Assembly: GCA_024679065.1 (NCBI GenBank) | Contig: JAGIQG010000005.1 | Span: 79,732,001-79,796,000 of the forward strand | Source of the DNA: Sphyrna mokarran | Taxonomy: Eukaryota | DNA: 64,000 nt | Reading direction: 5' to 3' | Shown: one piece after another, positions 1-64,000 of the stretch | Layout of the letters: each line of letters begins with the position of its first letter | Numbering within the stretch: the first letter of the stretch is position 1 | Program-made: the position numbers and the translations under genes | The notes under the pieces: model-generated | Database searches by the model: none | The model's input: only the letters and a program-made list of their open reading frames with translations | What the model was told of the DNA's origin: nothing

Positions 1-2045
1 CTAAGACTCCGTATGCCTTCTTAACAACCTTATCGACTTGATTGCCAACTTTCAGGATCTATGCACATATACACCAAGATCCCTCTGTTCTTCAACACTA
101 TTAAGAGTCCTACCATTAGCCCTATACTCTACACATTTGTTATTCCTGCCAAAGTGAATTACCTCACACTTTTCCGCATTAAACTCCATTTGCCCCCTCT
201 CGGCCCAGCTCTGCAACTTGTCCAAGTCTCTCTGCAAACTATAACACCCCTCTTCACTATCTACCACTCCTCTGACTTTGGTGTCATCCGCAAATTTACT
301 AATCCATCCTTCAGTACCCTCATCCAGATCATTTATAAAAATTACAAAAAGCAGGGGCCCCAAAACATATCCCTGAGGTACACCACTTGTAACCGAACTC
401 CACGATGAATAACTTCCAGCAACCACCAGCCTCTGTCTTCTATCTGCTAGCCAATTCCTAATCCAACTAGCTAAATCACCCTCATTCCCATATATCTGCA
501 TTTTCTGCAGAAGCCTTCCATGGGCCACCTTATCGAATGCCTTACTAAAGTCCATATATGCCACATCAACTGCCTTACCCCCATCCACCTCTTTGGTCAC
601 TTTTTCAAAAACTCAATAAGGTTAGTAAGGCACGACCTACCCTTCACAAAACCATGCTGACTATCCCCAATCAATTCATTTCTCTCTAAATAACTATACA
701 TCCTATCCCTAATAATTCTCTCCAATACTTTGCCCACAACAGAAGTAAGACTCACCGGCCTATAATTCCCCAGAAAGTCTCTGTTCCCCTTCTTGAACAA
801 TGGGACCACATTCGCTATCCTCCAGTCTTCCGGCACTATACCCGTAACCAACGACGACCTGAAGATCAGAGCCAAAGGCTCTGCAATCGCCTCTCTCGCC
901 TCCCAGAGAATCCTAGGGTAAATCCCGTCCGGCCCAGGGGATTTATCTAACTTCAAACCCTCAAGAATATCTAGCACGTCCTCCCTATCTACTTCAATAC
1001 TTTCCAGTTTGCAACCCTGTATCCTAGTGTTCTCCACAACTACATTTACATCTCTCTGCGTGAATACCGAAGAGAAATATTTGTTCAGTGCCGCTCCAAT
1101 CTTTTCAGGCTCCACGCACAACATCACACTGCTGTCTCTGACTGGCCCTAATCTTGCCCTAACCAATCTTCTATTCTTAACATATCTAAAGAAAGCTTTA
1201 GGATTCTCCTCGATCCTATCAGCCAAAGTCTTCTCGTGTCCCCTTTTAGCTCTCCTCAACTCACTCTTTAGCTCACTCCTGGCTAATCTATAGCTATCAA
1301 TTGAACTGAATTGAATTGAACTGAGCCTTCAAGCCTCATCCTGACATAAGCCTCCTTTTCCTTTTAACCAGCGAATTAACTTTTTTAGTACACCATGGTT
1401 CCCTTACTCGACCATTTCCTCCTTGCCTGACAGGGATATACTTATCAAGGACTCACAGTAGCTGCTCCTTGAATAAGCTCCACATTTCAGATGTGCCCAG
1501 TCCCTGTAGTTTCCTAGTCCAACCTATGCACCCTAATTCCCTCCTTATGGCTTCATAATTACCATTCCCCCAGCTATAACTACTGCCCCCAGCTTCATGC
1601 CTATCCCTATCCATCACTAAGATGAACGTAACCGAATTGTGGTCACTATCACCAAAATGTTCACCAACACCTGGTCTGGCTCATTGCCCAGCACCAAATC
1701 CAATGTAGCCTCACCTCTAGTTGGCCTATCTACATACTGAGTCAAAAAACCCTGCTGCACACTTTGTACGAAAACTGACCCCTCTAATGAGCTAGAGCTA
1801 TAGCTATTCCAATCAATATTAGTAAAGTTAAAGTCCCCATAACAATTACCCTATTACTTTCACTCCTGTCCAGGATCGACTTTGCAATCCTTTCCTCTAC
1901 CTCTCTAGAACTTTTAGGAGGCCTATAAAAGACTCCCAACAGGGTGACCTCTCCTCTCCTGTTTCTAATCTCAGCCCATACTACCTCAACAGATAAGTCC
2001 TCATCAAACTTCCTTTCTGTCACTGTGATACAGTCTTTGACTAAT
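1..2045 (-). mobile_element. CR1-clade LINE, ORF2 (endonuclease C-terminal part through RT), frameshifted; downstream part of the element split by the insertion at 2046-4038; continues beyond the window start
   Basis: Minus-strand ORFs give EVVWAEIR..GVFYRPP (APE endonuclease), [35 protein letters not shown] and KFADDTK (RT). Confidence 0.95.
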
Positions 2046-4038
2046 TTTTTTTAATAAGTTGATTTGCTGGTTAAAAGGGAAAAGGAGGCTTATGTCAGGA
2101 TGAGGCTTGAAGGCTCGGTTAGTGCAATGGATAGCTATAGATTAGCCAGAAGGGAGTTAAAGAGTGAATTGAGGAGAGCTAAGAGAGGACACGAGAAGAC
2201 TTTGGCTGATAGGATTAAGGAGAATCCTAAAGCTTTCTTTAGATATGTTAAGAATAGAAGATTGGTTAGGGCAAGATTAGGGCCGGTCATAGACAGCAGT
2301 GGGAAGTTGTGCGTGGAGCCTGAGGAGATTGGAGAGGTACTGAATAAATATTTCTCTTCGGTATTCACGCAGGGTGAGGTAAATGTAGTTATGGAGAACA
2401 CTGAGGTACAGGGTAGCAAACTGGAAGGTATCGAAGTAGATAGGGAGGATGTGCTAGATATTCTCGAGGGTTTGAAGTTGGATAAGTCCCCTGGGCCGGA
2501 CGGGATTACCCTAGGATTCTCTGGGAGGCAAGAGAGGAGATTGCAGAGCCTCTGGCTCTGATCTTCAGGTCGTCGTTGGTTACGGGTGTGGTTCCTGAGG
2601 ACTGGAGGATAGCGAATGTGGTCCCATTGTTCAAGAAGGGGAAGAGAGACCTTCCAGGGAATTATAGGCCAGTGAGTCTTACTTCTGTTGTGGGCAAAGT
2701 ATTGAGAGAATTATTAGGGATAGGATTTATAGTTATTTAGAGAGAAATGAATTGATTGGGGATAGTCAGCATAGTTTTGTGAAGGGTAGGTCGGGCCTTA
2801 CTAACCTCATTGAGTTTTTTGAAAAAGTGACTAAAGAGGTGGATGGGGGTAAGGCGGTTGATGTGGTATATATGGACTTTAGTAAGGCATTTGATAAGGT
2901 GGCCCATGGAAGAATTCTGCAGAAAATGCAGATGTATGGGATAGAGGGTGATTTAGCTAATTGGGTTAGGAATTGGCTAGCAGATAGAAGACAGAGGGTG
3001 GTGGTTGATGGGAGATAGTCATCGTGGAGTTCGGTGACAAGTGGTGTACCTCAGGGGTCTGTTTTGGGGCCCCTGCTGTTTGTAATTTTTATAAATGATC
3101 TGGGGGAGGGTATTGAAGGATGGATTAGTAAATTTGCAGATGACACTAAAGTCGGTGGAGTGGTAGATAGTGAAGAGGGGTGTTATAGTTTACAGAGTGA
3201 CTTGGACAAGTTGCAGAGCTGGGCCGAGAGGTGGCAAATGGAGTTTAATGTGGAAAAGTGGGAGGTAATGCACTTTGGCAGGAACAATAAATGTGTAGAG
3301 TATAGTGCTAATGGTAGGGCTCTTAATAGTGTTGAGGAACAGAAGGATCTTGGTGTATGTGTCAATAGATCCCTGAAAGTAGGCAGTCAAGTGGATAAAG
3401 TTGTTAAGAAGGCATATGTAGTCTTAGCTTTTATTGGTAGGGGGATTGAATTTAGGAGCCGCAGCATCATGTTGCAACTGTACAAAACTCTAGTGCGGCC
3501 GCACTTGGAGTATTGTGTGCAGTTCTGGTCCCCACATTATAAGAAAGATATGGAGGCATTGGAGAGGGTACAGAGGAAGTTTACCAGGATGTTGCCTGGT
3601 ATGGAGGGCAGTTCTTATGAAGAGAGGCTGAGGGATTTGAGGTTGTTTTCATTAGAAAGAAGGCGGCTAAGAGGAGACCTTATTGAAACATATAAGATGA
3701 TTAGAGGTTTAGATAGGGTGGACAGTGACAGCCTTTTTCCTAGGATGGAAAAAGCTAGCACGAGGGGACACAGCTTTAAATTAAGGGGTGATAGTTATAG
3801 GACGGATATCAGAGGTAGGTTCTTTACCAAAAGGGTGGTTCGGGAGTGGAATGCCCTGCCTGCAGCAGTTGTAGATGCGCCAATTTTGGTGACGTTTAAG
3901 AGGTTAGTTGATAGGTATATGGAAGGGAAGGGAATGGTTTAGTTTGGAGGGGCATTGCTTTTTATATTGGTCGGCGCAACATCGAACGCCGAAGGGCCTG
4001 TTCTGTGCTGTAATGTTCTATGTTCTATGTTCTATGTT
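2046..4038 (+). mobile_element. 5'-truncated CR1 LINE inserted antisense into another CR1
   Basis: ORF2 RT fragments (2064-2561, 2752-3018, 3034-3942), 3' UTR and (TGTTCTA)n tail at ~4013-4040; TSD CTAAT at 2041-2045 and 4039-4043. Confidence 0.95.
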
Positions 4039-4540
4039 CTAATAATGCCACTCCTCCCCCCCCTTCTATGTCCTTCTCTACTCCGACTGAAGCATTTGAA
4101 CCCCGGAACCTGCAACAACCATTCCTGTCCCTGCTCTATCCATGTCTCTGAAATGGCCACAACATCGAAGTTCCAGGTACTGGTCCAATCTGCAAGTTCC
4201 TCCACCTTATTGCGAATACTTCTTGCATTAAAGTATATGCATTTCAAACATGCCCTACTCCACCCGTACGCTGCTGTGCTTTACAGTTCTCATCTATGAC
4301 CCCCCTATTCTCGTCCCTCTTAACATCCAAACTACTCAGGATCCCACCTCCTCTCTGAATCAGTTTAAACCCCCCTGCATAGCCTTTGCAAATTTTCCCC
4401 CCAAGATATTCGTTCCCCTCTGGTTCAGGTGTAGACCGTCTCTCTTATAGAGGTCCCACCTATCCCAGAATGAGTCCCAATTATTCAGGAACCTGAACCC
4501 CTCCCTCCTGCACCATCCCTGCAGCCACGAGTTCAAACAT
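4039..4540 (-). mobile_element. Upstream part of the interrupted CR1: end of ORF1 (SGNH esterase-like) and start of ORF2 endonuclease
   Basis: Minus strand reads LNSWLQGWCRREGFRFL..DGLHLNQRG..GLN* then CIYFNARSIRNK..VAISETW; the frame joins 2045 seamlessly (GVALLVKDCITVTERK). Confidence 0.92.
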
Positions 4541-4649
4541 TCCCTCTCTCTGTCATGTCTCTCTCTGTCTATTCTGTCATGACAGAATACTTTGCATTCT
4601 GTTCTTATTTCCCCTTTTAAATGTATATGTAAAATTTTTGTGAGATGGT

Positions 4650-4935
4650 TTGGTTAGTTATCTCTAATGGAAGGTTAGTTTTGTCTGGTATTTAGTATGA
4701 AGCTGTTCAGTAATGCTTGTATACATCATTGGGAAGGCACAAACCAATTGAAGTTTTCCCTTCTGCGGGGGACACTTTGTTTAACATATTGTGAGACATC
4801 AATAGCAACTTCATGTTGATTTGCTTTGTAAAACAGTGTAAGCCTCCTCAGCTTCTTCCTTGTTGCATAATAGGCCACTCCAGTGCATTCAGCATAGATG
4901 TTTTTACATAATCTTTGAAAATGAACCATTCTGCA
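4650..4935 (-). mobile_element. Old non-LTR retrotransposon 3' coding remnant
   Basis: ORF 4726-4929 contains RKKLRRLTLFYK, which resembles the C-terminal region of CR1/L2/Jockey-type ORF2; heavily decayed. Confidence 0.4.
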
Positions 4936-5450
4936 TGTCTTTGAACCATTTCCAAATTTCTTTGTTAAGTATATTTGAGGGCCGTCAATTTGACATGTTA
5001 TCTCTGCTCTCTTTCCACAAGATACTGTCAGACCTGCTGAGTATTTCTAACATTTTCTGTTTTGAAAGTTTCCAACACTGGCTTTAATTCGCTCTTTGTG
5101 GTAGTGATATCGTTGCTTGTTGGTGCATAGTACACAAGTTAGGCTCCGCTCAGAAACTTTAGGCAGATTCATCACCAGTACAAGTTAGGCAAGGGAGAAC
5201 TACCTAGCCATTCCTGGTGGTGACCACACTGCAAAGGAACATCTGAAGTTTTGTGTCAAAAAGCACATTGGAACCGTTTCAAGGACTCTGTGATAATTTG
5301 CATAGATTTGAGTCTTCTTCCCTGGAAATACTACTCCATAAAGCACATCCCTAATAGTTGGCTAGCCCTGGTTGAACCCCAATTGAGCATCAGTGTGCAC
5401 AGGTTATTGCTAAGCAAGTGTCACAAGAGTATTGTTACTTTATTACTTCA

Positions 5451-5750
5451 GAATCATAGAATCCCTACAATGCAGAAGGAGGCCATTGACCCATCAGATC
5501 TGCATTCACTCTCCAAATGAGCGTTCCACCCCAGCCCTTCACTTCACCCTATATTTTAATGCTGTGCATTTACCATGGCTAATCTATCTAAACGACACAC
5601 TTTTGGACTGTGGTAGGAAACTGGAACATCTGGAAGAAAGTCATGCAGACATGGGGAGAACGTGCAAACTCCACGCAGACATTTACCCGAAGTCAGAATT
5701 GAATCCCATTCTCTGGTGCGATGAGGCAACAGTGTTAATCACTGTGTCAC
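5451..5750 (-). mobile_element. HE1-type V-SINE (tRNA-derived head, V domain, CR1-like tail)
   Basis: Reverse complement has ACAGTGATTAACACTGTTGCCTCA head, GTGGAGTTTGCACGTTCTCCCC core and GATTCTATGATTC tail; homologous to six other copies in the window. Confidence 0.9.
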
Positions 5751-6654
5751 CTTTACTGATGGTTGAGAATAGGCTGATGGGCAGTAATTGGCTGAGTTGG
5801 ATTTGGTCCATTTTTTGTGTACAAAATGTACCTGGGCAATTTTCCCCGTTGCTGAGTTAATGCCAGTGCTGTAGCTGTGTGCTGGAACATCTTGGCTAGG
5901 TGCATGGCTAGTTATGGAGCACAAGCCTTCAGTACTATTCTGGAATATTGTCAGGGCCCGTATCCTTTGCAATATTCAAAGCCCTCAGCCATTTCTAGAC
6001 ATCACATGGTGTGAATCGAATTGGCTGAAAACTGACATCTGTGATGCTGGCGATCACTGGAGGAGGACAAGATGGATCATTCACTTGCACTTCTGGCTGA
6101 TGATTGTAGCAAAAGCCTTATCTTTTGCACCAATATGTTTGGAACACCCAGCATTGAGAATGGGGATATTTCTGGAGCCTGATCCTCTGGTGAGTTGTTT
6201 AATTGTCCAACACCATTTGTGGCTGGACACGATGAAACTGCAAAGCTAGGTCTCATTTGTTTGTGCAATTGCTTAACTCCGCCTGTTACTCGCTGCTTAT
6301 GCTGTTTGGTGTGCAAGTTTTCCCATGTTGTAGTTTCACCAAGTTGACAGCTTGGGCCAGATTTTGCATTATGTTGTAACGTTGAATGCAAAGCGAGTAG
6401 CATGATCTGTGACTGCCTCTATGCCTGTTCCCCCTTTACCAAGGCCCGAAAACAACCACAATCGGGACTGAGTCCAAAATGGGCGCTACGGCAATTAAGT
6501 GTATTGCAAGTGTTTAAAGTGAATAGTGGGCTGCACACCCGACTTTATTTCCCTCTTTACCATTGCTTTCACCCATCCAGAATTGGCATGAAACAGATAT
6601 GCTCCATATCAGTCCAATTCAGGCGCTCCATCGGTAAGTTCCAGGCATCCGACA

Positions 6655-6927
6655 GTTCTCTGCTTGAGATCAGTGAGGAGAGTCGGGGGGAAGGTAGATC
6701 CACTGTCACTCTGCTTGAGAAAGGTGGGAAGGAAGGGGGGTCTGCTACCACTCTGCTTGAGATCAGTTGGGGGGAAAGGAGAGGGTGGGTCACTTTGCCT
6801 GAGATCAGTGGAGTGGGGGGTGGGGGGGGTGGGGGGAAGCGTGGAGAAGAGTCTGCTATCATTCTGCCTGAGATCAGTGGGAGGGAAGAGGACTCTGCTG
6901 CCACTCTGCTTGAGAACAATGTGGGGG
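6655..6927. repeat. Degenerate G-rich minisatellite, about 6 units of 40-70 bp with core ACTCTGCTTGAGATCAGTG
   Basis: The core recurs near 6657, 6708, 6750, 6792, 6861 and 6903, separated by G-runs. Confidence 0.85.
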
Positions 6928-7892
6928 AAAGGGCCTGCAATCGGTCTGGGTGGTGGGAGGGTTGGGGGATAAGGGAGTCTGTAATGTTGGGATGGTGGGA
7001 CAATATCTATGAGGCTGGCGGAGGCATTATCTGGCCCAGGATTTTTGTCGCAAGGGAGCAGCATTCTATCAGTTTTTTCTGTGCATGCGCAGTTGGAGGT
7101 GCTGATCGGAGCTACTGGGTTTTGGGCATGTTAAGCCCTGCCCACAGATTTGTGCAGCATGATTAAAATTCGCTGGTATTTTTGCAGGCAGAGTTCAGAA
7201 CAAGTCTAAACGTTGCATCTGAAACGCTCCTAGTTTCAAGTCCACCCAGTACTTTTAGTCCAAATAGTGAAATCCTCCTTACTTGTAGGTATGCCTGGTG
7301 TTGCTCTTGGCTAGCCCTCCTCAATCAGGATTGATCCCCTGACTTGGCAGTAATAGTAGAGTGAGAGATATGCCTGACTATGAAGTTACAGATTATGATG
7401 GAGTACAATTCTGATGCACAGAGTTGTCCCACAATAATCAGCAGGAGGTTTCCTTCCCCATGTTAGAGCTGGTACCATGAGGCTTCATGGGGTCTGGAGT
7501 TGATACTGAGGACTCCCAGGGTGAATCCCTCCTGTCTGTGCCACCGCACCTCTGCCAGGTCTTCCTGCTGGTGAGACAGGACACACCCAGGAACAGTGAT
7601 GAACGTGTTTAGGATATGATCTGTAAGATATGATTCTGTAAGTGTGACAATGTCAGGCTGTTGCTTGGCTAGCCTGAGGGCAGCACTTCCAATTTTGGCA
7701 CTAGCATTCAGATGTTAGTAAGGAGGGTTTTGCAGGGTTGACAGGGGTGGATTCGACATTGACATTTCCAGTTCCTCGACTGATGCTAGATGGTTTGTCT
7801 GGTTTTGTTCCTTTGAAACTTTTGCACGATTTGATAAAACTAAGTGGCTTGCTGGGCCACTTCAAAGCCATTTAAGAATCAACCAGATTGGG

Positions 7893-8465
7893 TTAGAGCA
7901 GGTCAGGTACTCAGGATCCTGTAGGGAAGTAACTGATCTCCTGATTCCCCAAAGCTTGTCCATTATCTATCAGGCACAAGTTAGAAGTGTAACAGAATAC
8001 TTCCCTTTGCCTGGGCGAGTGCAACTCCAATAATATTGAAGAAGCTTGGCACCACCCAGGACCAATCAGCCTGTTTGATCAACAGCTCATTCACAAATCT
8101 TCACTCCCTCAACCAGCGATGCACAATGGCAGCAACAAGATGGACTGCAGAACTCAGCAAGGCTCCTTAGACAGCACACTTCAAACCCACAAGCACTACC
8201 TTCTAGAAGGACAAGAGCAGCAGATACATGGGACCACCACCAACTGGAAATTCTCTGCCAAGTTACCTACCACCCTGACTTGGAAATATATTGCTGTTCC
8301 TCTACTGTCGCAGAATCAATATCCTGAACTCTCACTCTACCAGAACTATGGGTGTATCTACACCAGAGGACTGCTGTTATTCTAGAAGGTAGCTCACCAC
8401 CACCTTCTCAATGGCCATGAGGGATGGGCAATAAATGCTGGTTTAGCCAGTGACACCCACATCCT
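7893..8465 (+). mobile_element. 3' end of family B LINE
   Basis: Ends in GCTCACCACCACCTTCTCAA...GGGATGGGCAATAAATGCTGG...CCCACATCC, shared with 54540-54608 (+) and 42165-42222 (-). Confidence 0.85.
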
Positions 8466-9199
8466 CAGAATTAATTTTTAAAAATGCTGGGAAAACATGA
8501 AAATTAATTTGGGCAATTTCAACAGTTTCTCTTTGGCCAGATTTACCATATTATTCTGCTCTGATTTGCAATTTTATTGGCTGAGCTGGTTGTGACTTCC
8601 CTGAATTATGTAGTTTAAAGGGACACGCCTTTTCTGCTAAAGTTAGTAGTTTCTTCAAAGCATATACATGATTGGAAATTATAGAAATGAAAAATGCAAT
8701 TTTGTTGCTAATTAACATTTGATATTCAATGAACCGCTGCATATCGTCTATTATTATCAGTACCTCATTAGCTTTCATTACTTCCCACTTTCCCAAATCA
8801 CATTACAGTCACCACTGCAACTGGCACCAACCAGAGATTTTTCTGCCCAGGTTTGCAACAGAACCAATGCCTTTGCTGCTGAGTAGTAATGTGTTGAATG
8901 CAGATTATTGCTCTGGAGACAAGAAAATCTCGGCTCTTCTCCGTGCGCATTAATAATTGCCTGTGACAGATGAAGGTGAAAGTCCTTATATTCTAATGCA
9001 ATTACTTGCACTTTAATAAGCTTTGTTTCAACCAGTATAACAAAGGGATTCTTTTACTTCTTTGTTATTGCATTATGATCACTGAAAAGCCTGCTTTATT
9101 ATGTTTCCTTTTTCAGAAGACGATCTTGAAGAGATCCTTAAAAGTCTTTAATCTTTTGATTCATTGAAATGTCCACGTTCATGTTTTTTCTTATTTGGT

Positions 9200-9890
9200 C
9201 TCATACTCTCTGGAGTTCAGAAAAATAAAAATTGATCACATTGAGTCATATACGACACTGAAGGAACTTCATGCGGTAGGCACTGAGAAGTTGTGGGAAT
9301 GTAGAAAATTGGGGCACTGTCACAGGATGAAGGGTCAATCAATTAGGGCTGAGATGAGGGGAAAACCACATTTAGAAGGTTGTGAACTTTGCACTTCTCT
9401 ACCTCAGAGGCTTGTGAATGGTCCATTGTTGAGTATATTTAATGCTGAAATAGATTTTTGATCTCTCAGGGAAATAGGAATATGGAGAGTAGCCATGAAT
9501 GTGGGGTCGAGGTAGAAGATCAGCCATGATTGTATTGAGTTTTTAAAAAGTTTATTTATCAGTATCAAAATAAACTTAAATTAACATTGCAATAAAGTTA
9601 CTGTGAAAATCCCTAAGTCACCCCACTCCAGTGCCTGTTCAGATACACTAAGAGAGAACTTATCATGGTAGTTCACCGCCCCAGCATATCTTTCGGACTG
9701 TGGGAGAAAACTGGAACTCCTGCAGGAAACCCATACAGGCATATGGAGAACATGCAGATCCTCACAAACAATGACCCAAGCCGGGAATTGGACCCAAGTC
9801 CCTGGCATTGAAAGGGTGGCAGCACTAACGATTATGCCACTGTGCTGCCTTATGACAGAGTAGGTTGGAGTGGTTTACTACTGCTTCCAA
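9200..9890 (+). mobile_element. Degraded CR1 3' end interrupted by a SINE
   Basis: YSLEFRK..LGH..MKG..RAEMR remnants and GATCAGCCATGAT 3' UTR motif; resumes after 9848. Confidence 0.7.
9541..9848 (-). mobile_element. V-SINE with the HE1-like head and core but a different 3' tail
   Basis: 9690-9848 matches the HE1 head and core; 9541-9660 differs from the CR1-type tails and ends in AATAAACTTT on the minus strand. Confidence 0.85.
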
Positions 9891-10257
9891 TTTTTATGCT
9901 TGAGTTATAACAAACAAAGCAAATTTTATTGATTGCAGAAAAATTGAAAAAACTAAGAGGCAACCAGTGTTGGTTATCTCTTTGCCTTGATTAAAGAGGA
10001 AACAACTTGAAGTGATCATTTTTAATTCTTCTCCTCCATAAGGCTCTATCACTTCTCTAGTTTCTAAATGAGAAGATAATTAATTTGTGAATAATATTCG
10101 ACAAATGGGGTATTTATTAAATTAACTAGCTGCTGTGCATATAATGATGGTTTCGAGAATCTGATGATCTAGTAAATAAACTTTAATTCCTAATTTTCAC
10201 TTCTACTATCTTCAACCACTTTCCTCTGTTATTATTTTTCTTCGCTATTTTCAAAGT

Positions 10258-10405
10258 AAAGAACAAAGAAAATTACAGCTCAGGAATAAGCCCTTTGGCC
10301 CTCCAAGCCTATACCAACTATTAACTAAAACCCCGACCCTTCCGATGACCATATGCCTCTATTCCCATCCATGTATTTGTCAAGATGTCTTTTAAAAGTC
10401 ACTAC
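10258..10405 (-). mobile_element. Short CR1 3' tail fragment
   Basis: AAAGAACAAAGAA tail followed by GCCCTTTGGCCCTCCAAGCC, the reverse complement of the CR1 3' UTR hairpin region. Confidence 0.65.
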
Positions 10406-10489
10406 CATTCATTTGAATTATATCTGCTTTCCTCAACAATAGTTTATACTTACGCTACATAATTCAAAATTATAATGGAATTATAAAAT

Positions 10490-10860
10490 TAGATGTGACA
10501 CTGAACCATATACAGAGAATATAGGTCCGATGAGTAAAACTTGGTCTAAGAGGTGTTTTACAGAGAAAGAGAAAAATGAGGCAGAGAGATGGAGAGTTTG
10601 TAGCCTAAGGACCTGGAACCATGATCACCAAGGGTGGAACAATAAACATTAAAGGAGTGCAGATATCTCTGAGGGTCTTGGGGCTAGTGAAGATTACAGA
10701 CATTGGGAGGGGTGAGGCCACAAAGGGATCTGAAAATAGGGATGAGAATTTTAAAATCAAGGCTGTTGTTTGACTAGAAGCCACTGATTAACAAGTGCTG
10801 GGGTGATAGGTGAATGCAACTAATTGTGAGTTAAGACATGGCCAGTAGACTTTTGATAAT
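10490..10860 (-). mobile_element. L2-like LINE 3' fragment (old)
   Basis: Reverse complement resembles 44030-44350 (e.g. TTGATTTTAAAATTCTCA, CCCTT.GTGGCCT). Confidence 0.6.
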
Positions 10861-13619
10861 CAATTTCCAATCTCTCTGTTCTACAATCTCTCTGTCTCAA
10901 GTAAGCGCCATTCCAAAATTCAGCTTCTAATTTATTATGCTTAAGCCATTGAAGATCACTGTCAATCCATTTGCTATTTTTGTTTCAGTAGTATTGAAAG
11001 ACAAGCATTTGGTGATCACGTAAAATTAAGTTGTTGGTTTAAAGCAGCTCTACTAATGGTTCAATGTGTTTTGATGGGGATCTAGTTGGGATATTGTAAT
11101 TGGGTTCAGAGCACTTCTAATCAGGAGAAGAAAAGCAAATCAGATTCCCGTTAGTGATCATTATCAAGTATGACACAATAGAAGACACATGTGCAATTGC
11201 TGAGTGACAGGATCTTGATCACGGTGCCCCCAACAATAAAATCTCTAATACCCAATGTCAATGTATTGTAATGTCTCCACATACTCTGTCTGTAACATCA
11301 GAATGCTCACTAGACAAAGTAACAAAGGGTGGCAACTCCCTGGAAACTGTATACTGGTAAGAAGTCATTGTCTTCAGCTGATGAGATACTAGGACAAAAT
11401 TAATGCTCCAAACAAATTGTTGGTATTCCATTCTTTCTTTCCCTTCCCTCGTCTCAGGTACAACGTTTTGTTTGAACTACATTTGATAAAACCTTTGTAC
11501 GTAAGAAATCATGATCAATTGTAATTTTCAGATGAATCAGGGTTAGGAGGTAAGAGATTGGGACAGAGTGTGCTAAAATCATTCAACCTTCATTTTGAAG
11601 TTATACTTTTTGTCCTTTTTGTAATACATTACTTGCTTTCATCTGACTGTTTATGGTTAAATGAACCTGCAGCAAATTGTGAAGCAGAGAAGTAGATTTG
11701 GTCACAACATTGCAATTTCTGCGCAATGTAAAACTGAGGCACTTTAGCCCTCAACACTGACAGGTATAATTATAGAGTGACACACTGACATAGGCAATTT
11801 CCAATAAAAACGTTGGCATAGGAATTTATAACAAGGAATGGTTGACACAAAGGTGCAATAAAAATGTGGCAATGGGAAGTAAAATTTTGCAAGTAAAATC
11901 TTGTATTTATTTGACCTTGTTATGGCTCCCTGAGAGGAATGATCAGTTCATGTATTTTATCAATAGAATGGCGGAATGGATGTTGATCAGGATACTGGAA
12001 GATTTCTTTGGATAATCTCATAAAATCTTTAATCGTGATCTGAACAAAGCCTCAATGTTTCTCTTGGGAAAGATAGTTGCTCATTGCTGACTAAGCTTCT
12101 CAGCACCTTCCTTTTTTTGCATTTTTCATCTGCTTACAGAACTAATTGAGCTAACTAAAGTCTTAGGAATTCAGTGAGTTTTCTTTTCCGGAAGAATGAT
12201 GCTATACTTATATTCGAGGATGAACTGAATACTAGGGTGGTTCTATTCCTGTTCTGTGGCTGCAGAAACTGTCCCATGAAATTCCAGGGTGTTTTTATTC
12301 AGAAATGATTCCTTTTTAGAGTGACTAAGCGACTCTACAGTGTCTCACTGAAGCTGATATCTTCCTCATGGGGCTGGCAATTGGGGGGCCAGTGACTGGG
12401 GCGAGATGCATAAGAAACCGATCTCCCAGTATACCGGAAGATCAGCATTTGTGCAGTGGCCCCTTCAGCAATCTGATGCTTCCCCCTCCATCCTTTACTG
12501 GCATAAATCTCCTGATGGCCTCATTAAACTGTGTCTTCCCGCCCATTGAGCATTCATATTTTTTTGGGAAAATCATGCCTATAATCTTTGGCCTATTTTC
12601 AGGTCTAGAATGAGCATTATACATAGAAAGTGGATCTGAGATGAGACTGAAATTGGGTTGTAGGCATCATTAATGTTATTTGAATAAGGCAAGGCCATCT
12701 GTTATGTCTCCACAGGCAGATTGCTCATTTGGAAGGGATGAATTTTGGGCCAAGTGCCTGACTGGCAATGGCCCAGAGGTAGATTTTGGTCAGGATGGTG
12801 TGACCACAGGACAGAAGTTGGGGGTGGGGTGGTGTGGGGAGATGCCATCTGGATATGTGCTAGGTGCAATGTGGAGTCAGAAGAGCAGACCCATTTCTCC
12901 TGATACCAAAGGAACATATTTAAATTTAAAAACAAATGATCTTTTGTTGATGGCCATTGAAAAGTCTGGAGTGAAGAAGATAAAGCCTAGCTCCTACTCA
13001 GCAGTATCATACCCAGGTTCCTGAGTAGAGGAGGCCGAAAACATGTGCCAGACCCTGTTTATAAATGTAAGGTGCCTAATGTTATTTTCAGTACCTGTGA
13101 TTGATGCCTGGAACAGAACACATTCTAGTGTCATTTTGGACTTGGGATATTAATACGTGAAATTATCACTCATGTCCATTTTTAACCCATAAGATGGATT
13201 GTGACAATTTCAAAAGCTGATGCTTATCATTGATATTTAACTGGTGTTGACTGCCTTCCACATTCTACACTAAGGGACATCAGATCTGAAATAGTCAGGT
13301 TGCGTCATAATGTGATTTTGCCAACAAAAAAATTCTTCAATGTACATATTGAAATTGTATGATATTGTTTTGGCTAAAAGATGAAAAAAGGTGCAAAATG
13401 ACTGCTATACTAATAAGAACAACCTACTTGAAAGTCTGAATTTATCACATTTTTCAGTGTTAATTGCTGATTGACATACTTCAGATTTGCCCAGAATTGC
13501 TAAACCAGAAACCTGCAGGTTGACCTTGCAAGTGCTGATAAAATGCAAATTCAAAGAGCAGCAAATGTGGACCCCTTGGCATCCACTTCCACTGAGAGAG
13601 TGGAGAGGTCTGCTTGGCA

Positions 13620-13715
13620 TGAGGGGGAAGAGTGCCTAGATTTTCAGATGCAGCACTGAAGATCCTGGTGAAGGAGGTCCAAAGGAGGTCAGATGTCCTA
13701 TTTCTGCAGGGTAGG
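13620..13715 (+). mobile_element. PIF/Harbinger-type Myb/SANT-like (NAIF1-like) N-terminal remnant
   Basis: PRFSDAALKILVKEVQRRSDVLF matches the F-x3-L-x2-L-V-x-E-V-x5-(V/I)LF first helix of Harbinger DNA-binding proteins; the rest is lost. Confidence 0.6.
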
Positions 13716-14319
13716 AAAGCACAATTTGGCTTCATAGTACTTCTGTTTCTCTTGCCTGAAGCTGCTCATGTTGCCCTCACTGGCCTGATGTGCTTTTCCC
13801 ACTCCTCATCCTCACCAAGGAGGACCCATGCTATGCAAGTGTCCATCTTATCAAGATAATTTGCAAGGTTACCATATATAAAGGGAACAACATTTATACT
13901 CATACATAGGGCATAAAGTGACATCACACTTGTGTGTCTTGGGCAGCCCATATATATGCAGATACAGTGAGCCATGAAGATGAACTCTATCATATATACC
14001 AGCAGCTTCTTGTTCTTACACAAATCCAGCGAGCATTTTTAAGCTGTCTGGACTTTCTGAGTGGCATGTTCAATGGATACAAATTTGGACTTCTCTTTAA
14101 GAATAGCTTGCAGTCACACTTGTTAAGGATGGCTATTTCAGTCTCTATCGGAATTACAGATTGGTATATCTGGGTTAGCCTCGAGTCTTCACAACACAAT
14201 CAGACATTAGCGTTCCACATGAAAATTGGCCAAGTTGTTCAGAATCCTGCAATATTAGATTGGCTAGGCACACTTTCAACAGTATAGCTCGATTAATAGG
14301 TAAGTTGAGAACAAGATAG

Positions 14320-14748
14320 CTATCCATCAAATTTGAATCAGGTTTGGAGTATGGCACACTTATGCATTAAACAAGCTACATATATATACATGGCATTGTT
14401 CTTTGCAGACAGCAAGAACTCGTATACACATTGTACCTGTTTTAATGAAAGAACATAAGCAACAGTCATTCTCAGATTTGTTCACCAAGACAATGCCTTG
14501 ATCAATCAGCCAACCTGCTTGGTTGGAATTTAAACAAAGCTTGGCAATTAACTGTCAGTCACCAAGTTAACTGGTGCATTCTCGGCGGTAATATCCCTAC
14601 CAATCACAGATCACTCTTAACTAATCAGCACTGTCTTCTCATGGAGAAATAAATAGTTGTTCCCTTTACACCTAGTATCCTTGCGAATTGTCCTGATAGA
14701 TGCAAGATGAAAAGCTTTAAAAACGTGTCTTTTTTCAACAATGCTCAA
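14320..14748 (+). mobile_element. Penelope-like element 3' end (GIY-YIG C-terminus remnant plus pLTR with degenerate hammerhead)
   Basis: Remnant AHLCI..ATYIY..VLCRQQELVYTLYLF*; downstream TTGTC-CTGATAG-ATGCAAGAT-GAAA-AGCTT at ~14688-14717. Confidence 0.65.
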
Positions 14749-17700
14749 ACGTTATGGTTGTAGAAGCTTTACAATTTAAATCCATTCCGCCATTCTATTT
14801 TTGTTTTAAAGACCGATAGAAAGAAAAACAGGATGTGGCTAAATATTTTATTCTTCCACCTTGTTATGGTCCATTGCCCAGTTGAGGACGAATAGATTCT
14901 CAACTCATAATGTCTGTTGTCTGGGGAACAATTTCATTGTTAGAAGTGAACAGAGGTTAAAAATATAGGTATTTCAAAAATATACATGTATTTACTTTTT
15001 GAACAATTTCAAAGTATATCTTTACACGGTATGTAATGTGAAAACAAGTACAAACAATACAGCTCACAGATCACTCAACGCATTAATTTCCTTTCTGTGG
15101 TCCCAGTATCTGTTGATCCGCACCCTTTCTATAACCAACGAGATTTAACTGCTTACATGACTTCAAGTTTTTGATTCTGATAGATGGTTTGACTTGATGT
15201 TTACAATCTTTCATGTCTTTACCTATGCTGATTCATCTGCTGTGTGTTTTAGCTTTTTTTATTTCAGATTTCCAGCATTTTCTTTGTGATTTTGTTTTTT
15301 CACTGTGGATTACCATTCTCTTTCAGGAGTTACATGTCTTTGTTCTTTAGAATGTGATTTTTATTTGGTCTTTTTGATTTATTCACTATATTTTTAATGC
15401 GTTTCTTTGTATAATAGCTATGCAGTTAACAAGATCCTTGGTTATATCATGAGGAGAATGCCCATGGGATTTTCCTGATCCCACTTCTCTGTAGGTTTGA
15501 CCAATCTTAGCTCACTCAAAGAAGATTCATGGATGTCAGACTTTAGGGTTTTAGTTCAAGGATGGATTGGGAATCCCAAGGCAGGATGGGAGGTGGATAG
15601 GGCATCAGGTTCTGGAGCCCAGGGATAGGGGAAACAGAAAAAGGTTGCCATCTTGGGAGAGTGCTCCTTATGGAGACAGGAAACCCTCAGGGGGACATCC
15701 CCTCTTTCTTCCCAACTTTTAGCCTAAGGTTGTGAAACAGTGGCCAGGCCTCCATCCCTCTGCCTTCCTCAGCCACAAGTATTATTGTGGCTGAGTTGGA
15801 AAAAGGCAATTAACTTGTCATTATTCCAATTAAGAGCCTCAAAAAGCCTAGGAGAAGATGGGCTCGCTAATGCCTTAAAGAACAGTTCAGGGTGGGCAGG
15901 AAGGTGGTGGGCAAATCACCCATTCTATTATACATGTCACTCATTCAGGGTCATAACTGTCAGACCATTGATGGAAAGGAGAAATATCTACACTAAATTG
16001 TTTGTGGCAATTTCTGTGACCAGCACATCCCAGTGCTTACATTCTGGGATGATTAAAAAAAGGCACCAATGCCCTCACTCCTGCCCCTCAAATGCCATTG
16101 AGAAGATACCTCCATATCTTATGGATCCCAGCATAATCAAGGAAGCCTGTCCACCATTGGAAGTGCCATAAACTTTACCTCAATTTCCTTAAAGGATCCT
16201 TAATGGGCCAAGTTGGACCCAGGGGGTGTGTAGTCACTATCTCACTGAGCCCATCTCCAGAAAGAATGAGTACTAGGAAGTAGGAACGGAAAAGGAACAT
16301 TTCTCTGAACATTCCTCCAGGTCACAGCTCTAAATCCACCTCAGCCAGGCCAGGGTGATTCCATCCACTTGTTTGCTCATCAGCAAAGATGCTGCCATGT
16401 CTTGCCCAAGCAAAGCTGACTTGAGAATCAATGAGAATCCCTTTCTCATACAATATAAATTGTATTCCCTTTGAAATTTAACATTCTTGTTTGAGTTCTG
16501 ATATGTGCAAGGTGAAAAGCTTTCACTGCATGTCAACAACACTCAACAACACTTTTTTCAACAACACTCAAATTTTGTACTATCAAGCAAGCAATTGTCC
16601 ATCATTTAAATGCTAAATATTTTTTAAGATGTTGTTTCTATTCCTGAAATGGATAATGGAAATATGGCTACAAAGTAGGAAAGGTAAGTGAAGGACGGGC
16701 AAGTATGGGTAAAGTTTGCATTGTCCTGTCAGGAAATTAGTGATGGAGTGGAACTAATATCTGAGCCCCATGTGATTTCTCTCCCAATCTGCTGAAAATC
16801 AATTGGACTTTCCAATGCAAAATACCCTCTGATGGTTCTGTGGTCTTTAACTTTTCACAATCCTTGATTTCCTGAATAATGGTTTTGGCCTCAACAGTAC
16901 TCCACTTACTGATTATCCCATAAGCAATAATTTTTCTCTGCTTGGCACAACAATGTTTGCTGTGTATTTTCTCCCCTAAATCTTTCTTGTCTGACTCTCA
17001 CTAAGAGGTTACAAGCAGCAAGAACAGCTGTGTTTTATGCATAGGTGTTAAAACTTCTGCCTTACCTCACTGCAACATGTGGGCTTGTCTGTGGGCAGAC
17101 TTCGTACAAAATCACATGCTTCTCTCCACAACTCGATTTTAACTTGAGATAGTTTAAAGTTTAAAGATAGTTTAACTATCTCTAAAGGAGATAGTTTAAA
17201 ACATAACCATCTTATAACATCCAGCAGTCATAACTCCAGGTTATTCTCCATTAGCATGAAGGCAGTAAATACAAGAGATATGCTTTTGTGCTGGTGTCTG
17301 GCTTACTTTAATTTCCTTGGAAAGTCATTCCACCTCATCCAATATTTTGTGAGAACTATTCGAGTAATGCCGATTGCAAAACTATCTTTGCAAAAGCCGT
17401 CATGAAAGCCCAAAATCTCTTGTAGGGTTTCCTGATCTCAGTGCCTAACAATCTTCCGGCCTTCATTTCAGTCAATGTTCTCAAATACATCTGAAAAGCT
17501 AGTGCCCTTCTGACAATGGTCTACCTGAGGTTGTTTCACAGTCAAGACATTTAGTTACAGGCAACCACTGCCAACTGGAAACCTTGCTCCCTTTGACTGG
17601 TTGTAATGCTTCAATGCTGCAGCCCTGAATTGTTCTCTCTCCCTGAAATGTCTATAAGGAAGGATATTACTGCTCTAAATCCTCCCTTGATGCATAATGA

Positions 17701-20236
17701 GAAACTTTTAACAGATTAGGAAAAGAAAAATCACTTGAATGGATATTAGTTCACTCCAGTACTAACTTCCCAAGAGCACAATGCAACCTTTCCAGCCCTC
17801 CCACCATTGGAACTGTCTGGTCTCACTGAAGGTCAATGGACCTTAGACTTGCTCACCACATCATGTGCAACGGGTCCCACTGTGACAAAAAATGCTGGCT
17901 GTAATGATTAGCCAATATTTGATTTTAGTTATTTATTACAGTAAAAGTCTTAAAACATGGAATCTTTTCAAATGATGCTTTGAGTCAATGTCTGGGAGAT
18001 TAATATGTCTTTAAAAAGGTAGCAATCTCCATGGAGATCATAACACTGCTGAAAACACTTAAGAATCATCTTAACCACCAATCTTCCTGTCAACTTACAT
18101 AGCTAGTCTTCAGGGAGGCTGAAATTGAATGGACAAGGCATTTGCTCCTTTCATCTTTGGTTAGTGATGGCCCTGTGGGTAACCAAAGTCATATGACCAT
18201 AAATGGTCTCAAACTTTATACATTACTGATTCTTCCATTCTTGCCATGATAAAATTTCCAATAATAACGAATGACTACTAGTGACAGGTTATTAATCTGG
18301 CCATTATGTTGCTTTATATTTTTTTCCTAGAATGCTTTTGTTTAACTAGTAAAAACTATTACTGTATTAGGATGAAGTCATAGTTTTGTCAAACCTGCAA
18401 TGTCTTTGCGAGCAATTAATAGTAATTCCATGTTCTGACTCAGCTGTATCAGTTGTGCAGAAAGAGGACATATAGACAGATAAGCGCTGTGTGGGGAGTG
18501 ATACAGGAAACACACCCCCGTATCATAACCAAATGGTTTTGTGATTCTGGTTAAAGCAAAACTAGTTTGGTGTAAGTGTGGATGTGGGTAGCAGTTGACT
18601 GTCAGAATAGAAAGGGTTTGCTGATCGTTAGCATAGGCTAGAAATCAAAGAACAGGTGTAAGAGCATGATGTGCTAAAACCACTGTACCCTGTTCCCACA
18701 AATTACGAAACTATTAATTCTTTCTGTAATTCACTGGTCGATAAAGATATTAAATTATCTTCATTGTTGTGAACTTCATTATTCAATAACCTAAACCAAA
18801 AGACTCTGACTTTATGATGCTGCAGTCTGAACATTATCATAGAATGCATGTGCTCACCTGGAGACAGGGTTCATGCCATTCACATTTCTTGACATTGCCT
18901 TCTTCCCCTTCAAAGGCAAATCTCAGTAATTACATGAGCAATATGATCAGGGAGAAGAACCATCACACAGAACTCTGAGTTTGTGGGAGAGGCAGTCTCA
19001 TAGTTTCAGATGAATAGCAGAGACTGTGAGAGCTGTTACAGTTGAAGGCAAATTCGCAGTAGCAAATTGATAAAAGTTGGGCAAAGCTTATTACACCTAA
19101 TCTCAATTTTGTGTATTTTCTCCAAGTATCACTATACAAAGCACCTGTTTTTTTTTAAAGCATAACATCACCTTCTTCATAATTAAATAAGCTCCTCAGT
19201 ATTTAATTTTGTAGAGGAAGGAGGAAGAAGCCCACCTCTTCGATGACTAAAAGATACAGCCTTTGTCACTGTCACAATCCCTCTTAGATATCTTAGACTG
19301 AAGGAATACCTGCCCAGTGCAGGGAAGCAATTCAGAAGGGTTTTCAAAGGGTGTGGCAAAAAGCAGTAATGTGAATGGGGACATAGAAAAGCTGGAGGGT
19401 GTGAACAGAAATGCTTCATTCCAGAAATCTCACATTTCTTTTCATCAGTCTTGTTTCCTTCATAGCATAAGATTCAAGATAAGATAAGTTCTTACTGGAT
19501 AATTGTGGTCTCAACATATCGTAGACTGGACCAAAGTGAGCAACAAATGTTTCTGACTGGAACTCCTATGTATCATAAAAAAGGCCCTGCTATATCGAAC
19601 CTGAAAGTGCAAAGTAAGGATACCAAGTGCCTGGATGCAAAGGCATTCATTTCTCAGCTTGATCCAGCAAGAAAAACAAATATCAAAAGAGTGAGTCAGT
19701 TATCACAATATAAAACACATTATAAAAATAAAATAGAAATCTCAAAAAGGTGTGATAGATGCCATGGTGTTAGAGAAGTAGCCCTGCTCCCAGGTCTGAA
19801 CTCTCAAAGTTCAACAAACATCAATATCTCAAGGCTCCTCATTTGAATGAGTGTTCCTCCAGCTAAGTCATTTGGAAAACATCTTATAGGAGTGCTAGAA
19901 CAATGAAAGAAAAACAATCATTATGGGTTAGCACATGGGTGACAAATTATATTATTGAAAGGAGATTTTTCTATTTTCAAATTTATCTGTAGTATGGTTT
20001 ATTGCAGATTTTGAGCCTTAAATACCAAGAAGTCACGTATATAATAGTTAACTCAGAGGTTGGAGATTCTGAATTGCAGGGTGGGAAGGCAGTGAGACTG
20101 TTGATGCAGAGGAGAATTGGGGAAGGTTTGAGTGAAATGAATAAATCAAGTAATACACTGGACAATTAATTGATCCAGAAGATTTTTTTTACTGCAAACT
20201 GGCGTCTTCAGGATTTCTCTTCTGCTTCTTCCTCAC

Positions 20237-20320
20237 CTACATTTGAATTCTCCTCATTAAATAAGGACAAATCCTCTGGCTGTCTTTCCTCTGGTGTATT
20301 ACTCTTTTCACAGTCAGGTT
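20237..20320 (-). other. Candidate 84-nt symmetric (phase 1-1) exon of an unidentified minus-strand transcript
   Basis: TGCATCTTGTAG acceptor, TAG|GTGAGG donor, open acidic frame PDCEKSNTPEERQPEDLSLFNEENSNV; lies in largely non-repetitive sequence; no homology recognised. Confidence 0.3.
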
Positions 20321-20489
20321 CTACAAGATGCAACACATAATTACAAAATGGGAGACTCTCTGTGAACTGCCTTGCTCAAGACCCCAGATGTATTCATACA
20401 TCAAAAATGTTGCTCGAGATATGTAATAGTGTTCTTTGCATTGATTAATCAAACAACTTTCTTAGGAAATTCAAGATCATAAATTTTAT

Positions 20490-20885
20490 GAGGTGGAGAC
20501 GTCGGCATTGGACTGGAATGGGCACAGTAAGAAATCTCACTAAGCCAGGTTAAAGTCTAGTAGTGTGACACTACTTGTAACCCCCACCACGCTGTCTGGG
20601 TTTGTAAAATCCTATGAACTGTGCTGGCTTGAGACCATTCACACCTCTTTAACCTGTGAGTATTCCCTCTCTTGATGCACATTGTTTGTACCTGTAAAGC
20701 CTTGATTACCTGTAAAGAGTCACATTCCAATCATTCTTCACATTCCAATCTGTAATTATCCTGCAATTGTGTCTTTGCCTATATATGCCATGTCTGTGAA
20801 CTAACTTCCATTCACCTGATGAAGGAGCAGCACTCCGAAAGCTTGTGATTCCAAATAAATCTTTTGGACTTTAACCTGGTTTGTG
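20490..20885 (+). mobile_element. Short non-coding Penelope-like insertion: pLTR plus short inverted pLTR end and terminal extension
   Basis: 11-bp TSD ATAAATTTTAT (20479-20489, 20886-20896); inverted ends CCAGGTTAAAGTC / GACTTTAACCTGG; left extension homologous to 48594-48640; hammerhead motif followed by AATAAA. Confidence 0.85.
20812..20848 (+). ncRNA. Minimal type I hammerhead ribozyme motif (Penelope type)
   Basis: UCAC-CUGAUGA-A-GGAG-cagca-CUCC-GAAA-GC-UU-GUGA: helix I UCAC/GUGA, helix II GGAG/CUCC, helix III replaced by the palindrome AGCU. Confidence 0.8.
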
Positions 20886-22989
20886 ATAAATTTTATAGAT
20901 CATGGATAATATTGATATTGGAAGAAGTACTCTGGAAAGTTTTCCTGGATGCTCTCAGAAGTCCTCTATAGTACAAATGGCTATAAGGGGTTATCAGTAT
21001 GGGTGTAGGAGCAATGAGTTAAATCTGACAAATTGTGAAAAAAATCTTTGAAGACAGACCACGAGATGAGGATTATCCGCTTGATGGAATTCACTTTAAT
21101 GAACTTTTTAAGAAAGTTTAAAATCTATGACATAGAAGATAATTGCCTTTAAACGCAAAACAAGTAGGATATATTAATGATTATTCTGTTGCTAGTAAAA
21201 GATATATTAATAGTGAAACAAACAGAACTGTGAAAACAACTTAAAATAGTAGAAAATCAACTATTCAAATTACCTTGGACATGGCAAGGCATACCATGAC
21301 ATTGGTCAATGATCAGATACAGGTTGCAAAGGTATTTTGTTTATTCTTTTTCAATATCATGTAACACACTATGCTTGTACTAATTATATGTGATTGTTTC
21401 ACAAATAATGAAGAACTACTGTCTGTGTAATCTTAAGGAATGTGTGTGTGTGTAGTGGTGTTACGGAACTAGTAATCCAGAGATTGGAATAATAACCATG
21501 AAAGTATGAATTGAAAACTTACCTTGGAAATAAAGAAATCCAACATAAACCTTAATCAATTTCAATGCTAAGACTCACCATAAGCAAATAGATTTATAAG
21601 CTGGTAATCAGGGAGGTTATTCTTTCCTTAATTACAAAGACAGTATGAGATTATGATTAAATAACTGTGATTTGCTCTGCAAAATTCACTTACTGTCTTT
21701 AAAATAAAATCTTTTAATGATTTGTTTCTGGACTCTCTCTGTAAATGTATTTTCCTGAGCCCACATTTTAGAACATTGGTGAAATGCAAATAAAGGTACC
21801 AACAATGATCACAACATCCACTTTGTCAAATACTGTTACTGGGTCCTGCTATTGTAAAGCTACATACTGATTAATAGACATTAACTCCTCAGTGTAGATT
21901 CATTTAAAGGACAGATTGATGATACAAATCTGAGAGAATATATTTCAGGCAGATCCAAAATTTGTTACGTATTCCTTATAATAAAGTAAACATTAATAAC
22001 ACTTGAACACAATAGCTTTCAAAATGCAAACAATTATGCCATAGTTAGAGATTCAAAAGTACATAAATTGAATAACAGTTAATGGTACCATCTTAGGAAC
22101 ACAACTTGCAGATATTAAATGTCTCTCTCCACTTCTTTAATGGAGCATTAAGCTGCTTAAAATAAGTGGATTCATATAGAAGAAATATAGACACAAATTT
22201 GGTGCAAGGCTATTTTTTTTGGTAACTTTGTCAACAGTAACTGTTCAAACCAGTTGCTTGCACTTAATATTTCTAACATGTCATCATCAACCGAATGAGT
22301 TGCACTCCTACAACCTGACCAGAGTTACAATTTTAAATTTGTGTGGGCTGAGCAGTTTGCAGCTGTCTGCTTTCACACATACACACAGCTTTGTTCTGTT
22401 TTCCTGGCAGTTTATGCTATTGTATATAGGATGCAGCAGGTTCTTTGCAATGGAATTGAATTATTTCACACTGATCAAAGAAAAACTTCCCAGAATCTCC
22501 GGATGGGGGATTGATGAGCTCCCCGGATAGTCAGGGAAAATCTCTGTAACTTCTCCATCAAAGTGATGGGGTCTGACTGAGAATAGCCCTGAGGAGAGTC
22601 ACAGTAGCTGAATTTACTGGCACATTTTGTTATGTTGTACAGGGAACATTAGGGGACTTAATCTTTCTGGATTGTTCTGGTATCACAATAAATTAAAGAC
22701 AAAACACGTTTTTAAAAATGTTTTATTTCAGATCATTGAAGTGTCCTGGCTGCAGTAAATAAAAAATACTGAAAAACAGGATGTTGTCTGGGTGACAGGA
22801 AACCTTTGCACACAACATGGGCTGGATTTTGCTCTGAGCTTTGGGATCCAAATGGGGGTCTTGAGTTTACTGTTGCCTACTGAAAGACCAGCCATGGAGT
22901 TCAATGCCATGGGGGCTCAGTTCCCAACTCTTTTGAGTTAACCAATTAAATTAAGTCAAATAAATTAAGAGATGAAGTAAAAGGGACAG

Positions 22990-23570
22990 CAGTTTAAAGA
23001 GGAACTGCCTTAAACAAAAACAAATAACAAATTAAAGTTTAAAAATCGAACCAAATGTGGTTAACAAGGTCGATAAGGCACTCGGTCCCTTTGATGCCTC
23101 TGGACCCCCCATGCTCCCTCACCAGGGATATTCAACAGTGAATGTAGCCACAGTAGAGGGGCAGGCAGTCAGGTTGGATAACCCCCTGGATCGCCTCCTG
23201 CCTGGACCTGTTTATGGCAAGTTTGGTCAGGCCCAGAAGCAAGATCACAAGGAGGTTCTCCTCATTCTTCACCTCTCTCCACACTGGTTATCCATGGATC
23301 AGGAGCATGGGGCTGAAGGGCAAACAAAGCTCTAACAAAAGATTTTTTAAACAATTAAAAAGGGGGTGTAATCCAAGGCAACTTATGTACGTATGGTTCA
23401 TGGACTCTACAAGATCGCAAAAGGATAGGTATCTTGGGAGTCTGTAAACCAAGTATTCTCCGATTGTATGGGACTGCTGCATGCAATACCCTCCGCCACA
23501 GGTCCCAAATGTTAAGCAGGAGGCCTCCTCTGTAGAGGGCAATTCCCAAAGGATGAACTAGTGGGTGCCA
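22990..23570 (-). mobile_element. Tx1/L1-group non-LTR element, 3' end of ORF2
   Basis: SFCDLVESMNHTYISC (degenerate CCHC zinc knuckle) followed by EENLLVILLLGLTKLAINRSR; then T-rich 3' region. Confidence 0.75.
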
Positions 23571-24404
23571 ATCCATGGCAGAATCATGTATTTCAACACT
23601 GACTTAATGGGCATAATTCACATATTCACAAATTCACATATCAGTGAAGTGACTTTCTCCTGTGCAAGTGAAGCTCACCTGGAGAGGGGGGTAAAAATGA
23701 CTGGCCTCATCACCCTTTCTGAGTCAAGGTCTTCTTGCCCTCATAGAGCTAATCACCACTCTATGTCAGAATCCCCACATTGCCCATCCAGCCTGGTATA
23801 TTACTACACCTCACCTTGAGCCAGCAGTCAACCCTGTGCTGATTCTGTGGATTTTCCCAAACCACTTCCAGCTGCCAATCCAGAAAAGCTATTCCTCAGA
23901 GGAACCATTACAAAACCCCGGTCGTGACCCAGGATGCACAAAGTCCATACCAAGCGGCACACCCCTTGAAGACCAAGAGCACCACAATAATGAAGGCCCA
24001 CAGAGGCTTGCGAGCAGCAAACCTTCCAGGTGCCAAGGTTAAAACTTCCACCCTCATCCCTGAGAATAACTTGGATGGTTCCCCCATGCCCTCTCTGGTG
24101 TCCCCTTTCCAATGGACTCCCTGATGCATAGTGATGACCTGTGCATTCACCTCCAATATATCCCCATTCAAAGATGAAATTACCAGGTTCACAATTTTAT
24201 GGAGCCGTTGTAAAAAATTGGTGTGGATTGTATATTCAATGAGAATGGAAGAGCAGACAAGATGGGTTACTTAAGATATTTTAATTGATTAAAATGAGGT
24301 TCTCGCTCTTCCTTGGTGGGAATCTTGTTAGGTCACTGGTGAGAAGCATGGAAAATTGGGAAAAGAGATGGATAAATTCACTAGATGTGGTAGCATCTGT
24401 GAAA

Positions 24405-25246
24405 TGTGATGCAAGTGTGCCTTTAAAAAATGCCTTTTTTAATCCTATGCTCTGCAGATTGTAAGCATTTTTTAAAAAATTTTGGCACCAACTGCCTACT
24501 TAATAATCCTTTTATTACTGTTTAAATGGGGTTTTGTTTATTTTTACTCCAGGCCTCATGTACTTTCTGGAATTTTTTATGAGCCTGACTTTTTGGAGGA
24601 AGAATGATTGACAGATGAAGTGGCAAGAGTCCTCACTTTCAGTTTTGGGCTGCTCGCTGCTGTCTTTTGGTTAGAAGCTGATGTGGTTTTCAAATTGCAG
24701 GAAGCTTTTCTCTCTCTCTCTATCCTCTCTGGTACTAGGGATTCTGCTGGCTAGCTCGAAGCAGGTCTTCTTGCCTTCCTGGAGTGAGAATTCTGTTTCT
24801 TGTAGTGATTTGCTGGCTAAAAGCTAGAGGCCAGTAGTGGCATTTTCTCAGGCTGCTGGATGTTACAAAGCTGGGAATTCAGAGTTTCAATTCTCTAACA
24901 AAACGACTAAATTCAAGCATCATTTGAGCATTTGTATTTTCTGTGACAATAAACTTGTGACAATGGTCTGTTTTAAAGAGGTTTGTTTGGTTGGAGCATT
25001 TCATATAGTTAAGGTTTATACAATACCATAGTTGATTTTTCCTTGTTTATAATTAGTAAAAGTTATTGCTATATATTAACTGTATTCTGAAATAAACTAT
25101 GTTTGATAAAAAGTCCATACTGGGTCATTTGAATCATGCCTGAAGTGAAACATCACATGCTTACCCCAGCCAAATTCAAGTTGCAAAACTTATGATCCAA
25201 GCAGACTTCATAAAACACTTTGGAGTTTTTGACTTGAATTACAACA
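24405..25246 (+). mobile_element. Solo LTR (unassigned LTR retrotransposon family)
   Basis: Starts TGTGATG, ends CAACA, has an internal (CT)n and CTGAAATAAAC; collinear similarity with 49577-50363; no clear TSD. Confidence 0.7.
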
Positions 25247-25349
25247 GGAGGGAGAAACATAGGGCAGGATCCTCTGGTCATTCACGTACATCCTTACAGA
25301 ACTGGACATAATCTGAAACAAAACATCTTTAAAAGTTTAGTTTAAAGGG

Positions 25350-28300
25350 GTAAGACATGACATGGGAATATCAAGATGTAGTCTGCTCTTCATGTTCCAT
25401 GTGGGAGGCTGGAAACATTTCCAGTGCCCAGGGCCAGCATGTGTGCAGGAAGTATCTGCAGCTACAGCTCATGGAAGCCCACATTTCAGATCTGAAGCAG
25501 CAGCTAATGGCACTGTAGAGCATCCGCGAGGCAGAGAGTATCCTGGATAGCATGTGTAGTGAAGTGGTTATACTGCAGGCTGAGACTCCACAGGCAGGAA
25601 GGGAATGGGTAGAACCAGAGATAGGACAAGAGAGTTAGGCAGGCAGTGCAGGAATCTCCTGAACTATTCCCCTGAAAAATGGAGATATCATTTTGGATAC
25701 TGTTGAGGAGATTGGCCTTTCAGAGAAAAACAGCAACAGCCAAATCTATTTCATCATGGTTGGTTTTGTGACAGAGAAGTAAAAACTGTGGGAATGCAAT
25801 AGTTACAGGGGATTTAATTGTAAGAGGAATAAATAGGTATTTCTGTGGCCACGAACGAGACTCCAGGACTTATGTCCTGGTGCTAGGGTCAGGATATCTC
25901 GGAGCAGCTGTAGGATATTCTGAAGGTGGAGGGTGAACAGCCAGTAGTTATAGTACACATTGATACAAACAACATAGATTAACAAAAAGGATGAGATCCT
26001 AAAAGTAGGATAGAGACAGCTGGGAAATAAGCTGAAAAGTAAGATCTCAAAGGTAGTTATCTCAGGATTATTACCTGTGCCACATGCTAGTCAGTATAGA
26101 AACAGCAGGATACATAAGATGAATATGTGACTAATAAAGTGGTGTGAGGGAGAGGGTTTCAGTTTCCTGGGAAATGGGACCTGTACAAACTGGTCAGGTT
26201 ATACCTGGGTAGGATCAGGACTGATGTCCTTATAGATGCTAGGCTGGTGGGGAAGGGTTTAAACTAATATAGCAGGAGGATGGGAAACCTTTGCAAGAAT
26301 TCAAAGCAGGAGAAATTAAGAACAAGTGGAAAAAACAGTGAGGGGAATAAGGAAAGTGATAGGCAGAGGGATCGAGGACCAGCATTAGATAAGGACCAAG
26401 TAGAAAATAGTGGGAAAGGGAAAACAAATGTGCCCACTTGAAGGTTTTGTACCTGAATGCTCAAAACATTTGAAACAAAATGGATGAATTAGTTGTACAT
26501 ATTGTAAATGTTGGCATTACTGAGACATGGCTCCAAGGTGAGCACGATGGGAACTAAACATTGAGGGCTATTCAGTGTTTAGGAGGGACAGAAGGAGAGG
26601 AAAAGGTGGTGGAGTTGCATTATTGATTAAAGTTGTTTATTCCTGTTTGGAGCAAGCGTGGAAAGGGAATTGTAGCCAAACCATGATTTACAAGGGAAAT
26701 TAAAGATAGAGTCAGATTTGAAGAAAAAGCAATAGGCCTGAGGATTGGGAGAAGTTTAAAATTCATCAAAGGAGGACCAAGATATTGATTAAGAAGGGAG
26801 AAATAGAGTATGGAAGTAAACTAGTGGGGAATATAAAAACTGAACATAAAAGCTTCTACAGATATGTAAAAAGAAAAGGATTAACAAAAATGAATGTAGT
26901 CCCCTTACAGTTAAAAATAGGAAAATCCATAATTAGGAATAAAGAAATGATTAAGGAATTAATTTTGTGCTTTGCTTCAGTCTTCACAATGGAAGACATG
27001 AATAATATACCAGAAGTGCTGAGAGAAACATATTTTAGTGAGGAGCTGAAGGAAATGAGCGTTAGTAGAGTTTTGGGGAAACTGATGGGATTGAAGGTGG
27101 ATAAATCTCCAGGCCTGATAATCTTCATCCCAGAGTACTTAAGGTAGTGGCGCTGGAAATAATAGATCCATTGGTAATTATTTTCCAAAATTCTTTGGAC
27201 TCTGGAATAGTTCCTATAGATTGAAGGGCATCTAATGTAAACATGCTATTCAAAAACGGAGGTGGTGAGAAAATAGGGAAGAAGACCAGTGAGCCTAACA
27301 TCGGTACTGGGGAAGTTGCTAGACTTCTTATAGAGGTCTATAAAATAATGAGGGGCAGAGATTAGCTAGACAATCAATATCTTTTCCAAAAGATAGAGGA
27401 GTCTAAAACTAGAGGGCATATGTTTAACATGAGAGGAGAGAGATAACAGAAGTGTCCGGAGGGGCAATTTTTTCACCCAGAGGGTGATGAGAGTCTGGAA
27501 CAATCCGCCAGAGGTAGCTTGTTCCAGAGGCAGGTGCAATTTTGTCTTTTAAAGAGCATTTAGACAGTTACTTGGGTAAGATGGGTATAGAGGGATATGG
27601 GCCAAATGCCGGCAATTGGGATTAGCTTAAGGGTTTAAGAAAAAGGATGGCATGGACAAGTTGGGCCAAAGGGCCTGTTTCCATGCAGTAAGCCTCTATG
27701 ACTCTATGTAACTTGTAGAGTTGACCGAAGAGAACGAGTGGATGCAGTTTATTCAGACTTTTGATAAGATCTCACATAACAGAGTCAAAGCACATGGGAT
27801 TAATATCTTGAGATGGATAGAAAGCTAGTTAGCAGATAGGAGGCAAAGAGTTGGTTGCATAAATGAGTCTTTTTCTGATTGCAGTCATTGACAAATGGAG
27901 TTCCACAGGGATCTGTGCTGGGACCCCAACTGTTCACATTATACGTTAATGTTTTGGAAGAGGAAACTGAATGTATTATCTCCAAATCTGCAGGTGATAC
28001 AAAATTAGGTGAGAGGGTGAGCTGTGAGGAGAGTGCAGAGATGCTTCAGTGTGATTTGGACAGGCTGAATGTATGGGCATCTGCATGGCAGATATGGATC
28101 TATTTGAGGTTATCCACTTTGGCAGCAATAATAGAAAGACTTCTTAAGTGGGTGTTAATTGAGAGAGGTGGATACTCAATGAGACCTTGGTATCCTCATG
28201 CATCATTTGCTGAAAGTAAGTGTGCAGGTACAGCAGGCAGTAAAAAAGGCAAATGATATTTTGACTTCATAGCCAGAGGATTTGAGTATTGGGAAAGGGA

Positions 28301-28880
28301 TGTTTTGTTGCAGTTGTGTAGGGTGTTGGTGGGGCCACATTTGGAATATAGTGTACAATTTTGTTGCCTTTATCTGAGGAAGGATGTCCCTGCTTAGGGG
28401 AGTACCACAAAGGTTTCCTAGGCTGATTCCTGGGGTGGCAAATCTGTTATATGAGGAGAGACTAAATCAGTTCGGATTATAGTCATTGGAGCTTAGAAGA
28501 GTGAGAGGGGATCTGAAGAAACTTTTAAAAATTCTAACACGGTTAGACAGGATAGATTCAGAAAGAATGTTCCCAATGATGGAGGAATACAGAACTAGAG
28601 GTCTTAATTTGAGGATAAGGAGTAAACCTTTTAGAATTGAGGTAAGAAGAAATTTCTTCATCCAGAGGGTCGTTAATACGTGGAATTCACTACCACAGAA
28701 TGTAGTTGAGGCCAAAATGTTGTCTGACCAAGAAGAAATCAGAAATAGCTCTTGGGGCCAAAGGGATCAAGGAACATAGTGGGAAGGAGGGAATCAGGAT
28801 ATTGAATTTGATGATCAGCCATGGTCAAGATGAATGATGGGGCAAGCTCAAATGGCCAACACCTGCATCTGGTTTCTATA
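25350..28880 (+). mobile_element. Near full-length but internally deleted, degraded CR1 LINE (ORF1 zinc finger/esterase, ORF2 EN and RT, 3' UTR)
   Basis: CVCRKYLQLQL..ISDL (ORF1), IVHIDTN, LYLNAQNI (EN), [55 protein letters not shown]. Confidence 0.9.
27325..27708 (+). mobile_element. Short CR1 3' end nested (same orientation) in the CR1 at 25350-28880
   Basis: LIEVYKIMRG..KTRGH..; tail CTCTATGACTCTATG; related to the reverse complement of 33873-34240. Confidence 0.85.
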
Positions 28881-28889
28881 TCTTCCTTT

Positions 28890-29810
28890 CAATTTTGCCA
28901 CTTTTGGTATCTTCAGCAAACATATCCCCTATGTTTAAGTCCAATTCACTGATATGTACCACAATAAACTAAGGGACCAAACTCAGAATCCTGGAAACAG
29001 CCTTCCAGTCACAAAAACATCTATAAACCATTATCCATTGCTTCCTACCACTGAGCCAGTTTTGAATCCAACTTGTCTCTTTCTCTTGGATCCCATGAGC
29101 TTTCATTTTTCTGACCTATCTGTTACATGGGACTTAGACAAGGGACTTGCTAAATTCTGTGTTGATTGTGTCAAATATTCTACTCTTCTTACTGCTTCCT
29201 CCAAAAATTCATATCCCAAAGTAATTTCATTTTAACTTTTTGTAATTAATTTTCCAGTTTATTTTTATTATCAATGATATAGGCCTCCTCACATTGTTTC
29301 AGACAGGTCCTGCAACACCTTCAATTGTTATCTGTATCTCACGTGCATTCTTTGGTGCAGTGTCCAGTCAGGTTTAAAATGAAATGTCTTTCAACCTTCT
29401 TCAGCGATCATTAAGCTTAAATGCAGCCAATTTAAATACTTAGTCAATATACACTCAGCCATTCCATTAGACTAGAAGAAACAGGAGCAGAATTGGGTCA
29501 CTTGGTTCACCAAATCTGCTCCACTATTCGATCTTGGCTGATATGTTTCTTAACCCCATTCTCCTGTCTTTTCCCTGAAACTTTTGGTTCCCTTACCAAT
29601 CAAGAACCTATCTATCAATGACCTAGTCTGCACAACCTTCTGTGACAATTAATTCCATAGATTTACCACACTTTGGCTGAAGAAATTCCTTCTCAGTTCA
29701 GTTCGAACGGATCATCTCTTTACTCTGAGGTGGCGCCCTCAGGTCCTAGACTCTCCTACTAACAGAAACGTCTTCCTCATGTCCACTCTATCCAGGTCTT
29801 TCAGAATTCA
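28890..29810 (-). mobile_element. Two old CR1 fragments (RT core ~28890-29200; 3' end ~29470-29810)
   Basis: Reverse complement shows KFAEDT/LVP remnants, and LRVKR..FELN.EGISSAKVW-like 3' sequence related to 36000-36360. Confidence 0.6.
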
Positions 29811-30081
29811 TGCTCTCTAAACACTTCAATTTAAACGCCAGGAAAGATCTTCAAGTGTAAGCATGCACGTTGTCTATTAAATGTAAGAATCAAGTAGCAG
29901 CCAGGCAGTGCTTATCCAGAACTGCTTGGCTGGAACCTACACTGCAATCACCAGCTTGCACTAAATAGAACAAAGCCATCGATGACATCTCAACTGTGAA
30001 GTCTCTTCTCATGCAACTCAGAAAGGTATCTCAGAATAGCACCTCCACAGTGACTTTCTTGCCTTTGTTTTTACTTCCACT

Positions 30082-30144
30082 TGTGATGGAGTGGATGGCA
30101 CGAATGAATATGTGATGAAGTGGATGGCACGAATGAATATGTGA
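30082..30144. repeat. 29-bp tandem duplication (2.2 copies)
   Basis: TGTGATG(G/A)AGTGGATGGCACGAATGAATA twice plus TGTGA, one mismatch. Confidence 0.95.
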
Positions 30145-30611
30145 CGACTAATCATGATTCAGTTCATCAAAATGTGCGTGTGTGTGTGTGGGGGGGGGGG
30201 GGTTGGTGGAAAGGGGGCACTCAGATGGTGGGGGAGAAAGAAAGAATCCTACTGTAAACTTATAATATTACTGTTCCCACTTTCCATCCAGAGGCAAATG
30301 TGAAAGAAGTCATTGGTACAGCTGTGCCAGCATCAGCATATATTTACACACAAAAAGCTGTGCCATTCTTAACTCCTTCTCTATGCTCATGGGAAGGTTA
30401 ACAGAAAGACTGGGCCGCAGATTTGACATTTAAGAGGAAAGGATTCTCAGTCAAATGCTAAGTGATGAAAAATGTGAAAGTCAGCAGATTCACAATAAAA
30501 TGTGGAACAAATCTTCAATCTGCTGTGTCAGTACAAAATGTGAATAATGGTCATTCTCCATCACATGATTTTGTTTTAAAGTGTCAATTCATGATTAAAA
30601 TAGAAAAAGAA

Positions 30612-31075
30612 AACTTGCACTGACGTAGTATTTCTCATCATCCCTGGATGTCTCACAGCACTTTACAGTGAAGTAATGTATATTGAAGAGTGTGGTCACC
30701 GTTGTAATGTAGGTAATGCAGCAACCAACATGCGCCCAGCAACCTCCCATAAACAGTGTGATAGCAAGCCACATCATGCTTCTGTGATATTGGCTGAGGG
30801 ATCAATATTGGTGATAGGACACTGCGGAGAATTCCCCTGTTCTTGTTAGAAATAGCGCCCTGGTTTCTCTCCCATCCATCTGTGCAAGGCAGAGAGAGAC
30901 AGAGACAGCCTCAAGTCCAAAGGTTCACCCAAAAGATGGCACCTCCCACAGTGCAGCATTCTCTCAGTGCTGCACTGGAGTGTGAGCCTGGATTTTTGTG
31001 CTCAAGTCTGCAGTGGGACTTGAACCTGGAACCTAGTGATTCAAAGGCAAGAGTGCTAACAACTGAGAAGAGAAC
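30612..31075 (-). mobile_element. Deu-domain SINE (SacSINE1/AmnSINE-like) with tRNA-derived head and L2-like tail
   Basis: Minus strand: CTCAGTTGTTAGCACTCTTGCC..GGTTCAAGTCCCACT head (A/B boxes), GTGCTGCACTG/GGAGGTGCCATCTTT core, tail GTAAAGTGCTGTGAGACATCC..TACGTCAGTGCAAGT. Confidence 0.75.
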
Positions 31076-31439
31076 GAACTGAAATCAGTAGCTCATCTGC
31101 ACAGAAAGACTAAACTGGGTGAAAATCTAAGGTAAAATGAAAAGAAGGAAAGTAAGGATTTCTGACAATATAAACTTGAGGCATTTAAACTGAATGTTTC
31201 AGCAGAAAGAATGAAATGAGGGGTGAGATAAAGAGCTGAATTGGAGAGGAGAGGAGAACCTGCACAGAATGAATGGGAGCTGGAGTGAGGGGAATACTGG
31301 AGAGTGAATGGCAACAAGTAAGTACGAGGCAGGCTGGATATTGGGGAGGTGGGAGGTGGGGGAAGAGCTGAGAAATACGAGGAGTGAACTGGTGAGGAGA
31401 CGAGTCTGCAAGAAGGTGACTGGGGAATGAATGAGTGAT

Positions 31440-31780
31440 TTCTCCTTCCCGGAGATGGAGATTTACCGGCCAGCCGTCAGGCTGCAACCGGGACCCTGAG
31501 CTGGGAGGGAGAGGGAGCGGGTAGCCCGGGGAGCAGGCACCTTGGTGCGGGGCAGCCCAGGTGAGGATCCGCCGGCGGACATCCTGCCCCCTTTCCCCGG
31601 TAAGTTGCCGTGAACTCGGGGGGGGGGGGGGGGGACACGAATGTATCAAACATGGCCGCGGAAAACTGCAGCTCTCTTTCCCCAAGCTGATCCCAGGCAG
31701 GCTTTAAATACCATCTCCTGCGACTGCCCGGGAATTCCCCGCTGCTCTGGGCAAAACCAGCGGCAGCAAGGGGGCCTCCT
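31440..31780. promoter_or_regulatory. CpG-island-like promoter / first-exon region
   Basis: The only non-repeat stretch with dense CpG and high GC; plus-strand donors CAG|GTGAGG (31560) and CCG|GTAAGT (31599); YY1-like AACATGGCCGC at 31649-31659; G17 run. Confidence 0.75.
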
Positions 31781-31926
31781 GCAATGGGGGACTGCCCTCT
31801 CTCTCTCTGTCCATTGGCTTTTAAACAGCCAGGGCAGAGTGAGCCCAGCTCTCTGCCTGCTCACTTTCTGGACAAGTTGCCGCAGGGTCCTTTTGCAGGC
31901 TGCCCCCCTCTCTCTCTCTCTCTGGT

Positions 31927-31933
31927 TATAAAG
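31927..31933 (+). promoter_or_regulatory. Candidate TATA box of a second, downstream start site
   Basis: TATAAAG following (CT)n tracts, with a pyrimidine-rich initiator-like stretch about 25-30 nt downstream. Confidence 0.35.
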
Positions 31934-33084
31934 AAGCAGCCTCTACCTCTCCCCTCCTTTGAAGTCTCTAAACCCACATTTCTCAGAAGTGGGGAGCCAA
32001 CCGAGTTTCCTTCGAATAGACTGATGTGAACGATTAGCATTTTTTAACAGTTGGACACAGCAGCTGGAATACTGCTTGGGAACTTGTCATACTCTTTTAC
32101 GAGAGGGGAATTGATGTTGATATGAAGTAACTCGGAAGTACATGTCTACGTTGATTTCAATTGACGACACAAGGTTCCTTTTTGCCGGGCCTGGAGTTGT
32201 GTGTTTGAAGTGGTTTTGTGGAGAACTTGTACAACTTCATTCCGGCTGTGTGCGGGGACTTAGATGCCTGTGCATCTCATTTGTTCTCTCGTTCCCCCTG
32301 AGTTGTGGAATGTGGTATTAATGGATCAATTATTTTTGTATGATGTGACGAGAAGACGAGTAGATCCTCATTCAGTTCATTGGTTACAAGAAAATGTAGC
32401 CAAAAATGAGAGAAAATGTAAACAAGCAGTGAATCAAAATATTAGTTGACCATGAAATGTTGATTTACTCTTCTGGCTATATTTTAGAACCGTATTAAAC
32501 TGGTGTACATTATAATACAGAGAACTGATGTTTGCGTACAATCAGGGTATTGAAAATATCAGGGGAAACAAATTTTATTCCTGTTTTGAAATCTTTATGT
32601 TGCATTGTGTTTTTGGGCTATACTTTTCAGCAGACACACGGCAGCAATAACACTGCTGATGACGAATTTCCCAAAACACTGAAAAATAGGAAACATCAAC
32701 TCTGCAACGTGACAAACAATTTGTTCGGATGGTCAACCTTATTACTTAGATCCCTGTGCTTGTAACAGAGTTGCTATCTAAACACCACTTTTAAATTTGG
32801 CAGATCTGTAAAGTCAATCTTGTCGCTGAAATTCCATTGCGAAAACTCCCTCTGGGTTAGGGTTGTTCACTGTAACAGTATTCGGGTGGTGTAAACTGTG
32901 TATTGGCATCTTTGTTCTGTTTCTATGGTATTGGATTTCAAAGGTGTGCTTGAATGCATATACTTCAGGCAAGGAAAGTGAAGCACATTTCCGTGTTGTG
33001 ATCCTATTTATGCCTTTACTCATACGAAGTGGATTACATTTACTGCATTTGCAGCAGAGAGTTAATTATCTAGTATCGAAATTT

Positions 33085-33392
33085 CATAGAATCCCTACTC
33101 TGCGGAAGGAGGCCATTCGGCCCATTGAAGTGTGCACTGACTACACTTCCACCCAGCTCCTGTCCCCATAAGCCACGTATTCACCTGCTAATCCCCTTGA
33201 CACCAAGGGCAATTTAGCATGGCCAATTCACCTAACCTGCATATCTTTGGACTGTGGGAGGAAACTAGGGCACTCGAAGGAAACCCACGCAGACGCGGAA
33301 GAATGTGCAAACTCCACACAGACAGTGACCCAAGCCGGGAATTAACCTGGTCCCTGGAGCTGTGAGGCAGCAGTGCTAACTACCGTGCCACC
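33085..33392 (-). mobile_element. HE1-type V-SINE, well preserved
   Basis: GGGTGGCACGGTAGTTAGCACTGCTGCCTCACAGC head on the minus strand; tail GGGATTCTATG. Confidence 0.92.
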
Positions 33393-35609
33393 CTTGTGTG
33401 TGCTTCATACAGTAATGCCTGATAATTTTAAAACTGTAGTTGAGTCTCCAGTATCTCCTGATTGTTCATGAACCACTTTCTAAAATCTTCTGTTGAATCG
33501 AAAGATCATAGTAACTCCCAGAATAAACTTTTGTCGCTGCTGTTGAATTTCAGGGATTTGTTGACTGTTACAAAAGACCTGTAGTTAAACTCCTGCTTGT
33601 GAACGATGAGCCATTCACGCCTATAAAAGAACACATAATTCAGTCATTGTTGAAAGCCTCAGTTTATGTAGTGGATACTTGATGTATTTACAAAGCAGTT
33701 GTTGGATATAGATTAAGCCATAAAAGTAGTGATTGAGTGGTTTATGTTTGTTAGCTGAACCTTTTAAAACCTTATTATTGGATTGTAATTCATTTATAGT
33801 TGAGAAACCAATCAGATTGCATCGGCAATAATGGAGCATGATAGCCAGCAAAACAATTTTTTAAATTCCCAGGTCACAGAGTCATAGAGGTTTGCAGCAT
33901 GGAAGAGGCCCTTTGGTCCAACTTGTCCATGCCATCTTTTTTTTTAAATCCCTAAGCCAATCCCAATTGCCACCATTTGATCCATATCCTTCGATACCAA
34001 TCTTACTGATGTAACCGTCTAAGTGCTTTTTAAAAGACAAAATCATACCCGCCTCTACTGCTACCTCTGGCAGCTTATTTCAGACACTCACCACCCTTTG
34101 TAAGAAAAAAATTGCCTGTCTGCACCCTTCTCACCTTAAACCTATGCCCTCTAGTTTTAGACTCCCCTACCTTTGGGAAAAGATTTTGACTATCTTGCTG
34201 GTCAGTGTCCCTCATTATTTTATAGACCTCTATAAGATCAGCCCTCAGCCTCCTACGCTCGAGATAAAAAAGTCCCAGTCTATCCAACCTCTCCATATAA
34301 CTCAAGCCATCAAGTCCCGGTAGCATCTGAGTAAATCTTTTCTGCACTCTTTCTTCTTAATAATAGCCTTTCTATAATAGGATGACCAGAGATATACACA
34401 GTATTCCAAGCATGGCCTTACCAATATCTTGTATAACTTCAACAAGATGTTTCAACTCGTCTTTTCAATGTTCTGACCAATGAAACCAAGCATGCTGAAT
34501 GCTTTCTTACCACTCTATCCACCTGTGACTCCACTTTCAAGGAGCTATGAACATGTACTTCTAGATCTCCTTGTTCTGTAACTCTCCCCAGTGCCGTACC
34601 ATTAACTGAATAACTCCAGCCCTGGTTCAATCTACCAAAATGCATCACCTTGCATTTATCTAAATTAATTTCCATCTGCCATTCAGCAGTCCATTGGCCC
34701 AATTGATGAAGATCCCATTGTAATTGAAGATAATTTCCTTCATTGTCCACTATACCACCAATCTTGGTGACATCTGCAAACTTACTAACCATGCCCCTTT
34801 ATATTCTCATCCAAACCATTAATATAAATGACAAATAACAGTGGACCCAGCACTGATCCCTGAGGCACACGAGTGGTCACAGGCCTCCAGTTTGACAAAC
34901 AACCCTTTACAACCATTCTCTGGCTTCTGTAAAGAATCCTGGATCCTGTGAGATTTATGTGGGACCTTGTCAAATGCCTTGCTAAATTCCATGTAGACAA
35001 TATCAACTGCACTGCCATTGTCTATCACCTTGGTTACCCCTTCAAAAAACTCAATCAAATTTGTAAGACATGATTTTCCACTCACAAAGCCATGCTGACT
35101 GTCCCTAATCAGTCCTTGCATCTCTAAATGCCTGTAGAACCTGTTTTTCAAAATACTTTCCAACAACTCACCCACCACAGATGTGAGACTCACTGGTTTG
35201 TAGTTCCCAGACTTTTGCCTGTAGTTGTTTTTAAACAAGGCATAACATTTGCCACCCTCCAACCTTCAGGCATCTCACCTGTGACTATCAATGATTCAAA
35301 TATCTCTGCTAGGGGATCCGCAATTTCCTCCCTAGCCTTCCATGATATCCTGGGATACACTTCATCAGGTCCTGGGAATTTATCTACCTTGATGCACTTT
35401 AAGACTTCCAGCACCTCTTTCTCTGTAATATGTACACTCCTCAAGCCATTACTATTTATTTCCCCAAGTTCCCAAACATCCATGCTTTTCTCAATAGTAA
35501 ATTCTGATGAGAAATATTCATTCAGGATCTCGCCAATCCCTTGTGGATCTGCGCAGAGATTAAGTTATTGATCTTTAAGAGGCCCTACTCTCTCCCTTGT
35601 TACTCTTTT

Positions 35610-38044
35610 TCATCAATATTCACACAGGAAAAAGACAATGTTGTTGAGGAGGATACTGAGATACAGGCTATTAGACTAGACGGAATTGAGGTTCATAAGG
35701 AGGAGGTGTTAGCAATTCTGGAAATAGACAAATCCCCTGGGCCGATGGGATTTATCCTAGGATTCTCTGGGAGGCAAGGTTGCAGAGTCTTTGTCTTTGA
35801 TCTTTATGTTATCATTGTTTACAGGAATAGTGCCAGAAGACTGGATGTTAGCAAATGTTGTCCCCTTGTTCAAGAAGGCGAGTAGAGACAACCCTGGTAA
35901 CTATAGAACAGTCAGCCTTACTTCTATTGTAGACTAAGTTTTGGAAAGGATTATAAGTGATAAGATTTATAATCATCCAGAAAAGAATCATTTGATTCAT
36001 AAGAACATAAGAAATAGGAGCAGGAGTAGGCCATCCAGGCCTTCGAGCCTGCCCCGCCATTCAATAAGATCATGGCTGATCTGTGGTGGTTCAATACCAC
36101 TTTCCTGCTTTCTCCCCGTAACCCTTAATTCCCTTGTCAATCAAAAACCTATCCACTCTTGACTTGAACATATTCAGCAAGGAAACCTCCACCACCTCCT
36201 CAGGCAGAGAATTCCAAAGGTTCACCACCCTTTGCGCGAAGAAACTCCTCCTCAACTCTGATCTGAACCATCGTCCCCCACCAATCTTGAGGCTGTGCCC
36301 TCTAGTCATGCTATCTTTGCTAAGCGGGAAGAGTCTCTCAACCTCTACCCTATCCATCCCCTTCGTTATCTTATATGTTTCTATAAGATCCTCTGTCAGT
36401 CTTCTAAACTCCAAAGAGTACAAACCTAGCTTATTCAGTCTCTCCTCATAATCCAACGCCCTCATCTCTGGCATCAGCCTAGTAAACCTTCTCTGCATCC
36501 CCTCCAAGGCCAATATATCCTTCCTTGAATGCAGCGACCAAAATTGCACACAGTACTCCAACTGCGGCCTCACCAGCACCCTATACAGCTGCAACAGAAC
36601 CTCCCTACTTTTATATTCTATCCCCCGAGCTATAAAGGCTAACATTGCATTCGCCTTCTTAATCACCTGCTGCACCTGCATACTGTGTTTTTGCGATTCG
36701 TGCACAAGGATCCCCAGGTCCCTCTGCACCATCGCACGCTGCAGCTTTTCACCATTTAAATAATAATCCTTCCTACCATTATTCCTACCAAAGTGGAGAA
36801 CCTCACACTTGCTAACATTATACTCCATAGGGATAGTCAACACAGTTTTGTGAAGGGTAGATTGTGCCTCATAAACCTTATTGAGTTCTTTGAGAAGGTG
36901 ACCAAAGAGGTGGATGAGGGTAAATCAGTTGATGTGATGTTATGGATTTCAGTAAAGTGTTTATTAAGGTTCCCCAGAAAATTGCAGAAAATATGAAGGC
37001 ATGGGATTGAGTGTGATTTAGTGGTTTGGATCTGAAATTGGCTAGCTGTAAGAAGACAGAGAGTGGTAGTTGATGGGAAATGTTCATCCTGGAGCTCAGT
37101 TACTAATGGTGTACCACAAGGATCTGTTTTGGGGCCACTGCTGTTTGTCATTTTTATAAATGACCTGGATGAAGGCGTAGAAGGATGGTTTAGTAAATTT
37201 GCGGATGACATTAGTTGGTAGAGTTGTGGACAGTGCAGGTTACAGAGGGACATAGATAAGCTGCAGAGACATGGCAAATGGAGTTTAATGTGGAAAAGTG
37301 TGATTTACTTTGGAAGGAGTAACAGGAATACAGAGTATTGGGCTAATGGTAAATTACTTGGTTGTGTGGATGAGCAGAGAGACCTCGGTGTCCATGTGCA
37401 TAGATCCTGAAAGTTGGCACCAGGTTGGTAGAGTTATTAAGAAGGCATACGGTGTGTTAACTTTTATTGGTAGAGGGATAGAGTTTAGGAGTCATGAAGT
37501 CATGTTGCAGCTGTACAAAACTCTGGTGCGGTCGTACTTGGAGTATTGAGTAGCGTTCCGGTCGCCACATATAAGAAGGATGTAGAAGCATTGGAAAGGG
37601 TGCAGAGGAAATTTACCAGGATGTTGCCTGGTATGGTGGGAAGATCTTATGAGGACTTGGGGCTGTTTTTATTAGAGAGAAGAAGGTTAAGAGGTGACTT
37701 AACAGAGGCATACAAAATGATCAGAGGATTAGGTAGAGTGGACAGTGAGAGCCTCTTTCCTCAGATGGTGATGGCTAACATGAGAGGACATGGTTTTAAA
37801 TTGAGGGGTGAGGGATATAGGCCAGATATCAAAGGTAGGTTCTTTATTCAGAAAGTAATTAGCCATGGAATGCCCTGCCTGCAACAGTAGTGGACTTGCC
37901 AACATTAGGAGCATTTAAATGTTCATTAGATAAACATATGGATGATATTGGAATAGTGTAGGTTAGATAGACTTTAGATTGGTTTCACAGGTTGGCACAA
38001 CATCAAGGGCTGAAAGACTTGTACTGCGCTGCAGTGTTCTATGT
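35610..38044 (+). mobile_element. 5'-truncated CR1 inserted antisense into the outer CR1
   Basis: SSIFTQEKDNVV.., DSQHSFVKGR.., tail TGTTCTATGTTCT; TSD TCTTTT at 35604-35609 and 38045-38050. Confidence 0.92.
35998..36828 (-). mobile_element. CR1 3' portion of another subfamily, innermost element of the nest
   Basis: Open frame 36091-36828 (MEYNVSKCEVLHFG..GIKGYGEKAGKWY*), tail TTCTTATGTTCTTATG; the host reads TTTGATT|AGGGATAGT when it is removed. Confidence 0.92.
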
Positions 38045-39849
38045 TCTTTTGCCCTTTATGTATTTGTAAAAGCTCTGGATTCTCCTTTGCATTTACTGCC
38101 AGAACAATCTTGTGTGCCCTTTATGCCCTCCTGATTTCTCTCTCAACTCTACTTCTACATGTCCTATACTCTTTAAGGGATTAATAATCCCAGCTGCCTA
38201 TGGATGTCATGTTCCTCCTCCTTCTTCTTGACCAGAGCCTCAATATCTCAAGTCATTCAGGATTCCCTGCTTCTGTCAGCCTTGCCCTTCACTGTAAGAG
38301 GAATGTGCTTTCCCTGAACCCTGATTAACATACTTTTGAAAGCTTCCCACTTACCAGATTCCCTTTGCTTTCCCACAGACTCCCCCAATTAACTTTTGGA
38401 AGTTCCTGTCTCATAGCATCAAAATTGGCCTTGCTCCAATTTAGAATTTTAACTTTTGGGCCAGACCTATCATTCTCCATAGCTGTCTTAAAGCTAATAG
38501 ATTTACGGTCACTAGTCCCAAAATGATCCCTGACTAACACTTCTATCACCTGCCCTTCCTTATTTCCCAAGAGGAGATCAAGTTTTGTCCCCCCCTCTAG
38601 CCGGGCCATCCACATACCAAATGAGAAATTTCTTCTGAATACATTCAACAAATTTCTCTCCATCAACTTTCTAATAATTGACTGTCCCAGTCAATGTTGG
38701 AAAAGTTAAAATCCCCTATTATTACGACCCTGTTTTTCTTGGAGCTACCTGTAAGCTCCTTACGTATTTGCTCCTAAATTTCCCACTGACTTTTGGCAGT
38801 TGACAGTACAATCCTATCAAAGTGACTTCCTCTTCTTATAGACTCAGTTCTATAGACTCAGTAGACGAACCCTCAAATATGTCCTTGCTCAGTACAGCGT
38901 GATGTTTTCTCCAATCAAAAGTGCAAACCCCCCTCCTCTCTTACCTCCTGTTTTATCTTTCCGATAACATGTGTATCCTGGAACATTGAGCTGCCAGTCT
39001 TGTCCCTCCTTTAGCCGTGTTAAGCAATTGCTATAATCTCGCAGTCCCATGAACCCATCCATGCTCTCAGTTCATCTGCCTTACCCATCAGGCCTCTTGC
39101 ATTGAAATAAATACAATTTAATCTGGACTTCCCTTACTGTCTGCTCTGCTTTTGCCTAATCTGTCTGGTACTAGGATTACTGACATTGCCTTTATTCCTT
39201 AATGTGCTCAATTTAACTTCTGTGCTGTCCTTAACCTTCTCATCTGTGGTAGATATTGGCAAAATCATGACTATTGCGCAGCCCCAATTGTCACTCACTT
39301 GTCATAGAGCTAAATATAAGCACAGTTGGGCCCAAAAAGATTCCATAAGGAAATCCTGCAGTGAGATATCAGGACTATGATAGTTGTCCTGTGACACACA
39401 CAGCTATTTATTTTTCTTGATTTGGGCATAACTCAGATACTATTGATCTCAGCAATACTGAATGTTTTCAAATTTATAAAGTTGAAGCTGAGGTGGTTAA
39501 GCAGATTGACAACTACAGAAATATTTTAATTGTAAAGTCTAGGCAACAGGGAAGTTGAAATCAGATTTGTATGTCATTTGGAAGAGTTTATTCCATGACC
39601 AACCCCTCCATCACCACCCCCACGGTCAGGGTAGAAATCTCTTGCCAGTTTGCTAGCCAGGATTCCTCAGGGGGTGAAGATGAATTCCCAGGTTGAAGAG
39701 ATTGATGGTACTCTAGGTGAAGAATCTGAGCTCCTCTTGTAGGGAATTCACCTGCCAATGACCAATTAATAGTCTAGAATGTTTGTCCCAATTGATCCCT
39801 GTGAGAAAGCTGCAGAGCAGACTTTTTGGCACTCATGCATTCTCCACCT

Positions 39850-40180
39850 GGCCCGTGGAGAGACAATCCTGATGACTTCTTTTGCAAGAGACATAGGAGA
39901 GGTTCCACGCAATTTGAATATGATTAGCCAGACATAGGGCAACTTTGATGCACACTTTTCCCATAACAAAGGGGCACTTAATTGTTCACTGCACTGGTAT
40001 ACCAATTCGCATCTAGATGACAAAATGTACCCAGACCTAAAAACTTGCAGAGTATGCAAGTGTTCATGATCTACTCTGTCCAATGCCTTCTCTTGATTTA
40101 GAGAAAAGAAGATGCTCAACAGATCAGGCCTCTGGGAATGATGAATCAGGACCAGATGAATGTTGTTTATAAAGGGTTCA
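39850..40180 (-). mobile_element. Tx1-group RT fragment
   Basis: NNIHLV.LIHHSQR....FFSLNQEKALDRVDHEHL matches the LDxEKAFDRV RT motif of the L1/Tx1 group. Confidence 0.75.
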
Positions 40181-40309
40181 AAATCAATGTATTGATGTGC
40201 TTTACTCTCATCAACAAGCTTAATAGTGTGAGCTGGTGTTTGTGATTGATCTGTTAATGCTAATACCAACAACAACTTGCATTAGGGCCTGTTCTGCATT
40301 GTATGTTTC

Positions 40310-42100
40310 AATGATTTATGTAGCACCTTTAACATACTCAGCTATCCCAAGATACTTTACAGGGTTGCTACTGAATAGAATTTGACACCAAGTTGTAAAC
40401 AAATATAATAGGATAGATGACTAAAAACGTGGACAAACAGGTCAGTTTTAAAAAAGATCTTGTAAGTGGGGAGAATGATAGACAGATTGGGAGCTTGAGA
40501 GAGATAGAATTTGAGTTTATGACCAGGCGGCTAATGGTCACCAATGGTGGAATAAAGAAATGTGTGAAAGATGTGTAAAAGAGCAGGATTTGTGGTGCAC
40601 CAAATTCTGGAAGATTTGTAAGGCTGATTTAGTTCAAGTGTTAGAGAGAGTGAGGAAGGTTACAAAAAGATTTGAACACAAGTGTGAGAAGGTCAGATTC
40701 ATAGCACTGAATCATAGGATCCTATGGTGCAGAAGGAGGCCATTTGGCCTATCAAGTCTGCACTGACCACAATCCCACCCAGGCTCAATCCCCATAACCT
40801 CATGCATTTATCTTAGCTAGTCCCCCTGAAACTAAAGGACAATTTAGCACGGCCAATCCACCTAATGAGCAAGTTAGCACTCGGGGGAAACCCACACAGA
40901 TATAGGGAGAACGTGCAGATTCCGCACAGGCAGCGACTCAAGCTGGGAATCAAACCCAGGTCCCTGGCGCTGTGATACAGCAGTTCAAACCACTGTGCCA
41001 CCATACCGCCCTGGCTAGATAAGGAGTCAATATTTCAGCAAGCAGAAGAGTGATAGGCAAATGGAATATAGTGTAAGTTAGGGGCAGGGTTTTGCTTGAG
41101 TTCAAGTTTAGAGGCCAACAAAGAAAGCATTGGAATAATTGTGTCCAGAAGTAACAAGGAGATGGATGAGGGCTTCAACAGCACTTGAGCTGATGCAGCG
41201 TGAAGGTGGAAATAATTATACTTGGTAATGGTGGGGATATGGTATCGGAGCTTGTTTCAAGGTCATATAGGAGGGCAATGTTTGGAGCAGTTAGGTCAGT
41301 CTCAAGAAAATGGCCAGTGAGAACATACACAATGTTGTTTTTTGATTGTGTTGAGGTGAAACATGTAAGTGCTAAATGGGGGCCAAGGCTAGCTTGATTT
41401 GGGAATGGTGCAGGAGCAGGTAGAGAAGCTATTGCAGATGATTCTCCAAGACTGGATGAGTAGGAGTAGCCTTTTTTAAGAACAGATGTTGGTTTCTTTT
41501 AAGGGATGAATAGGAGAGGAACCAGATGAGAGCAGTTCCTGCCAGCTGGATAATAGAGAAGAGGCATTGGAGAAGGATGTTGTAATGAATCATGTCTGTA
41601 GGTTGAAAAGGATGAAGGAGGAAAGTTTACTTTAAGGTGAAGGGAATTTGAATATTAGCTAACATAGGAACCAAAAAGGAATGTTGGATGGTCAGTTATG
41701 TGGGAATAATGTGAACTGGGCAAGATAAGCTTAGAGAGAGCATGAGGGGAGACAGGTAAGAAATCAAGAAAGATGGAATTTCAGGATGAAGGCGGGAGGG
41801 TAGTTGCGGGGAAGTTTGGCTTGGTGGATTAGGGGAGGGAAGAAAGTGACAGGAGCCATGTAATTCATATTAATGAAACAGATTTATGTGAGTGAAACCA
41901 AGTCCATGAGCTTCTTGTATTTTTTGGAAGTTGAGGGGGGAAGGAGGGGTTCAGAAATTAGTTTGTCCTGGAGAATAGAAACTTAATGTTATCTCTGCAT
42001 TCTAGGAAGATCTTGGAATAATGAGCAGTTTTTACAGGCGAGAGAACAGGATTCAAAAGTTGTTTATAGTTCAGTTTGATCTGGAATTAAATGACTAAAC
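40310..42100 (-). mobile_element. Old L2-like LINE remnants interrupted by a SINE
   Basis: TTTATGTAGCACCTTTAAC..CCCAAGATACTTTACA is the reverse complement of an L2-type tail; purine-rich decayed ORF2 upstream; right boundary uncertain. Confidence 0.55.
40710..41010 (-). mobile_element. HE1-type V-SINE
   Basis: GGGCGGTATGGTGGCACAGTGGTT head, partly deleted V core, GGATCCTATGATTC tail. Confidence 0.9.
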
Positions 42101-42159
42101 CAATCTGCATCCCTTTTACTTAAAGAAGGGATAGAGATGTTATAAAATAAGTGTTTCCC

Positions 42160-42260
42160 TGGGAGGTGGGCATTGCTGACAAGGCGAGCATTTGTTGCCC
42201 ATCCCTAATTGCCCTTGAGAAGGTGTTAATGGAAGCACCTTCCTGAACTGCTGCACTGCA
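42160..42260 (-). mobile_element. Family B LINE tail fragment
   Basis: GCATTTGTTGCCCATCCCTAATTGCCCTTGAGAAGGTG is the reverse complement of the tail at ~8400-8440. Confidence 0.8.
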
Positions 42261-43022
42261 TGTTGCGTGAGTACATCCAGACTGCTATTAGAAAGGGAGT
42301 TCCACACTATTACAGGGGAACAATGAGAGTGATAGCAAGCCTAGTATTTTTAATGGAGACAAGGAAATCAAAAGTGGAGGCAAGGATGAGAATGAACAGA
42401 TACACCCAAAATTGCTACGTAAGGATACACATGATGTCTTTGCAAGCTCTAACAGTTTGATTTCAAGATGTTAGGATACAGTATTTCAAAGTAAAGTGGA
42501 GTTGCTTAAAAATTAGCCATGTCAGCAAAACATTGAATGTATTGCCCCATGCTGCTGGATGTAGTGAGAATACTTATAATCACACTCAATTATGTCATTC
42601 ATGCATAGGAGGAGCAGGCAGCATGAACAGAATAAAATTCACTAATGGATGTTTAGAACTCAGTGATTCAATGCCATCAACTCTCCCTCTCTAAATTGGA
42701 ATGTGATTTGTTTATTTTGGTTTAAAATGTGATATGCTGTTTTTTCTCATCCTGTCTTTAATGTGTATATAATTAGAGCTCTCTTTATTTAAATCTGGCA
42801 CTGATTTATCTTGGACAGCATTATAACTCTCATTTCTAATATTTTTCCAACTTTGAAGATTCTGTAATTCGATGTTATGTATATTGTAAATTCTGGTTGC
42901 AAACATTTTTCATTTTTTTCCAGATCAAGGCTATGAGTGGGTTGCAGCTCTGTGATGGATGCCATGTTATATAATACAGACCAATATTCTAGAGTCCACA
43001 ATTGATGCTTGTCTGACATAAT

Positions 43023-43279
43023 GGGGGCATAATTTTAACCTAGCTTGTTGAGTGGGAAGCCTATGGGATCAGGTGGGAGATTGCATTTACACTTCGCCCA
43101 GTGAAGCAATTTTAATCTATCCCATCAATCAGAAAACTGGTGGAATTAGGTACAGTGTTGGTTTTACATCCCACCTGAATTTTGTTTCCATCAAGTCAAT
43201 AGGTGACATTGGATGGGATGTAAAATCAGCATTCTGATCCTATGGGTTTACTGCCTGGTGAGTTAGGCTAAAATATCCT
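43023..43279. mobile_element. MITE-like palindromic element (possibly Harbinger-derived)
   Basis: Imperfect terminal inverted repeats ATTTTAACCTAGCT / AGTTAGGCTAAAAT, and internal inverted pairs CCTATGGGATCAG/CTGATCCTATGGG and TCAGGTGGGA/TCCCACCTGA. Confidence 0.55.
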
Positions 43280-43519
43280 GTGATTAGTTAGTGATTGGCT
43301 CTATACAGACTTTTATTGTATTAATGTATGCTTATTCAATAATGGTTAATGCAAATATAAGGAAACTATATTCCAGCATAGTACTGCTGCTTTCTGTTTG
43401 GGTCAACTACCTTTTTTTCAGTAATCCTTGCTAATGTACAACATTATGTAGAATTTACAGCACAGAGAAGGCCATTTATACCAATTGGCCCACACCACAC
43501 TCTCCTTCCATTCCTGTCA

Positions 43520-44430
43520 TCTCAGTCAGCATTCAAATGTATGCTGACAACATCCAGCTTTTTCTCACTTCCTCTTCAGATTCCTCAACTGTTGCTAAAT
43601 AATAAAACTGCTTATCTGACATCCAGTACTGAATGAGTAGAAATTTCCTTCAGATAAATGTGGCAAAGACTGAAGTCATTTTGGCCTCTCACTCCAACCT
43701 CTGTAACTTAATTACCCACTCCACTCCTCCTGGCAACAGTCCAAGACTAAGCTGGTTTGTTTGCAAACTTTGTGTCAGATTTGCCTCCCAAAGGTGAGAT
43801 GCTGACCTCTTCATCTCATATTGAAGACTGTCTTTTTACATCTTCATGAGTTGCTCAACTTCATCCTGTCTGCTACCGAAGCCCTTATCCATGATTTCAT
43901 TACTTTTAGACTCAATAACTTCAACATCTCTTGGTGGTCTTTTACAATTTGACCCTCTCTAAACTTCAGACTGCCTGTTAGCTTGCAGCAAATCCTGTTC
44001 CCCTATTACCCCTGTACTTGTGACTTACGTTTGCTCCAGGTCAGATAAAGTCTTGATTTTTAAATTCTCAACTTTGTTTAAAATCCCTTGGTGGCCTTGG
44101 CCCACCTTATCTGTAATCTCCAGCCCCCACAACCCTCTTGATATAGCTGGGTTTCCTTAATTCTGGCTTCTTCTGAATTCCCAATTATAATTGCATTACC
44201 ATTATTGGATGTGCCTTCAATTGCACACATCCCTAGCTCTGGAATTTCTTTCTTGTACCTTTCTGTCTCTGACTGCACTTTTCTCCTTTTAAGAAACTCC
44301 TTAAAACTTTCATCTTTAATGATTCATTTTCTGACCTAATATTGTCATTTGTGATTCAGTGCATTACTTTATTTTCTAGTAGCACCTTGAGATGTTTCAT
44401 AATGGTAAAGCTGCTACATAAATATTGTTG
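43520..44430 (+). mobile_element. L2-clade LINE 3' half, degraded
   Basis: MYADNIQL (degenerate YADDTQL), CLSDIQY.MSRNFLQIN..KTEVI, AFITFRLNN; tail AGCACCTTGAGATGTTT..GCTACATAAATATTGTTG. Confidence 0.8.
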
Positions 44431-44682
44431 AAGTCTATTAATGAATTTTGTAATAATGTAATAACATGCTTAAAGTATGCTGCTCACTTAGGAGCATGAT
44501 TCTGATGAGACTCACCAACCCTGGCAGGAATGTCCATTGAAAACTCCTGACAGACTTATTTAAAGCATTGCAGACACCTCGCAAAGTGTCAAAGTTGAAT
44601 GGCATATTTTACCTGCAGGTATAGGTGACAGCTGATGAAATACTATGTTTTCCTTGTCAAGTGTTTTCCTTGTCACAGTGCT

Positions 44683-45198
44683 CCCACTTGGAGTACTATG
44701 CGCAGTTCTGATCGCCTCACTACAGGAAGGATGTGGAAGTTATTGAGAGGATGCAGAGGAGATTTACAAGGATGTTGCCTGGATTGGGAGGCATGCCTTA
44801 TGAAGATAGGTCGAGGGAGCTAGGTCTCTTCTCCCTGGAGAGAAGAAGGTTGAGAGACGACTTGATAGAGGATTATAAAATGTTGAGAGGTATAGATAGG
44901 GTGGATTCTCGGAGGCTATTTCCCAGGGCTGAAATGGTGCCTATGAGAGGATACAGGTGCTGGGGAACAGGTATAGAGGAGATGTCAGGGTAAGTTTTTC
45001 ACTGAGAGGATGGTGAGTGAATGGAATCGGCTGCCATGGTGGTGGTAGAAGTGAACTCACTGGGGTCTTTTAAAAGACTTTTGGATGAATACATGGGATT
45101 GAGAGTTATAGATAGGTCTGGTAGGTATGGATATGATCGGTGCAACTTGTGGGCTGAAGGGCCTCTTTGTGCTGTAGCGTTCTATGTTTTATGTTCTA
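44683..45198 (+). mobile_element. CR1 3' end
   Basis: ERMQRRFTRMLPGLGG..LGLFSLERRRLRDDLIE; tail TTCTATGTTTTATGTTCTA. Confidence 0.9.
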
Positions 45199-46139
45199 AG
45201 GCTCTGTTCAGTTCTTGATTGGCAGTGGGCGGATTAGCTGTTAATAGTTCTCCGTCAGATCAAACTTCCTCGACACAATCTTGAATAATGGCCAGCCACA
45301 TGTACAATGTTATTCCTATGATCAAATAAGGCCATTTTGTGCATGTTTATTTAAATAGCCCTGATGTCAAAATAGTATCTTCAAGAGTCTGAGTGTGAGG
45401 AGTCACCCTGCCCAACTTCATTCTTTCTTGCCACCTGGGTAATTATGAAGATATTATCTGTTATCACTTGCTTCATGCATACGTGCAATGTGGAGTGTCT
45501 GATGTGACAGGTATCTCCTGCAGTGGCTTGGAAGTATTTGGTAGTAATTTTGACGCTAAGTAATGTCTGCCTTCAGATGTTATCCTGTCTTGTGAAACGG
45601 AAGCTGTGACAACAAGTCTGAGCTTTTGTGTACTGATCTCCAAATGTGAGGTCTCTGTTTGTTGTTCCCTTCAATTTGTGTCTTCAGCTAAATTTCCTGC
45701 AAGGAATTTCCATCCTCACTGTTTTGTATGGTGCAATTTAAAGGCAGTGACATCTAAGAATAATGTAAAAGTTGTGGGGAAAAAAATTCAAATGATACAC
45801 AGACCAACAAAATCTACAAACGTATAGAGAAAAATATAATTGCAAACACACAAGAAAACTGTAATTGAAATATCATTGAATAAGCTTGCTCCCCAAACAT
45901 CATTGTGCTCTTTTATATAAATAAGACACGCATTAACTCTTGCCAAAAATCATGTGAGTTGGCGTGGGAGTCTGGAACTCATAGGTTTCCTATTCCTCTA
46001 TATAACATCTCTCTTAATCCCAAATTCATTGCATCCTATGTAATGTGCATTTGTACGTCTGTGTCCTCCAACAATAGGGCTCTATGTTGCTGGCAATATC
46101 TACCCATTTATATCTGCAGTCAAAATATGTAAGTAAAAT

Positions 46140-46435
46140 GCAGCACAATGGCATAGTTGTTAGCACTGCTGCCTCACAGGCCAGGGATCTGGGTTCAACT
46201 CCGGTCTCAAGTCACTATGTGTGTGGAGTTTGCACATTCTCCCCATCCTATGTCTTTGTGGATTTCCTCCCACAGTCTAAATATCTGCAGGTTAGGTTGA
46301 CTGGCCATGGTAAAATTGACCCTAATGTCAGGGGGATTAACCGGGTAAATGAATGGGATTATGGGAATAGGGCCAGGGTGGGACGTAATTGATGGGCCGA
46401 ATGGCTGCCTCCAGTACTGTTGGGATTTTATGATC
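46140..46435 (+). mobile_element. HE1-type V-SINE
   Basis: GTTAGCACTGCTGCCTCACAGGCCAGGG head, GTGGAGTTTGCACATTCTCCCC core, GATGGGCCGAATGG..GGGATTTTATGAT tail. Confidence 0.9.
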
Positions 46436-47430
46436 TAAATCAGCCAGTTTCAGAGAAATAAAGTAAATCTGGTGACTCCTCTCACAGTAGCATCATAAAA
46501 TTTGAGTTGAAACACTAAAAGAAGGCAGTTTAAAAGAAGAATTTGATTCATAGCAGAGTTAATTCCTGTAACATGTCTTGCCCTGTCTGTGGGTCAGTTG
46601 GAGTGAAGGGCTCACGATTCTGCCTTTCTGCTCCTAAAATGGGTCAAGCTGCAGGTGGGTGGATGTCTGCAACTGCTGTCTACTCAACCCACCCACATGC
46701 AAAGTAGCAACCTAACGCTGGTAATTAAATATACTTTGTGTCTGAATAGATAATTTTAAAAAGTAAAAAATTACATATAATTCATTCCAGTTTATATCCA
46801 GCATGATGTTGCTGGGGTTGCCTTATTCATTCCTCCCAGGTATAAAAGATTGGATCAGAAAATTGATGAAAGAGAAAATGAGACTAAGTCAGAACATTGC
46901 AAATTTTGTTTTTATTAAAACAGGTAAATTTGAATTATTGATGCAGATGAGCATTTTTAAAAACTTCTTTAAATAATATTTGAGCTCCTGTCTACTTAAA
47001 AATGTCTTAAAGTAACATATGTACCCTATGTTGAAACTGTTATTAAAATAGGATGTCATGATACTGAACATTAGAATTGAACACCTCAAATAACAGTTAA
47101 ATGGTAACATTTAATCACAGTTACCATGGCCATTTGGCCCATTTTGTCCATGCTAATTCTGTGTAGAGCAATCCGATTAGTCCCATACTGTCACCCTCTG
47201 CTCTAGTAACTCTGCAAGTTTATTTCCCTTGAGCATCCATCCAATTTCTGTTAGAAAATTTTAAATGTTTCCACTTCCATCACTCGTAGTGATTCCAGTC
47301 ATTACCCCACACTGTTTTAAAAATAATTCTTCCTCGCATTCACAATGCATTTTTGCCCAAATCTGTGCCCCCCATTGAAATCCTTGCACCATCAATTGGT
47401 GGAATCGACTTTGACTTGCCTATCTTCTCT

Positions 47431-47520
47431 AAGTAAGAAGTTTCACAACATCAGGTTGAAGTCCAACAGGTTTATTTGGTAGCAAAAGCCGCTAGCTTTC
47501 GGAGCACTGCCCTTTCATTC
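47431..47520 (-). mobile_element. Penelope-like pLTR fragment with truncated hammerhead core
   Basis: AGTAAGAAGTTTCACAACATCAGGTTGAAGTCCAACAGGTTTATTTGG..GCTTTCGGAGCACTGC is homologous to the ends of 20490-20885 and 48594-48897. Confidence 0.8.
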
Positions 47521-48684
47521 TAAGAATTCATCCACATCATATTTTCTCTAAACTTATCATAATCTTGTACACCTCTATCAAATATTATCTTTACCCCAAC
47601 TAGGATAATCCAGACTTGTAAATATGTATAACCATAACAGTATTAAACAGGATGAAGAAACTAGGGATATAAAGGTGTAGGTACATTGATCTTTAAAGGT
47701 AAAATTGCTGGTTGAAAGACAATTTAAATACCAAATAGAATTCTGGGCTTTATGCTGCGGACCATTGATTACGAAGTTGGTGCCATGAAACATTTGCCAA
47801 GTCAGTACGATGGAACTATGCAGTTCATCTGGGCCATGAGAAGGTTAATTAGGATGAAATCAGGAATGAGAAGTTCCAGTTATGGGAAAAGGATTCAAAA
47901 TGTTTTTCCATTTCTCATTGGTACAGTAGGCATCTAGTAAAGGCTTTCAGAATTATAAAAGGCTTTGAGAGGGAAAGTAATTAAAACTTGTTTCTACTGA
48001 CTGGTAAATTGTAATGAAGTGTGCACAGACTGAGGATTGTCTAAAATAGGTGTGGTGATCTTAATTTGCAGTATGCTGCAAACTTTTCAATCACTGTTGC
48101 TGCTTTGAAATTAAAGATGCACTATTAATACCAGTGCTGGGTAATGAAGCAGAACAAGTGAGGGAAGATTTGGTAATGCAATACAAACTAAACCATCATG
48201 GGAATAAAGTCAAAGGACAAAGGCAAATCATAATGAAGCTAAAAGAGGACCACACCCAGATTAACTGGAAGGAAACATAAATATGTTTGTAAGTCGCCAG
48301 TGGCAAATATTTGAATAGGGAATAGGAAGGATACAATTCAAATCAAGTGTATTCAAGCAAAGAGAAAGGAGCATTTCAAAAGGATCTGATTCCATGTATT
48401 GAAGAAGAAGAGATCAAATCTTTGACCGATGAGAAAAAAATTTCATCTGTAAGCAGATAAAAAAGGAAATTGGGGACAAGTCTACATAATACATAAAGAA
48501 CATGTTCTATTGATAATGCATATGACAAACTCTACTTAAGGGAAATTCCAAAAATATGGACATTTTCATGCAATACCTGCTATGTTTTTTGGTCATGATG
48601 TAGAGATGCTGGTGTCGGACTGGGGTAAACTCAGTAAAGTTTTACAACACCAATTTTAAATCCAACCAATTTATTTGATAGTAA

Positions 48685-48724
48685 ATTCGCGAGCTTTCGA
48701 CTTTATAGCCTTCATCAGGCAAAT
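48685..48724 (-). ncRNA. Minimal type I hammerhead ribozyme motif with intact core
   Basis: AUUUGC-CUGAUGA-A-GGCU-auaa-AGUC-GAAA-GC-UC-GCGAAU. Confidence 0.8.
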
Positions 48725-48805
48725 GCAGTGTTCTGGTCTGCGATAGCACTCATATCCACACAGACAGTGTGTGGATATGAGTGCTATCGCAGACCAGAAC
48801 ACTGC

Positions 48806-48845
48806 ATTTGCCTGACAAAGGCTATAAAGTCGAAAGCTCGCGAAT
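48806..48845 (+). ncRNA. Mirror hammerhead motif with mutated core (CUGACAA)
   Basis: Same helices as 48685-48724 but G8 is replaced by A, so it is predicted to be inactive. Confidence 0.7.
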
Positions 48846-49576
48846 TTACTATCAAATAAATTGGTTGGATTTAAAATTGGTTTTGTAAAACTTTACGATG
48901 TTTTTTGGTGACATTGTGGTGAGACTTTCACATCTTTGTATCATATAATGCTTATCATTCACAGGCCTTCTATTTTGCATGTAGGTAAATAGACCAATTT
49001 GAGTCTGCATGTAATTCCTGCCTCTAGCCACTGAGTGGTGTCTATGAACAACTTTCTGAAATCTTTGTTCCAGTTGGACGATATTATTGGTGTTTGCAAG
49101 AGCATCTTACATCATTCCTGGTTAGGTAGGCATTTTCCTTCACCTTTAAGCTCAATGTTTTGAAGTCGCTGGAACAGCAGTGTGGTGAAGCAGGAATAAT
49201 AGGGCAGCTAGGATGGTAGTGAATGTATTTCTCTAACAAATGAGATTTAAGAAGTGAGAAATGGACTGAGAAATTACTGGGAAGGAAATAATCTTTTAGG
49301 ATGAAAGCTGGTCCAGAAAGAGGAATGAAGAGGGAAAGAAAGACTGGCTTATGGGAGATAATAAACAGACAAAAATAAGGAAATTAAAATTTAGAATTTG
49401 AAATTGTGAGGACATTTGACAATTTACCAATTGTTGAAAGTGGTATGACAGGTTGAGCAGTTAATTAAAAAGGCACGCTGGATTCTGAGATTTATGAATA
49501 GAGGCATCCAGTACAAAATTAAGCAGGTTTCGATTGGAGCACTGTGTCCAATTCTGGGCACCCATCTCAGGAAGGT

Positions 49577-50363
49577 TGTGATGGTACTGTGCCCTTAGAG
49601 GCATATTTTGATCATATTTCTCTGCAGGATATTTCTAGCAGGCTCTGGAATTTTGTCAGCATCGTTTTGTCTGTAGCTGGTGTTCTTTATTGTTGCTGAG
49701 CATAATTGATAATATGTTGATTTTAATCTGAATTAATGTAGTTTTCTGTGGTTTTAACGTGTTCCCTAGGTTTGCTGAGTAGAGCTTGATTGGTTGACAG
49801 GTTGTCATATGATTGAGGATTTTTTCCACAGAGCATTATTGTTTTTAGTTTTATTTTTCACTTGCTGCCTGAAGTTGATGGAAGAAAACAGCTTCTCTCT
49901 CTCTATCTCTGTCTCTCCCTTCAACGGAGTTTTTTGAAAATTCCAAGACTGGGTAGCCTTTGAGATTTGTCAAACATCTAAAATTTGTCAAACATTTCAT
50001 ATTGGTGTTAAAATCTGCAAATCCAGTATCACGTGAGCAGATTTGCTTTAGTGCTAATTTACTTTGAAGAAGGGTGTTTCTCTATGGGGTTGCTTTGCAT
50101 TGGAATAATATAAGAAGCTAGCTGCAAAGAATTATACTGTCATATTTAAGTCTTGTAATTGGTAAAAGCAATGCTAATTCTTTTTGTTATGTTTTAACTG
50201 TACTGAAATAAACTTTCTATCTGATGAAAGCTTCCTAGTGGGTCACTTGAATCATACCTGGAGTGAAACATGTTTTGTTCACTCATGCCAAAATCTAATG
50301 TAAAACTTAGGGTCTTGGTTAACTTCACACAACACATTGGGGTTTTTGGCTTGGGTCATAACA
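49577..50363 (+). mobile_element. Solo LTR inserted into an old CR1 3' fragment (~49400-50650)
   Basis: TGTGATG...TAACA; related to 24405-25246; flanks read CVQFWAP.. on the left and VQK.F..MVPGM on the right. Confidence 0.72.
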
Positions 50364-50900
50364 GAGTGCAAAAATGATTTAAGGGAATGGTTCCAGGAAT
50401 GAGTAACCTAAGTTACATGGATCAATTGAATAAACTGGTGCTATGCTCTTTATAAAATCTCCTTTTGAATTTCTGTTCTTGGAGGTGCTCAAAATCCATA
50501 AGCAGACTAGACAGTAAATAGTTTCCTTTGACAAAGGGGGTCGAGAAATAGGGGACAAGGATTTAACATGATTAGTGAAAGAAACAATACAACATGAAGG
50601 GGAGAAAAGAAGTTTTCAATGCTGCAAATTGTTAGAATCTGAAGTGTGGTATATGGGCAGATTCATCTCTGGCCTGACAGCTTTCCATCTATAACACTAC
50701 GGAAAATTGTCTAGTATAAAGTAAGTAAATTAGGAAGCCACAAAAAACTGTTGGAAAGGGGGAGAATAAGAAAAAATGAACAAAATGCAGTGTAATAAAA
50801 AGGTAGTAATAGGATCATTGACATAATAGCAGAACTGCTGGGAAAAAGATGCAGGAGGCAAAATTACAGTGGTGAGGGGAGTGATTGAGATCTTAAATAA

Positions 50901-51238
50901 GCACAGTAGCACAGTGATTAGCACTGCTGCTTCACAGGTCCAGGGAGCTTGGTTCAATTCCTGGCTTGGGCCACTGTCTGTGTGGAGTTTGCACATTCTC
51001 CTCGTGTTTGCGTGAATTTCCTCTAGGTGCTCCGGTTTCCTCCCACAGTCCAAAGATTTGCGGGTTAGGTGGATTGGCCATGTTAAAAAATTGGCCCTTA
51101 GTATCCTGAGATACGTAGTTTAGAGGGATTAGTGGGTAAAATATGTAGGGAAATGGGGGAAGAGTCTGGGTGGGATGGTGGTCGGTGCAGACTGAATGGG
51201 CCGAATGGCCTCTTTCTGCACTGTTAGGTTTCTATGAT
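50901..51238 (+). mobile_element. HE1-type V-SINE, full length
   Basis: Head, complete V core (GGTGCTCCGGTTTCCTCCCACAGTCCAAAG) and CR1-like tail ATGGGCCGAATGGCC..TTTCTATGAT. Confidence 0.92.
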
Positions 51239-53544
51239 TTCACTTGACCCCCTCTGAAAATTAAGGCAGAAGTAGGGGTGATAGAACTCTTGTGTACCTT
51301 AAAGAAAAAGGACAAAGGTGGATAAATCACAAGACTGTGTACTTTACATTTTAGAACCTGAGGGAATTTAGAAGAATTAATGGAGGCTTTAGACATTTTC
51401 CAAAATTATACAGAAAAGAATATTGTGTTGCTGCACTGGAAAGATGTGGACAGTGGTTTTTCACAGGGCTTACCATAAATATGAATGAGCAAAGGAGATT
51501 ATTGCAGGTCAAGCATCGAGCCAAGCAAGAAAGGTTAAATGACTGGTTTGTGTCTGGTTAATTTGCTGCGTATTTCTTCTCATACCCTTCTCCCATGAAA
51601 AATTTAACTGTAGATCTTGTAAGTGAAATTGAATATTGTCCACACGCTCTCTTTATGAATTTTTATATTTCACATTGTATTTTCAAGAGCTGTTGAAGAA
51701 GGAATTATTTTGGTTGTTGGGCCAATGCTCTTCATATATATCTGAATTTTAGGACCTTACAAGATTTTATGACTGAAATGATGTATTTAGCTGCAATGCA
51801 ATATTTAATTTAAACAAATTGCCCTGAAGCTGATGAACAGATGTGATTGCACATTTAGTTATGTAGATTGAAAGCATTTACAGCTTTGGGAGATTCTTGC
51901 TATGGACAATAAATGGGTATACTAAAGAACAACTAGATAAAATACAATAATACTGAAAATTAATTTCCAAGTATGTATACTGCAGCGAAGAGGGATATCT
52001 ATGAGAAGCACTTTGACTTGCTACAGTAAGGATGACTATTAAAACATTCTCCAATCAATTCTATAGCATTTGTGCACTGTGCAACTTCTGTTCACATTTT
52101 GAATTGCGTTTCATTTCAGAATTAGCAGAAGCAGATTTGAATATTTAATCTGGTTATTTAGACAATAAAAACAATATCCCAAAGACTCAAATGTCAAGAA
52201 CACCAGCTATGAATGGAAGAAAAGTTACTACACAACGTATCTGGGATTTACTTTTCATTGGGTGAAGATGTTTTGTAAATAAGTATATATAGTTTAACGG
52301 CAGTAATTTTTTACTACAACATTCATTCATGGGATTGTTGCAATCATTGGACCTCATGTACAACAGGAAAGCTGTTGATGTTAAATGAAACCTTGATAGC
52401 TGAGTAAGACACTTGTGATGAAGTAAAGAATTCAGATCATAGTACAGATTTCTAACTGTGAAAATTTGAACAAAGGTGGCTGCAGCCAGAAAGCTCAATG
52501 TTGATGAGAAATGATGGCCAATTAAAAAATGAACAACTATTTAACCTTCATGGGGTCCAACTTGGATTTAATCAGTTACACATACTGTCACATTCTGATC
52601 CACTCATCATTCAGCAGCTGATCAGCAAGCAGGTTTGTTTACATTTAAAGATAACTTTTTGTTTAAAATTTTGCACATGCAGTCACCTGATGTGTGAGCA
52701 AAAGGCTGCCAATTAAGCCAAGCTGAATATTACACATTAGCCATTGTAAATTATCTAACACAAGATCAACACTGCTTGTGGCTCAGAGTGCAAGCACATT
52801 ATCAGGTTTACAGATTCGAGTTTTTTTTGGGCACTTTCCCAGAACAGCACTGTTGAGCTTGATGGCTTATTGTTTGGGCAATTGCATTCAGGTGAACTTG
52901 TATGCTGTTAAGTCTCTCCCACTTCTCTTAGCACCATGTATCCATCTTCACCTGAAACAGCTCTTCAGTTGTGCACAGTTTAGATGTCACTCATTTCAAT
53001 AACACCAACATCATTCCTCTGTGTACCACTTACTGCCTGCATGTGTATTTATAGCCACCAACAAAGAGTCATGTTGAACCATTTCGAAATGGCTATTTTC
53101 AAATTAAATCTGGAGCACCAGGTGTTAGGTGTGACTGCCGAAATTGCCTATGTGGTCAATTTGAAAAATGAATATTGCCAATTAAATAGCTTTGTACATG
53201 AAAGATGTGGCATTCCGTAACTTTGATTGAAATGTCCAAACACATGCACTGTTTGTATATTTAGCTGACTGGGTGCATGTGTGCTCTTCTGCTTCCTGCC
53301 AATCATACAGCACTTGGAACAAGCAGCACTTTCGTGGATGACAGAAAAAAATTGTAAACAATATTCATGCAAACATCTCAAAAGTGCTTGATTCAAATAG
53401 AGCAACAAGTTTCACAAAACAATGATGTAACCAATTTGTGTTTCAAGTTAAACTGACTTAGTTTTATAAAAGTTCATGTACGAAGAGAGTCACTTTTTTT
53501 TGGAAGTTGCCGATACATCAAAGGTGTTTTTTTCTGACATTGCA

Positions 53545-54610
53545 GTCTTGGTTTAAATGTGGATGAAAGAGCTGAGAAAAGCGGCTGCCTTTGATTTAAG
53601 GCAGCAGTTGACTGAGTGTGATACCAAGCAGCCAAAGCAAAACTGGTATCAGTGGGAATTGGGGAAAACTCTCCATTGGTTGGAATCATACCTAGCACAA
53701 CAGAAGATGGTTGGAGCTGTTGGAATTATCTCACTCCAGGACATCAGTGCAGGAGTTCCTCATGATAGTGTCCAAGGCCAACCACCTTCAGCTGCTTCAT
53801 CAATGACGTTCCTTCCATCATAAGGTCAGGAATGAGGATGTTTGACCATATAATGTTCAGCACCATTTGTGACTGCTCAGATATAGAGCAATCCATATGC
53901 AGCAAGACCCAGGCTTGGGCTGACAAATGATGTGTCATTTCTTCAGCAAGAGAAAATCTAACCATTATCCCTTTTACATTCAATGGAATTATCATCACTG
54001 AATCCACCGCTATCAACATCCTGCGGTTACTATTGAATAGAAACAGAACTAACCATGTAAATATTGTGACTACAAGAGTGAGTCAGAAACTAGGAATCCT
54101 GCAGTGAGTAACTGACTTCCTGACTTTCCCAAGCCTGTCCGTCATTTAGAAAGCGCAAGACAGAGTATGATCGAATACACTCCACTTGTTTGGGTGTAGT
54201 TCCAACAACACTCGAAGCTCAACATTATCAAGGGCAAATCAATATACTTGATGGGAACTTCTTCACCAAACATTCAATCCCTCCACCACTGGTGCAGCCA
54301 TAAAATGAACTGCAGTAACTCACCAGAGCTCCTCATACTATATCTTTCAAACCCACTACCATCTAGAAAGACAATAGCAGCAGATGCATAGCAACCCCAT
54401 CTTGAGATTCTCCTTCAGGTCACTCTTAATCCTGGCTTGAAACTATATAGTCATTCTCTCACTTACCCTCAAACCCCCCATCCCTAATAGCATTGTGGGT
54501 GTAACTACATCACATGGACTGCAGTAATTCTAGATGGCAGCTCACCATCACTTCAAGGGGAATTAGGGATGGGCAATAAATACTAACCTGGGAGTGAAGT
54601 TCACATCCAA
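53545..54610 (+). mobile_element. Family B LINE, RT to 3' tail, degraded
   Basis: AAFDLRQQ, KTLHWLESYLAQQKMV, DISAGVPHDSV; tail shared with 7893-8465. Confidence 0.85.
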
Positions 54611-55096
54611 TAAAAGATAAAATAAAAGTTGCAGACACAAGCTGCTTTTGTGATGTCGGTTTAATACAATATTAAATGATTTCTCAAGTAGAAATGAAAA
54701 AAAAATTGAATCTGTTGTTAGGGATAACAGCTTTGTTAGTCTCCTCAATGAAATAACTCTGTTTCCAACTCTTTAGAAAAGACCATGACCTATTGAATCA
54801 TCTTCTATCTGGTAAAGAGTAGTATGGAAATTTATCTAATTCAAGAATTAACAAAACTGGCAAGTATGTGAAGAGAAAGGTAATACATGACAGGCAAGAG
54901 CCTGCCAAGCCCTGGCAGCTTCATTATCGATGCTCTTTAATGCTTGGAGCTCATTTCCAGAATAACAAATGGGCTTTGTCAATTGATTGCACTTAATTTG
55001 GATAGTCCCCAGTGACTCCCAACATGTGTTCTGCTGTGCATTTTGCAATCATTTATTATCAGCTACTGATGAAGGGATCATTTTGGGTGTTTGCAG

Positions 55097-55167
55097 GTGA
55101 CTGTAACCTCAGTGAGCAAGAGCATGGTGTCTAACGTGTTCAACAGAACACAGGCGCATTATTCCAG
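55097..55167 (+). other. Candidate exon with an ATG in good Kozak context (AGCATGG at 55124; MVSNVFNRTQAHYS..)
   Basis: TTTGCAG acceptor and CAG|GTGGGT donor in unique sequence; weak polypyrimidine tract; peptide not recognised. Confidence 0.33.
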
Positions 55168-57050
55168 GTGGGTCATAAGTTTATCCTTTTCTCAGAAATC
55201 CCAGGGAAATTGATCAGCTAACAAAGTGTTTTGTGAATTGGCAGCATTTCGGATATAACAGGCTGAACTCATGGAGAGAAAACAACAAAAGAAACTGTAG
55301 GGATGTCTGTTGCTTTACCACACATGTTGTCTGTGATGTCTCTGAAGTACCCTTGAGATAAATGCTAAACCTGCAGGGTCAGCTCAGGACTTGAGCCTGC
55401 TCCGCCACTCAATATGATCATGCCTGATCTGATAGTGGGTTCAGTTCTACTTACCCGCCTGCTCCCCAATAATCCTTAATTCCCATATTGATTAAAAATC
55501 TATTTATCTGTGACTTAGAGATATTTAACAAGGTGGCCTCTACATTTCCATGACTGTCAATTATTGGTATGCTATTTGTGTCCTCCACTGTGAAGACCAA
55601 CAAAAAACATGTTTAAGGCCTCGTTTCCCATTATTAAATCCCCCTCCTCGTTTTCTGAGGGACCAACATTTACGTTAGCCACTCTTTTCTGTTTTATATA
55701 TTTGTAAAAACTTTTACTACCAGTTTTTATATTTTGTGCCTGTTTACTCTCATAATCTATCTTTCCTTTCTTTATTGCTTTCTTTGAAGTTGCTTTCTGT
55801 TAAAAATGCCTATTGGCAGAAGCTTGCACATTTTTCCTTGGGTTCAATGCTGCTGGTTAATCGTGTGATTGGTTCCCCCACTCTAACTGCCCTGCTTGTA
55901 TTTGGGTGTTTTGAATAAATTCACTTTATACAAGTTAATATTGGTACAAGGATAAGGGAACACAGATAAAGGATTTTGGGCTAGAAATGCAAGGTGCGCA
56001 AAAGGAATAAGCTGGAACTTGCTGCTTACGAGGGTGGTGGAAACAGGCAGGATGAATGATCTCACAAGTAATTGGATGGGCATGTGTGGAAGCAAAACGG
56101 TAGATAAAGCAAGGAATGGGAATGACTAAGTTGGAGAGCTAACATGTGTCTGATGGGCTGAATAGCCTTTTTTGGTGCTGCAATGACTTGGACAGTATTG
56201 TCAGTTGAGTGCACATGTGCTAATCCAATTCTGCAGAAGTATAACCTGCAGGAATGTAATATTAGAATCTTATGTGTTCTGAACTGGATACATCTCTGTT
56301 CCACCTGTGCCTTCCCACGCATTCCTCTGTATGAGAAAAAATCCAGAAATGAATTATTAAGCTGCTTCATTTTACAGGCAGCAAGAACCTTGAGTGAAAG
56401 CTGTAATCAAAACTCGCTCACTTCACTGATCGTCAAACCTTTCCTTGAGCTTTGCGACAAGTGATAAATCTCACTGAATCACCTTGTTCTGTGTAGTATT
56501 GGCTTTGGCCACTCTTAAAATTAATATTTTTCCCAGCTTACACTGTTGTGATTGGCAACTAGTCTTGCACTGAACATTTTGCTTTTTTCTCAGCTACCCT
56601 CTCAAATGACCTAACGCGAGGTTTTCTTTCTCTCTTTGTTACTTAACACAGGAACTGGATGGTTTGTCTCTTCGATTTCTTCCCCTTTAGGTCTCTTGTT
56701 AAAAAAAGCAACAAATTTTTATTCCCCCACCACAGTCCTTATGATAAAACAGACATAATTTGTAGCTTACCTTATATTGCACCTTTTTGAGGAGATTTAT
56801 GTTTGAATCACCAACTGCAGGATGGAGCTGGATGGAAAATCGAAAGCTAATGTGAACTCCATCTAATGTACACTTTCTCACTCAATGGTGTCTTGCTTTA
56901 TGGTATCCAATATTGTGGAAGTTAAATTATTTAAATTGGAAGATTATGCAGGGAGTGGTACCAGGTTGAAGTCATATCTTGCACAAAAAAAGATGGCTGT
57001 GGTTGTTGGAGTTCAAACATCTCATTGCTGCAGAAGCTCTTCAGGTTCTG

Positions 57051-57280
57051 CATAACCTCATGGCTCCTAAATTCAATCCCTCTACCAATAAAAGCTAACA
57101 CACCGTACGCCTTCTTAACAACTTTATTAACCTGGGTGCCAACTTTCAAAGAGCTATGTACTTGTACCCCAAGATCCCTCTTCTCGACAACACTATTAAG
57201 GGTCCTTCCATTAGCCCTATATTTCATATGCCTGTTATTCCTACCAAAGTGAATCACCTCACACTTATCCGTATTGAATT
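57051..57280 (-). mobile_element. 230-bp internal CR1 fragment without a tail
   Basis: Ungapped match to 58692-58921 with about 7 substitutions. Confidence 0.92.
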
Positions 57281-58137
57281 TGGGAGGGTGTGGGTGTTGC
57301 TGGGTAAGAAGATTTTTCAGACAATCAGTGCAGACTCTGGGCCAAATGACCAACTTCTGCACTACAGCAATTCTATGATTGTATATGGTCAAAAATGCGG
57401 ATTTTAGAATCATTTGCAGTTCCACAGTACTGAAACATTCATATCCAAATCTCTCTCTCTGTTTGCATATTCTCCCTCCCATGCTGACTGAAGCTTGCTT
57501 GTCTGACTTGGCATCCTCAGCTAGTTTAAATAGCATGGTAAAGAGATCACTTGTTCTCCTTCATAATGTAGCAGTAAAGGAAAGTCAGCTTCAAACAGAC
57601 ATTATTTCAGATACAGTGCTCTGAAGGAGCAACTTCATTGCTTGTTCTGATTTGAAGTAGAAGCTCTTTCTTGGCATTCCAGAATCAATGTCTGTTGTTC
57701 CCTACATCGGCCATCAATAGTGAGCATCTGAATGTGGCTACCAATGATCAGATGTCATATTCTGAATCAAAGATATTCACTCAGATGAATACATCATTTT
57801 GTCAAGATTGTCCTGCCCTGTCTGATGAACATGTTTGTTCGAGCACCTGAGCCAGAGATGGAGTTACTCGTTTGAATTGGAAGCATTAATCCATGCAGGG
57901 ATATCTCCGTCCTACTTGGCCACCCATTCATCATAGTGTGAATGGTGACCAGGGAGCCTTCTGCATGAGCTCCCCTATATAGTCGCTGGAGCCACTTGCA
58001 AGTATTTAGTTTAAATTTAAGAAAAATACACTTGACTTCTCAGCAATAAGCTGCAGCATATAAGAGCATCATTGCTGTGGCTCCATTTTCATCATGGCCC
58101 CTTTGCATTCAATGGATTGAGCAGTGTTGACTCAGTC

Positions 58138-60074
58138 ATAGAACATAGAACATAGAACATTACAGCGCAGTACAGGCCCTTCGGCCCTCGATGTTGCGCC
58201 GGCCACTGGATCCTCTAACCTAAACTATTCCAATATCATCCATATGCCTATCCACCGACTATTTGAATGCCCCCAAAGTAGGCGAGTCCACAACTGCTGC
58301 AGGCAGGGCATTCCACGCCCTCACCACCCTCTGTGTAAGGAACCTGCCTCTGACATCCGTCCTATAACTACCACCTCTTAATTTAAAGTTATGTCCCCTC
58401 GTGTTGGTCATCACCATCCGAGGAAAAAGGCTCTCACTATCCACCCTATCCAATCCCTTGATCATCTTATAACGCCTCAATTAGGTCACCGCGTAACCTT
58501 CTTCTCTCTAATGAAAATAACCTCAGGTCCCTCGGCCTTTCCTCATAAGGCCTTCCCACCATACCAGGCAACATCCTGGTAAACCTCCTCTGCACCCTTT
58601 CCAATGCTTCCACATCTTTCTTATAATGTGGCGACCAGAACTGTACGCAATCCTCCAAGTGCGGCCGCACCAGAGTTTTGTACAGTTGTAACATAACCTC
58701 ACGGCTCCTAAATTCAATCCCTCTACCAATAAAAGCTAACACATCGTACGCCTTCTTAACAACTTTATCAACCTGGGTGCCAACTTTCAAAGAGCTATGT
58801 ACTTGTACCCCAAGATCCCTCTGCTCAACAACACTATTAAAGGTCCTTCCATTAGCCCTATATTTCATATGCCTGTTATTCCTACCAAAGTGAATCACCT
58901 CACACTTATCCTTATTGAATTCCATTTGCCACCTCACGGCCCAGCTCTGCAACCTATCTATGTCCCTCTGCAAACTGTAACATCCATCCTCGCTGTCTAC
59001 AACTCCCCCAACTTTGGTATCGTCAGCAAATTTACTAATCCAACCCTCTACACCCTCATCTAGGTCATTTATAAAAATGACAAACAGCAGTGGCCTCAAA
59101 ACAGATCCTTGAGGTACACCACTTGTAACTGCACTCCAGGTTGAATATTTCCCATCAACCACCACCCTCTGTCTTCTATCAGCTAGCCAATTCCTAATCC
59201 AAACTGCTAAATCACCTTCAATCCCATGCATCTGCACTTTCTGCAGTAGCCTACCATGGGAACCTTATCAAACGCTTTGCTAAAATCCATATACACTACA
59301 TCAACTGCCTTACCCTTATCTACCTCTTTGGTCACCTCCTCAAAAACCTCAATAAGGTTTGTGAGGCACGACCTACCCTTCACAAAACCGTGCTGACTAT
59401 CCCTAATCAATTTATTCCTCTCTAGATGCTTATAAATCCTAACCCTTATAATTCTTTCCAAGACCTTGCCCACAACAGAAGTCAGGCTCACCGGTCTATA
59501 ATTTCCAGGAGGGTCCCTACTCCCCTTTTTGAACAAAGGGACAACATTTGCCATCCTCCAGTCTTCCGGCACTATACCTGTAGCCATTGACGACATGAAG
59601 ATCAAAGCCAAAGGCTCTGCAATCTCCTCTCTAGCCTCCCAGAGAATCCTAGGGTAAATTCCATCTGGCCCAGGGGACTTATCAATTTTCATACCCTCAA
59701 GATTTGCTAACACCTCCTCCTTATGAACCTCAATCCTGCCCAGTCTACAACCTGGTATCGCAGTATTCTCCCCGACAACATTGTCTTTCTCCTGCGTGAA
59801 TACTGACGAAAAATACTCATTCAGTGTCTCTCCTATCTCCTCAGGCTCCACGCACACCTTCCCACTGCTATCTCTGACTGGCCCTAATCTTGCCCTAACC
59901 AATCTTTTATTATTTATATACCTGTAAAAAGCTTTAGGATTCTCCTTAATCCTATCCGCCAAAGTCTTCTCGTGTCCTCTTCTAGCTGTTCTCACCTCCC
60001 TCTTTAGCTCCTTCCTGGCTAATTTATAGCTCTCCAGTGCCCTAACTGAGCCTTCACGTCTCATCATTATATCA
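58138..60074 (-). mobile_element. Young 5'-truncated CR1 LINE (RT region with two frameshifts)
   Basis: ORFs 59207-60067, 58467-59237 and 58259-58480; (TTCTATG)3 tail; TSD TCAGTC at 58132-58137 and 60075-60080. Confidence 0.96.
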
Positions 60075-61689
60075 TCAGTCCCATCGGTATTCCTCGAGTA
60101 ATGTTCCCAACCTCTGTGTTTCCTAGTCTGCAGCAGTCAAAGTAATACTGAGGTCTTAATTGTATCATAGAACTCCAATTTACAAATTTTCATGAATCTC
60201 CTTTTATATGTTTGCAGACTTGTTAGCACTGTCCTTGTTTGAGTAATATAAGAGTGTTCAGACATAGCAAGGGTTAATGTGGGATTGGAGAACAGTACTG
60301 ACTCCATATGATGTTGACAGTCACATGTTGGTGGATCTTGTGTAGTACAGTCTGGAAGGAGCCAGCATGGAGACAGCACCCATGCATATCAAGTACCTTG
60401 GAGATGTATATAGTTATGGGTTACCAATAAATGGTTTATATTTAACCATACAAGCCACCAGGTCTCTTACTGTGACACCAAACAACCTTACAGCTGTCTC
60501 ACACAAACTTCTTTCTAGGTTTTGTTCTGTTAGGTGCAAACCTACAGATCAGATTTTCAATTTGTGGTTGACACATTTCAGTTTATGCTATCATTAGTAC
60601 AAGTTGTTTATTCTGGGTGTGTGGAGTGAGGTCCTCCAAGTACCTAATTCTCACTTTTCAGCGCAATACCTGCAGATATTTCTGCCACTTTTCCTTCCAT
60701 TTTGTTATTAATAACTATTATCAGTGCAGACAGGTGTCTGAGAGATCTATGCTATAGATAACAACAAAATGCAAAAAAAAATTGGAACAAGCTTGGCGGC
60801 CGGAATGGCCTCCTTCCATGGAGTGTTGCTGTGTCAATTGGTTGCCATGGTGAAAGATGGTAGAGATTCCAAGGGGATGTTTTGTTTTTATTTGTAGGAT
60901 TCTTGCCTAGAAAGACTTACGCTTGAGATGGGGGTGGAAGGGGAGCTACCTCTAGTTTTCCTTTTGAAGTTTTTGGCTTGAGGAAATCCTGTAGCCTGCC
61001 TGGTGTCAGAACTGTGACTTTTTGATTGGAGGCTTTCCAAGTTCAAAATTCCCTCCTCCACATGGCTGGTGTTTTTTAAAATGGAAATTGAAGTGACCTC
61101 AGCAACAACTCTTCAAATGAAGCAGCCTTTTGATACTTGAACCTATGAGATTCTGAAACTTGATAGTGTTCAATTTCTGGTCAAGACCTTGATTAAAGAT
61201 TAATATCTGGCAATTTCTGGGACAAATGCATTTTAACCTTTTTATGTTTTTTTAAACTTCTTTTTTCTATTTTTCCTATGTCCCTTTCCACTCTGACTTC
61301 CCCTGACTGTCCCAAAAAGGTAGGATACAATTCTAGATAGCGAGTTTCAACAGCTTTTTTTTAGCATATTTCAAAGCTTTGCTGTGAAGTGCGTTGATTA
61401 TGACACACGGATAAGGTTAATATAATGTTGATGGTCATACACAATGAATGGTCAGGGTTTGGAATGCATTGCCTGAGAGTGTGGTGAAGGTGGACTCAAA
61501 TGAAGCATTCAAAAGGGAATTGGACTGGTACTTGCAAAGGAAGCATGTGCAGGATTACACAAAGAAGACATTGGGATTGAAACTTCAGCAGTGTCCCACT
61601 GGTGCTTTCAGCCTCCCACTCCAGTTATCATGTACTCTCAGTTTGTACCTAATTGCAAGTAATTTTGTGTAGTGACCATTAAGAAGATT

Positions 61690-62017
61690 GTATACAGCAA
61701 AAAGTAGTGTTTTTTTGCACACTGTTCATAGACAAGGAAACGAGAGAGCAAAACTCCAAGCAAAGCAGATAGAGTAGCAAGGTCCTTCAGGTATGAGGTC
61801 ATGTCAAGTCATTAGAATTAAGCTCTTCATGTCTGAAGGACCTTGCTATTCAATCTGCTTTGCTTGGAGTTTCTCGTGAAATTGTTTATTTGCAAAGTTG
61901 TTAAATTGAAGGCGTTGGAAGAAGCAGCTTTGGTTTGATTTATTATTGTCACATGTTAGTATACAGGAAAAAGTAATGTTTTTTTGCACACTGTTCATAG
62001 ACAAGGAAACGAGAGAG
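61690..62017. repeat. 59-bp direct repeat enclosing a 46-bp inverted repeat
   Basis: Direct: 61690-61748 and 61959-62017 (2 mismatches). Inverted: 61751-61796 and 61827-61872 (4 mismatches, 30-nt loop). Confidence 0.92.
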
Positions 62018-62560
62018 TGCAGAATGTAGTATTACAGTCATAGCTGGGGAGTAGAGAAAGATCAACATAATGCAAGGTAATTCCATTCAAAAACCAAACA
62101 GCAGCAGAGAAGAAACTGTTCTTGAGTCAGTTGGTATGTGACCTTCCATTGGGGAAAAAAACGCAAAAGTCTGAGAAGGTGGAAGAGAGAATATCCAGGC
62201 TGTGTAGGATCCTTAATTATGCTGGCTGTTTGCCGAAGCAGCAGGAAGTATAGACAGAGTCAATGGATAGGAGGCTGGTTTGCGTGATGGGTTTGGCTAC
62301 ATTCAAGACCTTTTGTAGTTCCTTGCGGATCTGGGCAGAGCAGAAGCCATATCAAGCTGTGACACAACTGAAGGAATGTTTTCTATGAAGCATCTGTAAA
62401 AGTTAGTGACAGTCATAGCTGACATACCAAATTTCCTTAATCTTCTGAGAAAGTAGAGGTTTTGTTGGGCGTTCTTAACTATAGTATCAGCATGGGGGAG
62501 CCAGGACAGGTTGTTGGTGATCCGGACACTGAAAAACTTGAAACCCTCAACTCTTTTCAC
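61932..62560 (-). mobile_element. Rex1/Babar-clade non-LTR element 3' end
   Basis: VEGFKFFSVRITNNLSW..HADTIVKNAQQNLYFLRRLRKFGMS...NFYRCFIE (DUF1891-like region); 3' end TGTGACAATAATAAATCAAA. Confidence 0.85.
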
Positions 62561-62579
62561 TTCTAAATTACTCCTCAAG

Positions 62580-62892
62580 ATCACAGAATTCCTACAGTGC
62601 AGAAAGAGGCCATTCAGCCCATCGAGCCTGAATCAACAACAAATCACCCTGTCCCGAACCCTGTTACATCACAGATTTACCCTGGTAACCTCCTAAAATT
62701 AAAAGGGGAAATTTAGCACGGCCAATCAACCTAACCTGTGCATCTTTAGAGAAAACCAAGGCACCAGGAGGAAACCAACACAGACACGGGAAGAGTGTGC
62801 AAACACCACACAAACAGACAATGACCCAAGGCCGGAACTGAACATGGGTCCCTAGTCTTGTAAGGCAGAATGCTAATCACTGTGCCACCATG
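62580..62892 (-). mobile_element. HE1-type V-SINE
   Basis: GGTGGCACAGTGATTAGCA head on the minus strand, V core and CR1-like tail. Confidence 0.88.
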
Positions 62893-63005
62893 ACATTTCA
62901 TTGATTTGCTACGGTGAAGACACCACGCAAATACTCTTGATCATTTGTATTTTTAACCTTGCTCATGTGTTCACAAGTGGTGAAAAATTATAAAGACCTG
63001 AATTG

Positions 63006-63106
63006 GGGTTAGGGTCAGGGTGATTTGTTGTTGATTCAGGCTCGATGGGCTGAATGGCCTCTTTCTGCACTGTAGGAACTCTGTGATCTTGAGGACTAAT
63101 TTAGAA
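63006..63106 (+). repeat. ~100-bp inverted duplicate of 62561-62661
   Basis: Reverse complement matches with about 4 substitutions and includes both the SINE tail and its non-SINE flank. Confidence 0.92.
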
Positions 63107-64000
63107 TGAAACATTTTGGGGAGGATTTTGCCATTATTAAATCAAAATAAATAGGAAATGATTCTTGAATTACATTTACTCTAAGATCCAAATTTAAATC
63201 CTCAGTTCTCCTGACCCTTAACTATTCTATCCCCTACAATGCGTTTGGTGACAAAGCTTCCTGCAGTCGTAAAATTTCACCCTATAATCCTCCTCTTAAC
63301 CCTCTCTAGTTTGGAGAGCATGATACACAATTGAGGTCTGAAAGATTCAGAATAGAAATAGTAAAATATCTTGTTTGGTCGGAATGCAATCACTCAAAAA
63401 TTATGAGGGATGTGTATGTCTGTTCTGAAAATTTTAGTTGTGGAATAGTCAACATCTGCGTTATTGTGAGCTTGTTTTTTTTCCCTGAGGTAAGCTGCTT
63501 CAATGAGCAAGGTGCTTCAGATATAATCTATTATACCCATGTTGCTACATGAAGGACACTGTAAAAATGCAGGTTGTCACATAATCTGCTTCCAACTGAA
63601 TATGACTGGCTGACATTTTGGAAATGAGTTCAACATGGGAAGAAGATCAGAAAGGAACAGTGAAGAAGTAAGTCTTTCAGCAATAAGGCTATAGTTGTAC
63701 AGTTGATGTTGTAGCTGTATGATTATACTTCAAATCCTGTCTATTAGGGAAGATTAATCTGAATGTTTTTCATATAAACTTTGACAATCCTGCAAATTTT
63801 AGGAAGATCTGAAGTGGCTAAGTGATGATTTTCTTTGGAAAAAAAAATGACTCCATAAACTAAGTAGCTTACTTTGTGTCAAAGGAACACATGAATAATT
63901 TGTTCTTTTAATGCTGTGATGTAATATTTTGTACTTTGGGCATTATTCGTTTTAATTGCCAGATAAGTTGGAAGTCTCGGCTGCTCAGCACAGCTTCAAA

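Follow-up and report, generated by a model that had tools for sequence, protein, structure and literature searches.

A palindromic insertion with a hammerhead motif in each arm, very probably a one-off insertion of Penelope-like type

The 64-kb stretch of DNA analyzed here (the window) contains a hairpin-forming insertion, surrounded by repeat-rich DNA with decayed LINE-like frames that we take to be CR1-like. Each of its two inverted arms carries a hammerhead motif followed on its 3′ side by AATAAA, with both signals pointing outward, and the whole is enclosed by a short direct repeat. Two related pieces lie elsewhere in the window. The features, which include an end and a tail of the kind found in Penelope-like elements (PLEs), are as follows.

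20479–20896, no strand assigned: related insertion E2, of another subfamily, with a tail and short inverted arm, a junction palindrome, a direct arm and 11-bp end repeats.
47431–47520, minus strand: solo stump F3, tail-less and truncated within the hammerhead, 1.1 kb from the hairpin; it has the shared motif, and its 3′ end is in register with the right arm.
48582–48593, plus strand: left copy of the target-site duplication (TSD), 12 bp, T-rich, an exact match to 48898–48909.
48594–48633, minus strand: 40-bp PLE-type tail, a one-sided 3′ extension with the putative outer reverse-transcription start; the right arm lacks it, and the insertion at 20488 has a homologous tail at its end.
48634–48768, minus strand: tail-bearing arm, the 5′-truncated end of a repeat (pLTR-like), including the 5-nt loop and position 48768, beyond which family contigs are linear.
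48670–48676, minus strand: AATAAA-containing motif downstream of the hammerhead, present in all four family pieces of the window.
48684–48724, minus strand: minimal type I hammerhead with an intact core and predicted cleavage after the C at 48691, with core and stems as defined in the available portions of PMC4209133.
48763–48767, no strand assigned: fold-back loop GACAG, 5 nt, with 1-nt microhomology (T48768 versus A48762), placed by the palindrome and the family contigs.
48768–48896, plus strand: tail-less inverted arm, 129 bp, which ends at the inner 3′ end of the family, in register with F3, and has two derived changes.
48806–48846, plus strand: the other minimal hammerhead motif, in which A replaces G8 (core CUGACAA), predicted to be inactive.
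48897, plus strand: single extra G outside both the arm and the duplication, as bounded by the palindrome and the direct repeat.
48898–48909, plus strand: right copy of the TSD, an exact match to 48582–48593.

The direct repeat encloses 304 bp and cannot be extended on either side. Its 12-mer occurs only twice in the window, where a random pair of 12-mers would match with a probability of about 5 × 10−7. The arms at 48634–48762 and 48768–48896 are mismatched at 48714/48816, 48713/48817 and 48648/48882, a divergence of 3/129 with a 95% interval of 0.5–6.8%. With a score of 117, the pair of arms is far ahead of any other short-loop palindrome of the window, the sole other one above the cut-off scoring 30, and the extension at 48594–48633 has no counterpart at the right arm. 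These are the 129-bp arms, GACAG loop, three mismatches, 40-bp one-sided extension and exact 12-bp duplication that the original prediction described. The same prediction saw no open reading frame, which is right in substance: two mirror-image stop-free frames of 73 codons each do run across the palindrome, but a Pfam search found no match for either, and one has no Met while the sole Met of the other lies 13 codons before the stop. The target is slightly richer in AT than the window (0.63 versus 0.59). Since the tail ends of the family cluster at 48592–48596, the left duplication may share its final 2 nt with the end of the element. SINE-like repeats at 33313 and 50986 match 15 nt that span the loop (E = 0.054), a similarity dismissed as chance; the family itself provides the letters of the loop.

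The segments 62561–62661 and 63006–63106 form a 101-nt inverted pair, 96% complementary and 344 nt apart, which consists of the end of a SINE-like repeat and its inverted copy, pointing outward; it is of a different repeat class and has no clear TSD, the longest shared word being 6 nt. Two LINE-like RT fragments (55–1307 and 2092–3372) lie head to head, separated by about 800 bp and 91–95% complementary along more than 1.2 kb, and at 6658–6935 there is an imperfect G-rich tandem repeat whose unit is about 42 nt long.

A motif taken from the region behind the hammerhead occurs four times in the window and in none of 100 shuffles, and the four pieces that contain it are the two hairpin arms, F3 and E2. 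The inverted part of E2 (approximately 20488–20558) comprises the tail and about 30 nt, and its direct arm, about 330 bp long, has an intact minimal hammerhead core at 20816. At the junction lies a palindrome with 8-bp arms (20559–20575), such as would be expected at 0.07% of window positions, and the 11-bp direct repeats at the ends of E2 partly overlap element sequence. The direct arm opens with a frame reading H-Y-L-stop, which we assume to resemble the end of a PLE ORF. When the 3′ ends are compared, F3 and the right arm are in register at the tail boundary, the E2 direct arm ends about 10 nt earlier or at the boundary, and the tails of the hairpin and E2 end together 40 nt beyond it. From this register we conclude that the family has two preferred 3′ ends. 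Among the longest 150 of the 169 frames outside the CR1-like regions, none matches an RT or GIY-YIG domain in Pfam (0/150), and the same search gave no convincing host exon.

Long inverted arms with a flanking TSD could also mark a MITE-like DNA transposon with long terminal inverted repeats, and the matches to miRNA models near the element might suggest a co-opted host hairpin RNA gene. We give these readings next to no probability. On one side, a 40-bp tail keeps the inverted arm from reaching the end, the relatives are asymmetric or solo, and the orthologous site in another organism appears empty (see below). An Rfam scan of the window gave no match at gathering score, hammerhead included, and the 12 sub-threshold matches near the element, most of them to miRNA models, reflect what any long hairpin would yield.

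To what kind of family does the hairpin belong? A word search of public sequencing runs listed 24, one of which contained half or more of the words, and the best run had 0.92 of 99 words. No RNA run was among the listed runs that contain the locus, which says nothing about expression. Contigs of four runs were aligned to 48195–48795, the left half of the element plus its flank; 48783–48795 has no contig cover in any of the four. In run X1, which holds the locus, 18,511 contigs fall on this stretch, nearly all of them on the tail and arm. The flank is represented by one contig (depth 17.5, no differences) that ends 30 nt into the tail, the bridging rule being 31 nt. The summed depth on tail and arm is 2 × 10^4 to 4 × 10^5 times that of the flank, a ratio that is not a copy number. 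At least 178 X1 contigs leave the tail before 48595 and enter unlike flanks (agreement 0.34), as dispersed copies. Run X18, which is RNA only by guess, contains family contigs and has no cover of the flank of the hairpin locus. In organism C (run X3), tail ends are spread over at least 63, 80, 81 and 47 contigs at 48592, 48594, 48595 and 48596, respectively, a scatter that suggests an imprecise outer start site or a short microhomology to the target. A scan of metagenomes for the motif yielded 15 loci, all 15 of which proved to be chance matches with no upstream hammerhead core and no extended similarity.

Among the loose ends listed, at least 35 contigs in X1, at least 4 in X18 and at least 11 in X2 pass 48768 into a common sequence that is not palindromic. 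The loop is therefore family sequence that belongs to the tail-bearing arm, and the turn was made with 1-nt microhomology. No contig in the four runs crosses the loop. One opposite-strand joint is among those listed, at 48684/48724 (one contig, depth 24.6), and points to a different fold-back center at another locus. None of the joints listed lies at the center of the hairpin itself, in a search of limited power, as contigs failed to cross the loop even at single copy.

The two hammerhead motifs have fared differently. Read outward, the left one has a 6-bp stem I, CUGAUGA, an extra A, a 4-bp stem II with G10.1-C11.1, GAAA and an AGCU palindrome that replaces helix III. Its core agrees with the consensus C3-U4-G5-A6-N7-G8-A9, G12-A13-A14-A15.1 and U16.1-H17, as CUGAUGA, GAAA and a CUC site. 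The core of the right arm, CUGACAA, fails the consensus, with A in place of G8. The proposal of back-to-back hammerheads thus stands by homology, but only the left core is complete. In isolation, the left motif is predicted to adopt stems I and II as its minimum-energy fold (−7.9 kcal/mol), and −9.0 kcal/mol is predicted for the motif of E2. Across three aligned rows, 23 of 24 cells are paired, with no excess over shuffles (159/500), a comparison that three rows leave underpowered. The further suggestion that a read-through transcript would sequester its own ribozyme agrees with in silico folding, in which the predicted energy of the rod is −232 kcal/mol and the pair probability of stem II falls to near 10^−19. 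Variants in the family are frequent in the hammerhead stems (48686–48709), and the one at 48688 (43% of X1 depth) replaces a G-U pair in stem I by a Watson-Crick pair.

The majority letter at 48714 in run X1 (62% of depth) gives the core CUGACGA. Given this majority core, the most plausible reading of the adjacent pair of arm mismatches is that a single CpG decayed to TpG in one arm and to CpA in the other, and it is likely that the right hammerhead lost G8 by this decay. In a PLE hammerhead, mutation of G8 (G8C was the change tested) abolishes cleavage (PMC11167929), and the metazoan PLE minimal hammerheads described in the available portions of PMC4209133 and PMC6765202 cleave poorly and only as dimers. 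The hairpin has no protein gene, and its single intact ribozyme motif belongs to a type that depends on a partner; the hairpin is therefore most likely without function.

Separate decay products fit arms that were identical at the start and then mutated separately, and argue against an assembly artefact. The second arm could in principle stem from a fold-back read or from misassembly of a repeat, as might be suspected from the lack of a contig over the loop and from the recovery of 0.92 rather than all of the sampled words in the best run. Yet the exact 12-bp duplication stands at both ends, the arms differ by one further change and by CpG-decay products of the family consensus that complement each other, the right arm stops at the inner 3′ end of the family, and the duplication is precisely where the orthologous contig of organism C ceases to match. 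We regard an artefact as exceedingly unlikely.

This contig from organism C, 1602 nt long, matches the flank with 17 substitutions and one gap in 399 bp, leaves the match exactly at 48593 and then runs on. Such a stop is consistent with an empty orthologous site, the check that the original prediction had proposed; the alignment ends where an empty site predicts, and the site itself is read from that ending. Organism C has no contig cover on 48720–48782, the 5′ part of the subfamily of the hairpin. The divergence of the arms (3/129; 0.5–6.8%) would fit an insertion that postdates the split from organism C, whose contig differs from the flank at 17/399 (2.5–6.8%), although the two intervals overlap. 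The hairpin is real, fairly young and very probably a one-off insertion, in which one ribozyme motif has lost a core base.

Several structural features suggest that the abundant hammerhead-bearing repeat is likely to be a Penelope-like retrotransposon, and the hairpin very probably a one-off insertion of PLE type. Like EN+ PLEs, the family has a minimal hammerhead in its terminal repeat (in the left arm and in E2), a 30–40 bp tail at one end only (48594–48633, with a homologous tail in E2 and none at the right arm or F3), and an inverted 5′-truncated copy placed head to head with a palindromic junction. Its copies are dispersed, and the TSD is of about 8–12 bp (here 12 bp), in a target only slightly richer in AT than the window. 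The available portions of PMC8557442 and PMC8969392 describe an inverted 5′-truncated copy with a 30–40 bp tail at one end as the typical PLE arrangement, and those of PMC3846280 give TSDs of 8–10 bp and read head-to-head junction palindromes as self-priming. Minimal hammerheads paired on opposite strands, 100–700 bp apart, appear in the accessible part of PMC4209133. Short stumps would be normal, since de novo PLE insertions in Chlamydomonas have a median length of 128 bp (PMC9977147, in the portions available). Of the two alternatives first offered, the extreme case of an inverted PLE pLTR with a tail is supported by the 5′-truncated head-to-head layout and by the linear run of the family past the loop.

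If the hairpin is a PLE insertion, how did its inverted half arise? Read inward from each flank, both arms are antisense to the element RNA. In the geometry of TPRT, a cDNA primed from either nick would be antisense to that RNA. The Poseidon PLE nicks and extends both strands in vitro and has two reverse-transcription start sites whose spacing equals the tail (PMC11167929), and two start sites so spaced would leave one end tailed and the other tail-less. We propose that an RT/GIY-YIG protein from an autonomous copy elsewhere would have nicked both strands of the T-rich target, 10–12 nt apart. From the top-strand nick, cDNA synthesis would begin at the outer start site and cover the 40-nt tail and some 135 nt more before it stopped. 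The end of the cDNA would then turn back over the 5-nt loop and be extended on itself as template. Finally, the opposite nick would take up the new strand, probably through base pairing with another cDNA that had started from the inner site, and capture of this form would account for the end of the second arm at the tail boundary. Following insertion, one CpG would have decayed differently in each arm, with loss of G8 from the right hammerhead, and one further substitution would have arisen.

The turn would have relied on 1 nt of pairing only, and we found no special DNA structure at the end of the arm, where the cDNA would have stopped (z = 0.61). It is also possible, though we consider it doubtful, that the two nicks primed separate cDNAs, one per start site, which stalled alike and were end-joined head to head through the 1-nt microhomology with no fold-back. 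The extension of both nicked strands from two start sites in vitro (PMC11167929), the start of each arm at one or other of the family's two 3′ ends, the single nucleotide of microhomology and the very unequal arms of E2 would all suit twin cDNAs. Such an origin would, however, require two independent stops within 5–6 nt of each other, at a point that is not a fixed RNA end, as the family is linear past it, and the junction palindrome of E2 would need a fold-back step anyway. Given near-perfect symmetry at a place where the family runs on, a cDNA that turns back is simpler than two independent stops, and the E2 junction palindrome points the same way. In the available portions of PMC3846280, self-priming requires an antisense template, which the PLE cDNA itself would supply. 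On balance, we lean toward fold-back copying with capture at the second nick over twin cDNAs.

The second alternative offered at the outset was a mobile hairpin family with a shared junction, for which we find no support: family contigs are linear at the loop, and the junction of E2 is different and asymmetric. Under this alternative, the whole fold-back unit would be transcribed as a non-autonomous retroelement, and PLE protein would insert it anew, so that its daughters would share the junction. A minus-strand transcript of the unit would keep the tail and both 3′ start regions, non-autonomous PLE derivatives do exist (PMC8557442 and bioRxiv 10.64898/2026.07.22.740005, in the portions available), and low-copy daughters could be present, as the junction is invisible in contigs. 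However, the contigs at the loop end (at least 35, 4 and 11) are linear, the joints listed include no opposite-strand joint at this center, and both CpG mismatches are explained as decay at the hairpin's own locus. An RT would, moreover, have to copy through the predicted rod of −232 kcal/mol, and the 64-kb window holds no second copy of the fold-back unit. We therefore regard a mobile hairpin as very unlikely. Just as improbable, in our view, is that the unit is re-mobilized at low copy by PLE protein, as a protein-free hairpin, and feeds a locus-specific small-RNA defense against the family. Taken as a whole, the locus is best explained, and we hold this with good confidence, as a dead one-off insertion of the hammerhead end of an abundant repeat, likely a PLE, with an inverted half that likely arose by fold-back copying.

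By itself, a single hairpin locus of a known kind of insertion has little importance. The available portions of PMC8557442 still treat the origin of inverted PLE ends as an unsolved problem, and the abundance of this family, with its 18,511 contigs in X1 alone, makes it a natural data set for addressing that problem. Junction centers and differences in arm length, collected genome-wide, would separate fold-back copying from twin cDNAs. The hairpin, as a complete fold-back to the inner start site, and E2, as an 8-bp fold-back followed by a jump, would then mark opposite extremes of a single series. Transcription of such hairpins, if it occurs, could also provide double-stranded RNA against the family. 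We found no description of PLE hairpins in sharks in a literature that was mostly without subscription papers, and absence from print is not established.

How does the hairpin compare with known systems? It resembles the non-LTR retrozymes in being non-coding, derived from a PLE end and equipped with a type I hammerhead. As described in the available portions of bioRxiv 10.64898/2026.07.22.740005, those elements are head-to-tail tandems with a complete hammerhead per unit, whereas the hairpin is head to head with one intact motif, and we rejected this assignment. Its hammerheads share with the minimal type I hammerheads of metazoan PLEs the core, the extra nucleotide between 9 and 10.1, G10.1-C11.1, the palindromic 15.2-16.2 and the absence of loop 3 (PMC4209133, in the portions available). 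Stem II of the left motif has 4 bp, compared with 7–8 bp for the Schistosoma hammerheads described there, and the right copy, unlike PLE minimal hammerheads, lacks G8. The opposite orientation of the two motifs leaves one sense motif per transcript and no dimer in cis. The closest likeness is to the complex insertions of EN+ PLEs, which, in the available portions of PMC3846280, PMC8557442 and PMC11167929, also have head-to-head inverted ends, a one-sided 40-bp tail, a TSD of about 10–12 bp in AT-rich DNA, a palindromic junction, heavy 5′ truncation and a hammerhead near the end. Unlike them, the hairpin has neither an ORF nor a direct second pLTR, and its link to PLEs is one of structure. Whereas the PLE junction palindromes published in the sources available to us measure 15–38 bp, that of the hairpin spans the whole 129-bp arm.
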